Source: a virus
Lineage: Duplodnaviria > Caudoviricetes
Direction: 5' to 3' (one strand)
DNA length: 54,528 nt
IMG/VR virus record: IMGVR_UViG_3300044699_000129
Location: 1 to 54,528 of that record
A program made the translations under genes and the position numbers. Shown piece after piece: positions 1 through 54,528 of this stretch (its first letter is position 1; each line of letters starts with the position of its first letter). The notes beneath the pieces are model-generated. The model was not told where the DNA came from. It did no database searches and saw only the letters and a list, made by a program, of their open reading frames with translations.

Positions 1-1914
1 CCGCCCGTGGTCGCATGACGCCGGGACGGCGCGGCGGGCGCACCGGACCGCCGCGCGCATAGTATTCTTCACCGTATCCGCCACCGTAGGTATCCTCGCC
101 GCTGGCGTACTGACTGTAGTCGTCGTACCCGCCACCGTAGTCATCGTACCCGCCACCGTAGCTGTAGTCGTCGTATCCGCCACCGTAGGTATCGTCACCG
201 CTGGCGTACTGACTGTAGTCGTCGTACCCGCCGCCGTAATTGTAGTCGTCGTACCCGCCACCGTAATCGTCACCGTAACCGTAGTCGTCGTACCCGCCGC
301 CGTAATCGTAGTCGCTGAAGTCGTAATCGGAGCCATCGTAACCGTAGTCGCTGGCGCCGTAGCCGCCCATGCCATCGTCGTCGTAGTTGTAATAGTCGTT
401 GAAATCCTGCCCGCCGCTTGGATCGTAGATCCCCTGCTGGTTGCCGTACTGGTCGATATCGTTGTAGCCGGCCAGCGTACCCAGATCTTCTACCCAAGGA
501 TTTTCCGGCTCCTCACCGCGCCGGTCCTCGATGTTCTCCGCCATCGGCACCCGGTCCCATGGATTGCCCGAAACGTTCGAGAGCTGGTCCTGAAACGACC
601 GCAGCGGCGAAACCGACGGCTCGGTCTGGGTCGGTGTCATCGGCCCGATATCGACTTGTGCCGGCGTGCCGGAGGGACTGCCCTGCTGCTGCAGCCACGG
701 GACGACACCCGGGTCGACATTGAACCCTTGCCCCTGACCATAACCCGGCGGCAGGGTCCAGTTCGCCGGTGCCTCCGGGGCGTTGTCGAACGTCAGCGGT
801 TCACCTTCCGGGGTCTGACCGAGGCCCGGCGACCACTGCGGCATCAAGTTGCCTTCGGAGTCGAAATACGGGACCGGACCTTGGAAGCCTAAATCTTCCG
901 GGGCGCCGGTCCCGTCATCTTCCTCGTCGCTGTCGGATAATGGGGCGGGCGGTACGTCCGCGATCCCCATGCCGCGCTCGGGAGCCTCGCCGCCACTGCC
1001 CTTTGGCTGTGCGTCGGTCTGGGCTGGGCCTGTTGCTGGCCGCCGCCACCGCCACCCTTGCTGCCGCCACCGCCGCCCTTGCCGCCGCCCTGCGGGGCCG
1101 GCGACTGCGAGGACGCGGTCGACTGCGCCTCCTGCCCGGTTGGCGGAACCTTGTTGGCCGCGTTGGCGGCGTCGTAATAGGCCGGCGGCACCTTCTGCAG
1201 CGTGGCCCCGGTGTTGAGCATGCCGAGGATCGCGTTCTCGGCGCCGGTCAGGCCGGCGTAGGCAGACTGCACCGCGCCCATCGCCTGCCCGGGGAGCTGC
1301 TGGCCCCAGCCGATGTACTTCTCCAGCATGCCCCGGCCGGTCTCGGCGGTGCGCTCGGCCGCCATCGTGCCGGCGCCGGCACGCGCCGCGGCGTCCGCCG
1401 TGCGGTTCGACATCAGCAGGCTCTGATAGCGCCCGGAGTTCGGGTTGACGTCGAAGCCCTGCAGCTTGCGCTCAAGCTCGTTGATCGCAGCCGTGTTCGA
1501 CTGCGCCTGCGTGCTCATGGCCTTGCCGGCCTCGTAGCGCTGGCGCTCCTCCGAGGCGTAGCTGCCCGCCTCGCGGAAATACTGCTCCATCGCGGGAGCG
1601 ACGCGGTCCTTGTACTGGCTCAGCAGGGTATCGGCGAGGCCCTTGCCGTAACCGGACATCTGCAGGAAGTTCTGGACGGTCTGGTCGGTGACCCCCATCC
1701 CCTTGGCGTACTGGTCCTGCGCCCACTGGAAGACCTTGTCCCCCAGCATCGACAGGTACTGCGCCTGCAGCAGGCCCCAGTCGGTCTGCGGCGAGGTGAC
1801 CGAGACCGGGTGCGAGGTGCTCTGGCTTTCCGAGCTGGCCCCGCCGCCGCCACCGGTGGACAGCGTGTAGGTGCCGCTGGACTGGGGTGGGCTGTCAAAG
1901 AAATCGTCGGCCAT
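1..1914 (-). CDS. Probable internal virion/ejection protein with Tyr/Gly/Asp-rich low-complexity C-terminal region (frameshift near 1020; runs off the left edge)
   Basis: ORF 889-1914 (Ala/Gln/Gly-rich, helical) continues after a frameshift as ...DAQPKGSGGEAPERG...YGGGYDDY repeats...YYARGGPV. It lies downstream of tail genes, a typical position for ejection proteins. Confidence 0.55.
72..340 (-). repeat. Coding tandem repeat encoding 7 x YGGGY(DD)
   Basis: Repeated gtcgtcgtacccgccaccgtag-type units; minus strand reads TAC GGY GGC GGR TAC GAC GAC with synonymous variation. Confidence 0.9.
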
Positions 1915-1961
1915 GGCTGTCCGTTCTCCCGCGAGGGAGCCGGCAGCATGCCCGCAATACG

Positions 1962-1977
1962 GTTAAGTAAGCGTTAC
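1962..1977 (-). promoter_or_regulatory. CtrA-like box / late promoter upstream of the 1914 gene
   Basis: Minus strand GTAA-cgcttac-TTAAC, then 12 nt after TTAA a -10-like CATGCT. Confidence 0.55.
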
Positions 1978-1995
1978 CGGGGCGGCAACGCGGGA

Positions 1996-2085
1996 TCAGG
2001 CGGCCTTGGCCTCGATCTTCCGCTTCTGCTTCTTGGCCTTGCTCTTCGGCTTGGCCTTGCTCTTCGACTTGCTTTTGGACTTCAT
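1996..2085 (-). CDS. 29-aa lysine-rich micropeptide (MKSKSKSKSKAKPKSKAKKQKRKIEAKAA)
   Basis: Read directly from sequence; GAGGAG ribosome-binding site 6 nt upstream of ATG; mostly AAG codons like other phage genes; absent from the ORF track (too short). Confidence 0.65.
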   Translation of the reverse strand: MKSKSKSKSKAKPKSKAKKQKRKIEAKAA

Positions 2086-2181
2086 CTTCTTCTCCTCTGC
2101 CAAGAAACGTGATGAGATATGCTATTTGGTGAAAACCAACTTCCACGCTGCCACGAACGGTGCACGTTGATCTGGTGCGGA

Positions 2182-2818
2182 CTATGCTTGACCGGTTACC
2201 GTTGAAAAACCCGTTCGAGATCGTACTTCGCGCGTGATGCTGCCACCCCCCACCACTTCGCGTACGTTCTTGACGGCCCGCTGCTGCCGATTGGCACGAC
2301 ATTGTACTGGCTGACCGAAGAAACGATAGTTGATGGCGCCGAACTCGCTATCGTCACTAACCCCAGCACCCGAGAAGGATCCGAGAGTGTTTGGCATCAA
2401 CCTGAAAGCTTAGGCTGCTCCCCGTTATTGGACTATGATACGTGAACCAAATTGAACGGCCGTGGTTTGGCGATTTTGTGGCAACGACAATTCCACGGAG
2501 CATCGTGGATTGGTCGCAAACCCTGTGAGTTGCCGAGATGTCAGGTTCTCCAGCGATGACCAGTCCGGGACTGGCTCCGAACACCCGCAAATTACGCATC
2601 TCCCAAGTACACGAAACAGTACCGGCGACGAAGGGCACCGCATTAGTGGTGAACCCGCCAGTGACTGGCATGGGGCAGACGATGTCGCTGCCTATACCTT
2701 GTGAAAGCGGCCACCAATCAAAAACCCACATCTTCGCCAAGCCCTCTAGCGGCTTGGTGCGCCAATGCACATCGACAATCCTGGTAAGAAAATCCTCGTG
2801 AACCGGCTGGTACACCAT
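2182..2818 (-). CDS. Hypothetical virion-associated protein, lower-GC C-terminal part (probable frameshift near 2400)
   Basis: ORFs 2357-2818 and 2182-2400 abut in the tail gene cluster; 3' end uncertain. Confidence 0.4.
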
Positions 2819-2826
2819 GCACTGCC

Positions 2827-3291
2827 CTAGCCACCTGAAATCGTAGCGTCCGGATTACCCTGACCGTTGGCATCGCCGGTCTTGGTATCCTTCCACACCC
2901 ATGTGGCGCCCGACCTTGTCGAGCATGACCAGCGACACGACCCGGTCATCGATGATCCACTGCTCCTTGTCCTTCGGGTTCTCCACCTTGATCTTCTTGC
3001 GCACGATGCCTTCTCAACAAAATTTATCCGCTTGATCCGGTCGTCCATCGCCTTGGGGATCTGGTTTTCTGCTCGGTGCAATGCGAAAGCTCGTTGTCGG
3101 CATGCCGAGATCTGCGCCAGACGCCGGTTGAACTCCGCGTCCTGCACCTGCGGCGAGAAATTGTAGTTGAACGCGCTGATCACGTCCTGCAGCGTGGCGT
3201 TCGGCGGCAATATGCGAAAGCCCTTCGGCGCGGTCGGGTCCGCTGCCGGCGACGTGACGGTGACGTTGCAGACCGGTGCTGTTGCCGCCAC
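2827..3291 (-). CDS. Hypothetical tail-cluster protein (internal frameshifts likely)
   Basis: GTG start with GAGG RBS right after the nozzle gene stop; central part reads out of frame. Confidence 0.5.
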   Translation of the reverse strand: MAATAPVCNVTVTSPAADPTAPKGFRILPPNATLQDVISAFNYNFSPQVQDAEFNRRLAQISACRQRAFALHRAENQIPKAMDDRIKRINFVEKASCARRSRWRTRRTRSSGSSMTGSCRWSCSTRSGATWVWKDTKTGDANGQGNPDATISGG

Positions 3292-3302
3292 GGTAACCTC
3301 CT

Positions 3303-6111
3303 CTAGAGCTGCGCCAGATCCTTGACGCTGGTCGCGATCTGCACGTCGCTGATCTGGATGCGCCCGGTGATCTCGAACTGCCAGTTATCGGCCTTGAAAC
3401 CGTCGATGATGCGCAGCACCTCGCCGGACCGGCGGATCTCGCGGCAATCGATCAGACGGTACGAGCCGTCGTCGTCGAGGTCCACAGTAGGTCTTGATGA
3501 ACCCCAACGGTCCGCCGGGAGCGTGTCCCACAGCGGGCTGTCGGCGTCTTCCTCCAGCCGCTCCGCGTTCAGTGCCGGCGTGTTCGGCGGCACCGTGAAG
3601 TAGACCTTCATCGCCGCGTAGTTGCGCTTGGCGTTCTGCTGGTAGTCGCGCGAACGCCAGACGTAGGTCTTCAGCGTGGGCGCCGGATCGGTGAAGTCGA
3701 AGTAGTACACCCCGCCATTCGCCACGACGATCCCGATGCCGGTCCACGGATCGGTCAGCACGTTCTGCACGTCGATGCCATCGAGTGGGCTGTCGAGAAG
3801 CTGCAGGCCGAGCCGGTGCCCGCCGGGCACCGGCCAGATCGAGAAGCCGGTATTGTCCTGCGCCAAGCTCGATGGTGAAGCCCTGCTGTGCCACGCTGTG
3901 GTCGAGCCCGTCCGGCGAGACCGAGCCCATGCAGTAGTAGCCCGACGCCAAGAGGATTCGCGCGGTGTGCTTCTGCGGCACGAGCTGCTGCCAGTTCTGC
4001 CGCGTTATCCAGCGGTCGCTGCTGTTCTCGACCACCCCGTTGCCGTTGACCTGTATCAGCCCGACCGGGCTCATGTAGGTCACCACCCGGTCGCCACCGA
4101 GAATGCTGGCGCGCGAGATGCAGGGGAAGCTCGTCGAGCACTTCACTTGGTTCATCTGCGACGGCGCCATGCCGCTGACCACGTAGGGCGCGGCCGCGGT
4201 GCACACCACCAGCGAAGACCCGGTCATGCCCATGCCGACAATCGGGAAATCCGTGGTCAGCACGTAGCCGGGCGGCCATGCATGCGGGCGGTAGGGCTCG
4301 CAGAACCAGATCTCGTTGCCGGTGAAGCCGGCCACCATGCCGTTCTGCATCACCGTCATGCCGAGCAGATTGGCCGGCGGCGGGAACCAGTTGGTGCTGG
4401 CAAGCTGGTCGTTCAGCGCCACCGTGCTGTTCGGAATATCGTCGGTGAAGCCTTCGGTGCCGATGGGAAACTCCTCCACGAAGAAGAACACCGTGGCCCC
4501 GCCCTCGCCCGGCACAGTGCGATAGAGGTTCACTTTCTTGATGTTGCGGTGGCCGCCGAGGTCGTTGGCGTTCGGCTGCCACAGGGTCACGTTCCATATG
4601 CCGTTCGACCATCCGGTCAGCAGGACCGGCGGCGACGGTGGGCTCTCCTCGCCGTACTCGGTCACCCATGTGTAGACATAGGCCCGGCTCTCCAGCACGT
4701 CCGAGGTGATCAGGTCGCCCCACATGTTCAAGGCCGATGCTGGCGCTGGACAGACCAACAGCGTTGGCGGGCGGGCCGTTGGTGAACGTGGTGTGGAACG
4801 CGACGTGCACGCCCTGCCCGGCGGCAACGTCAGCCGGGCCGCCCGCAACCCCGACACTGGAGTCGAACATGATGCCGATCCAGTAGGGCGTGTCGGCGTT
4901 CAGATTGGTCGGGTTGACGAAGGAGCTGACATTGGCGACGTCGGTGACCACGCCAGCCGTGATGTTGCCGGTATTGAGCAGCGTGCCGGGCTCGCCATTG
5001 ATGTCGTCGTAGAGCACCGCCGCAAAGTAGCTCTCGGGCCAGCCGCCTTCGGGGTCGTCCGGCAGGGTGTTGAACTTCACGTCCTGCAGCACCGTCGCGC
5101 CGGTCGGAAAGATGCGCGTCAGATAGATGAAATTGCCGAACACGTCGTTGCGCACGCCGGTGCTGGTCAAGTTGCCCAGCCGCAGGCGTTGCCACCCCCG
5201 ATAACCGACGCGGTCGGCGCGCAGCCGGGCGGCGGGACGCCCAGCAGCCATGCCGGCAAGCCGGCCTCGATGCGGTCGCGCGTATTGTACTGCGGCATCA
5301 GGCTCGGGCTGGCGAAGTAGTAGCGATCATGCTGGTCCTCGACCACCGGCGACTTGATCACGTTGGTGTCGGGGTCCTCGAACTCCAGCCACGAGGCGTT
5401 GCCGGTGATGTCGTTGGTGAACGACGGGTTGGTGCCGCCGAGAAACGTGGTCGTCGTGTGAGCGAAATCCACCGTGTCGTACAGCCACTTCAGCCGCTGC
5501 GTGCCGGTACTCTCGGCCACCGGCACGCGATTGAACGCCGTGCCGAAATCACTCGCCCCCACCTCCACGAACACGCCAACCAGATCGTTGCCGACGCGCG
5601 GGTCGTGCAGCCCGGGAACGGGCTCGGTGCCGGGCAGCACGTAGGCCACCTGCCCGTTGCGCGGCGTCGAGGTGCCGTACTCGATGCCCGCATAGGTGTT
5701 CTCGCCACTGTCGGCAGTCAGCGCACGGCTCAGGAACAACGCTGCCGCATAGACCCCGTCACCAATCAACACTTCAAGCGGTCGGCCCACGGCGCCGCCC
5801 TCGATGGCGGGCTGCAGCACGTCACGGTAGGTATAGGTGATGTCGCCGACGGTGACCGTGTCACCGTCGAGCGGCAGCCCGATGAACGCCAGATAAGCGC
5901 GCGCCTGCGTCTTGCTGACCACCGGGATGCGGTAGACCATGCGGGCGGCTGGATTGGTCAGCGCACGTAGGAGCTTCGGCTTGCGCCAGCCAATCAGCTC
6001 GCCGGAAAACAGGTAGCCGTTCTGTGCATAGGCCGCCTGCCCGTTCGGCAGCAGGGCCGACGACCATGCGGGGAGCATGCCCCCGAATTCTTCCAGCCTG
6101 AACGCGGGCAT
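3303..6111 (-). CDS. Tail nozzle / DNA stabilisation (tail tubular B-like) protein, split by several frameshifts
   Basis: N-terminus MPAFRLEEFGGMLPAWSSALLPNGQAAYAQNGYLFSGEL, central RAYVYTWVTEYGEESPPSP and WFCEPYRPHAWP, C-terminal YVWRSRDY...WQFEITG. Joined from ORFs 5167-6225, 3755-5251, 3385-4857 and 3303-3866. Confidence 0.7.
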
Positions 6112-6122
6112 GTGGGCACTCC

Positions 6123-6572
6123 CTACACGTCGGTAGAACTCGCCTTGATGACACCCTGACCCTTCTTCGGGTCGGGGATGTAGTCGTCCGGACGGAACAC
6201 CGGAGTGGAGCCCTTGTCCGCCCACTTGTCGCGCTTGTGTGCCTCGTGCACCTCGCGCCGGGTGGCTTCCTGCGCCTCGAATTCCGCGACGCGCTGCTGC
6301 CCGGCCTCCATCTCGCGCCGGGTCTGCTCCTGCACGGCAGGGGAAGGCGCCGGGGGAACGTAGGCCGGCGGGGGCGGCGGCGTGCGCGCTTCGAGGATCG
6401 CCCGCACGAAGTCGAACTCGCGGTCCTGCTCCATCGCGTCAGCGTAGAGTTTTGCCTCCTCCTTGGAACGGGTCGGATCGAATGGCTTCTCTTCGGAAGC
6501 GACGGTCGTCGGGCTTGGCACTGGCAAGTTCTCCCCGGTGCCCGGCGGGGGTGGCTGCCGGATCTTCGCCAT
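6123..6572 (-). CDS. Hypothetical Pro/Glu-rich protein
   Basis: MAKIRQPPPPG start with GGAGGT RBS, within ORF 6123-6716. Confidence 0.65.
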   Translation of the reverse strand: MAKIRQPPPPGTGENLPVPSPTTVASEEKPFDPTRSKEEAKLYADAMEQDREFDFVRAILEARTPPPPPAYVPPAPSPAVQEQTRREMEAGQQRVAEFEAQEATRREVHEAHKRDKWADKGSTPVFRPDDYIPDPKKGQGVIKASSTDV

Positions 6573-6737
6573 CGAAACCTCCTTGCATGGTGCCGGTGAA
6601 ATGCGTGCGCGACGTGCCGATGGCCGCCTGCCGGGCACCCTTGGCAGAACGGTCGGCCCGCCCGAAGGTAACACTCCATGGCGGGTTCTTGGCGCTGTCT
6701 TCCATGACGCGCTCAAGCGGGGGAAACGGCATCTTGG

Positions 6738-7522
6738 TCATGGCGCCACCGACTTGTAGGGGTGCGAGGCGCTCAGGTTCCCGGTCAGCCCCCATTTCCA
6801 CGCAAGATACCCCTCGACTTTCTGACGGTCGCCGGTGGTCTGCTTGGCGTTGGTAAACAGAACCTCGGAAATCCAACCATCGAGCCCGACCAGAGAGTTG
6901 TTTGCCCCGATATGCGGATTACTGCCTGACCACGACACGGTGTTCGTGCCGGTAGAAAACAGCGGGGATGTCCCCCCACCCGAACCTCCGGTGCCGCCGT
7001 CGACATACAACGCCCAATCATTGGCTGCGCTGTAGAGAGAAAAAATCCGGTATGAAGTCAGCGCACCCGTCGGTGCCCCGCACGACTTGCGCACAGTCGA
7101 TCCGAAATCGATGTACAGGTTACCATCACTGAACGGCCAATGATTGTCAGATCCAGACGTACCCCATGACATGTTGCCATTGTTGACAGCCGCGCTGATA
7201 ACCTTCTGGATCATGTAGGCAGAACCCGCAGATCCCGCGCTCAGTATGGTTCTGGGTGTCGTAAATCGTTGAGCACTGGAAGCCGTGAACCTCAAGGTGT
7301 TCAAGCTGTTCAAATCAGCTGCGGCAAGTGTTGGACGGGTAGTACCGGTCTGCGAGAGATCGAACCCGTTACCCGACGAGTCCGACCACGCCCCCTGTGG
7401 GTCGCCATTGCTGCCGGTCAGGATGTCCGCCTTGTACCACGCACGCAGTGCACTCCCGAGATCGCCGGGGGTCCACCCTAAAATCTTATACGGCAGGAGG
7501 ATCTGCGCAGCGACATGGGCCA

Positions 7523-7523
<1 letters not shown>
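6738..7523 (-). CDS. LamG/concanavalin-A-like (jelly-roll) tail-associated receptor-binding protein
   Basis: WYKAD...WSDSSGNGFDLSQ N-terminus and LDGWISEVLF...KVEGYLAWKWG C-terminus, typical of phage lectin-like fibre domains. Confidence 0.65.
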
Positions 7524-9509
<1,986 letters not shown>

Positions 9510-9513
<4 letters not shown>

Positions 9514-10431
9514 GCCGCCGGCCTCACGTCGTAGTGCACGACGTAGTGCAGGGTCTGGCCGTCATTGGTCGTGACGCTGAAATTCACCGTGAACGTGGCA
9601 GGCGTGTCCGTGCTCTCGACATACCAGACGGCGGAGCGCCGGTTCGCGGTCAGGCCGACGCCGTTCACCACCGCGTCGTCGTCGATCACGGTTACCGGCA
9701 CGGTAATTCCGGTCAACAGCACGCCACGGTCGAGAAAGTAATCGAAATTGGCGCAGAACTTCTCGATGTTGCTCGGCGTCATTGCCACGACACCGAGGTC
9801 ATCGTCCGCGTCCGCAATTTCGAAACATCCGTCCCATGGCTCAGCTGGACCCCATGGCCTGCCAGAAAATATCCGCCGGACCGGTATTCACTCCCACCGA
9901 GAAGCCAATGGTCGAGCGACTGACCACGGTCGGATAAGTCCCGGTCGGGCCGCTGTAGCCCAGCGTGATCACCGGCGCGGTCCCGTAGGCAATCGGGAAG
10001 CCCAATGGCGCCACCGGGCGCGCCCGCTATCGTGGTGGCTCCCCACGCAAACAGGATATTGTTGAACATCACGTAGCCGGTTGGCCCCGGCGTACCAGTG
10101 GCACCGGTGGATTTGACCGGCCCGGTCGGGCCTGTGTTTCCGGTCGGCCCCGGTCGGGACCCGTGTTGCCGGTGACACCGGTCGCCCCGGTCAACGCAAA
10201 ACCGGCCGTGCCGGTGAACCCGGTCGGGCCTACCGCACCGGTCGGTCCGGTTACGGTCGAGTCGGCACCCTGCGCGCCGGTCTGCCCGCGCATGCCGGTC
10301 GGCCCGGTGACTCCCGGTCGGCCACTTGGGCCGGTCGGTCCACTCGGTCCGCCGAACGGCCCGGTGGGACCCCCCACATCAACGACAGGGCCGGCCGAAA
10401 CTGGGTGCAGGCCGAAGTTTTCTACCGGCAT
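9510..10431 (-). CDS. Collagen-like fibre protein with C-terminal beta domain, frameshifted
   Basis: ORFs 10069-10431 (GPT repeats), 9779-10072 and 9510-9788 are contiguous. The C-terminal domain resembles the N-terminal domain of the next fibre gene (F...L..G..IT...TND.Q). Confidence 0.6.
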
Positions 10432-10433
10432 GG

Positions 10434-10811
10434 CTATCCCTCGGTCACGGCTTCGGCGTACTGGAATTCGCCGTGCATCAACTGCGTTACCACTGCCGTA
10501 TAGCTGTCCGTCATGAGCAGGTCATAGAGGTACACCCCCGGCACGAGCGCGGCCTGCATGGTGGCGGCGGACACGTTGAAGTAGAGTATCCGCAGGATCG
10601 GTGTCGCCACCACGATCTGTGCATGCCGCCGATGTGAACACCAGCACTTCCGGCGACTGCTCGAAAGTTGCCCTTCAGCCCCATGCGGAACGTCTTGTTG
10701 TTGAAATCCCAAGACGTATCGCCGCGTCGTCGAACTGCAGCGCATCGGAGAACGTCGTGTTCTTGGCCACGATGAAATCGAATGGGCGCTGGTCGGCGAC
10801 GCCGTGTGCAT
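10434..10811 (-). CDS. Small baseplate-upper/adaptor-like beta protein (frameshifted)
   Basis: MHTASPTSA... start overlapping the upstream stop; C-terminus [15 protein letters not shown]...LMHGEF. Confidence 0.5.
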
Positions 10812-11460
10812 CAGATGAACCTCGTCGGGTAGGCGGTGCTCACACCCGCCACGCTGCGACTTGCTCCCCCACCCGCGCGGGAAGGCCCAGTCCTGCGCAC
10901 CCTTGAGATTGGCGCGCTCGGCCGCGACCTTGGCGATCTGGATGCCGGTACGGAAACGGCGCAGGTGGTAGGCGGAAAGGTTGTTGTTGGTGTAGCTCTT
11001 CTGCTGCTGCCCCATCATTTTGCCGAGCAAGCCGTCAAGGATGTGGATACTGTACTTTCCCAGCGTCCAGTCCGGCGCAATCGGTAATGCCTCCTTGGTC
11101 ACCGGCAGCGTGACACTCTTCACCACGCGCGCGGTGAAGTTCGCCGTGGCATCGCTCTGTGGCACATCGGACAGCTGCACCGTGCCGAATTCCGGCATGA
11201 ACGCTGCGACGTTCGAGCCGTTGCCATCCCACACGCCGATCAGCCGGATGATCTGCCCGTCCAGACGCGGCGCCAGCAGGTAGTCCTGCGTGCCGGCGAC
11301 CGGCAGAAAGACGATGTCCTCGCGCCAGCAGCCCGAGTCGTAGAAGAACTCCTTCAGCACGTCGTACAGCTCGGCCTTGATGCCGGCCTCGGACGCACCG
11401 GTGAGGTGGGTCTGCGCCTGCGCCCAGAAACTGCTTGACCTCGCGCGGGTCCAACGCCAT
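10811..11460 (-). CDS. Head-tail adaptor / tail tubular A-like protein (frameshifted)
   Basis: MALDPREVKQF...LKEFFYDSGCWREDI...ILDGLLGKMMGQQQKSY; position downstream of the capsid gene. Confidence 0.55.
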
Positions 11461-11465
11461 GGCGG

Positions 11466-11897
11466 TTATCCTGTCTCAGGAGAGCCCGCGCCGGGCGGGC
11501 CGGCACGGCCCTTGCCGCCGCGCGGTCCCGGCGTGCCGCCCTGCATTGGTATCAGACGCTGCCCGGTCAAAAGGTTTTCGAAGTTGTTGAGGAAGACATT
11601 GGCGCGGGCGTCCTGCGTGTCCTCCTCGTCGCGCAGCAGCGCGTGCCCGGCGGTGCCGAACTCGATGGCGAGCCGAAACTGCCGTTCAATCGGGATGACC
11701 GCGCCGCTGATCTCTTCATACTGGTCCGGCTCGGTCACGCCGTAGCGCTCGATGAACAGGTCGGGACGCAGCCGGCGCGCCTCGTTCAGCGAGATGTTCA
11801 GCGCCGCCAGCAGCGACGTGTCGCCGTACCGGTAGGGTCGTATCTTGTCGAGCAGCAGGTTGCGCACCCCGCGTATCATCGACTCCACGGTCATCAA
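11466..11897 (-). CDS. Head-completion/adaptor protein
   Basis: RNLLLD..PYRY.D..LL.ALN..L.E..RLRPDLF motif typical of podoviral adaptor proteins. Confidence 0.6.
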   Translation of the reverse strand: MMTVESMIRGVRNLLLDKIRPYRYGDTSLLAALNISLNEARRLRPDLFIERYGVTEPDQYEEISGAVIPIERQFRLAIEFGTAGHALLRDEEDTQDARANVFLNNFENLLTGQRLIPMQGGTPGPRGGKGRAGPPGAGSPETG

Positions 11898-11913
11898 ATT
11901 TGGGGCGGCACAG

Positions 11914-12409
11914 CTAGGTACCCCTCATGTAGCGACACACCGCCTCAAGATCGGCAAGGATCGCGTCCGACTTGAGCCGGTTTGCCCGGTGTGAGATCAC
12001 GAACACATTCCCCTGCACGTAGACCGAGTTCGCAAACCTTGCGATCCAGCGTAGCTGCATTTGTCCTAATTTTTCGTTCACCGGGCGGCGTCCGGCTGTA
12101 ATCCAATTCGATCCCGAGGATGGGGCAGTGGGTCGGCCACTGCAGCGTCTCCACCGAAATGTCGAACGGCAGGCCGTCGCGCTTTGCCCGATATTTCGCT
12201 TGTGCCACCAGTGCACCACGCGGGTTCTTTGCTCGCTGATTTCGCTGATACTCAGCGTATTTGGCGAGATTGGCCTTGCGATACTCCCGCTGTTGTTCGC
12301 GGTACGGTGCGTAGTCCCGGTAACGCTGGCGCTCCTTCCCAGCGTGATCGGTGCGTTGGTGGTACTCCCGCATATACGCCTTGCGCTTCTCAGGATCGGT
12401 AAGTGGCAT
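11914..12409 (-). CDS. Free-standing HNH-type homing endonuclease (frameshift near 12020)
   Basis: THCPILGIEL...ATLDRK..ELG / YVQGNVFVISHRANRLKSD motif; basic N-terminus MPLTDPEKRKAYMREY. Confidence 0.75.
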
Positions 12410-12506
12410 TGGGTCCTCCGAGGTGGGTTACCACGACGGTAACACACCTCGGATGTAGACTTTCAACCTTTTATCAATCCAAGTATTCGCAAGTATAGTT
12501 AAGTAA

Positions 12507-13518
12507 TCACCCCGCTGGAGTGACCTGCGCTTGGACCAAACTTTTGCCATCAACTACTTGATAGCCGTATACTTGAAGACCTCGCAAGATTTGAGCGAAG
12601 GTCAATTCTGATCTTAGCGTCTCGATTTTTCGAAATTTGCGAGGCGAATGTTAGCCCATGCGCATGACCTGCAAATATAGGCCACTCTCCACTTGAGAAG
12701 TTCGTGGAGTCTGTACTGTTGTTCGGCAACAAATTGCTGATGTAGATGGTGAAGCGGTCCACCATGCCGAGCCGTCCGTTGCGCAGCATCGAGACACTGT
12801 CGCCCGAGAGGTAAGCCTGCCTGAGTTCGGACTGCTTGATCATGCGTCCGGCCCATGCCGGCATCACGACCCAGCGGCCGACTTCCGGGATGTTCTGCTC
12901 GTCCAGCACCTGCCCCATGCGCAGCAGGATATCGACCAGCTCGATCTGGCCCGAGCCGGCGTTGCGGCCGACCACCGAGAGCGGCGTGCCCTTGATGCCG
13001 AGATTGATCGATGCGGTGATGATCCGGCCGCAGTGCCTTGGTTGGCCGCCGCCATCTGGTTGACGATGCCGCCGAGCACGTCCTGATCGACCACGATCTT
13101 CAGCTGTTGCGCGGCGTCGTCGGACCACATCGAGAGAATGTTGAGATCACTCTGGATCTCCATGACGTCGTCGAGCATGAGCGAGAAGTACTTGCCATTG
13201 CCGATGTACAGCGAAATGGACCCGCCGGTCGGGCGGTCCAGACCCAGAAGGACCGTCGGCGCGGTAGTCACGGATGGTGACAGTGGGCTTGGTGCGGATC
13301 TTGACCCGGTCGCCTTGGTTCTTGATCTCGCCTTCGTAGTCGGTGTTGGAGATCGCCGCGAGCACGGTGCTCGCGTAGAACTTCTCGACCAGCTTGCCCG
13401 ACCAGATCTCGGGGATGAACCCGGTGGCCTGCAGATTGTTGGAGCTACTGCCAACCGGATAAATGGCAGGCGTCGAGCCGGCGGTTGCGCCGGGGAATGC
13501 GGTCGTCGGGATAGCCAT
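12507..13518 (-). CDS. Major capsid protein (HK97 fold), frameshifted
   Basis: FIPEIWSGKLVEKFYASTVLAAISNTDYEGEIKNQGDRVKIRTKP...GRWVVMP...RNGRLGMVDRFTIYISNLLP...RGLQVYGYQVV; follows a scaffold-like gene. Confidence 0.85.
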
Positions 13519-13583
13519 GGCATCCGTCCCTGTGCTTGGAACGGCTGCGTCACGTCATGCGTGAAGGTGTGCGCCGTCCCCGG

Positions 13584-14653
13584 TTAGCGGATGCGCCCCT
13601 CTCGCTGCGCGGCATAAATCGCCGCTTCGTCCCTGTCCTTGTCCTGCTCGCGGCCGGCATATTCGCCGCGACGGACCTTGGCGTAGAACTCGGAGATCTG
13701 GGCGCGGGTGAACACAGGCTTGTCGGCAGCGCCGGCAAACCCGTTGCCTGACGCTGGCTTTGCCCTGCCGGGGGCCGCGAGACTGTCCAGCGGCACTGCA
13801 GCGGCACGGGGCGCAGGGGGAGCCTGCGGCGGTGCTTGCGTGTCGGGCAGTTGGCCCGTGGCGCGCTCCTCATTGAGGAACGCTTGGAAAAAACGCCGCC
13901 AGCCGAGGGGCATCTGCCGCTCTTACGGCGTCGTTGATCAGGTCCCGTCTTACCGCGTTAGAGTAAACATCTCGTAAACCCACCCACTGCTTGAACCGGG
14001 GGTGGACATTGATCTGGCGCCAGTCCGGAAGACCCCGGTCGAGTTCAGCCTCCATGCGCTGGTGCGCGGTCAACTGCACCTGCTGCGAGGTCTGGCGCAC
14101 CTGCTGCGCCACCTGATTGAGATCCGGTGCCACCGCGCCGCGCGCCCGCGCGCGTGACCAGATCGATCAGCTCAGGCCCGTAGGTCTCGATGTCCTGCGG
14201 CGTGACCGTGGGGGGTGGGCCATTTGGGCGCTGCTGCGGGGGTGGCTGGCGCGAGCCCGCGCCGCGGCGGGCGAACTGCAGCGCCTGCTGGGTGCGCATC
14301 AACTCCTCGCCCAGCTGGCTCATCTGCTCCTGCATCTGGCCCAGCGAGAACTGCGACTGGTCGAACCGGCCCTTCATCGCGAGATAGCGGTGCTCCCACG
14401 AACCGGTCTCGCCGGTCTCCGGGATCTCCCGGCGCTCGGGCTGGATATGCGGGGCTTCTGGTGGCGTTTGCGGCGGCGCTTCTGGTGCCGGATCCGGCGT
14501 CAATTGCAGGGTGTCCCCGCCATTCGACGGGGTTTCGGGCTCCGGTTCGCCGCCATAGGCTGCCCGGTGCAGGGCCTCGGCCGCCTCGGCCGCCGCCTTG
14601 ACCGACGGCGGGACGGATACGCTGGTGTCGATAGGGGCTAATGCTTCAGGCAT
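13584..14653 (-). CDS. Capsid scaffolding protein, frameshifted
   Basis: Acidic/Pro-rich N-terminus, coiled coil (WEHRYLAMKGRFD), PDWRQIN..PRFKQW, C-terminal AAQREGRIR; directly upstream of the capsid gene. Confidence 0.7.
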
Positions 14654-14681
14654 GACGCACTCCTTCGGCGGCACGGGGCTT

Positions 14682-14918
14682 TCACGCCGTGGCGCGTTCG
14701 GCTGGGTCTAAGTTTTCGGTGAACAACAGCAGGAATTTGCGCGCCTGCTGGGCGCGTCCCTGCGCCTGCAGGATCTCGTTCGACGCCGCCTCGGTTACCG
14801 CGACGGTAACGTCGAACGTGTAGTGCTCCAGAATGACGAGGAACTGCCGGTAAAGCTCTGGATTGGCATTCTTCCAGCGGCCAGCGATTTCGCTGATCTT
14901 CTTGGTGTCAGCCGGCAT
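14682..14918 (-). CDS. Small head-module hypothetical protein
   Basis: MPADTKKISEI... with GGAG RBS; helical, EILQAQGRAQ. Confidence 0.6.
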   Translation of the reverse strand: MPADTKKISEIAGRWKNANPELYRQFLVILEHYTFDVTVAVTEAASNEILQAQGRAQQARKFLLLFTENLDPAERATA

Positions 14919-14919
14919 G

Positions 14920-15132
14920 TCACTCCAGATCGTAGGTCCCGAACGGCGAACTGACATTGCCGGCCGGAAGCGTTGGAGCCGCCTTGGTGTAGTTGTTCAG
15001 CCCACCTCCGCCGGTCGCGAGACCCTTGATCTGCCGCCGGTCGGGCATCGCCGCCATCTGCGAGCCCTTGCCCTCGAACTTGTCGATCTGGCCGCCCTTG
15101 CGCAGTGGCGTCAGCTTGTTCTTGAAGACCAT
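14920..15132 (-). CDS. Small basic virion-type protein (RKGG motif)
   Basis: 70-aa ORF with GAGG RBS. Confidence 0.55.
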   Translation of the reverse strand: MVFKNKLTPLRKGGQIDKFEGKGSQMAAMPDRRQIKGLATGGGGLNNYTKAAPTLPAGNVSSPFGTYDLE

Positions 15133-15153
15133 GGGTGCCTCATCAAAACGGGT

Positions 15154-15332
15154 TCATGCCGGAAGCACCGTCGGCGGCATGGGTGGTGCTGCCGGCGCCT
15201 TGCCGTAGTCCCGTCCCGGATTGTCCATCGGCTTGATCCGCGGCCCCGCCGGTGCCTTCGGCGCCATTGGTGCCATCGGACGCATGGCGGGCCGGGGGGC
15301 CGGCTTCGGAGCCGGCTTCGGCCGGGAGCCAT
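15154..15332 (-). CDS. Small Pro/Met/Lys-rich protein (frameshift just after start)
   Basis: ATG overlapping the upstream stop; PKPAPKPAPRPAMRPMAPMAPK... in the adjacent frame. Confidence 0.45.
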
Positions 15333-15586
15333 CAGCGTGCACTCGTGATGCCGCTCTGCGCCGGGAGCGAACCGGAGAAGCCGAACATCTTGTTCGACCC
15401 GCCCTTGGCGAACTCGGCGCCCTTGCCGGTCGCGCCGGGATCACCGGTCTGGCCGGACTTCGCGGGCTCAGCCTGCTGCTGTGAGAACATTTTTGTGTTC
15501 CCACCCTTGGCAAACTGGACGTTGTGCGAGGTTTCGTTACGGCTGACGCGAGATGTGTTGTTGAGCGTAGCGCGACCACTGGCCAT
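15332..15586 (-). CDS. Small protein with two FAKGG(N/S)xKMF repeats
   Basis: 84-aa ORF, GGGGAG RBS, first gene after a CtrA-like box. Confidence 0.65.
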   Translation of the reverse strand: MASGRATLNNTSRVSRNETSHNVQFAKGGNTKMFSQQQAEPAKSGQTGDPGATGKGAEFAKGGSNKMFGFSGSLPAQSGITSAR

Positions 15587-15633
15587 GAAGGCTTCTCCCC
15601 TGCAGAGGAGAGAAAGCTATAGGCCCGCAACCC

Positions 15634-15648
15634 CTAACAACTCGTTAA
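15634..15648 (-). promoter_or_regulatory. CtrA-like box / late promoter of the capsid operon
   Basis: Minus strand TTAA-cgagttg-TTAG, then 12 nt, then TATAGC. Confidence 0.6.
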
Positions 15649-16361
15649 GCGGATGGGTCCCGGTTCTTCTTCATCAGCAGGTTCATGAAGGTGTAGCGCA
15701 TCCCCATCCACTCGACCGGAGCATCCTGACAGTTGAGGATCGGCCGCTTCATCAGGTCGAGGCCGCGTGTCTTGGCGAACATCGCCATCTGCATCACGTC
15801 GTGCGCGGTAAAGATCCGGATCGGCGCACCCCAAGCCGTCTGCCCCATGGCATCGACCGGCGTCTCCCAATAGTCGAACGAGGTGAACAGATAACCACCG
15901 GTCCGCAGAACACGCCCCGCCTCCGCAAAGTAGCGCCTCCAGTCGACACCATGCTCAATGGTACTGAGGCAAGCCACAAACCCGAAATGTTCGCTGTCAT
16001 AACGCAACCTTTCAATGTCGCAATACTCGTAACGGATGCCGTCCTCGACCTCGCTGTCTTCCTTTTCGTCGAGATTGCATCCGGTCAGGTTGGTGAACTT
16101 GAACTTCTTCAGGCTCGGCAGGAACGCGCTCGGATACGGCTGGACACGACAGGCTCCCGCATCCAGCACCGGGTCATCCTTATCGAGCAGCCGGTGCGCG
16201 TGGTGGATCGCCAGCCAGCTGTCCCAGTTCTTCCAGCGATCCGGATGCAAGGGGAGTCCGTACGCCTGCACGAACAGCTTGGCCTCCTCGACCTGAGCAT
16301 TGCCGGCGAGCGGCCGGCAGGTCTGGTCGCGCGCCCATGAGTCCTCACCAATCTCGGTCAT
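15645..16361 (-). CDS. Class I SAM-dependent methyltransferase
   Basis: VLDAGAC (motif I), YCDIERLRY..EHFGFVACLSTIEHG, EAGRVLRTGGYLFTSFD. Confidence 0.85.
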   Translation of the reverse strand: MTEIGEDSWARDQTCRPLAGNAQVEEAKLFVQAYGLPLHPDRWKNWDSWLAIHHAHRLLDKDDPVLDAGACRVQPYPSAFLPSLKKFKFTNLTGCNLDEKEDSEVEDGIRYEYCDIERLRYDSEHFGFVACLSTIEHGVDWRRYFAEAGRVLRTGGYLFTSFDYWETPVDAMGQTAWGAPIRIFTAHDVMQMAMFAKTRGLDLMKRPILNCQDAPVEWMGMRYTFMNLLMKKNRDPSA

Positions 16362-18390
16362 AGACGTGGCCCTGTTGCAGCAGCGCATCGACGTCATCGG
16401 CGCTGACGGTGGCAAGACGCGCTTCGCAGTCCTTGTAGCCATAGGAGATCACCAGATCAGCCAACGGCGTATCGGGCGCCCAGCACATCCCGCCGCAGAA
16501 CTCGATCACCCGGTCGTGGAACACCCACGGCAAGCTCATCCGCTTCACCTTCATGTCGCGCCCGTACTCGATGAAGCGGTGGAAGTAGTAGCGCTTGTAC
16601 GGCTCGTTCGGCAGCGGGTGCGCAGTATGCGTGATGGCAAGCCAGCCGCCCGCGCCCCAGTGGATCAATTGGGACGACCCACTGATGTTGTCGGTCATGA
16701 ACGACGGCGGATTGTCGGTGATTTTTTCACACTTCGAGTTCAGCACGATGCCGGGCCGCCACACGAACAACGCCTCTACTTTCTGCTCCCACTGGATCGG
16801 CGCCCAGTTCTTCTCGGTCTCGCGCGGCTCGCGCAACATACGCTTGACGTCGGTATGCTCGTAGTGGTCGCCCATGTCGGCAAGGCGCGACAGCACCTGC
16901 TCGCACTGTCCGTCGGCAGCGAGCTGCCGCATGGTTGCGGTACACCAGAGGTCTTCCCTCCATGAAAACAGGCGGACGTCCTCGAACCCGGTCACCAGCG
17001 GGAATTCGCAGGGTAGGTTACCGGGGCGGTAACACTCGACGGCCACAGGCTCTGGACCGTCCAGAAGGTCGCCACCCAGATCCATAATGAAATTACGAGT
17101 ATCAATAGGATTGGAGGCATTCGCGGTGCCATCGGTCGCCGTGATGATGTAGCGGCCCTGTTCATCGATGCGATAATTAACGCAACGAACATTGAGGTAG
17201 ACCCGCTTGTGGTGCAGCACGACACTCGGGTTCATCGGCACGTAGTTCTCGGGCGGCCGAAACGGGATCGATTTCCACTCGAACGACGGACATAACTCTT
17301 TGATCGGACGCACATACCAATAAGTGTTGGCTCGCGCACAGGCCCGCGCAGTCCAGTATGGCGTGTCCATGATGGCAAGCTCGTCGGTCACACGCCGTCC
17401 CTTGTCAAACTTGTACGGCACGTAGGCTGCAGTGATGCTGATCTCCTCCTTGATGCCGACGCTGTAGACGTAGTCGTTGACGAACAGGCCATCCGCCGGT
17501 TTCGGCAGATGCTCGACCGCTTCCGCGCAGGCAAGCGCTGCCGCCTGCTGGTCCTTCTGCTCGCGGTACCAGTGTGCCAGATCGTACATCGCCTCGGCGC
17601 GCACCGGCCGACGCGAATAGGCTGCCAGCAGATTGGCAACAAACCCGTCGGTCTCGCCAGTGTCCTTGAGCGCATGCGCAAGGCTGACATGGGCCTGCCA
17701 GACTTCCTCGTCCCAGCCGCCCGCAGCGATGCGCCGCCGGTACCACGCCGCCGCGTTGCGCGGCTGACCGGCGTCGCGATAGGATGAGGCGAGATAGTAC
17801 ATGTAGCGCGCGTTGGTCGGCTCTTCCTTCAGGCCCTTGAGCAGCAGCCTGATGTCGCGCTCGCACTTCTCGGGCCGGTTCGATCCATCCGCGTGATCGA
17901 TGAAGTAAGCCACGCTCTCCGGGATGCGCCCGTGTGACCTGACGTCGAGATATTCGTGAGTTGGAGACTTGTACTTGCCGTCGGTCAGCACGTTAAGCAG
18001 CCGCGCGTTAGTGTAATGCACTGGACCAGCATGCTGGAACATCTCGTACATCAATCCACTGCGGTCCTCCAGAAACTGCTGTGTATCACGCACAACGAGC
18101 TGCATGTCGGCATCACAAAGCAGAAAAAATTTTGCATTGTACTCGGCCGCTCGCTCACGTCCGTAAGCCAACGCCAAATTGCGCGCCTGCGAGAAATTCT
18201 CGAACGGCCCGTCGTAGATCACACCGGACACCGCCGCATTCTTCATGTATTGCCTGATGCGTTCCTTGGTGTCGTCGGTGCTTCCGGTGTCCAAGACCAC
18301 ATAACTGGAGATGTATGGCGCCACACTGGCAAGCATACGCTCGATCCGCTCGCTCTCGTTTTTAACGATGCAGTTCAGCATCAAGCTCAT
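16345..18390 (-). CDS. Family-2 glycosyltransferase with TPR repeats and C-terminal five-bladed beta-propeller-like domain
   Basis: CIVKNE...DTGSTDDT...NFSQARNLAL...CDAD (DxD)...HEYL; TPRs (NARYMYYLASSY, RAEAMYDLAHWY); C-terminal NPSV, GFEDVRLF, EKNWAP, YFHRF, IEFCGG, ISYG motifs. Confidence 0.88.
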   Translation of the reverse strand: MSLMLNCIVKNESERIERMLASVAPYISSYVVLDTGSTDDTKERIRQYMKNAAVSGVIYDGPFENFSQARNLALAYGRERAAEYNAKFFLLCDADMQLVVRDTQQFLEDRSGLMYEMFQHAGPVHYTNARLLNVLTDGKYKSPTHEYLDVRSHGRIPESVAYFIDHADGSNRPEKCERDIRLLLKGLKEEPTNARYMYYLASSYRDAGQPRNAAAWYRRRIAAGGWDEEVWQAHVSLAHALKDTGETDGFVANLLAAYSRRPVRAEAMYDLAHWYREQKDQQAAALACAEAVEHLPKPADGLFVNDYVYSVGIKEEISITAAYVPYKFDKGRRVTDELAIMDTPYWTARACARANTYWYVRPIKELCPSFEWKSIPFRPPENYVPMNPSVVLHHKRVYLNVRCVNYRIDEQGRYIITATDGTANASNPIDTRNFIMDLGGDLLDGPEPVAVECYRPGNLPCEFPLVTGFEDVRLFSWREDLWCTATMRQLAADGQCEQVLSRLADMGDHYEHTDVKRMLREPRETEKNWAPIQWEQKVEALFVWRPGIVLNSKCEKITDNPPSFMTDNISGSSQLIHWGAGGWLAITHTAHPLPNEPYKRYYFHRFIEYGRDMKVKRMSLPWVFHDRVIEFCGGMCWAPDTPLADLVISYGYKDCEARLATVSADDVDALLQQGHVYDRDW

Positions 18391-18764
18391 TGGCGCCGCT
18401 CTAGGTAGTCTGCGAGAGCACGGAGGGTCTGCGGGGTTTGGTGTTGGTGGAGCGCTATATTGCACCAATGACAGAGGATGCCGCGCACGTAACCCGGTTC
18501 TCCCTTTCGCTTCGTCGGATCATGGTCAGTATGCCAACAACCATCCTTGCCAAATTTTGTACGGCCGGGAGTGGCACGACCACAACTGGCACAACAATAA
18601 CCTTGTGCCGCAAGCATGCGCTCCCAGTCTTCTCTCGTCATACCGAACTTCGAACGTAGGTGCTGGTTACGCCGAAAATGCTTCCACGTTAGATCCCGAG
18701 CGCGCTTAGCGCGTATCCATAGACGATTGTATTCACGTTTCCTGACCGGATCGACAAAAGGCAT
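18387..18764 (-). CDS. Endonuclease VII-like (HNH superfamily) homing endonuclease
   Basis: FGMTREDWERMLAAQGYCCASC...HTDHDP...VRGILCHWCNIAL. Confidence 0.85.
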   Translation of the reverse strand: MPFVDPVRKREYNRLWIRAKRARDLTWKHFRRNQHLRSKFGMTREDWERMLAAQGYCCASCGRATPGRTKFGKDGCWHTDHDPTKRKGEPGYVRGILCHWCNIALHQHQTPQTLRALADYLERRQ

Positions 18765-18773
18765 GGAGGTCTC

Positions 18774-18803
18774 AAAAAGAAAGGGGGCTCCCTACGGAGC
18801 CCC
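18774..18803 (-). terminator. Rho-independent terminator
   Basis: GGGGCTCC/GGAGCCCC stem followed on the minus strand by TTTCTTTTT. Confidence 0.7.
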
Positions 18804-18836
18804 AAGTTCACTGCGAAGAAAGCGGATGTCAACACT

Positions 18837-18986
18837 TCACCCTTTTACCTCGGCCTTGGCAACGCACTTCTCGGTGCCGTCGTCCAGCTTGACGATGACC
18901 TGCTCGCTGTCGTCATCCTTGAACCCGGCATCACCCTTGCGCGCCGGACGCACAACCGTCACCTGCCTGCCTTGATAAGTCGCCAC
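18837..18986 (-). CDS. Small SH3-like beta protein
   Basis: GTG start, ATYQGRQVTVVRPARKGD...VIVKLDDGTEKCV, GAGG RBS. Confidence 0.55.
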   Translation of the reverse strand: MATYQGRQVTVVRPARKGDAGFKDDDSEQVIVKLDDGTEKCVAKAEVKG

Positions 18987-19003
18987 TTCAGCCTCCTCTG
19001 CGG

Positions 19004-19549
19004 TTACCCTCCCGAAAACGTAATCACCCCGCTGCGCGCCCACATGGCACCCTTCACCTGTGGATCGGTAGTCGGAATGGTGTAGATCGTGTTCCGCACC
19101 GGACCCATGGGCCCAAGTGGACCCGTGCGCCCGGTCGGGCCGGCAGTGCCAGTCGGGCCAGTCGTGCCGGCCGGGCCGGTGGCCCCGGTTGCGGCAGCCG
19201 GACCGGTCGGACCCGTCGAGGTGTTCGCACCAGTCGGACCCGTCGGCCCGGTGACCGCCGAGCTGCCTTGGCCTCCGGAGGCGCCAGTTGTGCCGGTCGC
19301 GCCGGCCGCACCGGTCGGCCCGGGCAGGCCGGTCGATCCAGTGTTGCCGGTGTAGCCAGTCGGGCCGGTCGGGCCGGGAGTGCCCCCGGTCGGGCCGGTG
19401 TAGCTGAAGCCGGTTGCGCCGGTCGCACCGGTCGTGGTGGCAGGACCGCGCGGGCCTGTCGCCCCGGTCGGTCCCAGCCCCGAGTTCTCATTGACCGCCT
19501 GCGCCAGCGCCTTCAGCCGGGCGTCAATCGCACCTTGATCGATAGGCAT
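19004..19549 (-). CDS. Short collagen-like fibre protein (paralogue 3)
   Basis: GPT/GAT triplets; C-terminal [12 protein letters not shown] motif. Confidence 0.85.
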
Positions 19550-19553
19550 GGCG

Positions 19554-20132
19554 CTACCCCGTTGAGATCGTCAGCGTGCCGCCGTTGTTCCACACTTGTC
19601 CCGCCACGTGCGGGTCGGAGGAAGGCGGGACAAAGATACTGCGGCTCTTGCCGGTGGGACCGGTGCCGCCAGTAACCGAGGATGCGCCAAGCGCGCCACG
19701 CGGACCCTGCGCGCCCGCGCGCCCGGTCGGGCCGGTCATGTTGGTGCCGGTCGGACCGGCGGCAGCGCGAATTGGGCCAGCCGGTCCGGGCGGTCCGGTA
19801 TTCGCACCGGTCGCCGCAATGGGTCCCGTTGGCCCGGTTGGACCGGTGGCACCCGCTGCACCAACGGAACCCTGCCGCCCGGTTGGGCCAGTGGGTCCCT
19901 GCGCGCCGGTCGCACCGGCCGCGCCGCGCGTCAGACCGCCAATCGGGCCAGTCGGACCCGTAGTTCCGGCTGGACCCGTCGGACCGGTCTGGGCACCCAA
20001 GGCGCCACCCGGGCCGGTCGGTCCAGTGACCCCGGTTACCGTGGCGGCATTGACCGCATCGACGATGTCCTTCAGCGTCGCGCTTTGCGCGTTGTCGTCG
20101 TAATTCTCGGAAACCGTGATTGTCCGGGCCAT
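19554..20132 (-). CDS. Short collagen-like fibre protein (paralogue 2)
   Basis: GPT triplets; C-terminal [16 protein letters not shown]. Confidence 0.85.
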
Positions 20133-20137
20133 GGCCG

Positions 20138-20698
20138 TTACCCCGCTGAAACGGCCGGAACGCCGTTGTTATTCCAGACCCATCCCAACACATGCGGATC
20201 GGACGTCGGCGCGATGAACAGGTCGACCGTCGTCCCGGTCGGGCCGGTTGGCCCGGTCACACCCAGCGCTGCCGGCGGACCGAGCAGCCCGGTAGCGCCT
20301 TGCGGCCCGGTCGGCCCGGTCAGCGACGCACCGGTCGGTCCGGTGGTGCCGGTCGCCGCGCCGGTCGCCCCGGTCGGTCCGGTGATCCCCTGTGCGGCGC
20401 CGAACGGCCCCGCGTAACCGCCCGGGCCGGTCTGTCCGCCAAAACCCGTGGCCCCGGTCGGGCCTGTCACACCCGCAGCACCCTGCGCGCCAAGACCGCC
20501 AACCGGTCCGGTGTTTGCCCCAATCGGGCCAGTTGGGCCGGTGGCGCCAGCCGCGCCACGCGGGCCCGCCGCGCCGGTCGCCGAACCGGTAGGGCCAGTC
20601 GGGCCGGTGACACCCGCCGCTGCCACGCCAGCAGCGGCCTCCTCAATCGTGGGACCGATCTTGTTACGGTCGTAGTTGGTCGAGGACAGAATAGGCAT
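20138..20698 (-). CDS. Short collagen-like fibre protein (paralogue 1)
   Basis: GPT triplets; C-terminal [16 protein letters not shown]. Confidence 0.85.
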
Positions 20699-20722
20699 GG
20701 TGTGCCCCTTACACCGTGAGTG

Positions 20723-20738
20723 GTTGATGTTTCATTAA
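20723..20738 (-). promoter_or_regulatory. CtrA-like box / late promoter of the collagen operon
   Basis: Minus strand TTAA-tgaaaca-TCAAC, then 12 nt after TCAA, TAAGGG. Confidence 0.55.
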
Positions 20739-20743
20739 GCCGG

Positions 20744-23111
20744 TCACCCAACCCCGGGGGAAAGTCGCGGCGGCATGCCCGGACCGGGCCCGCCCGGCTG
20801 GTTACCCACCACCGCCGTCTGCGGTCCCATCCCTCCCGGGGGGGCTCCCCTCCGGGTGCCTTGGCCATAGGCCGCCATCTGCGCAACATTGCCGCCGCCC
20901 GGCTTGCCGCCGGGCGGCTGCGCACCGAACTGGCCCCGGCCGGGACCACCCACCACGCCGCCATCGCGCGAATTTCGTGGCGGTCCATTCGGTGGGAGTC
21001 CCGGAGGGCCGGATGGACCGGCTTGTCCAATGGTCTGGTCCATCCCGACCTGCGGCATGAGGCCGGCAGCAGTGAGTTCTTTCGTGACCTGCTGCACGCC
21101 GGCCTGCACGCCCTGCTGAATGCCCTGCTCGACCTGCTGCGCCACCTGACCGCCGCTCTCGTGCTGCTCGCGTTCCTGCTTCTCCATCTTCTCCAGCTTG
21201 TCTTCCGACGGCACGACCTCCTCGCCATTGAGCCCGATGGTGGTCGAGACCGAACGCAGCACCGCGCCACGCCCGGTTATCCCCATGATCTTCATGTCGG
21301 TCGGGTTGAGTGTCGCCTGCAGGAACTCCAGCTGGCGCTGGCGGATCGTCTCACGCTGGATCGCGACGTTGACACCCAGCACCGTGATGTCCTTCCTCGC
21401 CGGTCAGAAGACCGGTAGTGTCGGTGAGCAGGATCAGATCTGATAGCTGCAACAGCGCCGGCTCGATTACTTCGCGGTCTATGTTCGAACTCACCGTCTG
21501 CAGGATCTTGCTGGCATTGCCCATCAGCATCGCCAGACCTGATGCTGTTCGCCCGGCACCCCCCGAGTCGCCACGCCCGCCGACGTATTTGGGGATCGCC
21601 GAGACGTCGTCGGAAATCTCGATGAACTCGCGATAGACCTTGAGCAGCGACTCGGCGTTCATCGTCGGCATGAAGAAGCTGATCGGCGGCTGGTTGTTGC
21701 TCCCCACCGGATCGTTGCGCGCATGCCAGCGCTTCCACGGGTAGAGCTGATTGTCGTCGTCCGGCGTGATGCGGTCGTCATTGATCATCACCTGCGGGCC
21801 GGACGCGATGCTCATGTTGTTGACCAACGCGCGCAGGGTCGCGTTGGCGGCCTGCTGCAGGTCGTCGAGTAGATCGATCAAGGAGTTTCCCACCGGCGTG
21901 CCGGGGACCTTCTCGAACGAGGTGATGAAGTAGGGGTGCCGCTTGCGCGGGCTGGGGTTGAGCTGGCACTTGATCACATGGCGGCCGATGACCCAGCACT
22001 CGACAGCGTAATCGCGCAACTCATCCGGGACCGCGAGACCATATTCCTGCAGCACACGACCCTGAATGTTGCCGTTGTACTGCATCATGGAAATCATGCC
22101 GGACCGGTTCCACGCGGGGTTCTCGCGGCTCTCCAGAACGGCACGTTCAGCGTCGGTGGTGTCCCAGTTGTCATAGAGCCCACCACGCCCATACTCGTCG
22201 AGCACCGCCCGGATTGCCTCTTGGTCGTAGCCGGGAAGATCGAGAAGGTCGTTCAGCTCACCGCGCGTGATCGAGATCTTCTCGATCACCTCGGCATTCT
22301 CGATGTCGCTGACTCCGGGAGTGAACCAGATGTCGAACGGTGACACCCGGTTCCACGTCAGCTGGGGCTTCATCTCGATAGTCGGCGCGCCGCCGCCCTT
22401 CGGCCATGCCACCTCGGGCATGATCTTGACGACAGGGCCCTTCATCACCGCGAAGGGAAAAATCGGCAGGTCGACCAAGAACTCCGCCATGGCGTGATAG
22501 AAGCCGCCGCCGCGCATCAACTCCTCGATGCGGTCCTCACTGACTCGCGCCTGCTGCGTCGCCTTGCGCTTGGCCGCGTCGGACGCGCTGTCCAGCAGGA
22601 TCTGGCGCCGCTTCTCGATGTCGGTCCCGGGCGGTGGCTGGCCCATGGTCTGCCGGACCTGCTGCTGCTCGGCCTGCACCAGCTGATTGATGGACTGGAT
22701 GATGTCCTCGGGAACGTCCGGGTCGGCCGGCGCGCGCACCGCATAGGGCCGATCCTGCGACAAATAAATATCGCGCAACAGCGAGGAAGCCGCCCGGCAC
22801 TTCTGCGCCGCGATGCGCGCGTAGATGTTGGAGCCGCCGAACTTGCCGATCTCCTGCAGCTGCGTCGCGTTGTACTGACCATTGAAGGTCTCCATCGCCC
22901 CGATCAGCCGCGTGCTCCAGCCCGACTGCGTGTTGCGGTGGTTACGGAAGATCTCGAACCGGCCCTTGATGTAGCTTGCCAGCTCCGTGGCGTCCTGCTC
23001 GGGCGGGGCATTGGCATTGGCGGCAGTGGCCGCGCGCGCCGAGATCTGCCGCTCCAGTTCGGCCGGCGGGATGACTTGGAGAACGCCCTGATTGCCCAGA
23101 AGATCAGCCAT
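20744..23111 (-). CDS. Portal protein (frameshift near 21390) with Gly/Pro-rich tail
   Basis: RVSPFDIWFTP, HPYFITSFEKVPGTPVGNSL, NATLRALVNNMSIASGPQV, GRTASGLAMLMGNASK; ORFs 21351-23162 and 20744-21382. Confidence 0.85.
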
Positions 23112-23137
23112 GGGAACGCACGATGCCACGGCACACG

Positions 23138-23153
23138 CTAACGTTCCGTTAAC
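23138..23153. promoter_or_regulatory. CtrA-like box in the divergent portal/terminase intergenic region
   Basis: CTAA-cgttccg-TTAAC; -10-like hexamers 12 nt away on both strands (GAAAAT on +, CATCGT on -). Confidence 0.6.
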
Positions 23154-23176
23154 GGATGCCATGGGAAAATCGGGTC

Positions 23177-23866
23177 ATGACAGACGGCGAAGACGACTAT
23201 GTCAGCCCGGAAGAGTCCGGATTGAGCAGCCTCGTTGCCGTGACGGTAACTCCCGTTGCAGTGGAAGAACTTCCCCAGCCTTCTGCTGCTGCAACCACGC
23301 CCGTGTCGGACCCCCCATCCCCCGGCACGGGCGGCGGCGAGGCCGCGTGGGAAGCCTACAAGGCACGTGACCGCTCGCGCAAACTGCCCGAGCCCGTGCA
23401 GATGCCGGACGGCTGGAGCCTGCACGATGTCGCCGCCCTCGTCGGCGACGTCGCGGCGAACATGTACGAGCTTCCGTTCATCCTCGCCAAGCACAAGCTG
23501 TCCGAGGCCCAGTACAATCTGATCAAGAAGAACGAGTTCTTCCAGCGCGCGCTGGAGGCCGAGATCATCACTTGGCAGGGCGCCAACTCCATCCAGAAGC
23601 GCCTTGCGCTGGAAGCCGCCATCGCGGTGGAAGCCTCGATGCCGATGGTCGCGGCGCGCCTGTCCAACAAGAACGAGCCCTTGGGTGAAGTGGTCTCGCT
23701 GATGAAGCTGTTCGCCGAGATGGCCGGCTCCATCGGCACCAAGGCGGCGCCGACCATGGGCAACAGCGAACGCTTCAAGATCGTGATCAATCTCGGCGGG
23801 CACAACGCACTGGAGCGCGAGGCCGAGCCCGCGCTCAAGGTGGTTACCGGCACGGTAACTCCATGA
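23177..23866 (+). CDS. terS: Terminase small subunit (putative)
   Basis: Helical protein ending in FKIVINLG; stop overlaps the large-subunit start (ATGA). Confidence 0.6.
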   Translation: MTDGEDDYVSPEESGLSSLVAVTVTPVAVEELPQPSAAATTPVSDPPSPGTGGGEAAWEAYKARDRSRKLPEPVQMPDGWSLHDVAALVGDVAANMYELPFILAKHKLSEAQYNLIKKNEFFQRALEAEIITWQGANSIQKRLALEAAIAVEASMPMVAARLSNKNEPLGEVVSLMKLFAEMAGSIGTKAAPTMGNSERFKIVINLGGHNALEREAEPALKVVTGTVTP

Positions 23867-25329
23867 CCGACGACCTGATTTTCACCCCACCGCCGACGCT
23901 CGACCGCTTCATGTGCTCCTCGGCCTACGGGCGCATCGCCGCCGGCCCGGTCGGATCGGGCAAGACCACCGCCTGCCTGATGGAGTTGTTCCGGCGCGCC
24001 TGCGAGCAGCGCCCGGCGTCCGACGGCAACCGCTACACCCGCTTCGCGGTGGTCAGACAAACCCTGAAGTCACTGAAGGACACTGTCCTCAAGGACTGCG
24101 AGACATGGCTCAGCGCGCGCGGGATCGGCGTATGGAAAGTCTCGGAGAGCACCTACCACATCAACTTCGACGACGTGCGCAGCGAGTGGGTGTTCCTGCC
24201 GTTGGAGGACGCGCAGGATCAGGCAAGACTGCTCTCGATGCAGTTGACCGGCGCGTGGCTGTCGGAGTGCATCGAGATGGACCTCGACATCTTGGGCCCG
24301 GTCACCGGCCGTGTCGGACGATATCCCAGCGGCGCACGCGGCCAGCCGACATGGGTCGGGATCATCGCCGACACCAACATGCCGACCGAGATGACGCCGT
24401 GGCAGACCTTCATGGAGAACCTGCCCCTCGACTGGGACAAGTTCATCCAGCCGTCCGGCATGTCGGAGGAAGCCGAAAACCTGCAGTGGCTGACCCAAAC
24501 CGACGAAAGCGTCAAGCTGCCCGAGACCCATCCGGTGCGGCTGGCACAGGACGCAAATACTACGAGCGCCTTGTCTCGATGCACGGCGCCGAGTCGGATT
24601 GGGTGAAGCGCTACGTTTACGCACAGTACGGCGACCGACCCGAGCGGCATGGCGGTGTTCAAGAACACCTTCAAGGCGTCATTCCACACCGTGGAGGACA
24701 CCCTCCTCATCCCGGGCTATCCATTGATCGTGGGACAGGACTTCGGGCGCAATCCGTGGTCGCTGATTTGCCAACCGGACCATATGGGCAGATTGTTGGT
24801 GCACGAGGAAGTGCCCGCCACCAATGTCGGTCTGGAGAAGCATGTCAATGAAAGCCTCAAGCCCAAGCTCACCACCGACAAGTATATTGGCTGGCGCGTT
24901 GCCACCGTGGGAGATCCGAGCGGCGTCGCGAAAGGCAGCATCGCTGAAGAAACATGTTTCGACGCTCTCAAGCGACTTGGACTGCCTGCATTCCCTGCTC
25001 CGACCAACGACATCGAGCCAAGACTACGGGCTGTTGAAGCGCTACTCGGTCGACAGGTTGGCGGCGGCCCTGCGCTCGTTATCTCGCGCCGAGGCTGCCC
25101 TAAGCTTTGCCGCGCGATGTCTGGAGGGTATCGTTTCATCAAGACCCAGCAGGGCGCGCTCAAGAGTGTCCCGGACAAGAACGACCCCGAAGGGTTCAGC
25201 CACGTCGCCGACTGCCTCCAGTACGTCGCGCTGATCGTGCACGGCGGCATGGTGCAGTGGATCACCACGCGGCTGAGCCCGCCGAAGCGCGCGGTGCAGC
25301 AGCGCGTCTCGGCGCTGGGCTGGACCTAG
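23863..25329 (+). CDS. terL: Terminase large subunit (frameshifts near 24550 and 24640)
   Basis: Walker A GPVGSGKT, RFAVVRQT, LTGAWLSE; nuclease domain GQDFGRNP, GDPSG, SHVADCLQY. Confidence 0.9.
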
Positions 25330-26182
25330 ATCTCGCTCAACGCGGACAGGCCGGCGGTGTCGGGCAGCGGGTCGTAAAACGTGATCGACACCAGCGCCTG
25401 CACCAGCGCATCGATCAATGCGGCGACCAGCGGATTGCCCGCCGGACGATCCGCACTGTCGAACATCGCGGTAATCGCTGTCGAACCATTCGCCGCCATG
25501 TCGATACGGCTTGCCGTGACGGTAACCGCAACAGCGTTGCGCGCCCCGGCGCCAACATTGAAGCAGTTGGTGATGCTCTGGTTAAGCGGACCGTTCCAGC
25601 TGGTGGCGCGCAGGCTGTTGCTCACCGCCGCGATGAAATCGACCTGTATGGCGTCGTTGCCATCGGCCGACAGCAAGGCGAGCGGTGACGGGTCGCCGCT
25701 CGCCGCCTGATAGAACTCGATGCGGATCGTGGCCGCGTTGAGCACGAGCGTGCGCGCCGCGCCGATCAGGGCCGGCGGACTGCCCGACACCGGATTGACG
25801 TAACCATCGGCCGTCAGATTGGCCGGGTCGTACAGGGTCTCGGCCCAGCCGTTGGTCGTGTTCACGTCTGTACCCAGCAGCGTGTCGACCGCGACCTCCG
25901 CACCATTGCTCCACGCACGTCCCGGCGCAATCAGGTCGATATGGATCACGGCGTTCTCGGGGACCCAGTCGGTCCCGCCGCCTTCCTCTATCGCGGTCTC
26001 GATCTGCCTCATTGGTCCTCCCGGCGCGTACTGATCGAGGGGGGTATCCACACCGACAGCATCGTAAAGCTGCCTGACGCAACCACCGGGCGCGTACTGA
26101 TTGTAGGCAACGCCCCCAGCGGCGTCACCAAGCTGCTTCATCACGCCACCGGATAGAGCTGGTTTGGAATGATGTCGGTCAT
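25326..26182 (-). CDS. Virion accessory protein: N-terminal triple QYxPGG module plus lectin-like C-terminal domain (1-nt indel near start)
   Basis: MTDIIPNQLY[P]GGVMKQL..NQYAPGG..DQYAPGG; beta-rich C-terminus. Confidence 0.55.
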
Positions 26183-26188
26183 GGGGGG

Positions 26189-27028
26189 TCAGGTTGGCGG
26201 TGGAATGGAAACGAGCGTATCGGCATCGACGTTGCCGGTCCACGTCGTCGGCGGGTTGACGTTCCACGTCGCATAGCCGAACTGCGGCCCGGCGCCATGG
26301 TGCCCCGGCTCCATGTGATTATTGGTGACATCCCACACGACCGTGTTGCCGTTGGCGCTGTCGCCGAGATTGAGCAGGCAGAGCATCACCGGGCCGGGCC
26401 GCATCAAATTGTGGTTGAGCGTGACGCTGATGTTGCCGAACGCATTGCCAAACTGCAGGATGGCGTTGGCGTCGGCGGCGCCGATCAGCGTGTTGTGGTC
26501 GATGATGATGCCAGTGCCGGACCCGCCGATCTGGATGTTGTCGTGGTGCGGGTCGGGAGCGGTGGCATCGAGGTCGTGGATGTAGTTGTCGCGGATCTCG
26601 TGGTTGTTATTGGTGAGGTAGATACCGTCCTCGCAATGGGCGATGTCGTTGAAGCGCATCATCGTGCCGACCGAGTCGTCGCACCAGATGCCCTTCAGTC
26701 CCTGCACCTGAGCGCCGTCGAGGTCGCAATACTCGATCACCACGCCAGTCTTGCCCGACGCCACATAAACCACGCCGCCGACCTGCCCGGGCTGCGCAGT
26801 AACGAGACAGTTGCGCAGCGTGACATTGTTGGCGTTGATCACCACGTAGCCATCGACCTGCATGTTCTGGTAGGTGCCCGGCGCGTTGATGTCCCAGTCA
26901 CCGCGCGGGGTGAGCGTGACGCCGTCCTGCACGCCGGTGGTGGCGGCATTGGGAAAATCGCTGGTCCCGCCGCCGCTATCATCAGTCGCGAACGCAACCC
27001 AGATCGCCTGCGAGACCAGATCGACCAC
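26189..27028 (-). CDS. Right-handed beta-helix (pectin lyase-like) protein, putative depolymerase or spike
   Basis: FPNAATTGV..., INANNVTLRNC, IRDNYIHDL, HHDNIQ, IIDHNTL: parallel beta-helix repeats. Confidence 0.75.
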   Translation of the reverse strand: MVDLVSQAIWVAFATDDSGGGTSDFPNAATTGVQDGVTLTPRGDWDINAPGTYQNMQVDGYVVINANNVTLRNCLVTAQPGQVGGVVYVASGKTGVVIEYCDLDGAQVQGLKGIWCDDSVGTMMRFNDIAHCEDGIYLTNNNHEIRDNYIHDLDATAPDPHHDNIQIGGSGTGIIIDHNTLIGAADANAILQFGNAFGNISVTLNHNLMRPGPVMLCLLNLGDSANGNTVVWDVTNNHMEPGHHGAGPQFGYATWNVNPPTTWTGNVDADTLVSIPPPT

Positions 27029-27031
27029 GGA

Positions 27032-27509
27032 TCACTTCCTCTTTTTCTTCTTCGTGGTGGTCTTCGGCTTGTCGTTCTGCTCGTCCTCGGGCTCGTCGTC
27101 CTCCTCGTGATCGTCGTACTCGTACTCCTCGTCTTCTTCCTCCGCCTTCACGGCAGCCGTGCCGGTCGGCCCGGTCGCGGGACCGGTCGGCCCGGTCGCG
27201 GGACCGGTCGGCCCGGTCGGGATCGCGACCTGCTCCTGATTGGGATCTATCGACCCCGGCGGCATCCACTCCGCGTCGAGCAGCCCGGCAGCCGGGCGTG
27301 CGCGCCACGATGGCCCCGGTCAGCTCGCCGGCCTTCTCCTCGATCACGGCGGCGATCTCGCGCACCTGCTCCGGGTCGTTGGCCGCTTCCTTCAGCTTGG
27401 CGGCGAGCCCGCGAAAGAGCTTGTCCCCCGACTGCTTCAGGTCGCGGGTCTCGAACGCATCGACGGCGAACGGCAGCAGGCGCGTCATCGCTTGGGTGAA
27501 CCACGACAT
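27032..27509 (-). CDS. Hypothetical protein with short GPT repeats, acidic tract and Lys tail (frameshift near 27285)
   Basis: AGGAG RBS; MSWFTQAMTRLL... continues in ORF 27032-27265. Confidence 0.55.
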
Positions 27510-27570
27510 GGAGGTCTCCTCTACCTATGGGCCATCAAACGGCCAAGTGTGCACACGATCAGTTAAAATT

Positions 27571-28197
27571 TCACGGCTTGGTGAACGTGCGTATCTCGCC
27601 GCCAACCCACGTGTTCGGCGTGGTCACCGACCAGCTGGTGGTCCACGCGCTGTTGTCGCTGGAATACTGCACGTCGAACGCGAGCGGCGAGTAGGCCGCG
27701 TTGGACGGGTGCGCCTGTATCATGACCTGCAGGATCGTCTTGGCGACACCGACACCGAAGTCGTACACCAGCTGCACCGCGCCGGGCAGCGAGCCGATGG
27801 CCGAGTGCCACGTGGTGGCGGGATCGTTGTCGAATGCGGCAGCCGGCGTGGCGGTAAGATTTCCCTGCGGCGACGACGCAGTGCCGGACCCGGTCTGGTC
27901 GGCGCCACCGCGGTTGCGCGCAGCTCCACCTCGGCGACGTTCATCGAGTTGTTGGCGTTGGTCGAGGTGACGTTGAGCCGCCAGTAGCGGTACCCGGTGG
28001 AATAGTTCGGCACCACCACGGTGGCGAGGCCGGCGACCGGCGCGGGGGTGGCGCATACGGTCTCGAAGGTGTTGCGCCCGTCGTCGGTCACGCTCACCCA
28101 GTTCGGGCAGCAACGTGCCGGTGACACCGGCGCCGAGGATGTTCACCTTGCGCAGGTGCTGGTGCTGGGTAGTGGTGACCACGACCGACTTGGGCAT
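27571..28197 (-). CDS. Discoidin/F5-8 type C (CBM32-like) domain protein (frameshifted)
   Basis: YRYWRLNVT...VAEVELRAT, AAFDNDPATTWHS, FDVQYSSDNSAWT. Confidence 0.65.
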   Translation of the reverse strand: MPKSVVVTTTQHQHLRKVNILGAGVTGTLLPELGERDRRRAQHLRDRMRHPRAGRRPRHRGGAELFHRVPLLAAQRHLDQRQQLDERRRGGAARNRGGADQTGSGTASSPQGNLTATPAAAFDNDPATTWHSAIGSLPGAVQLVYDFGVGVAKTILQVMIQAHPSNAAYSPLAFDVQYSSDNSAWTTSWSVTTPNTWVGGEIRTFTKP

Positions 28198-28202
28198 GAG
28201 GA

Positions 28203-28406
28203 CTAGTCCACCGGGTCGACGAGAAGACGGACCGCCCCGCCCGGGTCGTACTGGTCGGGCGGGGTCTCCACGCCGGCAGCGGCGCGCAGCTGCGCGATGA
28301 CCCCGCCGGGGTGATACTGGTCGAAGGTCACGCCACCCAGCGCATCGCCGATCTGGCTGAGCACGCCGCCGGGATAGTACTGGTTGAGCTGGTCGATCCG
28401 GGTCAT
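28203..28406 (-). CDS. 67-aa stand-alone triple QYxPGG module
   Basis: MTRIDQLNQYYPGG..DQYHPGG..DQYDPGG; GGGAG RBS. Confidence 0.7.
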   Translation of the reverse strand: MTRIDQLNQYYPGGVLSQIGDALGGVTFDQYHPGGVIAQLRAAAGVETPPDQYDPGGAVRLLVDPVD

Positions 28407-28822
28407 GAGAGGGGTACTCCCTGTGGCGGGCAGGCGCGCAGGGTGCGCACCGCCTCGGCCAGCCGCTCGCACTGGCCGGTGAGTTCTTCCAGCTTCTTGT
28501 CGAAGTTGCGCTGGATCAGGCCGTCGAACGCGACCTCGTGCGCCGGCAGCAGCAGGCGGGTGGCGTTCTGCACCGCAGCGGTGCGGTCGAGCACGGCCGA
28601 CGTGTCGATCATCGCGTCGGCCAAGGCGAGGACACCCTCCACATAGGCGAAGTCGAGCGGGCGCTCGTTGAATGGCGAAGCCACGCCGCGCTCGCAGATC
28701 GCGAGCAGCGTCAGGTGCAGGCAGGCGCGCACTTTCGATGCACAGAGGGTCTCTTCCTCCAGCAGCGCAAGCAGCGCGTCAAGATCGACACGCGACCTTG
28801 GAACGTAGGCGGGTGCGGGCAT
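28403..28822 (-). CDS. Hypothetical protein
   Basis: 139-aa ORF with stop overlapping the next start. Confidence 0.55.
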   Translation of the reverse strand: MPAPAYVPRSRVDLDALLALLEEETLCASKVRACLHLTLLAICERGVASPFNERPLDFAYVEGVLALADAMIDTSAVLDRTAAVQNATRLLLPAHEVAFDGLIQRNFDKKLEELTGQCERLAEAVRTLRACPPQGVPLS

Positions 28823-29429
28823 CGGGAGCCATCCGGGCCAAGAGTGCGGTCTTCGTTGCGGGGTCGAGGAAGTAGCCCTTGCCCCAGCTGGTGCGGATCA
28901 CGAAGGCTGGGTCGGCGAGGGCGAGCTTGCGCCTGAGCTTGCATATCATGACGTCGACCATCTTGGGATCGGTGGTTTCGGGCTGTGCCGGGCGCAGCTG
29001 GCGCGAGGCGCGCTGTGCCTCGACCACGGCGTGCAGCTTCTCCTTCTCGGCGAACAGGCAGCGCAATAATACGGCAAGGAAGCCCGCCTCCAGATTGGTC
29101 AGCCGGAAGGTCTGGCGGCAGAGGAATTCGAGGTCCGCGATGCCGAGCGGAGGAGCCGTAGCGGTACGGGCGTGGCCAATCGGCCAGTCGGTCTTGGGGA
29201 GAGAGGTTATTTCGCCGAGCCGCAGCGCGCGGTTGAGCAAGGCGATCACGCGGTCGTACGGGATGCGCAGGATCCGCGCGATGGCCTTGACCGGCACGCC
29301 CTCGTTGGCGGTGCGCACCGCCAGCATGTGGTCGGTCGGCGGGTAGGTGGTGGTGGTGACAAGGTGTGGATGCGCGGACGCATGCGCCGGCGCGGGCGGC
29401 GTGGCCACCCCCAACTGCAGCGAGGACAC
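28779..29429 (-). CDS. Transcription regulator: N-terminal HTH plus OmpR/PhoB-type winged helix resembling the CtrA DNA-binding domain; no receiver domain
   Basis: LTNLE..FL..LL....KEKL...DPKMVDVMICKLRRKL......IRTSWGKGYFL; N-terminal EGVPVKAIARILRIPYDRV; GTG start with GGAAGGGG RBS. Confidence 0.8.
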   Translation of the reverse strand: MSSLQLGVATPPAPAHASAHPHLVTTTTYPPTDHMLAVRTANEGVPVKAIARILRIPYDRVIALLNRALRLGEITSLPKTDWPIGHARTATAPPLGIADLEFLCRQTFRLTNLEAGFLAVLLRCLFAEKEKLHAVVEAQRASRQLRPAQPETTDPKMVDVMICKLRRKLALADPAFVIRTSWGKGYFLDPATKTALLARMAPDARTRLRSKVACRS

Positions 29430-29577
29430 GAGAACCCCTTCCCGGGAGCAGTCGGCGCCGTGGCGGGAAGGACAGGGAGAGGGTCCGGCAGGCACGCAAT
29501 GGGCGGGAAGGTACAACTGCCGGGAGGGTGTCAAGTCGGGTGATTGCTGGAGGTGGGGGTGGTTACCGTGGCGGTAA

Positions 29578-29976
29578 TCACATGTCACTTGGCGCCGAGG
29601 GCGGCAGGCCCGCCGCGACGCGCAGGTCGGCGAGCGAAGGGGAGTGCCCGGGCGGGAAGCTGTCCTTGTGGATGGCGTAGAGCCGGTCGAACTCCTCCAC
29701 CTGCGCCTTGGTGATGGCAGCCTGCCTGAGTTTCTTCTCAGCCATGTGGGCAGCGCGATATTTCTTGCGGTGGTTCTGCTGGTAGACGCGCATGCAGGCA
29801 TGGCAGTAGGCGGCGACGCGGCGCTGCTTGATGCCGCCGCAGGTGGGACAGACCGGCTGTCCGGTATTCTCGGCGCGGTTGGTGAGCTGGCCACGGGTTT
29901 GGTATATCGGCTTGTGTTGCAGGGCAGCACGGCGCAGGGCGTCGAGGCATTTTTCACGGTCGTCGAACCAGACCAA
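29578..29976 (-). CDS. Zinc-finger-containing hypothetical protein
   Basis: CPTC...CHAC followed by a basic helix. Confidence 0.55.
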   Translation of the reverse strand: MVWFDDREKCLDALRRAALQHKPIYQTRGQLTNRAENTGQPVCPTCGGIKQRRVAAYCHACMRVYQQNHRKKYRAAHMAEKKLRQAAITKAQVEEFDRLYAIHKDSFPPGHSPSLADLRVAAGLPPSAPSDM

Positions 29977-30185
29977 CTTTATATTTACGACCTCATTGAT
30001 CCATTCACGATGATACCAGAGGGAAGACTGTGGGCCACGGTGTGGCCCATGGCGAGTAGATTATTATCCTTATCGAACATTAAATAGAGCGCATAGGTGA
30101 ATTTATATTTGTCTTTCAGGGGGAAGCCGGGAGGGAGGGTCATTGTGGAGGGTCCCATCATGCGGTTGTTAATAGGTAGATATCA

Positions 30186-30215
30186 ATGCTAAGAGGATAT
30201 TATGTTAAAAGTCAA
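30186..30215 (-). promoter_or_regulatory. Sigma70-like leftward promoter
   Basis: Minus strand TTGACT-18 nt-TAGCAT with a TTAAC half-site in the spacer; just downstream of a terminator and upstream of the Zn-finger and CtrA-like genes. Confidence 0.4.
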
Positions 30216-30257
30216 GGGCTATAATTTTGACCCGGGCTCGCGCGGCGGATGCCGCGC

Positions 30258-30302
30258 AAAAAAGGCCACGCTCCCCGGGGGGTCTGCCCCGGGGAGCGTG
30301 GC
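30258..30302 (-). terminator. Rho-independent terminator
   Basis: 16-bp stem GCCACGCTCCCCGGGG/CCCCGGGGAGCGTGGC followed on the minus strand by CTTTTTT. Confidence 0.8.
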
Positions 30303-30336
30303 TGGCTAGGTCAGGCTAGGGGGATATTCTCAGTCC

Positions 30337-30627
30337 TCATCCTTGTCGACGAGGTAAGGTCTTGCAAGGCTCGCCGTCCTTGTCCTTGCCATCCGGCTTC
30401 ACTGCCCGATTGGCTTCGATGAATGCCCGAATATCGTCCGCCTTGTCGAGAATACGGGTCCATTGGGCATGGTAGTAGGTCACGGGGAAACGCTGAATGC
30501 CGTACAACGACAATCCGCCCTTTTTCGACACTTTCATGGGAATGTTTTGCTTTGTGGCCAGCATGGCCTGCAGGAAAGCCTCGGCTTCCTTCTCGTTCAT
30601 TCCCTTGATTTGCTTGAGAATAGACAT
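30337..30627 (-). CDS. Small hypothetical protein
   Basis: MSILKQIK...KVSKKGGLSLYGIQRFPVTYY..QW; GGAG RBS; has its own terminator. Confidence 0.7.
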   Translation of the reverse strand: MSILKQIKGMNEKEAEAFLQAMLATKQNIPMKVSKKGGLSLYGIQRFPVTYYHAQWTRILDKADDIRAFIEANRAVKPDGKDKDGEPCKTLPRRQG

Positions 30628-30689
30628 GTTTTCAGCTCCAGATATTCCGGAAACCGCCGGATCGGCACCCCAGCCGCGCCGAACCACAG

Positions 30690-31400
30690 GTAAATAGCCT
30701 GCAGGACTATATTCGACAGCTCACGCACTCAATAAAACTAGGAGACAAATCCCCGAATGAATTAATAAATCCATCAATGGATCTATCTTCACAACCAGCA
30801 GATTTATAGGCCAACCTTAAAATCTACAGAAATTCGTCGGCCTTACTTTGGTCACTATTTTAATTCGTATAAACCTCTGGCATACCAGTATATATGTCCA
30901 AACAAGCCTAATCTTCACAACCAGTGGAATTATTGGACAAGATTAAAATCTGCAGGACCCGAGGTATGCAGGATTAATAGGGCTGAAAGGGCTAAAAAGG
31001 TGTCTAAATACCGGTGTTAATATGTCCTGATGCCAAAAAATGCTGCCACCACTAACCAATTGAAACGGCAGGATAATCGGCATGAGTGAGCAGCTGGCTA
31101 GCGTTTTTCGGCAGAGCGATTTATGGAAACACACCGATCTAGGGTAAATTTAATTGCGGGCCAATTATTCTTTTACTCTCTCTTATGGAACAAAGCATGA
31201 ATATGTAGTGATATCAATGACTTAGCAAATATGTCCCTGTGGTATCCGAATATTGGTTACAACCAAAAATTTTTTGCAACCATCTAAGGCTACTCTGCCG
31301 TCCCGAAAAGTCTCTCTGTCGAAAACCGCTGGTAGCTAACCACTGATCGTAAATAGATATGCATGCTCTGCATGCATGCCGGCAAAACCGCCAAGCAGCC
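30690..31400. other. AT-rich non-coding divergence region (candidate origin, genome terminus or early promoter region)
   Basis: Sharp drop in GC, no credible ORF, transcription diverges on each side. Confidence 0.6.
30785..30955 (+). repeat. Imperfect 45-bp direct repeat x2
   Basis: 30785-30829 vs 30911-30955, 37/45 identical (ATCTTCACAACCAG...TTAAAATCTRCAG). Confidence 0.85.
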
Positions 31401-31476
31401 GGGGTGGTTCGGCGCGGCCGGGGCGGCGGCGAAATTCCGTTCGCCCCGACACACAGCGCACTGAAAGGACAATCCA

Positions 31477-33436
31477 ATGCGCAAGCATCAAGCATCCCAG
31501 CTGCTCGCCACCTTCGCCCTCGACCTCACCGACCCGGGCGCCACTCATGCCGTCAGCAAGCAGCGCCGTTCGCGCCGCCGCCTGACCAACTGGCTGCGCG
31601 AGCACCGTACCGAACGCGAGGATCTACAGCAGCGCGTCCGGCAGGGCCTGCTGCAGGCGAAAGGACAGTGATCGTGCCGTACGACGCCAGCCGCAAATTC
31701 CAGCTTGCCCGCGTGCCGCTCGACCGCGGTGGTTACGACCGCATGGGCAGCTACTGGGGCGTGGACATGCCACTCTACCTCGCGCTCAGCGACGACGGAC
31801 AGGTCGACCACTATGTCCGCGCCCATGACCGCGACGGCGCCAAGCGCGCCGTTGCACTGATCTACCCCGACGCGAAATTCCATCGTTGAAAGGACACCCC
31901 ATGCCGCACTTCGCCATCACCAGACAGCAGCGCGAGGCGTTGTTCCGCGTCTTCCAGCGTGACTTCCCGTCGTGGGTATCCCCCACGCGGCGCTACCAGA
32001 CCGACCAACCCTGCCCGCACTGCGGGCAGGGGGGCAGCCCCATCGTCAAGGTGCCCACGCTGCAGTGGCGCAAATTCCGCAGGCAGGTCCTGCCGACGTT
32101 CTTCCGCGATGGCTCGATCACCGTGCCGTGGCAGGGGATGTGGTTGTGCATAGAAAAATGTGGCTACACCCACAGCTAGGCTTCACCCGTGGTTCGGCGC
32201 GACGGGGGACGTTCCCGTCGCGCCGTTTGCGCACTGACAATCAACGAAAGGACACTCCCAACATGACTGCAAAACGCATACCCTACACGCTCAGCATCAA
32301 GGGCGATGAGACAATCGCCTACGCTGCCTGCCGCCAGTACAAGCTGGAGATCACCTCCATCGCCAAGCACGAGCGCTTCAACTCGTGCATCGTTACCGTC
32401 GCGGCAACCGACCGGCTCGCAGCCATCGTCGAGTGGTTCTGCAGCCCGAAACTGCCACTCGACGGCTTCGGCTACCCCGCCGGCACGCTGCTCTGGTACG
32501 GCGAGCACATCGTGCCCGGGCCGCTGGACAGCGCGGAAAGAGGAGACAGCGCATGACATCCGCCAGCCTGATCATGTGTATCGCGCAACTGGGCTTCGAT
32601 GCCGGCTACCAAGCCGGCTTCGAAGCCGGCGTGAAGCACACCGCGCAGCATGAAGCTGCGCGGGCTGCGTGGGACGAGGCCGCGCTCAACAAGGCGATGG
32701 ACGCCCGCATCGAGGCGCTGCTCGACGAGTGCGGCATCAACACCGCCGTGGACAGCCGCATCGATGACTTCGTTGCCAGACTGAAAAGAGACAGCGCATG
32801 AAACGCGACCGGTATGGCCTGCACTGGCTGCACTACATCCTGATTGCCGTGTTCGTTTACGTGACGTGGCCGCTGTCGGTTGTCGTGCTGGTGATGTTCG
32901 GCATCGCGAAAGTGGACGAGCACATGCGGGGAAACAGCAAATGAGCAGACGCAAAACATCCCGCATCACGCTGGACAACGCCGATGCGCTGTTCCAGCGC
33001 GATGCCGTCAACGTGATCGGCAGGCTGACCGCATACACGCGGCGCTGGTACGGCGAGCGTTGCCGCGACTACGAGCCGGAATGCGCCTGCTGCGCTATGT
33101 GGCAAGCGGTCAGGCTGGTCACGGAGAACGGCCCATGAGCACATTCCTCGTCTGGCCACAGCGCGGCTTCGTGGACTACTGCACCATCGAGACATGGTTC
33201 CTCGATGCCGTCGCCAACAACCAGATCGGCCCGGAGCACTTCCGTGCCCGCACCGAGCACGAGATGGCACTGGCCCTGCAGGACGCAGGGCTGGTCACCT
33301 TGGGCAACCCCGCCAACCACCACAGAAAGGACAACCTGTGAATACACCGCTGCTCTACGCAGTCATCGACGCCTACCCGTGGCTGCCGATCGGCCTACTC
33401 GTGCTGTACCTGATCCTATCCCTCGCCAAGCCCTGA
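31477..33436 (+). CDS. Cluster of nine small early genes (31477-31671, 31668-31889, 31901-32179, 32263-32556, 32553-32801, 32798-32944 membrane, 32941-33138, 33135-33341, 33338-33436 membrane)
   Basis: Chained ATGA/GTGA overlaps and AAAGGA/AGGAG RBSs; no recognisable families. Confidence 0.7.
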
Positions 33437-33443
33437 GACAGGA

Positions 33444-33501
33444 TTTGTGGGCACTCCCCACAAACCCGCTATTGGACTCCCCACAAACAATACGCTATGC
33501 T
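33444..33501 (+). promoter_or_regulatory. Palindromic operator TTTGTGGGCACTCCCCACAAA plus a half-site overlapping a sigma70-like promoter
   Basis: 33444-33464 near-perfect palindrome; TTGGAC...TATGCT with CTCCCCACAAA in the spacer. Confidence 0.55.
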
Positions 33502-33642
33502 GTCCCCAGCTGCTACGTGCCCTTCGGGCACACCACCAAGCTGTTGCCGTGGTTCGGCGCGGCGGGGGATGCGGCGCCGCCGTTGCCGTCGCGGCAACGG
33601 TGGCGCCGGTTTCAACCCGCATGGAAACGAAAGGACATTCTC

Positions 33643-34347
33643 ATGCAAGCCGCTACCACAAACATCACCGCAATCCCCAACAAGCCCACCTTCGAGAGCC
33701 TGCTGGGCGACGCCAAGCGCCTCGGTGCCGACCGGGGGCGTTCCAAGGACGCCCAGCTCGAATTCGACATGATGCTGTTCGAGAACAGCTACAAGGGCAC
33801 GCTCTCGCTCGACCGCAACCGGCACGGCACCGGGCGCAGCGACGCCCTCGTGCTGAGCGAGGCCTATGTCCGTGCCGCCAACGCCACCGCCAAGTTCGAC
33901 CCCAAGGGCGACAGCGAGAAGCGCCTCGTCAGCAACGCCAACAAGCTCATCGAGGTGGGCTCGTCCACCAAGTGGGGACGCGGCCAGCCGATGGCGTGGG
34001 TGCAGGACTTCGTCGACTTCTGGCGTGGGGTGCGCTCGAAGGACCCGCTCGCCCTGAAGAAGCTCCCGGCCGGCAAGACCCCGAAGGAACTGAACGACGT
34101 GCACAACGCCCTGATGCGGCTGCTCACCGTGCAGAAGCGTCTGGACACGCTGTTGCCGGACAACGAGCGCAATCTCTATGCGTTCAAGACTGCCAGCCAA
34201 AACGAGGATACCGAGGTCACCCGGCTGGAGGCCGCCCGCAAGGCGCTGCAGAAGTGCCAGAAGAATGGCGACAGGTCCAAGGAGGTGGCAGACGCCCGCG
34301 ACCTGCTCACCAAGCGGCTGGCCGACATCGCCAAGGGCGTGAAGTAG
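33643..34347 (+). CDS. Hypothetical basic helical protein
   Basis: MQAATTNITAIPNKP... with AAAGGA RBS. Confidence 0.75.
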   Translation: MQAATTNITAIPNKPTFESLLGDAKRLGADRGRSKDAQLEFDMMLFENSYKGTLSLDRNRHGTGRSDALVLSEAYVRAANATAKFDPKGDSEKRLVSNANKLIEVGSSTKWGRGQPMAWVQDFVDFWRGVRSKDPLALKKLPAGKTPKELNDVHNALMRLLTVQKRLDTLLPDNERNLYAFKTASQNEDTEVTRLEAARKALQKCQKNGDRSKEVADARDLLTKRLADIAKGVK

Positions 34348-34484
34348 CGCCCTAGGCTGCGCTGTCCGATGCCAGCGCGGCCGGCGGCCCGGCACAGTTA
34401 TGTCCTTTCGGTGCCGGGCCGCTTCCATCCCCAATGAAAGGACACCCTTCCTTCCCTGCTCGAATAACGAAAGGACACTGCGAA

Positions 34485-35669
34485 ATGGACTCCCGTCAAA
34501 TCGTCAAGCATGTGCAGGCCAACATCATGGCCGGCAATGCGATCAAGATCGAAAGCGACCCCGGCATGGGGAAATCCGCCATTACCGGGGGCAAGATCGC
34601 CCTCTGGTACCGCGACTGGGTCAAGGCCGGCAAGCCGGATGCCCGCGTCGGGCTCGCTATCACGTTCCTCGCGGTCGCCAATCCGATCTCGGCGACCGGG
34701 CTGCCGTGGAAGAGCGAGCGCACATGGACCCATCCGGCCACGGCTGAGCAGGCCACCTACACGGTGACCGACCCGGCCATCCCGCAGTGGGCCATGGCGC
34801 GCTGCCTCGACACCGGAGTGTTCATGCCGGCCTGCATGTTCGATGCGGTGCTGCTGATCATCGACGAGTGGGGACAAGGCTCCGCCGAGGCCAAGCGCGC
34901 CCATGCCGAACTCCTGCTGCATGGCGGCATCGGGCAACACCAGCTGCCGCCCGGTTCCGCCCGCATAGCCTTGGCCAACTTCGACTCGCGCGACGGCGTC
35001 ACCAAGGAGTTCGACTTCGTCAACAACCGGGTGATCATGCTGCGCATGAACGGCAGCCAGAAGATCTGGCACGAGGATTGGGCCGACCGGCCCTACATCT
35101 GGCAGGGGCGCGAGTGGCAGATGATGGGGGTGTCCAAGGTCTGGGCGCAGAACAACCCCGACGCGCTGTTCGAGAAGAAGCCCGAGAAGCAGGGCGCGTG
35201 GTGCACACCCCGCTCCTTCGCCGCAGAAGACCGCTACGTGCAGTCGATCATCCAGCTGGAGGGTGAGATACCCCTCGACGATCCGGCATTCGTGGAGGGC
35301 TGCGCCGGTCACTGCGGCATGGCCCATGCGCAGAGCTACATCGGCACGCTCAAGTACAAGCTGGAGCTTCCCCCGCACGAGGACATCGTACGCGACCCGC
35401 TCAATACCCCGGTACCGACCAAGGCCGATCTGCAGATGCTGCTCGCCTACGAGCTGGGCGGCAACACCACGCCGGACGAGCTGGCCCCGGTGATCCAGTA
35501 TCTCGGCAAGCGCGACGGCAAGGGGCACGGCATGCCGCGCGACATGCAGGTCACCTTCATCACCACGCTGATCAAGCGCGGCGCCAAGCAGTTCCTCAAC
35601 CGTCCCGCCATGATGGAGTGGCTGGCCAAGAACGGCCACCTGATGGCGATCATCCACTCCATCACGTGA
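34485..35669 (+). CDS. MoxR-like AAA+ ATPase
   Basis: Walker A SDPGMGKS, Walker B LLIIDE, IALAN, NNRV, TPRS. Confidence 0.8.
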   Translation: MDSRQIVKHVQANIMAGNAIKIESDPGMGKSAITGGKIALWYRDWVKAGKPDARVGLAITFLAVANPISATGLPWKSERTWTHPATAEQATYTVTDPAIPQWAMARCLDTGVFMPACMFDAVLLIIDEWGQGSAEAKRAHAELLLHGGIGQHQLPPGSARIALANFDSRDGVTKEFDFVNNRVIMLRMNGSQKIWHEDWADRPYIWQGREWQMMGVSKVWAQNNPDALFEKKPEKQGAWCTPRSFAAEDRYVQSIIQLEGEIPLDDPAFVEGCAGHCGMAHAQSYIGTLKYKLELPPHEDIVRDPLNTPVPTKADLQMLLAYELGGNTTPDELAPVIQYLGKRDGKGHGMPRDMQVTFITTLIKRGAKQFLNRPAMMEWLAKNGHLMAIIHSIT

Positions 35670-35766
35670 GAGCAATCCCGTGGTTCGGCGCGGCGGGGGG
35701 AGACCCCGCCGCTGCCCACGTTACCGCGACGGCAACAAACCGAAACAATCAAAAGGACCAAACACA

Positions 35767-36063
35767 ATGCGCAGAAAACTCGTGATCGAGCTGCAGATCG
35801 ACGCGGACACCCACGACCACAACGAGGCGGTCGACGACCTGATGAGCATCCATGCGGTGCAGATCCTCGCTGCCGCGACACTGCTCAACGAGGACCAGAG
35901 GCCGCAGGTGGTCTGCTACGCCGACGATTTCTACAAGGGCCGCATCGAGATCGAATTCCTCGCCCGCAGGCTGCCTGTCGCTCTCGTGCAGACCGTTTCG
36001 CAGGACGAGGGCCTGTCCGACGATCTGGTGGCGGCGCTGCAGGACATGCGGAAAGGAGACTGA
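35767..36063 (+). CDS. Hypothetical protein
   Basis: MRRKLVIELQID... with AAAGGA RBS. Confidence 0.65.
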   Translation: MRRKLVIELQIDADTHDHNEAVDDLMSIHAVQILAAATLLNEDQRPQVVCYADDFYKGRIEIEFLARRLPVALVQTVSQDEGLSDDLVAALQDMRKGD

Positions 36064-36066
36064 CAC

Positions 36067-37389
36067 ATGCAAGAAGTTCAGATCACCCCGGCGCAGCTGC
36101 GCAAGTGGGAAGATGCCGTGTCGATGATGACCTTCACGGCGCCGGGCTTCCTGCACCTGCTGTACAAGCTGCTCAACGCGCAGAACAATACCAGCGGCAC
36201 CTACGTCTGCATTTTCTCCGAAGACGTGCCGACGGCTGCCACCGACAGCATCAACATCATCGTCAACCCCAAATTCTATCTCGACACGCTGAGCTTGGCG
36301 GAGCGCGTCTTCGTGCTGGGCCACGAGATCCTGCACAACGTGTTCAACGACGTCGCGCTGCTGCACCGCTGCCGGATACAGAACCATGTGCTGATGCCAG
36401 AGGGTGACAAGCTGGCGTTCGATAGCGACGTCATGCAGATCGCCATGGATGCACGCATCAACGCGCTGCTGATCGAGAGCAAGATCGGCAAGCCGCCCGA
36501 GGCCGGCGTGTACGACAAGAAGGTCAAGGGCACCGACAGCGTCTATCCGATCTATCGGCGTTATCTCCAAGAGAAGCAGCAGGGCAAGAAGCCCGGCAAC
36601 CAGCCCGGCAACCAGCCCGGCGGACAAGGCGACCAGCCGCGTCCCAATCAGGGCACGGGCGAAGGTCAGGTGTTCGACGACCTGCTCAAGCCCGGGCAGG
36701 CGACCGGCCAGAAGCCGCAGGACGCGGTCAACCAGCGCAGCGAGCAGCGCTGGGCGGTCGAGCTTGAGGTGGCGCGCCAGATGGAGATGACGCGCACGCA
36801 AGGACGGATGGCCGGTTCGCTGGCGATCATGTTCCGTAACCTGCTGGAGCCGGAAGTGCACTGGCTCGACCATATCGAAACCATGGTCAAGCGGGTCACC
36901 GGCGACGGCTCGGTCGACTGGTACCAGCCCAATCCGTGGCTCGGGCACAACGAATACTTCGTGCCGGCCGATACCGGGCTGGGTTCGGGGTGGATCGTGG
37001 TGTGGGGGGACACCTCGGGCTCGGTGAACAACGACCGGGTGCAGGCGCGGTACATTTCCGAGATGGCCGGATTGATGGAGCAGGCCAATCCAAGGCGGCT
37101 GACCATCGTGTGGGCGGACGCCAAGGTGCAGAACGTCGAGGAGATCACCGACCCGGCCGAGATGCGCAACGTCAAGCCGAAGGGCGGCGGCGGCACGGAC
37201 TATTCGCCGGTGCTCAAGTGGATACGCGACAATGGCAACGGCGAGCTGCCCGATTTGCTGATCGCCTTTACAGATGGGGAAGTGTCCCATGGCAAGGAGA
37301 CTCCCTACCCGGTGATCTGGGCGTGCAACACCGACAAGGCGTTCCCGTGGGGACAGGTGGTCAGGATCAAACAGAAGGAGGTTGCATGA
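36067..37389 (+). CDS. Metallopeptidase-vWA fusion (DUF2201-like)
   Basis: PTAATD, HEILH (HExxH), low-complexity linker, MIDAS DTSGS, GGGGTDY, FTDG. Confidence 0.85.
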   Translation: MQEVQITPAQLRKWEDAVSMMTFTAPGFLHLLYKLLNAQNNTSGTYVCIFSEDVPTAATDSINIIVNPKFYLDTLSLAERVFVLGHEILHNVFNDVALLHRCRIQNHVLMPEGDKLAFDSDVMQIAMDARINALLIESKIGKPPEAGVYDKKVKGTDSVYPIYRRYLQEKQQGKKPGNQPGNQPGGQGDQPRPNQGTGEGQVFDDLLKPGQATGQKPQDAVNQRSEQRWAVELEVARQMEMTRTQGRMAGSLAIMFRNLLEPEVHWLDHIETMVKRVTGDGSVDWYQPNPWLGHNEYFVPADTGLGSGWIVVWGDTSGSVNNDRVQARYISEMAGLMEQANPRRLTIVWADAKVQNVEEITDPAEMRNVKPKGGGGTDYSPVLKWIRDNGNGELPDLLIAFTDGEVSHGKETPYPVIWACNTDKAFPWGQVVRIKQKEVA

Positions 37390-37537
37390 AGAAGAGCGTA
37401 CTCAAATGGCTGGCTGGCGACAATAAGCCGGATGCACTGGGCTGGACTCGGTTCGATCCGGCCCGCGTGCAGGAGATGGATGCGGCATTCGAGATCGCGC
37501 GCAAGCTGGAAGAGCAACAACGAAAGGAGAAAAAAGC

Positions 37538-37822
37538 ATGAGTGGATACGCAAACTATCGTTTCAAGGATAAGGACCCGGTGATCGACGAGTTGCGCACC
37601 ATCATTCAGGACGCCGCCGAACTCAAGGGCGTGTCGTTCTGGAATATGTGCGAGGGCATTGCCTACCAGATCGGCATGTCGCCCGGCACGCTGTGGAACT
37701 GGTTCTCCGGTCCCACCTGCTACCCGCGCCATGCCGGCGTGAAGGCTGTGGCCCGTGCCTTGGGCCGCGAGCTTGCGCTGATCGGCGGCAACGTCACTGC
37801 GATCAAGCGGAGGGCGGCATGA
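37538..37822 (+). CDS. XRE/Cro-like helix-turn-helix protein
   Basis: IAYQIGMSPGTLWNWFSGPTCYPR...VARALG. Confidence 0.7.
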   Translation: MSGYANYRFKDKDPVIDELRTIIQDAAELKGVSFWNMCEGIAYQIGMSPGTLWNWFSGPTCYPRHAGVKAVARALGRELALIGGNVTAIKRRAA

Positions 37823-40800
37823 GCATCGACAGAGAGGTACTCAGGCTATTCGAAAGCCGCGCAGAGTCCGGCGACGGTTTGTTCGCCATCGCGGTAGCAC
37901 TGCATGAGCTGGTGCACGCTGCAGAGGACATGACCCGTGCAGTGAACGAGCTGGGTTTTGGCAATGTTGGCACCGGCAAAGGCGCCATCGAGGGCGGCTT
38001 CATGATGCTTTCCGATGCCATCAGTGACGCATCCAGCCGTATTGCTGATGCCATCGAGGAATTTGATATCGGCGATCTGACCGTAATCACCAAGGAAGAC
38101 TGAATTACCGTCACGGCAACAAACCACGAAAGGAACACTGCGATGGGAAGAAATAGACGCGGACGGAGCCCCAGCACCACTCTCTATGATGATGCGATCT
38201 ATCGGATCAATGCGCTGGAGGCCAACGTGGTGCGGGCGATGTGCCCCGTGGAGGACCTCAAGCCGGAAGATTTTCTGGAGTGGCTGCTGCCACCCGATGT
38301 CTTGGCGAAGCTGCGCGCGGCTTGGCCCCATGTGCAGAACAAGACCGGCAGCGACACCAGCAACATCACGCGCGATCTGGATTTTGCCTGCGGCAAGGTG
38401 TGCTTCTCGATTGACTACGGCGCGCTGAAGTGCCTCGTGCCGGATGACAAGCTGGTGGTCCCGCACTATGTCAATACGCGCATGGTCGAGTACGTCGAGA
38501 GCATCGGCGAGATCGCCAAGCAGTACGAGAAGCTGCGCCAGATCGTCTGGCACTTCAGCCGCAACACCATCACGCCGGGCGCGGCCAAGCACTACTGGCC
38601 GACCCTGCAGCCGCTGCTGCCCGAGGACCATCCGTTCCACAAGGTGACGGGCGACCGGTACCGCGCCCATGCGCTGCCCTACACCATTGCCGAGAACCTG
38701 CGCGAGGCCCCGGAGATCGTTGCCAAGGGGCTGCTGTGCGGCGGCATAGTTATGCCACGCAGCGCCAATTCGCCGGTGAATATACAGGTCGGCCTTGGCC
38801 AGTTCCACAGCCTGTTTCCGGATACCGTGAAATGAAGGACACTCCCCGCTACTGGAAACCCCTCGTGCGGCTCAGGCCGCACGAGATGCACCATCGCCGC
38901 GAGGTGCTGGAGGAGACTGCCAACCACTACGGCATCAGCATCGAGGCGGCGCAGGCCATACTCGATGCCGAGGCCGGCAAGTGCGAGTACTACGTCAATG
39001 ACCTGTATCAGGTGGAGGTTGGGGCCTGTGGCCCCGGCAACTCCATCACGCATATCTGCATCCGGCGGCGCGACGGCGCCGCCACGCTGCGTGACTGGCG
39101 CCACTTCCAGCAGATCAAGAACGAGCTTTGCGGTCCCGAGCGGGAGGGCTTCGAGCTTTATCCCGCCGAGAGCCGCAAGGTGGACACCAGCAACAAGTTC
39201 CACATCTTCGTGCTGCCTGAGGGCGTGCGCATGGAGGGCATCGGCTGGACCACGCGCGACGTGCAGTACGAGGAGCGTAAAGACGTGCCCGGGCTGCGGC
39301 AGAGGAGCCTGTGATGCGTGCCATGGTGCTTCTCGCAATGCTGCCGCCCGCGATCTTCGCCACCAACATTGGTGTGCACTATCCACCCAAGCCGGCACCT
39401 GCCGAATACGTCAACGAGTATGTTGCCGTGGCGGTAACCACCGAGGGCGTGCGCCGCGTGCCGATGGACACGCGCACGTTCAACGCACGCTGGACGTCGG
39501 TGAACGCCATGCCGCCGATGGTGCTGGCTGCCAGCGAGCCGATGGCGGCTCCCATGCCGCAGGCTAGGCCGCAACTGCGGAAGCGCAAGCCGCACCCGCG
39601 CAATATCACGCGCAAGCCACACGACATCTGCACCCGGCATAGGCTGCGCAAAGTGTGGGTCAGTGCCAAACGATGGAGATGCAGATGACCGAGCACGTTT
39701 ACGTCGTCTCACAGAACGACTTTGTGGCGGCTGTGTTTCGCAGACGTGCGCAGGCGGCAGCTTTCGTTGCACGACAGGCAGCGCACACCGAAAGTGGACG
39801 CCCCATCTACTGGACGATTGAAAAATTCGAGTTGCAGGAGGCACGATGATGACCAGCACACAGAAGATCATTCGCGAGCTTAGGCGGGAGTATCCCGGCA
39901 GCGAGATTGGCTTCACCGGCAAGGGGCACATCAAGCTCAAGCTGCCGGATGGCCGGATGTTCACCATGGCGGCCACGCCGTCGGACGGGAATTTCTTAAA
40001 ACAGATAAAGCGCGGTATCAGAAAGTACGGCAGGCAGAAATGAGGGAACAAACATGAAGCCGACCAGTAAGGCACTGCTCACATGCGCACAGTGGCTCTC
40101 GTACTGCCTGTCCATCGGGTGGTTGAAAGACGACATCCCGCGTCTGGAAGAAATCTGGTGGCAGTGGCACGACGACTACGGCCGCTTACTGCGCGATCCG
40201 CGCTGAAGGGAACACCATGACCGACCAGAGCGTCCAAGGCTTCTGGAGTGTATCCGGCCCTTATCTGGCGATGCCGCGTTCAAGGCGGTGGCGCGCAGAG
40301 TTCATCCCCCATGGGCACACTCCTTTCGAGGCTGGGCTTGCGTGGGCCGCGACGGAAAAGGCTGCGCGCCAAAAGGCACTTCGTCGCGCACGCCTCAAGA
40401 ACACGACGCGCACATTGCGATAGCCGCACTAACATCACAACAGAACGGAGACGGAAATGGCACAATGGATAGTCCACGGCAGGTTCGTATTCGATGGTCA
40501 TGCTCTTGTCGAAGCCGAGACGGAGCAGGAGGCAATCGCCAAGTTCAATAGCGGCGACTTTGAGTTCGACGCACCTACCGCGTCCTGTTGCGACTGGGAG
40601 AAACGCGGCAAGATCGAGGGGCCACATTAACGATGAGGGACAGCCACGATGACAGAACGCGACCAAGTGTTCGATGTATGCTGGTGGGATAAGGAGGGGG
40701 GTCTCCACCGCGAGAAGACCGGTGTCAGTGCCAAGACGGCTGTGGAGACTGCCCACTCGCTGACTAGACGCCCGGCGGTGCAGCTGGGTATCATCCAGAC

Positions 40801-41805
40801 CGTGATGATCATCGACCGGGGCGACAGCTGCGTCTTCAAGTGGCAGTACGGGCAAGGCGTGGTGTGGCCGCCGGCTAAGGAGGACGCCAATGTCCAGTAA
40901 GGCACCCACAATCCCCATGAGCAACAGATTATACAACGCCGTGCCCTGCCCATGTGGCCACGAGGACTGCCGGGACTGGGTCATCGATGAACCAGAACTG
41001 TATCTCAGCAAGCAACAGGCTCAAGCCGTGGCCAATCTCCTCAATGGAATTGAGCACGCCTATGAACGGCACATGCAACTCGCGGCTAAGTATCGCAAAA
41101 GCATCCAGCGGAAGGTGACAAGATGACAACTTACAATCAACGAGGAGAAATCATGGTTGATGCCTCTGTCACCAACGGCAAGAGCACCATCGCCGACAAG
41201 ATCCACCAAGCCGTGTCCTCGTTGCTCGATACCGAGCAGCGACTGAACGGCGAGGTGAACGAGGCACGCGAGATCGCGCGTGAACAGAAACGCGAGATCG
41301 AACAGCTGCGTGCTCAACTCGATAGCGAGCAGCATGCCCGGAAGCAGCTGGAGGCGATCCTCAACGAGGTCGCCAAGCTGGTGCAAACATGAGTGACACC
41401 ATTACCATTCCGAAGAGCGACTACGACGAGATCATCGCCGTGCTCAACACCATGCGTATCGTGCTGAAGAACCGTGATCAGCATCCGGAGGAAATGCTGT
41501 TGCTGGCGTCGATCAACTATGTGGTAGCCCGCGCCCGCGAGGAACGAAGTATCAACCGATTGGATGCTACGCAGGGGGGAACCCCTGATGGAGCGCTACC
41601 CATGCCCGGCATGACAACGGAAGAGCGGATCGAGGTGGTTGTGATGCGCGTGCGCAACCGGTTCCGCGACTATGAGCGCGACAACGCCAACCCGTCCAAT
41701 GCGGACATGATGCGCACGATCCTGATGCTGCTCGACCTGTTCGTGGACGAGTTGAAGGTCGTGGCATCGGCTGCGGTGGCAGCGGAGCGAAGGCACCCGA
41801 CATGA
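37819..41805 (+). CDS. Cluster of small/medium hypothetical genes (37819-38103, 38143-38835, 38832-39314, 39311-39688, 39685-39849, 39846-40043, 40054-40206, 40217-40423, 40457-40630, 40649-40900, 40890-41126, 41123-41392, 41389-41805)
   Basis: Overlapping start/stop chains with RBSs. 38832-39314 has HICIRRRD...WRHFQQIKNE...YPAES...N.FH; 39846-40043 is HicA-like; 41123-41392 is coiled coil. Confidence 0.7.
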
Positions 41806-43691
41806 CTATCCTTTTCATCGACGCCGAGACTTTCTATGACCAAGAGTACAGTCTCAACCACCTCGACCCTCCTTCCTATATCTTGGATGCACGGTTCGAA
41901 CTCATTGGATGCGCTGTGCGTACTGAGGGCGAGGAGCGCAGCCGGTTCATCGATGGCCCGGAGTTTGCGGCGTATCTTGGGGGACTGGACCCCGCCACAA
42001 CCACCACCGTCGCCTTCAACGCGATGTTTGATAATTGCATTCTTGCGTACCGGTATAACTTCGTCCCAGCCCGCATTATGTGCACGATGCGGATGGCTGT
42101 GGCCCTGCGCGGCCACGAGCTGCAGGGTCATTCCTTGGCCGCAGTCGGAGAGCGCCTTGGAGTGGGTGTCAAGGGAAATGAGATAGTCCTCGCCAAGGGC
42201 AAGCGCCGCGCCGACATGATGGCGGACCCGTATTTCTGGCGCGCCTACCGCGAGTATGCCTGCAACGACAACGACATGAACTACCGGATCTTCCGCCTGC
42301 TGGCGGAGGAGCTGCCGGTCAGCGAGTGGAAGGTCATGGACCGGGTGATGCGCTGCGCCATGGAGCCGAAGTTCATGGTCGACAAGGAGATGCTCGCCGC
42401 GCACCTCAAGGAGCTGGACGAGATACAGGTCGCCATGCTGGCCAAGGCCGGCACCGACGCGAAGAGCCTGCGCAGCACCAAGAAGTTCGAGAAGCTGCTT
42501 ACCGAGCGCGGCGTGGAGATCGAGTACAAGCCGAGCTACACCGACCCGACCCGGCAGATCCCGGCCTTCGCCAAGACCGACAGCTTCATGGCGGTGTTGT
42601 CCGAGCACCCCGATCCCGAGGTGCAGGCGCTGGCGGCGGCCCGGCTGGGCGTGCGCTCGACCATCGAGCAGACGCGCGGCAAGCGCATGCTCGACATCGC
42701 CAACCTCGCGTGGCCGGGTTACCGCGACGGCAACATGCCGGTGCCGCTGAAATACGCCGCCGCGCACACCCACCGTCTCGGCGGCGACTGGAAGCTGAAC
42801 ATGCAGAACCTCCCCGCCGGGCGCGGGGGGATGACCTCCAAGCTGCGCCGTGCGCTGTGCGCGCCGCCCGGGCACAAGGTGGTGGTCGCGGACAAATCGC
42901 AGATCGAGTGCCGCATCGCTGCATACATCTGCGGGCAGGAGAGCCTGCTGCAGATCTTTCGCGCGCGGCAGGACCCCTATGCCGAGTTGGCAGGAAGAAT
43001 TTTCCGGCGCGCGATCAACAAGAAGGTGGACGTGATCGAGCGGTTCATTGGCAAATCCGGGGTGCTCGGGCTGGGCTACGGCTGCGGCCACGACCGGTTC
43101 TACGCCATGGTGATCGCACAGGCGCGCACGCTCGGCATCGACATGGCCAAGCTGTACGAGATCTGGACCCCGGAACTGGCCTTGCTCACGGTCCGGACCT
43201 ACCGCGAGATGAACCAGAGCATCGTGCAGCGCTGGCGCTGGCTCGACGGCGTCATTGCCACGACGTGGTCGCATGGCACGCCGCAGCACATGCGGTTTGG
43301 CCCGGTGCTGATCAGCAAGGGCTGCATCGAGGGACCGAACGGGCTGCGCATGCAGTACGCCGACCCCCGGTTCGACCCGGAAACGCAGAACTGGCGCTAC
43401 ACCTACGACCGGCGCAGCTACACCATGTACGGTGCCAAGCTTTTGGAGAACATCGTGCAGTTTCTCGCCCGGATAAACCTGATGCACGACGCGCTGCGCA
43501 TCTCCGACCGGGGCTTTCCCTTCGTTTTGCAGGCCCACGACGAGCTTGTCTGGGTGGTCCCGGACGATCAGGTCGAGCAGTGCATGAACGTGGCACTGGA
43601 AGAAATGCGTAGACCCCCCTCATGGGCGTCGGGCATACCGCTTGATGCCGAGTCCAGCTTTGGGCAGAATTATGGGGGGGCCAAGGCATGA
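41802..43691 (+). CDS. polA: Family A DNA polymerase with 3'-5' exonuclease domain
   Basis: Exo DAET, FNAMFD, YACND; HTHRLGG, NMQNLP; motif A DKSQIECR; motif B RFIGKSGVLGLGYG; motif C QAHDELV. Confidence 0.95.
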   Translation: MTILFIDAETFYDQEYSLNHLDPPSYILDARFELIGCAVRTEGEERSRFIDGPEFAAYLGGLDPATTTTVAFNAMFDNCILAYRYNFVPARIMCTMRMAVALRGHELQGHSLAAVGERLGVGVKGNEIVLAKGKRRADMMADPYFWRAYREYACNDNDMNYRIFRLLAEELPVSEWKVMDRVMRCAMEPKFMVDKEMLAAHLKELDEIQVAMLAKAGTDAKSLRSTKKFEKLLTERGVEIEYKPSYTDPTRQIPAFAKTDSFMAVLSEHPDPEVQALAAARLGVRSTIEQTRGKRMLDIANLAWPGYRDGNMPVPLKYAAAHTHRLGGDWKLNMQNLPAGRGGMTSKLRRALCAPPGHKVVVADKSQIECRIAAYICGQESLLQIFRARQDPYAELAGRIFRRAINKKVDVIERFIGKSGVLGLGYGCGHDRFYAMVIAQARTLGIDMAKLYEIWTPELALLTVRTYREMNQSIVQRWRWLDGVIATTWSHGTPQHMRFGPVLISKGCIEGPNGLRMQYADPRFDPETQNWRYTYDRRSYTMYGAKLLENIVQFLARINLMHDALRISDRGFPFVLQAHDELVWVVPDDQVEQCMNVALEEMRRPPSWASGIPLDAESSFGQNYGGAKA

Positions 43692-44443
43692 GCAAGGACA
43701 ATACCGTGACGGTAACAGACAATACCAATGACATCGCGCCCGTGCGCGCGGTGAAGAACGGCGCGGCGCCAAAACCGTTCCAGTGGTCCTACTCGCGCTA
43801 CAAGGCGTACGACAGCTGCCCGCGCAAGCACTACGAATGCGACCTCGCCAAGAACTTCGTCGACCAGAGTGACCAGATGCGCTGGGGCGACGAGGTGCAC
43901 AAGGCGCTGGAGGCCGCCACGCTGGGCGACGCGCCGCTGCCCGACAGCATGCGCGATTACCAGTATCTGGTGGACGAGATACGCTCGGGCGAGGGCAGTC
44001 TCTACATCGAGCAGAAGTTCGCGCTCACCCGTGACTTCCGGCCGGTGGAGTTCTTCCACCCCGACGTCTGGTTCCGGGGTATCTGCGATGTGCTGCGCAT
44101 TGGTGCGTCCGGGCACGTGGCGCTGGCACGCGACTACAAGACCGGCAAGATACAGCACGACTCGCGGCAACTGATGCTGATGGCGACCTGCATCTTCATG
44201 CACCATCCCAAGGTCAAGCGGATCAGGACCGAGTTCATCTGGCTGAAGGAGAAGTGTGTGACCACGGAGACCTTTCAGCGCGGCTCGATCTTCAATGAGT
44301 GGCCTCCCCTCATGCCCCTTGTAAAACAGATGGAGCGTGCCCATAAGACACAGGACTACCCGCCCAAGCCGTGTGGACTGTGCGCACGCTACTGCCCAGT
44401 CGTTTCCTGTGCTTACCACGGCAAGCGCTACCGGGCGGCATGA
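43688..44443 (+). CDS. PD-(D/E)XK (Cas4/RecB-like) exonuclease
   Basis: WSYS...CPR, G..VH, EQKF, RGICD, DYKTGK, QL, C-terminal CARYCPVVSC. Confidence 0.85.
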   Translation: MSKDNTVTVTDNTNDIAPVRAVKNGAAPKPFQWSYSRYKAYDSCPRKHYECDLAKNFVDQSDQMRWGDEVHKALEAATLGDAPLPDSMRDYQYLVDEIRSGEGSLYIEQKFALTRDFRPVEFFHPDVWFRGICDVLRIGASGHVALARDYKTGKIQHDSRQLMLMATCIFMHHPKVKRIRTEFIWLKEKCVTTETFQRGSIFNEWPPLMPLVKQMERAHKTQDYPPKPCGLCARYCPVVSCAYHGKRYRAA

Positions 44444-44446
44444 CAA

Positions 44447-44716
44447 ATGGAGCAATCAATGAAGACCCTGCGACCCTACATCTTCAAGTCGATGGCTGCG
44501 CTCGACGAGAAGCCTGAACTCAAGCGCGCCACGATCTACGTCACGCCGAAGGTGACCGTGAAAGTCACACGGCAGAAGCGCACGCGCGCCAATGCCAAGC
44601 AGCGGACCTATCTCGTCAGTGTGGGGAGTCCCAACTTTCTTGAGCGCAGATACCTCAAGGCCGGGAAGGTGGAGAAGTATCCGTTCTCCCACTTCGAGGC
44701 GTTCACGAATTCGTGA
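44447..44716 (+). CDS. Small basic hypothetical protein
   Basis: 89-aa ORF directly after the exonuclease. Confidence 0.6.
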   Translation: MEQSMKTLRPYIFKSMAALDEKPELKRATIYVTPKVTVKVTRQKRTRANAKQRTYLVSVGSPNFLERRYLKAGKVEKYPFSHFEAFTNS

Positions 44717-44737
44717 TTTGTGGGGACTCCCCACAAA
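44717..44737. promoter_or_regulatory. Perfect palindrome TTTGTGGGGA-C-TCCCCACAAA (operator copy)
   Basis: 20/21 identical to 33444-33464; intergenic. Confidence 0.6.
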
Positions 44738-44883
44738 GACTAGTGTGATCGGGCCGGCGCTTTAGGCGTAGCAGCTACGTCGGTCTGTTCGTTGCGTAAA
44801 GCGTTGGCGTGCCGGGTACAGACTTTGTACCCGGCGCGCTTGGCGCGTGTTGGAGCAGCCACCAAAAACGAAAGGATGGGGAC

Positions 44884-45456
44884 ATGCACGGCAACAAGCA
44901 CCGCGATCAGGCCAATCCATTCCGTGTCTACGGCACCAACGGCAAGGTTCTCGGCTGGCGCTGGCGCAACGAGCATGGCTGCGTGAGCCGCATGACGTAT
45001 CACAGCGAGCAGGAGGCCCTGCACGGGCTGCTGCGCTACATGAACGGCCTGCCGCTTGCGCCGGCGCATCTGGCTCTGGCTGAAAGGCAAGTTCAAGTGA
45101 GCACCCCCGAGACCCTGCTGAAGAAGAAGGTCAAGGCGATGCTCGACGTGCTGCCGTACTGCTACCGCTTCATGCCGGTGCAGCGTGGCTTCGGCCCGGC
45201 CGGGCTGGATTTCTTCTGCTGCATCAACGGCGCGTTCGTTGCCATCGAGACCAAGGTGCCGGGGGCCAAGCTCAACCCGCGCCAGATTGTTACCGCCACG
45301 GCAATCGCGAAATCCGGCGGGCTCGTGCTGGTGATCCGCGACGAGTACGACATCGAGGTAAACACCAAGCTGCTGACCGCCAACAATATCGGCCACTCGC
45401 TGATCTACGACCGGCTTGGGACCAAGGAAATGTACGGGAGATACCTATGCCAGTGA
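44884..45456 (+). CDS. VRR-NUC family nuclease (nuclease domain from ~45098; may be two genes)
   Basis: TPE..LKKKVK...MPVQRGFG.AGLDFFCCINGAFVAIETK...LNPRQ. Confidence 0.8.
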   Translation: MHGNKHRDQANPFRVYGTNGKVLGWRWRNEHGCVSRMTYHSEQEALHGLLRYMNGLPLAPAHLALAERQVQVSTPETLLKKKVKAMLDVLPYCYRFMPVQRGFGPAGLDFFCCINGAFVAIETKVPGAKLNPRQIVTATAIAKSGGLVLVIRDEYDIEVNTKLLTANNIGHSLIYDRLGTKEMYGRYLCQ

Positions 45457-46999
45457 GCTATTCGCGGCGGCACGAGTACGCCGTCATCCCGCCGCACCCG
45501 GCGCTGGAGTCGATGTTCTCCGACGCGCCGGTACTCCCCACCGGGCACCGGCTCATCCGGCACGGCATCCGCGAGACCATCATGCTGCGGCACATCGGTA
45601 TCGAGTTGAAGAACCCGATGGAGCTTTACTATGACTGGTGCGGGGGCACTCCCTACCATGTGCAGGTCGCCACCTGCCGCATGATGGTGGAGAACCGCAG
45701 GTTTTTCAATCTGAACCACATGGGCACCGGCAAGACCAAGACGGCGCTCTGGTCGTGGGACTGGCTCAACAAGAAGGGCATGGTCAACAAGCTGCTGGTG
45801 GTCGCCCCACTGTCCACGCTCACCACGGTGTGGGCCGGCGAGGTGTTCGCCACGCTGCAGGGCCGCAAGGTCGTGGTGCTGCACGGCTCGCGCCAGAAGC
45901 GGCTGGACCGGCTGAAGCAGGATGCCGACATCTACGTGATCAATCACGACGGGCTGAAGGTCATCCAGAACGAGCTGCACGAGCGCGCCGACATCGATTG
46001 CCTGTGTCTGGACGAGCTTGCGGTGTACCGCAACAACTCCGACCGCTCCAAGCGCATGCGCAAGTTTCGCGCAGCGGTTCACCTATGTGTGGGGCATGAC
46101 CGGCGCGCCGATGCCGACCGAACCCACCGATGTGTGGGGGCAGTGCATGATCATCGCGCCGAACCGGGTGCCGAAGTTCTTCTCACATGCCCGCGACATG
46201 TTGATGATCAACGTCGCGCCGTACACATGGCTGCCGAAGAGCAACGCCGTGGAGACTGCCTTCTCGTGGATGCAGCCGGCCTGCCGGTACTCGCTGGACG
46301 AGGTGGTGGAACTGCCACCTGTGGTCTATCGTACCGCCGAAGTTGAACTGAGCGGCGAGCAGCAGGAAACCTACAAGAAGGTCGCCACGGCGATGGCCAC
46401 CATGGTGAAGGAGAAGCAGATCACGGCAGTGAACGCGGGCGTCGCGATGAACAAGCTGCTGCAGATCGCCGGGGGCTGGGTCTACACGACACGGCCCGAG
46501 TTCGTGCGGCTCGACCCGACCCCGCGCGTGGTGGCGATGGCCGATCTGATCCGGTCCTGCACCGAGAAAGTGCTGGTGTCGATCCCCTACCGCCACATGA
46601 TCGAGGGGATCAGCAAAGATCCTGTCGATGAAAGGTGTGGATATCGAGCACACCTGGCGTGCACGGGGATACCCCCCGCCGCGAGGAAATCTTCAATGCG
46701 TTCCAGAACACCGACAAGTACAAGGTGCTCTTGGTGCAATCCGCAGTGCATCGCGCACGGGCTGACCCTGACTGCGGCCAGCATGATCGTGTGGTATCTT
46801 CCGACGACATCATTGGAAAATCTAACGACCAGTTTCAACGCGCGCATCACCCCGCATTGGGCAGAAGCACAAGCAGCAGGTGCTGCACCTGCAGGGTTCC
46901 CCGGTGGAACGGCGCGTCTACAAGCTGCTGCGCGACCATCAGACGATCCAGAACCAGTTTCTCAGTCTCGTGGAAGGGGCGACCGATGGCGTCGAATGA
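45447..46999 (+). CDS. SNF2-family helicase (frameshifted)
   Basis: MGTGKT, LVVAPLS, INHDG, LDE, MTGAP, KLLQIAGG, HGLTLTAA. Confidence 0.85.
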
Positions 47000-47446
47000 C
47001 AATAAGGACGACCAGAACAGCGAGGAGGTGCGCCAATCTCAAGACCTCGCTCGGCTACGACCCGGACGATCCTACCATCACGGTGGAGTTCGTTTAACCG
47101 TGACGACCCTGCCGTCGTGGCGTTTCGCCGGCCGGTTACCGCCCACGGCAACGCCGGCAAACGAGAACGACCAGCGACAGCGACGCCGCCGAGGACCGTG
47201 CGCTGGATGAACTGCTCGTGGAGATTACTGGGTGTGGCAACGGCACGCGACCCATTCAATACCTGCGTGGATGGGGCTGCCCACATTCACATGCGATCCC
47301 ACAAGTTGTGGGCTCAGGTAGTCAACGATACCGGATCTAGTGCAGAGGCCACGCAAAATCTGCAATCGAGATCGCGGCGGATGCCCTGCTCTACGTGGTG
47401 GGGCTGATTGAGGACGACGAACAATAAACGAAAACGGGCACTGCGA

Positions 47447-47856
47447 ATGGCTGAGGGACATGGAAAAGCGCGTCGGGCAGTACGTCGCCCTGCGCGGACG
47501 AGATCGAGCGAATAGAGAAGCAAACACGAGGAGGAACTGAAACGGCCCAAAAGAACTGCTGCCACCAGCTGGGCGGCGTCATCCAGAAGTTCATGGACGA
47601 CAACGGCCTGAAGAACATGCGAAACCGATGCCGGCACCGCCGTCATCACTACGCGGCTGGAGTGCGCCACTCAGCGATCCTGACGCATTCATGCGGTTCG
47701 TCATAGAGAACGAGCCAGTTCGACTTGCTGGAGCGTCGCGCCAGCCAGACTGCTGTGCGGGCCTATGTCGATGAGCACAAGGCGCTGCCTGCCGGGGTCA
47801 ATCTGCACGCGCTGGAAACAGTCGGCGTGCGGCGGCCCCCCGAACCACCCAAATAA
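47447..47856 (+). CDS. Phage replication-module protein (frameshifted)
   Basis: Reconstructed KRVGQYVALRDEI...FDLLERRASQTAVRAYVDEHKALPAGVN. Confidence 0.5.
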
Positions 47857-47910
47857 TCTTAAACCATCTTTCGGCACAAACTGTAACGCTTCAAAAGAAG
47901 GAATGGATCA

Positions 47911-49162
47911 ATGGCTAACGAGCTTTCAAATCCCGCAAAGCTTCGAACAGCGTGGGAATGGCAAAGGCATTCGAGGGAAAAGTCCCAGTCCTCGATGATA
48001 ATCTCGCAGACGGCATCGCACAGGGTTTTCCCGATTGGTCGCCTACCGGGGAAAAATCATGGGCGCTGGCGCTATCGCGGCGACCGCAAGATCGTCACGC
48101 GCAAGGACGACGGCTCGCCGAGCGGTCACCTCGCGTGGTGATCCTGCAGCAAGCAAAAAACAAATCGCGCTCCTATTACAAGGCATGGGACCCGGCCACC
48201 TCGGAGGGCGAGCGGCCCATCTGCGCATCGCTCGACGGCATCGTGCCGGACGCCCGACGTGCAGGAGAAAACAATCCGATCTCTGCGCGGTGTTGCCCCG
48301 CGCAGCGGTCTGGAAAGAACGACCCGCAGACTGGCCGGCGCGGGCGCGAGTGCACCGAGTACAAAGCGGGCTCGCTGTTCTTGTCATGCCGAACCAGACC
48401 GAAACCGTTGTTCGGCAAGCCGATCCTCGACCCCGATGTTCCTGCGGGTGCCGCCGGACAGCCTGCAGTCGCTCGCCGTCATGGGCGGACACCATGCGGC
48501 ACAAGGGGTTTCATTATTCGACCTACCTGACGCGGATCTCCTTCGACCCATTGAAGGCACATCCCGAGCATGGTTTTCCGCCCGGTACGCCCGCTCGACG
48601 AGAAACGAGGGCAAGGCTGTGGTCCGAAACTGATAGAAAGACCCCTCGATTGGGCCGCATCATCGGCCACCGAGGCAAACCGGCACCGGCGTCGGGGAAT
48701 TGAAGACGGTTACCGCTACGGTTAAACCACGCCGCTTGCCGGAGCACCGCGCAAGGGCGGCCGCCCGACCCAGTCGTCCTTGCCATGGAAACGATGGACG
48801 ACGAGGAGGAAGACGACGGCGGAAGGGCAAGAGACCGGCCTGCTGACGGCGGCCAGCCACCATCAAGGCGGGCGCAGATCCCCCGGTGGCAGGAGGCCAG
48901 CCGGTGCGCCGGCTCCATTCTGCCTCCGAAAAAAGCGTGGGCGCCCAGTGGGGATCGACAACCAAGGCCAGCCCCGGTGGGGCCGAAGTGGGTTTGCAGG
49001 CCGCGCATGCCTGCTCCCCGCGGACCCAAACGGAAACACGGTGGCATTCCGATGCCGGGGGAGGTGCACCCCGACCGATGGACCGAGCTGGATTGCCGAG
49101 ATTCGCCAAGCTGAATCAGGAAAGTAAACCGGCAGGGCGAGTCGACGATGCTGGCCGATTGA
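47911..49162 (+). CDS. Putative ssDNA-binding/annealing protein (heavily frameshifted)
   Basis: Fragments VVILQQAKNKSRSYY..WDP...PICASLDGIVPD, C..CP, MFLRVPPDSL, acidic tail; lies between helicase and primase. Confidence 0.45.
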
Positions 49163-49169
49163 TTTCATC

Positions 49170-52140
49170 ATGCCGGGTGGTGGCGTGGCCCGGGGGCCGG
49201 ACGAGGCCCCCGGCTGGGTCAATCTGCACTGGAAACCGAGGGACGGCCCACGGCATGCCGGGGCCGTCCCTTCAAGCACGTCCACGATTTTCATGAGCTT
49301 CGCCGAATGGGCGGCGCGCCAAGCCCAAGATTTTCAAGGATATCATCTATTTCCTGCCTCTCGACCCAGAAGAAACACCGGCAAGGCCCAACAATAACGG
49401 GCGCTACAATGGCGCCACCGCCATTCATCCATGGCGCCTGTGGTAACAAGTCGGATCTGGATGGATCCCGCGGACTTACGGCCCCGGCAAGGGCTACGCC
49501 ACCCCTGGAAGGAGGCCGCTCCGCTTGCCCGTCCACCACGCCTTCCGGCTCGCGGTAGGGGGCTACCCCCGCTTCCGCCATTGTTGGCTGACCGGGGGGG
49601 GCGGCTGCACGTCTCTACTGGATCCAGCGTCCGGCCGCTGACCCCGGGCGGAATGGGCGTCCGGTTGCCGAGGGGCTCAAGGGCCGAGGCCATCCGGTTT
49701 CGGCCTGAAAGATTCGACCACCGGGGTCATCGCCGACGGGGCGCGCATCCTGCGGGTGCCGGGGACTTTCAACAACTAAAGACCCGAAACTTCCCCGCGC
49801 CCGGTGAAGCTGGTCCACCTTGGGCGACGCGACTTCGACTTCAGCGATGTGGGACATTTGTCAGGGCTGTCCCAAGTGTGCTCCGTCTGCAACGGTTTCA
49901 GAAAAAGTTTCCGTTGCCGCCCACGGTAATCGACGCCCTTCCCCGAATCCCGTCGGGTATTCGACCAAGGGTACCGGCCGAAGGTTTTTCGGGCGGCCCT
50001 CAAACCCGGAATGAAGATGTTTCTATGCGGAAGATTGTTTACGTGAGGATCTGCCGCTCGACCCGGTGCCCGAGGTTGTTCAAGGGCTGCCCCGGCCATT
50101 TTCCCGCGAGATCCCTAGCGCACTCCACATGGAAAAATCCCCAGAGCCAAGGGACTCATGGATGCTCACCGGGACTTGCCCTTGCACGTGGCTGGGAAAA
50201 CGGGCGCGAGATATTCCATGCACTTGTCAAACGCCCTATCCGACCTATTCGGTCGGACGAGAAACCGAACGCGATGTACGAACCGCAAGGTGCGGGATCG
50301 GGCAGAAAAAAATCTGGGGTGGCCGTCCTGCAGTGCCATGGAAGGCGAAGGGGCCGAGTGCGTAAAAATGTCCTTGGCACAATAAATTAAAATCGCCCCT
50401 GCACCTCGCCGACCGGGTGGCCCCGCCGCCTCCTTTCCCAGTCCCAGATGCCGGACGGCACGAGCCTGCCGGACGGGTACGTGCTCAACGAGCAGGGGAT
50501 CATCTGCGAGATCGTGGGAAAAGGAGAGCAGGAGCGGCGACCACCGACACTTATTACGAGCCGCTGTTCATGTGCCGTCTGCGGGATTTCCGCGGCGCAG
50601 GCCGGCAACCCGCATGATGCTGTTCGACACTTCGCTCGACGGCACCCGCTGGGGCCGGGGTGGAGATCCCACGAGGCCACCGACCTGCTCAACGAAACTG
50701 AGCATCAACAAGGCGCTGCGCCACTACGGCGTGGAAGCCGAACACCAAGGCGACCTCGGTCCGCCAGACGGATCATACACTTCCATGACCTCATTCATGG
50801 CCCAGCTGGACGCGCTCAAGGAACGCCAGATCGCCACCGCCCTATGGCTGGCTGCGCAAAGGAGGGCGAGAAGCTGCCAATCGGCTTTCGCCTATGGCGG
50901 ACGCATCCACACCAGCAACGGCGGACGAGTACCCGGCGGGGCTACTCCGACCGGCACATGGAGGAGTTTCTACAAGCCGAAGGGCGACGAACAAGGCGTG
51001 GTGGGAGCTGCCTGCACACATCGTCACCGCACAGAACCACCCCGGCGCTGGAGGTGATCACCGTGGTGGCATTCGCCGCCCCGCTGGCGTTTGCAACCGG
51101 GCAATACAACGGCTGTGGTCAACGCATGGTCGCCGGGCTCCGGTGCACACAAGAGCACGTCCATCGCCATCGGCGCCGCGGTGTACGGCAATCCCAAGCT
51201 GACCAAGGAGCGGCCGAAGAGTTCGCAGAAGGGAATTCTGCGCAAGCTCGGCCTGATCAAGAACCTGCCGGTGTACATGGGACGAGATCAACAGCGCCGT
51301 GGAAGATGGCGGAGGCAGAGGAAAATTCTCAGCGACGCCACCGAAGGCTCGGGCGGCACCAAGTTGCGCAGCGACCCGCACCATCCACGAGTACGGACGA
51401 GTGGCAGACCATGATGCTGATGGGGCGCCAACAAGTCGCTGGTCGAGACCCATCGTGAACGGGAATTCCGGCACGGACGCCAAAGCTGCAGCGGGTGTTC
51501 GAGTTCGAGGTCGAGAAGCGCGGCGACACCATGCCGTACTTCATGGTCGAACCGGCTGACCAACCAGCTCGACTACAACTACGGCCAGATGGGCATGCCC
51601 GCTACGCCAAGCTGCTCGGTGGCAAACGTGGGCGCGCATCTACCAGCAGGTGGAAGACGCATTGAAGCGTTTCGCCGCAGAAGAACCAGCATGAATTCCG
51701 AGGGAGCGGTTCCGCGCCTCGATGGCGGCGAGCATCTATGTCGGCAGCCAGCTGGCCCAACGAGCTTTGGCTGCGATTTCCACTGCGAGGAGATCTGGCA
51801 GTTTCTCAAAACCGAGTTCCTGCGCCAGCGCAAGCGCATCATCACGTCCGAGATCATCGCCGGCACCGGGTCGAACTCGATGAACTGGCTGAGCCAGTTC
51901 ATCAAGTCGTTCAACGGACAATGCCGTGTGGATCCACCGACATCACCGCCGGTCGCCCGATCCCCGGGGTGTTTTCATTTGCCGGCGTGACGTCACAGCG
52001 TGCACGGCCCGTGGCCATATCCGCTACACGGTGTCCCGAAGGACAGTAAGAAATCTCGCGTGCGAAGCTGGCTGACTGGCCTGAAGTTCAAGGAAGCCGA
52101 TCCGGGGAGTGTGATAGAAGGGCTCTTCCGGCATCCATAA
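49170..52140 (+). CDS. Primase/helicase-like replication protein with DUF927-like domain (heavily frameshifted; ends approximate)
   Basis: Fragments GGRLHV, RILRVPG, LPDGY, FAAPL, SPGSGAHKST...AVYGNP, KNLPVY, NYG. Confidence 0.55.
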
Positions 52141-52724
52141 CGCCAAGATCTAGCCGCGCGACGCTGGCGGGCCGGGACCGGAGTGGCCAGGTGGTGCACG
52201 GGAGCACACCATTTCCATTCCGGTCTCTCCCGGACATCCACTGGAAAGAAGACCTGTTTACCCACAACCCCCCAAGACCAGCGGCCGGTTACCGGGACGG
52301 TAATTCCATTCAAAGCCGTGAAAAAGAAAAGCCCACATGACTTTGGGTCAGTGGCTAACAAGTTCAGAGGTAGTCCTAGAGTGCTGTAATTTCACTGTGC
52401 TTTGCAATAGCAACTCCGATCTTCAACTGCATCCCGGATCACCTTGTCATCCTCTAAGAGACCTGCCGAGAAACGGGACAGGATTGACCGAGATCAACCA
52501 CAACAATTCTCCGTAACCGTAGTCCGGGTTTTTCCGGAACCTTGGACACTTTTCTTAATTCCTTTTTGGTGCAAAAGATCCCCCAGCCGGGGGGGATTCT
52601 GGTTAGTAGCACCTCACGTTGTAAAAAAAATCCAGATGTAAAATTGCTTACATAACAACAAGCATATATACCAAAGATACATCCACGTGCCTTTGAACGT
52701 ATTTAACCCTTGAGGAGAGTGTAT

Positions 52725-52989
52725 ATGGTCCGCGAACACCATGCTGCAGTTTCTTCGACTACGCTCATCTGAAGCCGGAACTGCAGGGGCACAGCAAGCC
52801 GTTCTGGGTTCTGGCCCAGCTTCTCTTGCAACACGCTGCCACAGAACCCCGGAGCGCACCGTAGCGCTGCGCAAGCTGCTCGAAGCCAAGGACTGCCGCG
52901 GTCCGCCGCCAAGCTGTACGACCAGCATGCCGGCGAGGTTGGTCACGTCCGGTCAGGCTCAAGCCTTGGACGAGTCCCTCTTGAAGTAG
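52725..52989 (+). CDS. Small helical-hairpin protein, possible Acb2/Tad1-like fold (frameshifted)
   Basis: Reconstructed MLQFFDYAHLKPELQGHSKPF...LPQNPERTVALRKLLEAKDCAVR; GAGGAG RBS. Confidence 0.5.
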
Positions 52990-52992
52990 TGC

Positions 52993-53190
52993 TCACGTGA
53001 CCGGCCCCGTCTCCTTTGCCGGCAGGAGGGTAGACTCAAGCAGTTCGGGATCGGGCACGCCGCCAGCGGGCGAGGCCACGCCTGATTAGGCCTGCCAATC
53101 TACATTGTTGGCATCGTTCGGGATCGCGGCCCCGTCAGCCGCGCGCAGCACGCCGTCGAATGGCGGGACGACCAGTGCATACTCAGCCAT
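52993..53190 (-). CDS. Tail fibre assembly/chaperone-like small protein (frameshifted; 3' end approximate)
   Basis: MAEYALV...VLRAADGAAIPNDANNVDWQA. Confidence 0.5.
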
Positions 53191-54528
53191 CACAGCAACC
53201 TCGCGTTTGCCGCCATCTGAACCGTGAACGCATGACCCGCGGTTGGCGTCCCGTTCGGGCGTGACGGTGAAGTTCGTTTCATCTGTCGCAAACACCGTGT
53301 AGGCAACGTCGGCATTGGTGTTGAGATTGCGTACGTTGAGAACCGTGCCCGTGGCGGGGGACCAGCCGAATGCCGTTGGCGCTGCACGCATCGCCACCGG
53401 GAAGCACCATTGCAGGAATGGCCGCGATGCCGTTGCCGACCCTGCGGCAGCGATGATCCCGGAGTTTCGCCGCTGCCGCACCCGGTATGACCGCATACGG
53501 ATAGGTCTTCTGCCACACGCGCTTCACCGCAAGCAACTCCGTCTCGAAATTGCGCGAGATGTAGAGTTGCCGGTCGGATGGTGGAGCCTGCGAGCCGGGC
53601 AAACACCATGACGTTGGCAAGCAGCACGCCCGCGCTGGTGGTCAGCAGATTGCTCATCGTGTTCGGTGCGCGGAAGTCCCCCGCCTGCCACGTTCCCAGT
53701 GTCGCCGTGCGGTAAGTCGTACCGCAGGCAAGTGCGATGGCGAGCAGCAGGCCGGTGGTGTTGTCCCCTTGTCCACGTCCCGGTGGTGTCGCCGGGAAAC
53801 GTGACAGTCTTGTACTGCCATGAACCGGCAGTGACGGTGACCGCCTGCACGCATGAGCGGTTGGTCGCTCCGTTGCGCAGCGACCAACACCGATATCGCC
53901 GGCCCACGGTCGAGTAAATCCAGAAGCACACGGTGACCGGCCGCGCCTGCGTGCTGCCGAACATCAGCGATGCAACCCGGTTGCCCTCAAACGGATGGCT
54001 CACTCCCCCAAAATCGCCTGCCGCAACTGTTGCTCCCGTAGTGGACCGACCATGACAGGCTGTTCTTGAAATTGTAGCCGCCGAAATGCCCCGGCGAACT
54101 GCTGCACGTTGATCGCCCACGATTGCCGACGCGGGGAGATAGCAGTGCCAGACATCGCACAGCGCGATGCCTCCCGACGTGATTGCCTTGAGGGCACCAC
54201 CAAACTCCTGCGCCACTTCGAAGCTGCCGTTGATCTGCATGCCGCTGTAGGCGAGCACACCAAGCGGTGCGGCAAAGATGTTGCCGCGCGCCTGATCCTC
54301 CTGCGCGACGGTGAGTGACTGTGTGGTGTCGTAGCGCACTGCTGTTGCCAGCACCGGCCCGGTGGGTCCGGTCGCACCAACAGTGCCAGCTGTGCCCTGT
54401 GGCCCGGTGGGTCCGGTTACCGTGGAGGCCACACCCTGCGTGCCCTGCGATCCGGTGGGTCCGGTCGCCCCAGCTGTACCAGCGGTACCCTGCGTGCCCT
54501 GCGACCCGGTGGGTCCAGTCGCGCCAAC
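53190..54528 (-). CDS. Collagen-containing tail fibre protein (5'-truncated by the window, frameshifted)
   Basis: GPT/GAT repeats, AVRYDTTQSLT, INGSFEVAQE, WQYKTVTFPGDT. Confidence 0.7.

What the first reader, a model, noticed from the sequence alone, without database searches (positions are those of the whole stretch)
28779..29429. Phage-encoded receiver-less CtrA mimic, likely the late-gene activator
Seen: C-terminal winged helix KMVDVMICKLRRKL...IRTSWGKGYFLDP, an N-terminal second HTH, and no phospho-receiver domain. Known (recalled, not searched): the CtrA recognition region reads approximately KIIDVFICKLRKKL...IETVWGRGYVLRDP, and the ICKLR helix is characteristic of CtrA among OmpR-family proteins. 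Inference: together with the CtrA-like boxes at late promoters, the phage carries its own phosphorylation-independent CtrA-like factor. This would uncouple late genes from the host cell cycle and might also bind host CtrA sites (origin, division, pili/flagella genes). Its putative promoter (30186-30215) contains a TTAAC half-site, suggesting feedback.
Basis: partly seen in the sequence, partly recalled or inferred. Interest (0 to 1): 0.85.

Follow-up and report, generated by a model that had tools for sequence, protein, structure and literature searches.

The report
Phage-encoded receiver-less CtrA-like regulator
A soil-type phage of alphaproteobacteria carries a small DNA-binding protein that copies the DNA-reading part of the host cell-cycle master regulator CtrA but lacks its phosphorylation switch, and CtrA-type sites sit at the conserved promoter of the phage's portal gene, so the phage probably turns on its own late genes without waiting for the host's signal.

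Summary
The gene at 28779-29429 (minus strand) is real. It encodes about 182-216 aa: an N-terminal three-helix HTH, a linker and a C-terminal OmpR/PhoB-type winged helix, with no receiver domain. The recognition helix is closest to CtrA. The CtrA model is the best NCBIfam match for 28 of 28 family members, and 10 of 15 helix residues equal those of verified CtrA. The protein belongs to a family found almost only in uncultivated phages related to Rhizobium phage RHph_TM3_14A. The window has no exact TTAA-N7-TTAA, and genome-wide counts are not enriched. The signal is positional: 48 of 53 related phages carry a box with at most one mismatch upstream of the portal gene, against 5.5% of control windows. 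The box sits where a -35 element would be, ahead of a -10-like element. The window has this box at 23138-23152. Four portal relatives without the regulator lack the box. Best reading (about 0.6): a constitutive CtrA-like activator of late promoters. Binding, activation, dimerisation and any action on host CtrA sites are untested. Feedback on its own promoter is weak in this window. An abundant palindrome, TTACCG-N3-CGGTAA, was found and is not tied to this protein.

The parts
28779..29429 (-). Regulator gene (P0001, 216 aa from GTG 29429; 182 aa if ATG 29327 is the start); stop codon 28779-28781
29220..29339 (-). N-terminal three-helix HTH domain (residues 31-70), followed by the conserved P-x-x-D-W-P motif
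   Evidence: AF2 helices 31-42, 47-54, 58-70 with pLDDT about 95. Weak Pfam HTH_23/HTH_Tnp_ISL3 matches. Invariant E43, P46, R52, P78, D81, W82.
28860..29141 (-). OmpR/PhoB-type winged-helix DNA-binding domain (residues 97-190)
   Evidence: Pfam PF00486 above its cut-off; structure matches; alignment with CtrA and E. coli regulators.
28914..28964 (-). Recognition helix KMVDVMICKLRRKLALA (residues 156-172), CtrA-like
   Evidence: The NCBIfam CtrA model matches residues 155-188. 10 of 15 residues are identical to CtrA, against 4-8 for eight E. coli OmpR-family proteins.
30186..30215 (-). Sigma-70-like promoter candidate for the operon that holds the regulator (TTGACT-18-TAGCAT)
   Evidence: Consensus match only.
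30265..30302 (-). Intrinsic-terminator-like hairpin (16 pairs, then a T run) just upstream of that promoter
23138..23152 (-). CtrA-type box TTAACGGAACGTTAG, 26 nt upstream of the portal ATG (23111), with the conserved -10-like CATCGTGC after it
   Evidence: Best hit in the window of the matrix built from relatives (18.0, against a control 95th percentile of 17.4). Family-wide counterpart.
15634..15648 (-). CtrA-type box TTAACGAGTTGTTAG followed by the -10-like CTATAGC, upstream of the gene that starts at 15586
   Evidence: half-sites and -10 conserved in G001 while the spacer differs. Matrix score 16.1 (control median 12.1, 95th percentile 17.4).
1963..1977 (-). Weaker box GTAACGCTTACTTAA upstream of the virion-protein gene 889-1914; only the proximal half-site is conserved in G001
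   Evidence: Not among the matrix hits.
20724..20738 (-). Weaker box TTAATGAAACATCAA, conserved with its flanks in G001; function uncertain
   Evidence: Not among the matrix hits.
21351..23111 (-). Portal gene, the conserved late gene downstream of the box
   Evidence: PHROG 332 at E 3.7e-53. 56% identical to the Rhizobium phage portal. Start codon taken from the alignment with G001.

Best explanation
The gene encodes a phage transcription factor made of an N-terminal HTH domain and a C-terminal OmpR/PhoB-type winged helix. Its DNA-reading helix and wing come from, or closely copy, those of CtrA, and it has no receiver domain. It is made from a host-type promoter at the head of the leftward arm. 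It then binds tandem GTTAA-type half-sites 11 bp apart (TTAA-N7-TTA[A/G]) that take the place of a -35 element at late promoters. In this phage the clearest cases are the portal promoter and a promoter at 15.6 kb. From there it recruits host RNA polymerase as a class II activator, without needing the CckA-ChpT phosphorelay. Shown here: the domain make-up, the likeness to CtrA, the conserved position of the box, and the co-occurrence of box and gene. Inferred: binding, activation, how many copies bind, and timing.
For: Architecture. CtrA likeness: the CtrA equivalog model is the top NCBIfam hit for P0001 (27 bits; VirG next at 17.5). It is hit by 28 of 28 aligned family members at E <= 0.001, against RpaB 15, PhoP 11 and VirG 8. 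Real CtrA genes were fetched, and 9 of 10 tested pass the 350-bit cut-off. DBD identity is 31.9% to 52 CtrA sequences and 24.2% to 8 E. coli OmpR-family proteins. Helix identity is 10-12 of 15 to CtrA and 4-8 of 15 to the E. coli proteins. The Cys-Lys pair is in 52 of 52 CtrA, 29 of 65 phage DBDs (Cys in 63 of 65) and 0 of 8 E. coli proteins. Ten outlying hits of a DBD-only search of 1.84 billion proteins were tested. CtrA was the best model in 8, among them all four that align to that model from their N-terminus, the receiver region included (their receiver domains were not checked against Pfam). Family: 107 and then 468 relatives; 97 in viral contigs but 1 in 185,579 species genomes; the Atlas cluster is 100% viruses. 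Boxes: in 794 kb around the gene in 81 related loci, TTAA-N7-TTAA occurs 67 times, against 3-17 at every other spacing from 0 to 15. 48 of 53 unique loci have a box with at most one mismatch, mostly 55-72 nt upstream of the portal start, against 5.5% of random 180-nt windows. The logo is GTTAA[C/G]G-N4-GTTA[A/G], then about 11 nt, then G.TA...T. A matrix built from relatives alone picks the window's portal box and the 15.6 kb box as its two best hits. Half-sites and the -10 are conserved with the closest complete relative while spacers differ. Co-occurrence: RHph_TM3_14A, G005, G006 and G007 have related portals, no regulator and no box (best 3-4 mismatches). Fisher p = 0.002 for 48 of 53 against 0 of 3 independent lineages. 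Position: the portal lies 3-5 kb downstream on the same strand in 64 of 81 loci. Known background: CtrA boxes at -35 activate (abstract of PMC11264516), and phosphorylation at D51 stimulates CtrA binding (passages of PMC6847485).
Against: No binding or expression data exist. The window has 0 exact boxes. Its four one-mismatch boxes are within chance and match other spacings. In the complete relatives G001-G004, one-mismatch counts at N7 (8, 16, 13, 24) are not clearly above other spacings, and exact boxes number 0, 0, 0 and 2. The signal is therefore positional, not genome-wide. Co-occurrence rests on 3-4 regulator-less lineages, and shared ancestry could explain it. The residue after the Cys varies (K, H, N, L) with no matching change in the boxes. 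The tree does not resolve a CtrA origin: phage and E. coli clades both attach as long branches inside the CtrA cluster, and no other alphaproteobacterial OmpR subfamilies were sampled. Host CtrA could bind the same boxes. Relative G002 has the regulator but few boxes genome-wide.
Confidence: 0.6

Rival explanations
1. The boxes are read by host CtrA~P, as in other alphaproteobacterial phages, and the phage protein does something else at or near them. It could compete with CtrA, modulate it, or occupy one half-site next to it, tuning or blocking CtrA control rather than replacing it.
For: Host CtrA binds and regulates promoters in unrelated alphaproteobacterial phages (abstract of PMC9437464). 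Exact boxes cluster 1.5-3.5 kb upstream of the regulator gene and at its own promoter in relatives, where the phage protein would not yet be present at the start of infection. The closest cultivated relatives infect Rhizobium, which has CtrA (that Rhizobium has CtrA is my recall).
Against: Portal relatives that lack the regulator also lack the portal box, although at least one infects a host with CtrA. 44 of 48 portal boxes depart from the canonical box by one base, which fits a slightly different reader.
Confidence: 0.22
2. The protein is a repressor or a switch of early genes. It would sit on boxes that overlap promoters in order to shut them off. It would not be a late activator.
For: Boxes that overlap a -35 can repress. 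Many exact boxes in relatives lie in the upstream (early or middle) region.
Against: The conserved portal promoters have a -10-like element and no -35 hexamer other than the box, which is the layout of activator-dependent promoters. The gene sits at the head of the structural arm in 64 of 81 loci.
Confidence: 0.08
3. Its real target is the abundant palindrome GTTACCG-N3-CGGTAAC. That motif has 8 copies in the window, one of them between the upstream gene and the regulator.
For: The motif is strongly over-represented: 8 copies at N7 against 0-1 at other spacings in the window, and 92 against at most 23 in related loci. Symmetric variants differ between clades. It shares the TTA..N7..TAA geometry.
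Against: Rhizobium phage RHph_TM3_14A has 46 copies (32 with N8, 14 with N7) but no relative of the regulator, even by profile search at E <= 1. G002 has the regulator and only 1 copy. The loop length varies between 3 and 4 within one genome, which suits a hairpin better than a fixed dimer site.
Confidence: 0.07

Closest known systems
CtrA, the alphaproteobacterial cell-cycle response regulator (NCBIfam NF045991)
   Same: OmpR-type winged helix. The recognition helix is 10 of 15 identical and includes the Ile-Cys-Lys-Leu-Arg core. The wing has the W-G-x-G-Y motif. The likely target geometry is TTAA-N7-TTAA at the -35 position.
   Different: There is no receiver domain and no Asp51; an HTH domain stands in its place. 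It scores 27 bits against the 350-bit cut-off. A helix replaces the N-terminal beta-sheet platform of the DBD in the model. A loop about 10 residues longer lies before the recognition helix. It is encoded by phages.
Host-CtrA-controlled phages ('lytic deferment', Mascolo et al. 2022, PMC9437464; abstract and searched passages read)
   Same: CtrA-type boxes lie in promoter regions of phages of Alphaproteobacteria.
   Different: A search of that paper for 'phage-encoded', 'receiver domain', 'winged' and 'encode a CtrA' found no mention of a phage-borne CtrA-like protein; 'CtrA homolog' occurred twice, neither time for a phage protein. Its supplements could not be seen.
Receiver-less OmpR-type DNA-binding proteins (ToxR, CadC, TcpP, SARP/AfsR)
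   Same: They carry an OmpR-type winged helix with no phospho-receiver and are controlled by other means. They appear as fold matches.
   Different: Their partner domains differ (membrane anchors, BTAD). None is CtrA-like in the recognition helix as far as tested here. What these proteins do is my recall.
Phage middle and late gene activators such as T4 MotA
   Same: Small phage proteins that redirect host RNA polymerase to promoters lacking a normal -35. The MotA activation domain appears among the fold matches (Z 7.6 with rmsd 6.3 A).
   Different: No sequence relation. The weak fold match may reflect only a common helical arrangement.

Membership tests
OmpR/PhoB-family winged-helix DNA-binding domain (Pfam PF00486 Trans_reg_C) | Profile match above the curated gathering score | tested here: met
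   28.6 bits against a cut-off of 26.2, residues 133-188, profile positions 22-77 of 77.
OmpR/PhoB-family winged-helix DNA-binding domain (Pfam PF00486 Trans_reg_C) | Fold: three helices with a recognition helix, followed by a C-terminal beta-hairpin wing | tested here: met
   AF2 model. ArlR, SaeR, CovR, BaeR, PmrA and VanR match at rmsd 2.3-3.4 A over 80-88 residues.
OmpR/PhoB-family winged-helix DNA-binding domain (Pfam PF00486 Trans_reg_C) | N-terminal four-stranded beta-sheet platform of the domain | tested here: inconclusive
   The model shows a helix (97-108) where the sheet would lie. The Pfam match starts at profile position 22, and the alignment shows no counterpart to the strands. 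This is a prediction only.
CtrA (NCBIfam NF045991 equivalog) | Whole-protein score of at least 350 bits | tested here: not met
   27 bits, and only model positions 187-221 match.
CtrA (NCBIfam NF045991 equivalog) | Receiver domain with the phosphorylated aspartate (D51) | tested here: not met
   No receiver family in Pfam. The N-terminal domain is a three-helix HTH.
CtrA (NCBIfam NF045991 equivalog) | CtrA-type recognition helix and wing | tested here: met
   10 of 15 helix residues and 5-7 of 12 wing residues equal those of 52 CtrA DBDs. CtrA is the best model for 28 of 28 family members.
CtrA (NCBIfam NF045991 equivalog) | Binds TTAA-N7-TTAA | not testable with these tools
   Indirect evidence only: conserved boxes at portal promoters and co-occurrence with the gene.
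Two-component response regulators | Phospho-accepting receiver domain and a cognate kinase | tested here: not met
   No receiver domain. No kinase was seen among the 35 window ORFs scanned against PHROGs; not every ORF was scanned.

The most novel reading that the evidence does not exclude
The phage protein is a constitutive stand-in for CtrA. It would drive the phage's late promoters and also occupy the host's CtrA boxes (replication origin, division, flagellar and pilus genes). That would freeze or reprogram the host cell cycle during infection, and the wider set of receiver-less CtrA-type DNA-binding proteins seen here (coiled-coil and pseudo-receiver forms) would be a general mobile-element toolkit for hijacking the CtrA regulon.
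Probability: 0.2. Interest if true: 0.9.

Novelty: new variant of a known kind. Interest (0 to 1): 0.72.

Why it matters
CtrA is the essential master regulator of the alphaproteobacterial cell cycle, and it acts only when phosphorylated. Phages were already known to place CtrA sites in their genomes so as to listen to the host. A phage family that carries its own switch-less copy of CtrA's DNA-reading domain, together with matching boxes at a conserved late promoter, would show the opposite strategy: speaking the host's regulatory language without the host's permission. It gives a simple system that can be tested directly, with one small protein and a 15-bp box. It may explain how a widespread group of uncultivated soil and rhizosphere-type phages times its late genes. 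It also offers a natural constitutive CtrA-box binder as a tool for studying CtrA regulons.

Tried and rejected
Megablast of 20 kb of the window and tblastn of the protein against the 50,697 GenBank phage records found nothing.

The gene in the corresponding position of Rhizobium phage RHph_TM3_14A (176 aa) is unrelated (hhalign probability 0.4).

A tree of 58 DBDs was built from 36 of 65 phage rows kept at under 75% identity, 14 of 52 CtrA rows kept at under 85%, and 8 E. coli rows. It gave two well-supported long-branch clades, phage and E. coli, both attached inside the CtrA cluster. It does not settle a CtrA origin, because no other alphaproteobacterial OmpR subfamilies were available. A scan of the 80 metagenome contigs for such genes found none with a DBD except CtrA paralogues.

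I looked for a link between the helix residue after Cys (K, H, N, L) and the box or palindrome variants. No pattern appeared.

I considered the palindrome TTACCG-N3-CGGTAA as the target and rejected it.

GCCCGCAA, shared by two box regions, is not enriched (5 found against 4.3 expected).

Immediate neighbours of the regulator are not conserved. The Zn-ribbon gene is found in 3 of 81 loci and the 139-aa gene in 0.

Homodimer prediction gave no verdict (0.40 against the mark of 0.42). It is evidence neither for nor against.

Sequencing runs: no RNA holder is listed. That is no evidence on expression or habitat.

The literature searches for a phage-borne CtrA-like protein found none in the held library. 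Subscription papers and supplements were not searched.

The N-terminal domain alone was not folded or searched, so its fold family is open.
Full report
WHAT THE WINDOW IS. The window is an IMG/VR virus record: 54.5 kb, linear, estimated 79% complete. Genes from about 30.7 kb down to 1 run on the minus strand and are structural. They include the portal at 21351-23111, collagen-like tail fibres, an F5/8 type C tail protein, an internal virion protein and other virion proteins. Genes from about 31.3 kb to 47 kb run on the plus strand and are for replication: an ATPase, a family A DNA polymerase, an exonuclease and a helicase. A short plus-strand block holding the terminase large subunit (23156-25329) diverges from the portal. 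No GenBank phage is similar at the DNA level. The nearest cultivated phages by protein are Rhizobium phages RHph_TM3_14A, TM27A, TM27B and TM29 (portal 56% identical, polymerase 39%). Most of the other portal hits are phages of Alphaproteobacteria (Puniceispirillum, Roseobacter, Pelagibacter, Sinorhizobium); a few infect Aeromonas, Vibrio and Pseudoalteromonas. An alphaproteobacterial host is therefore likely, though not shown.

THE OBSERVATION. The ORF at 28779-29429 (-) is there with the quoted residues. Pfam Trans_reg_C passes its gathering score, an N-terminal HTH is weakly matched, and no receiver is found. The AlphaFold2 model built on 28 relatives is confident in both domains. It shows a three-helix HTH (31-70), a disordered linker ending in a conserved P-x-x-D-W-P motif, and a winged helix (97-190) whose recognition helix is residues 156-172. 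Solved OmpR-type DNA-binding domains are the fold matches. Two features differ from classical members. A helix stands where the N-terminal beta-sheet platform should be, and the loop before the recognition helix is about ten residues longer.

IS IT CtrA-LIKE, OR JUST OmpR-LIKE? Among 18,950 NCBIfam models the CtrA equivalog is the best hit (27 bits over residues 155-188; the next is VirG at 17.5). All 28 aligned family members hit it at E <= 0.001, against 15 for RpaB, 11 for PhoP and 8 for VirG. The score is far below the 350-bit membership cut-off, so the protein is not a CtrA.

To compare residues directly I fetched real CtrA genes. A degenerate DNA pattern for the recalled motif DVFICKLRKKL found 80 metagenome stretches. 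Of these, 54 hold full-length proteins of 225-270 aa with the motif at or just beyond residue 190, and 9 of 10 tested pass the CtrA cut-off. Over the DBD the window protein is 31.9% identical to 52 CtrA sequences (range 29-34) and 24.2% identical to eight E. coli OmpR-family proteins (range 17-30). In the 15-residue recognition helix it shares 10-12 residues with CtrA and 4-8 with the E. coli proteins. The Cys-Lys pair at the base-contacting face is in all 52 CtrA and in none of the 8 E. coli proteins. In the phage family the Cys is kept in 63 of 65 distinct DBDs, while the next residue is K (29), H (19), N (14) or L (1). Two relatives (L080, L081) have the CtrA helix almost letter for letter.

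A DBD-only search of 1.84 billion representatives found 238 relatives at E <= 0.001. I tested ten hits whose length or match position departed from the family's. CtrA was the best model in eight, among them all four that align to the CtrA model from residue 1, over the receiver region as well (P0233, P0258, P0248, P0246). One hit had TctD marginally ahead of CtrA, and one had no match.

The tree I could build is not decisive. Phage and E. coli clades are each supported at 100/100 and both attach as long branches inside the CtrA cluster.

THE FAMILY. Sequence searches found 107 relatives, and 468 with a profile. Those listed (108 and the best 120) are about 125-300 aa, and none carries a functional name. 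There are 97 in IMG/VR, many on contigs of 62-70 kb, some with terminal repeats, but only one in 185,579 species genomes, and that on a 5-kb contig of a metagenome bin. The nearest Atlas cluster is 100% viral. In 64 of 81 related loci the portal gene lies 3-5 kb downstream on the same strand. Immediate neighbours are not conserved. The cultivated Rhizobium phages lack the gene even by profile search.

THE BOXES. In the window itself the claim looks weak at first. There are 0 exact TTAA-N7-TTAA. The 4 one-mismatch sites (1963, 15634, 20724, 23138) compare with 1.44 expected, and 7 of 100 shuffles do as well. Other spacings give 3-5 such sites. The four complete relatives I fetched likewise show no clear genome-wide excess.

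The signal appears in comparison. In 794 kb around the gene in 81 related loci the exact box occurs 67 times (50 distinct sites), against 3-17 at every other spacing from 0 to 15. The decisive pattern is positional. In 48 of 53 distinct loci, a box with at most one mismatch (4 exact, 44 with one mismatch) lies upstream of the portal start, mostly 55-72 nt before it, against 5.5% of 1,060 random windows of the same length. Aligned, these sites read as two GTTAA[C/G]G-type half-sites 11 bp apart, followed after about 11 nt by a -10-like G.TA...T, with no other -35. This is the layout of promoters that CtrA activates from the -35 position (abstract of PMC11264516).

A weight matrix built only from the relatives ranks the window's portal box first (18.0; the 95th percentile of the best score in 30 simulated sequences is 17.4). 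It ranks the 15.6-kb box second (16.1; control median 12.1). In the closest complete relative (G001; regulator 60% identical) all four boxes have counterparts at the corresponding gene borders. In two of them the half-sites and the -10 are conserved while the spacer has changed.

WHO READS THE BOXES? Four phages have a related portal but no regulator: RHph_TM3_14A (complete), G005 (93% complete), G006 (96%, provirus) and G007 (58%). None has a box before the portal (best match 3-4 mismatches). Counted as three independent lineages against 48 of 53, Fisher's p is 0.002. Shared ancestry can inflate this. RHph_TM3_14A infects Rhizobium, which has CtrA by my recall, so the mere presence of host CtrA does not bring the box with it.

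Host CtrA remains a serious rival or partner. In relatives, exact boxes cluster 1.5-3.5 kb upstream of the regulator, pointing towards it. In addition, 24 of 62 distinct loci have a box with at most one mismatch in the regulator's own upstream region, against 7.8% of controls. A cascade would fit these phages: host CtrA, then the phage factor, then late genes. In the window the regulator's operon instead starts at a sigma-70-like site (TTGACT-18-TAGCAT, 30215-30186) just after a strong terminator.

HOW IT MIGHT WORK WITHOUT A RECEIVER. In CtrA, phosphorylation of D51 stimulates DNA binding (PMC6847485, passages read). The phage protein has an HTH domain in place of the receiver. That domain could hold two copies together, or it could touch DNA or RNA polymerase. 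None of this is shown, and the homodimer job gave no verdict. Other receiver-less relatives found carry an N-terminal coiled coil (P0212, P0203, P0229) or a divergent N-terminal region that still aligns to the CtrA model (P0233, P0258). This suggests that the CtrA-type DBD has been joined to several alternative partner modules.

A SECOND MOTIF, NOT PART OF THE FINDING. The palindrome GGTTACCG-N3-CGGTAA occurs 8 times in the window, always with GG on the plus-strand 5' side. One copy lies directly after the stop of the gene upstream of the regulator. It is common in the relatives, with symmetric variants that differ between clades. It also occurs 46 times in the regulator-less Rhizobium phage, with loops of 3 or 4 bases. 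It is therefore a feature of the wider phage group, probably a hairpin, and is not tied to this protein.

COMPARISON WITH WHAT IS KNOWN, AND VERDICT. Host CtrA sites in alphaproteobacterial phages are in print (PMC9437464). My searches of the held library found no report of a phage-encoded, receiver-less CtrA-type protein. Supplements and subscription journals were not covered. The protein is a member of the OmpR/PhoB winged-helix family and is not a CtrA. It probably works like a constitutively active CtrA at phage late promoters. I rate it a new variant of a known kind, interest 0.72.

Noticed in passing
window 7651, 9692, 12428, 14795, 17018, 23844, 29563, 52289 (15-mers); also RHph_TM3_14A (L228-L231) and G003, G004: The palindrome GGTTACCG-N3-CGGTAA has 8 copies, all with GG on the plus-strand 5' side, and many lie inside coding sequence. 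Related phages carry clade-specific symmetric variants (TTACAG..CTGTAA, TTACTG..CAGTAA, TTACGG..CCGTAA). The regulator-less Rhizobium phage has 46 copies with 3- or 4-base loops. It is probably a hairpin element of unknown role.
   Followed up: partly
window 35713-35742, 38097-38126, 42711-42740: Three copies of a variant, TTACCG-N3-CGGCAAC, with a shared extension, lie in the replication arm, two of them inside genes (repeat finder family D15).
   Followed up: no
window 12420-12460: One palindrome copy (12428) sits inside a longer inverted repeat (CCGAGGTG ... CACCTCGG), directly before a ribosome-binding site and an ATG at about 12409.
   Followed up: no
window 1900-1960 and 15590-15630: Both box regions are followed by a shared TTGCGGGC and then a short hairpin of the form CTCCC-loop-GGGAG before the start codon. 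This may be a common 5' leader structure.
   Followed up: no
window 23863-24606 and 24649-25329 (+): The terminase large subunit seems to lie in two ORFs. Only the first matches the PHROG terminase families. This could be a split gene, a frameshift or a sequencing error.
   Followed up: no
window 7.8-9.2 kb, 10.1-10.4 kb, 19.1-20.6 kb, 54.3-54.5 kb: Long runs of 9-bp periodic GC-rich repeats encode collagen-like Gly-X-Y tail-fibre segments in several genes.
   Followed up: no
window 29578-29976 (-): A 132-aa protein with a four-cysteine zinc-ribbon-like motif lies directly upstream of the regulator in the same operon. Relatives occur in only 3 of 81 related loci.
   Followed up: partly
window 20563-20637 (-): A tRNA-Val (CAC) gene lies in the structural arm, just downstream of the 20724 box.
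   Followed up: no
L121 (metagenome contig), ORF of 199 aa; proteins P0212, P0203, P0229, P0264, P0245: Other receiver-less proteins with a CtrA-type helix exist. One lies on a contig that also carries ctrA. Several are 128-134 aa with an N-terminal coiled coil, one has an HTH plus a coiled coil, and one of 446 aa has a long C-terminal extension. Together they form a broader uncharacterised set of CtrA-DBD proteins.
   Followed up: partly
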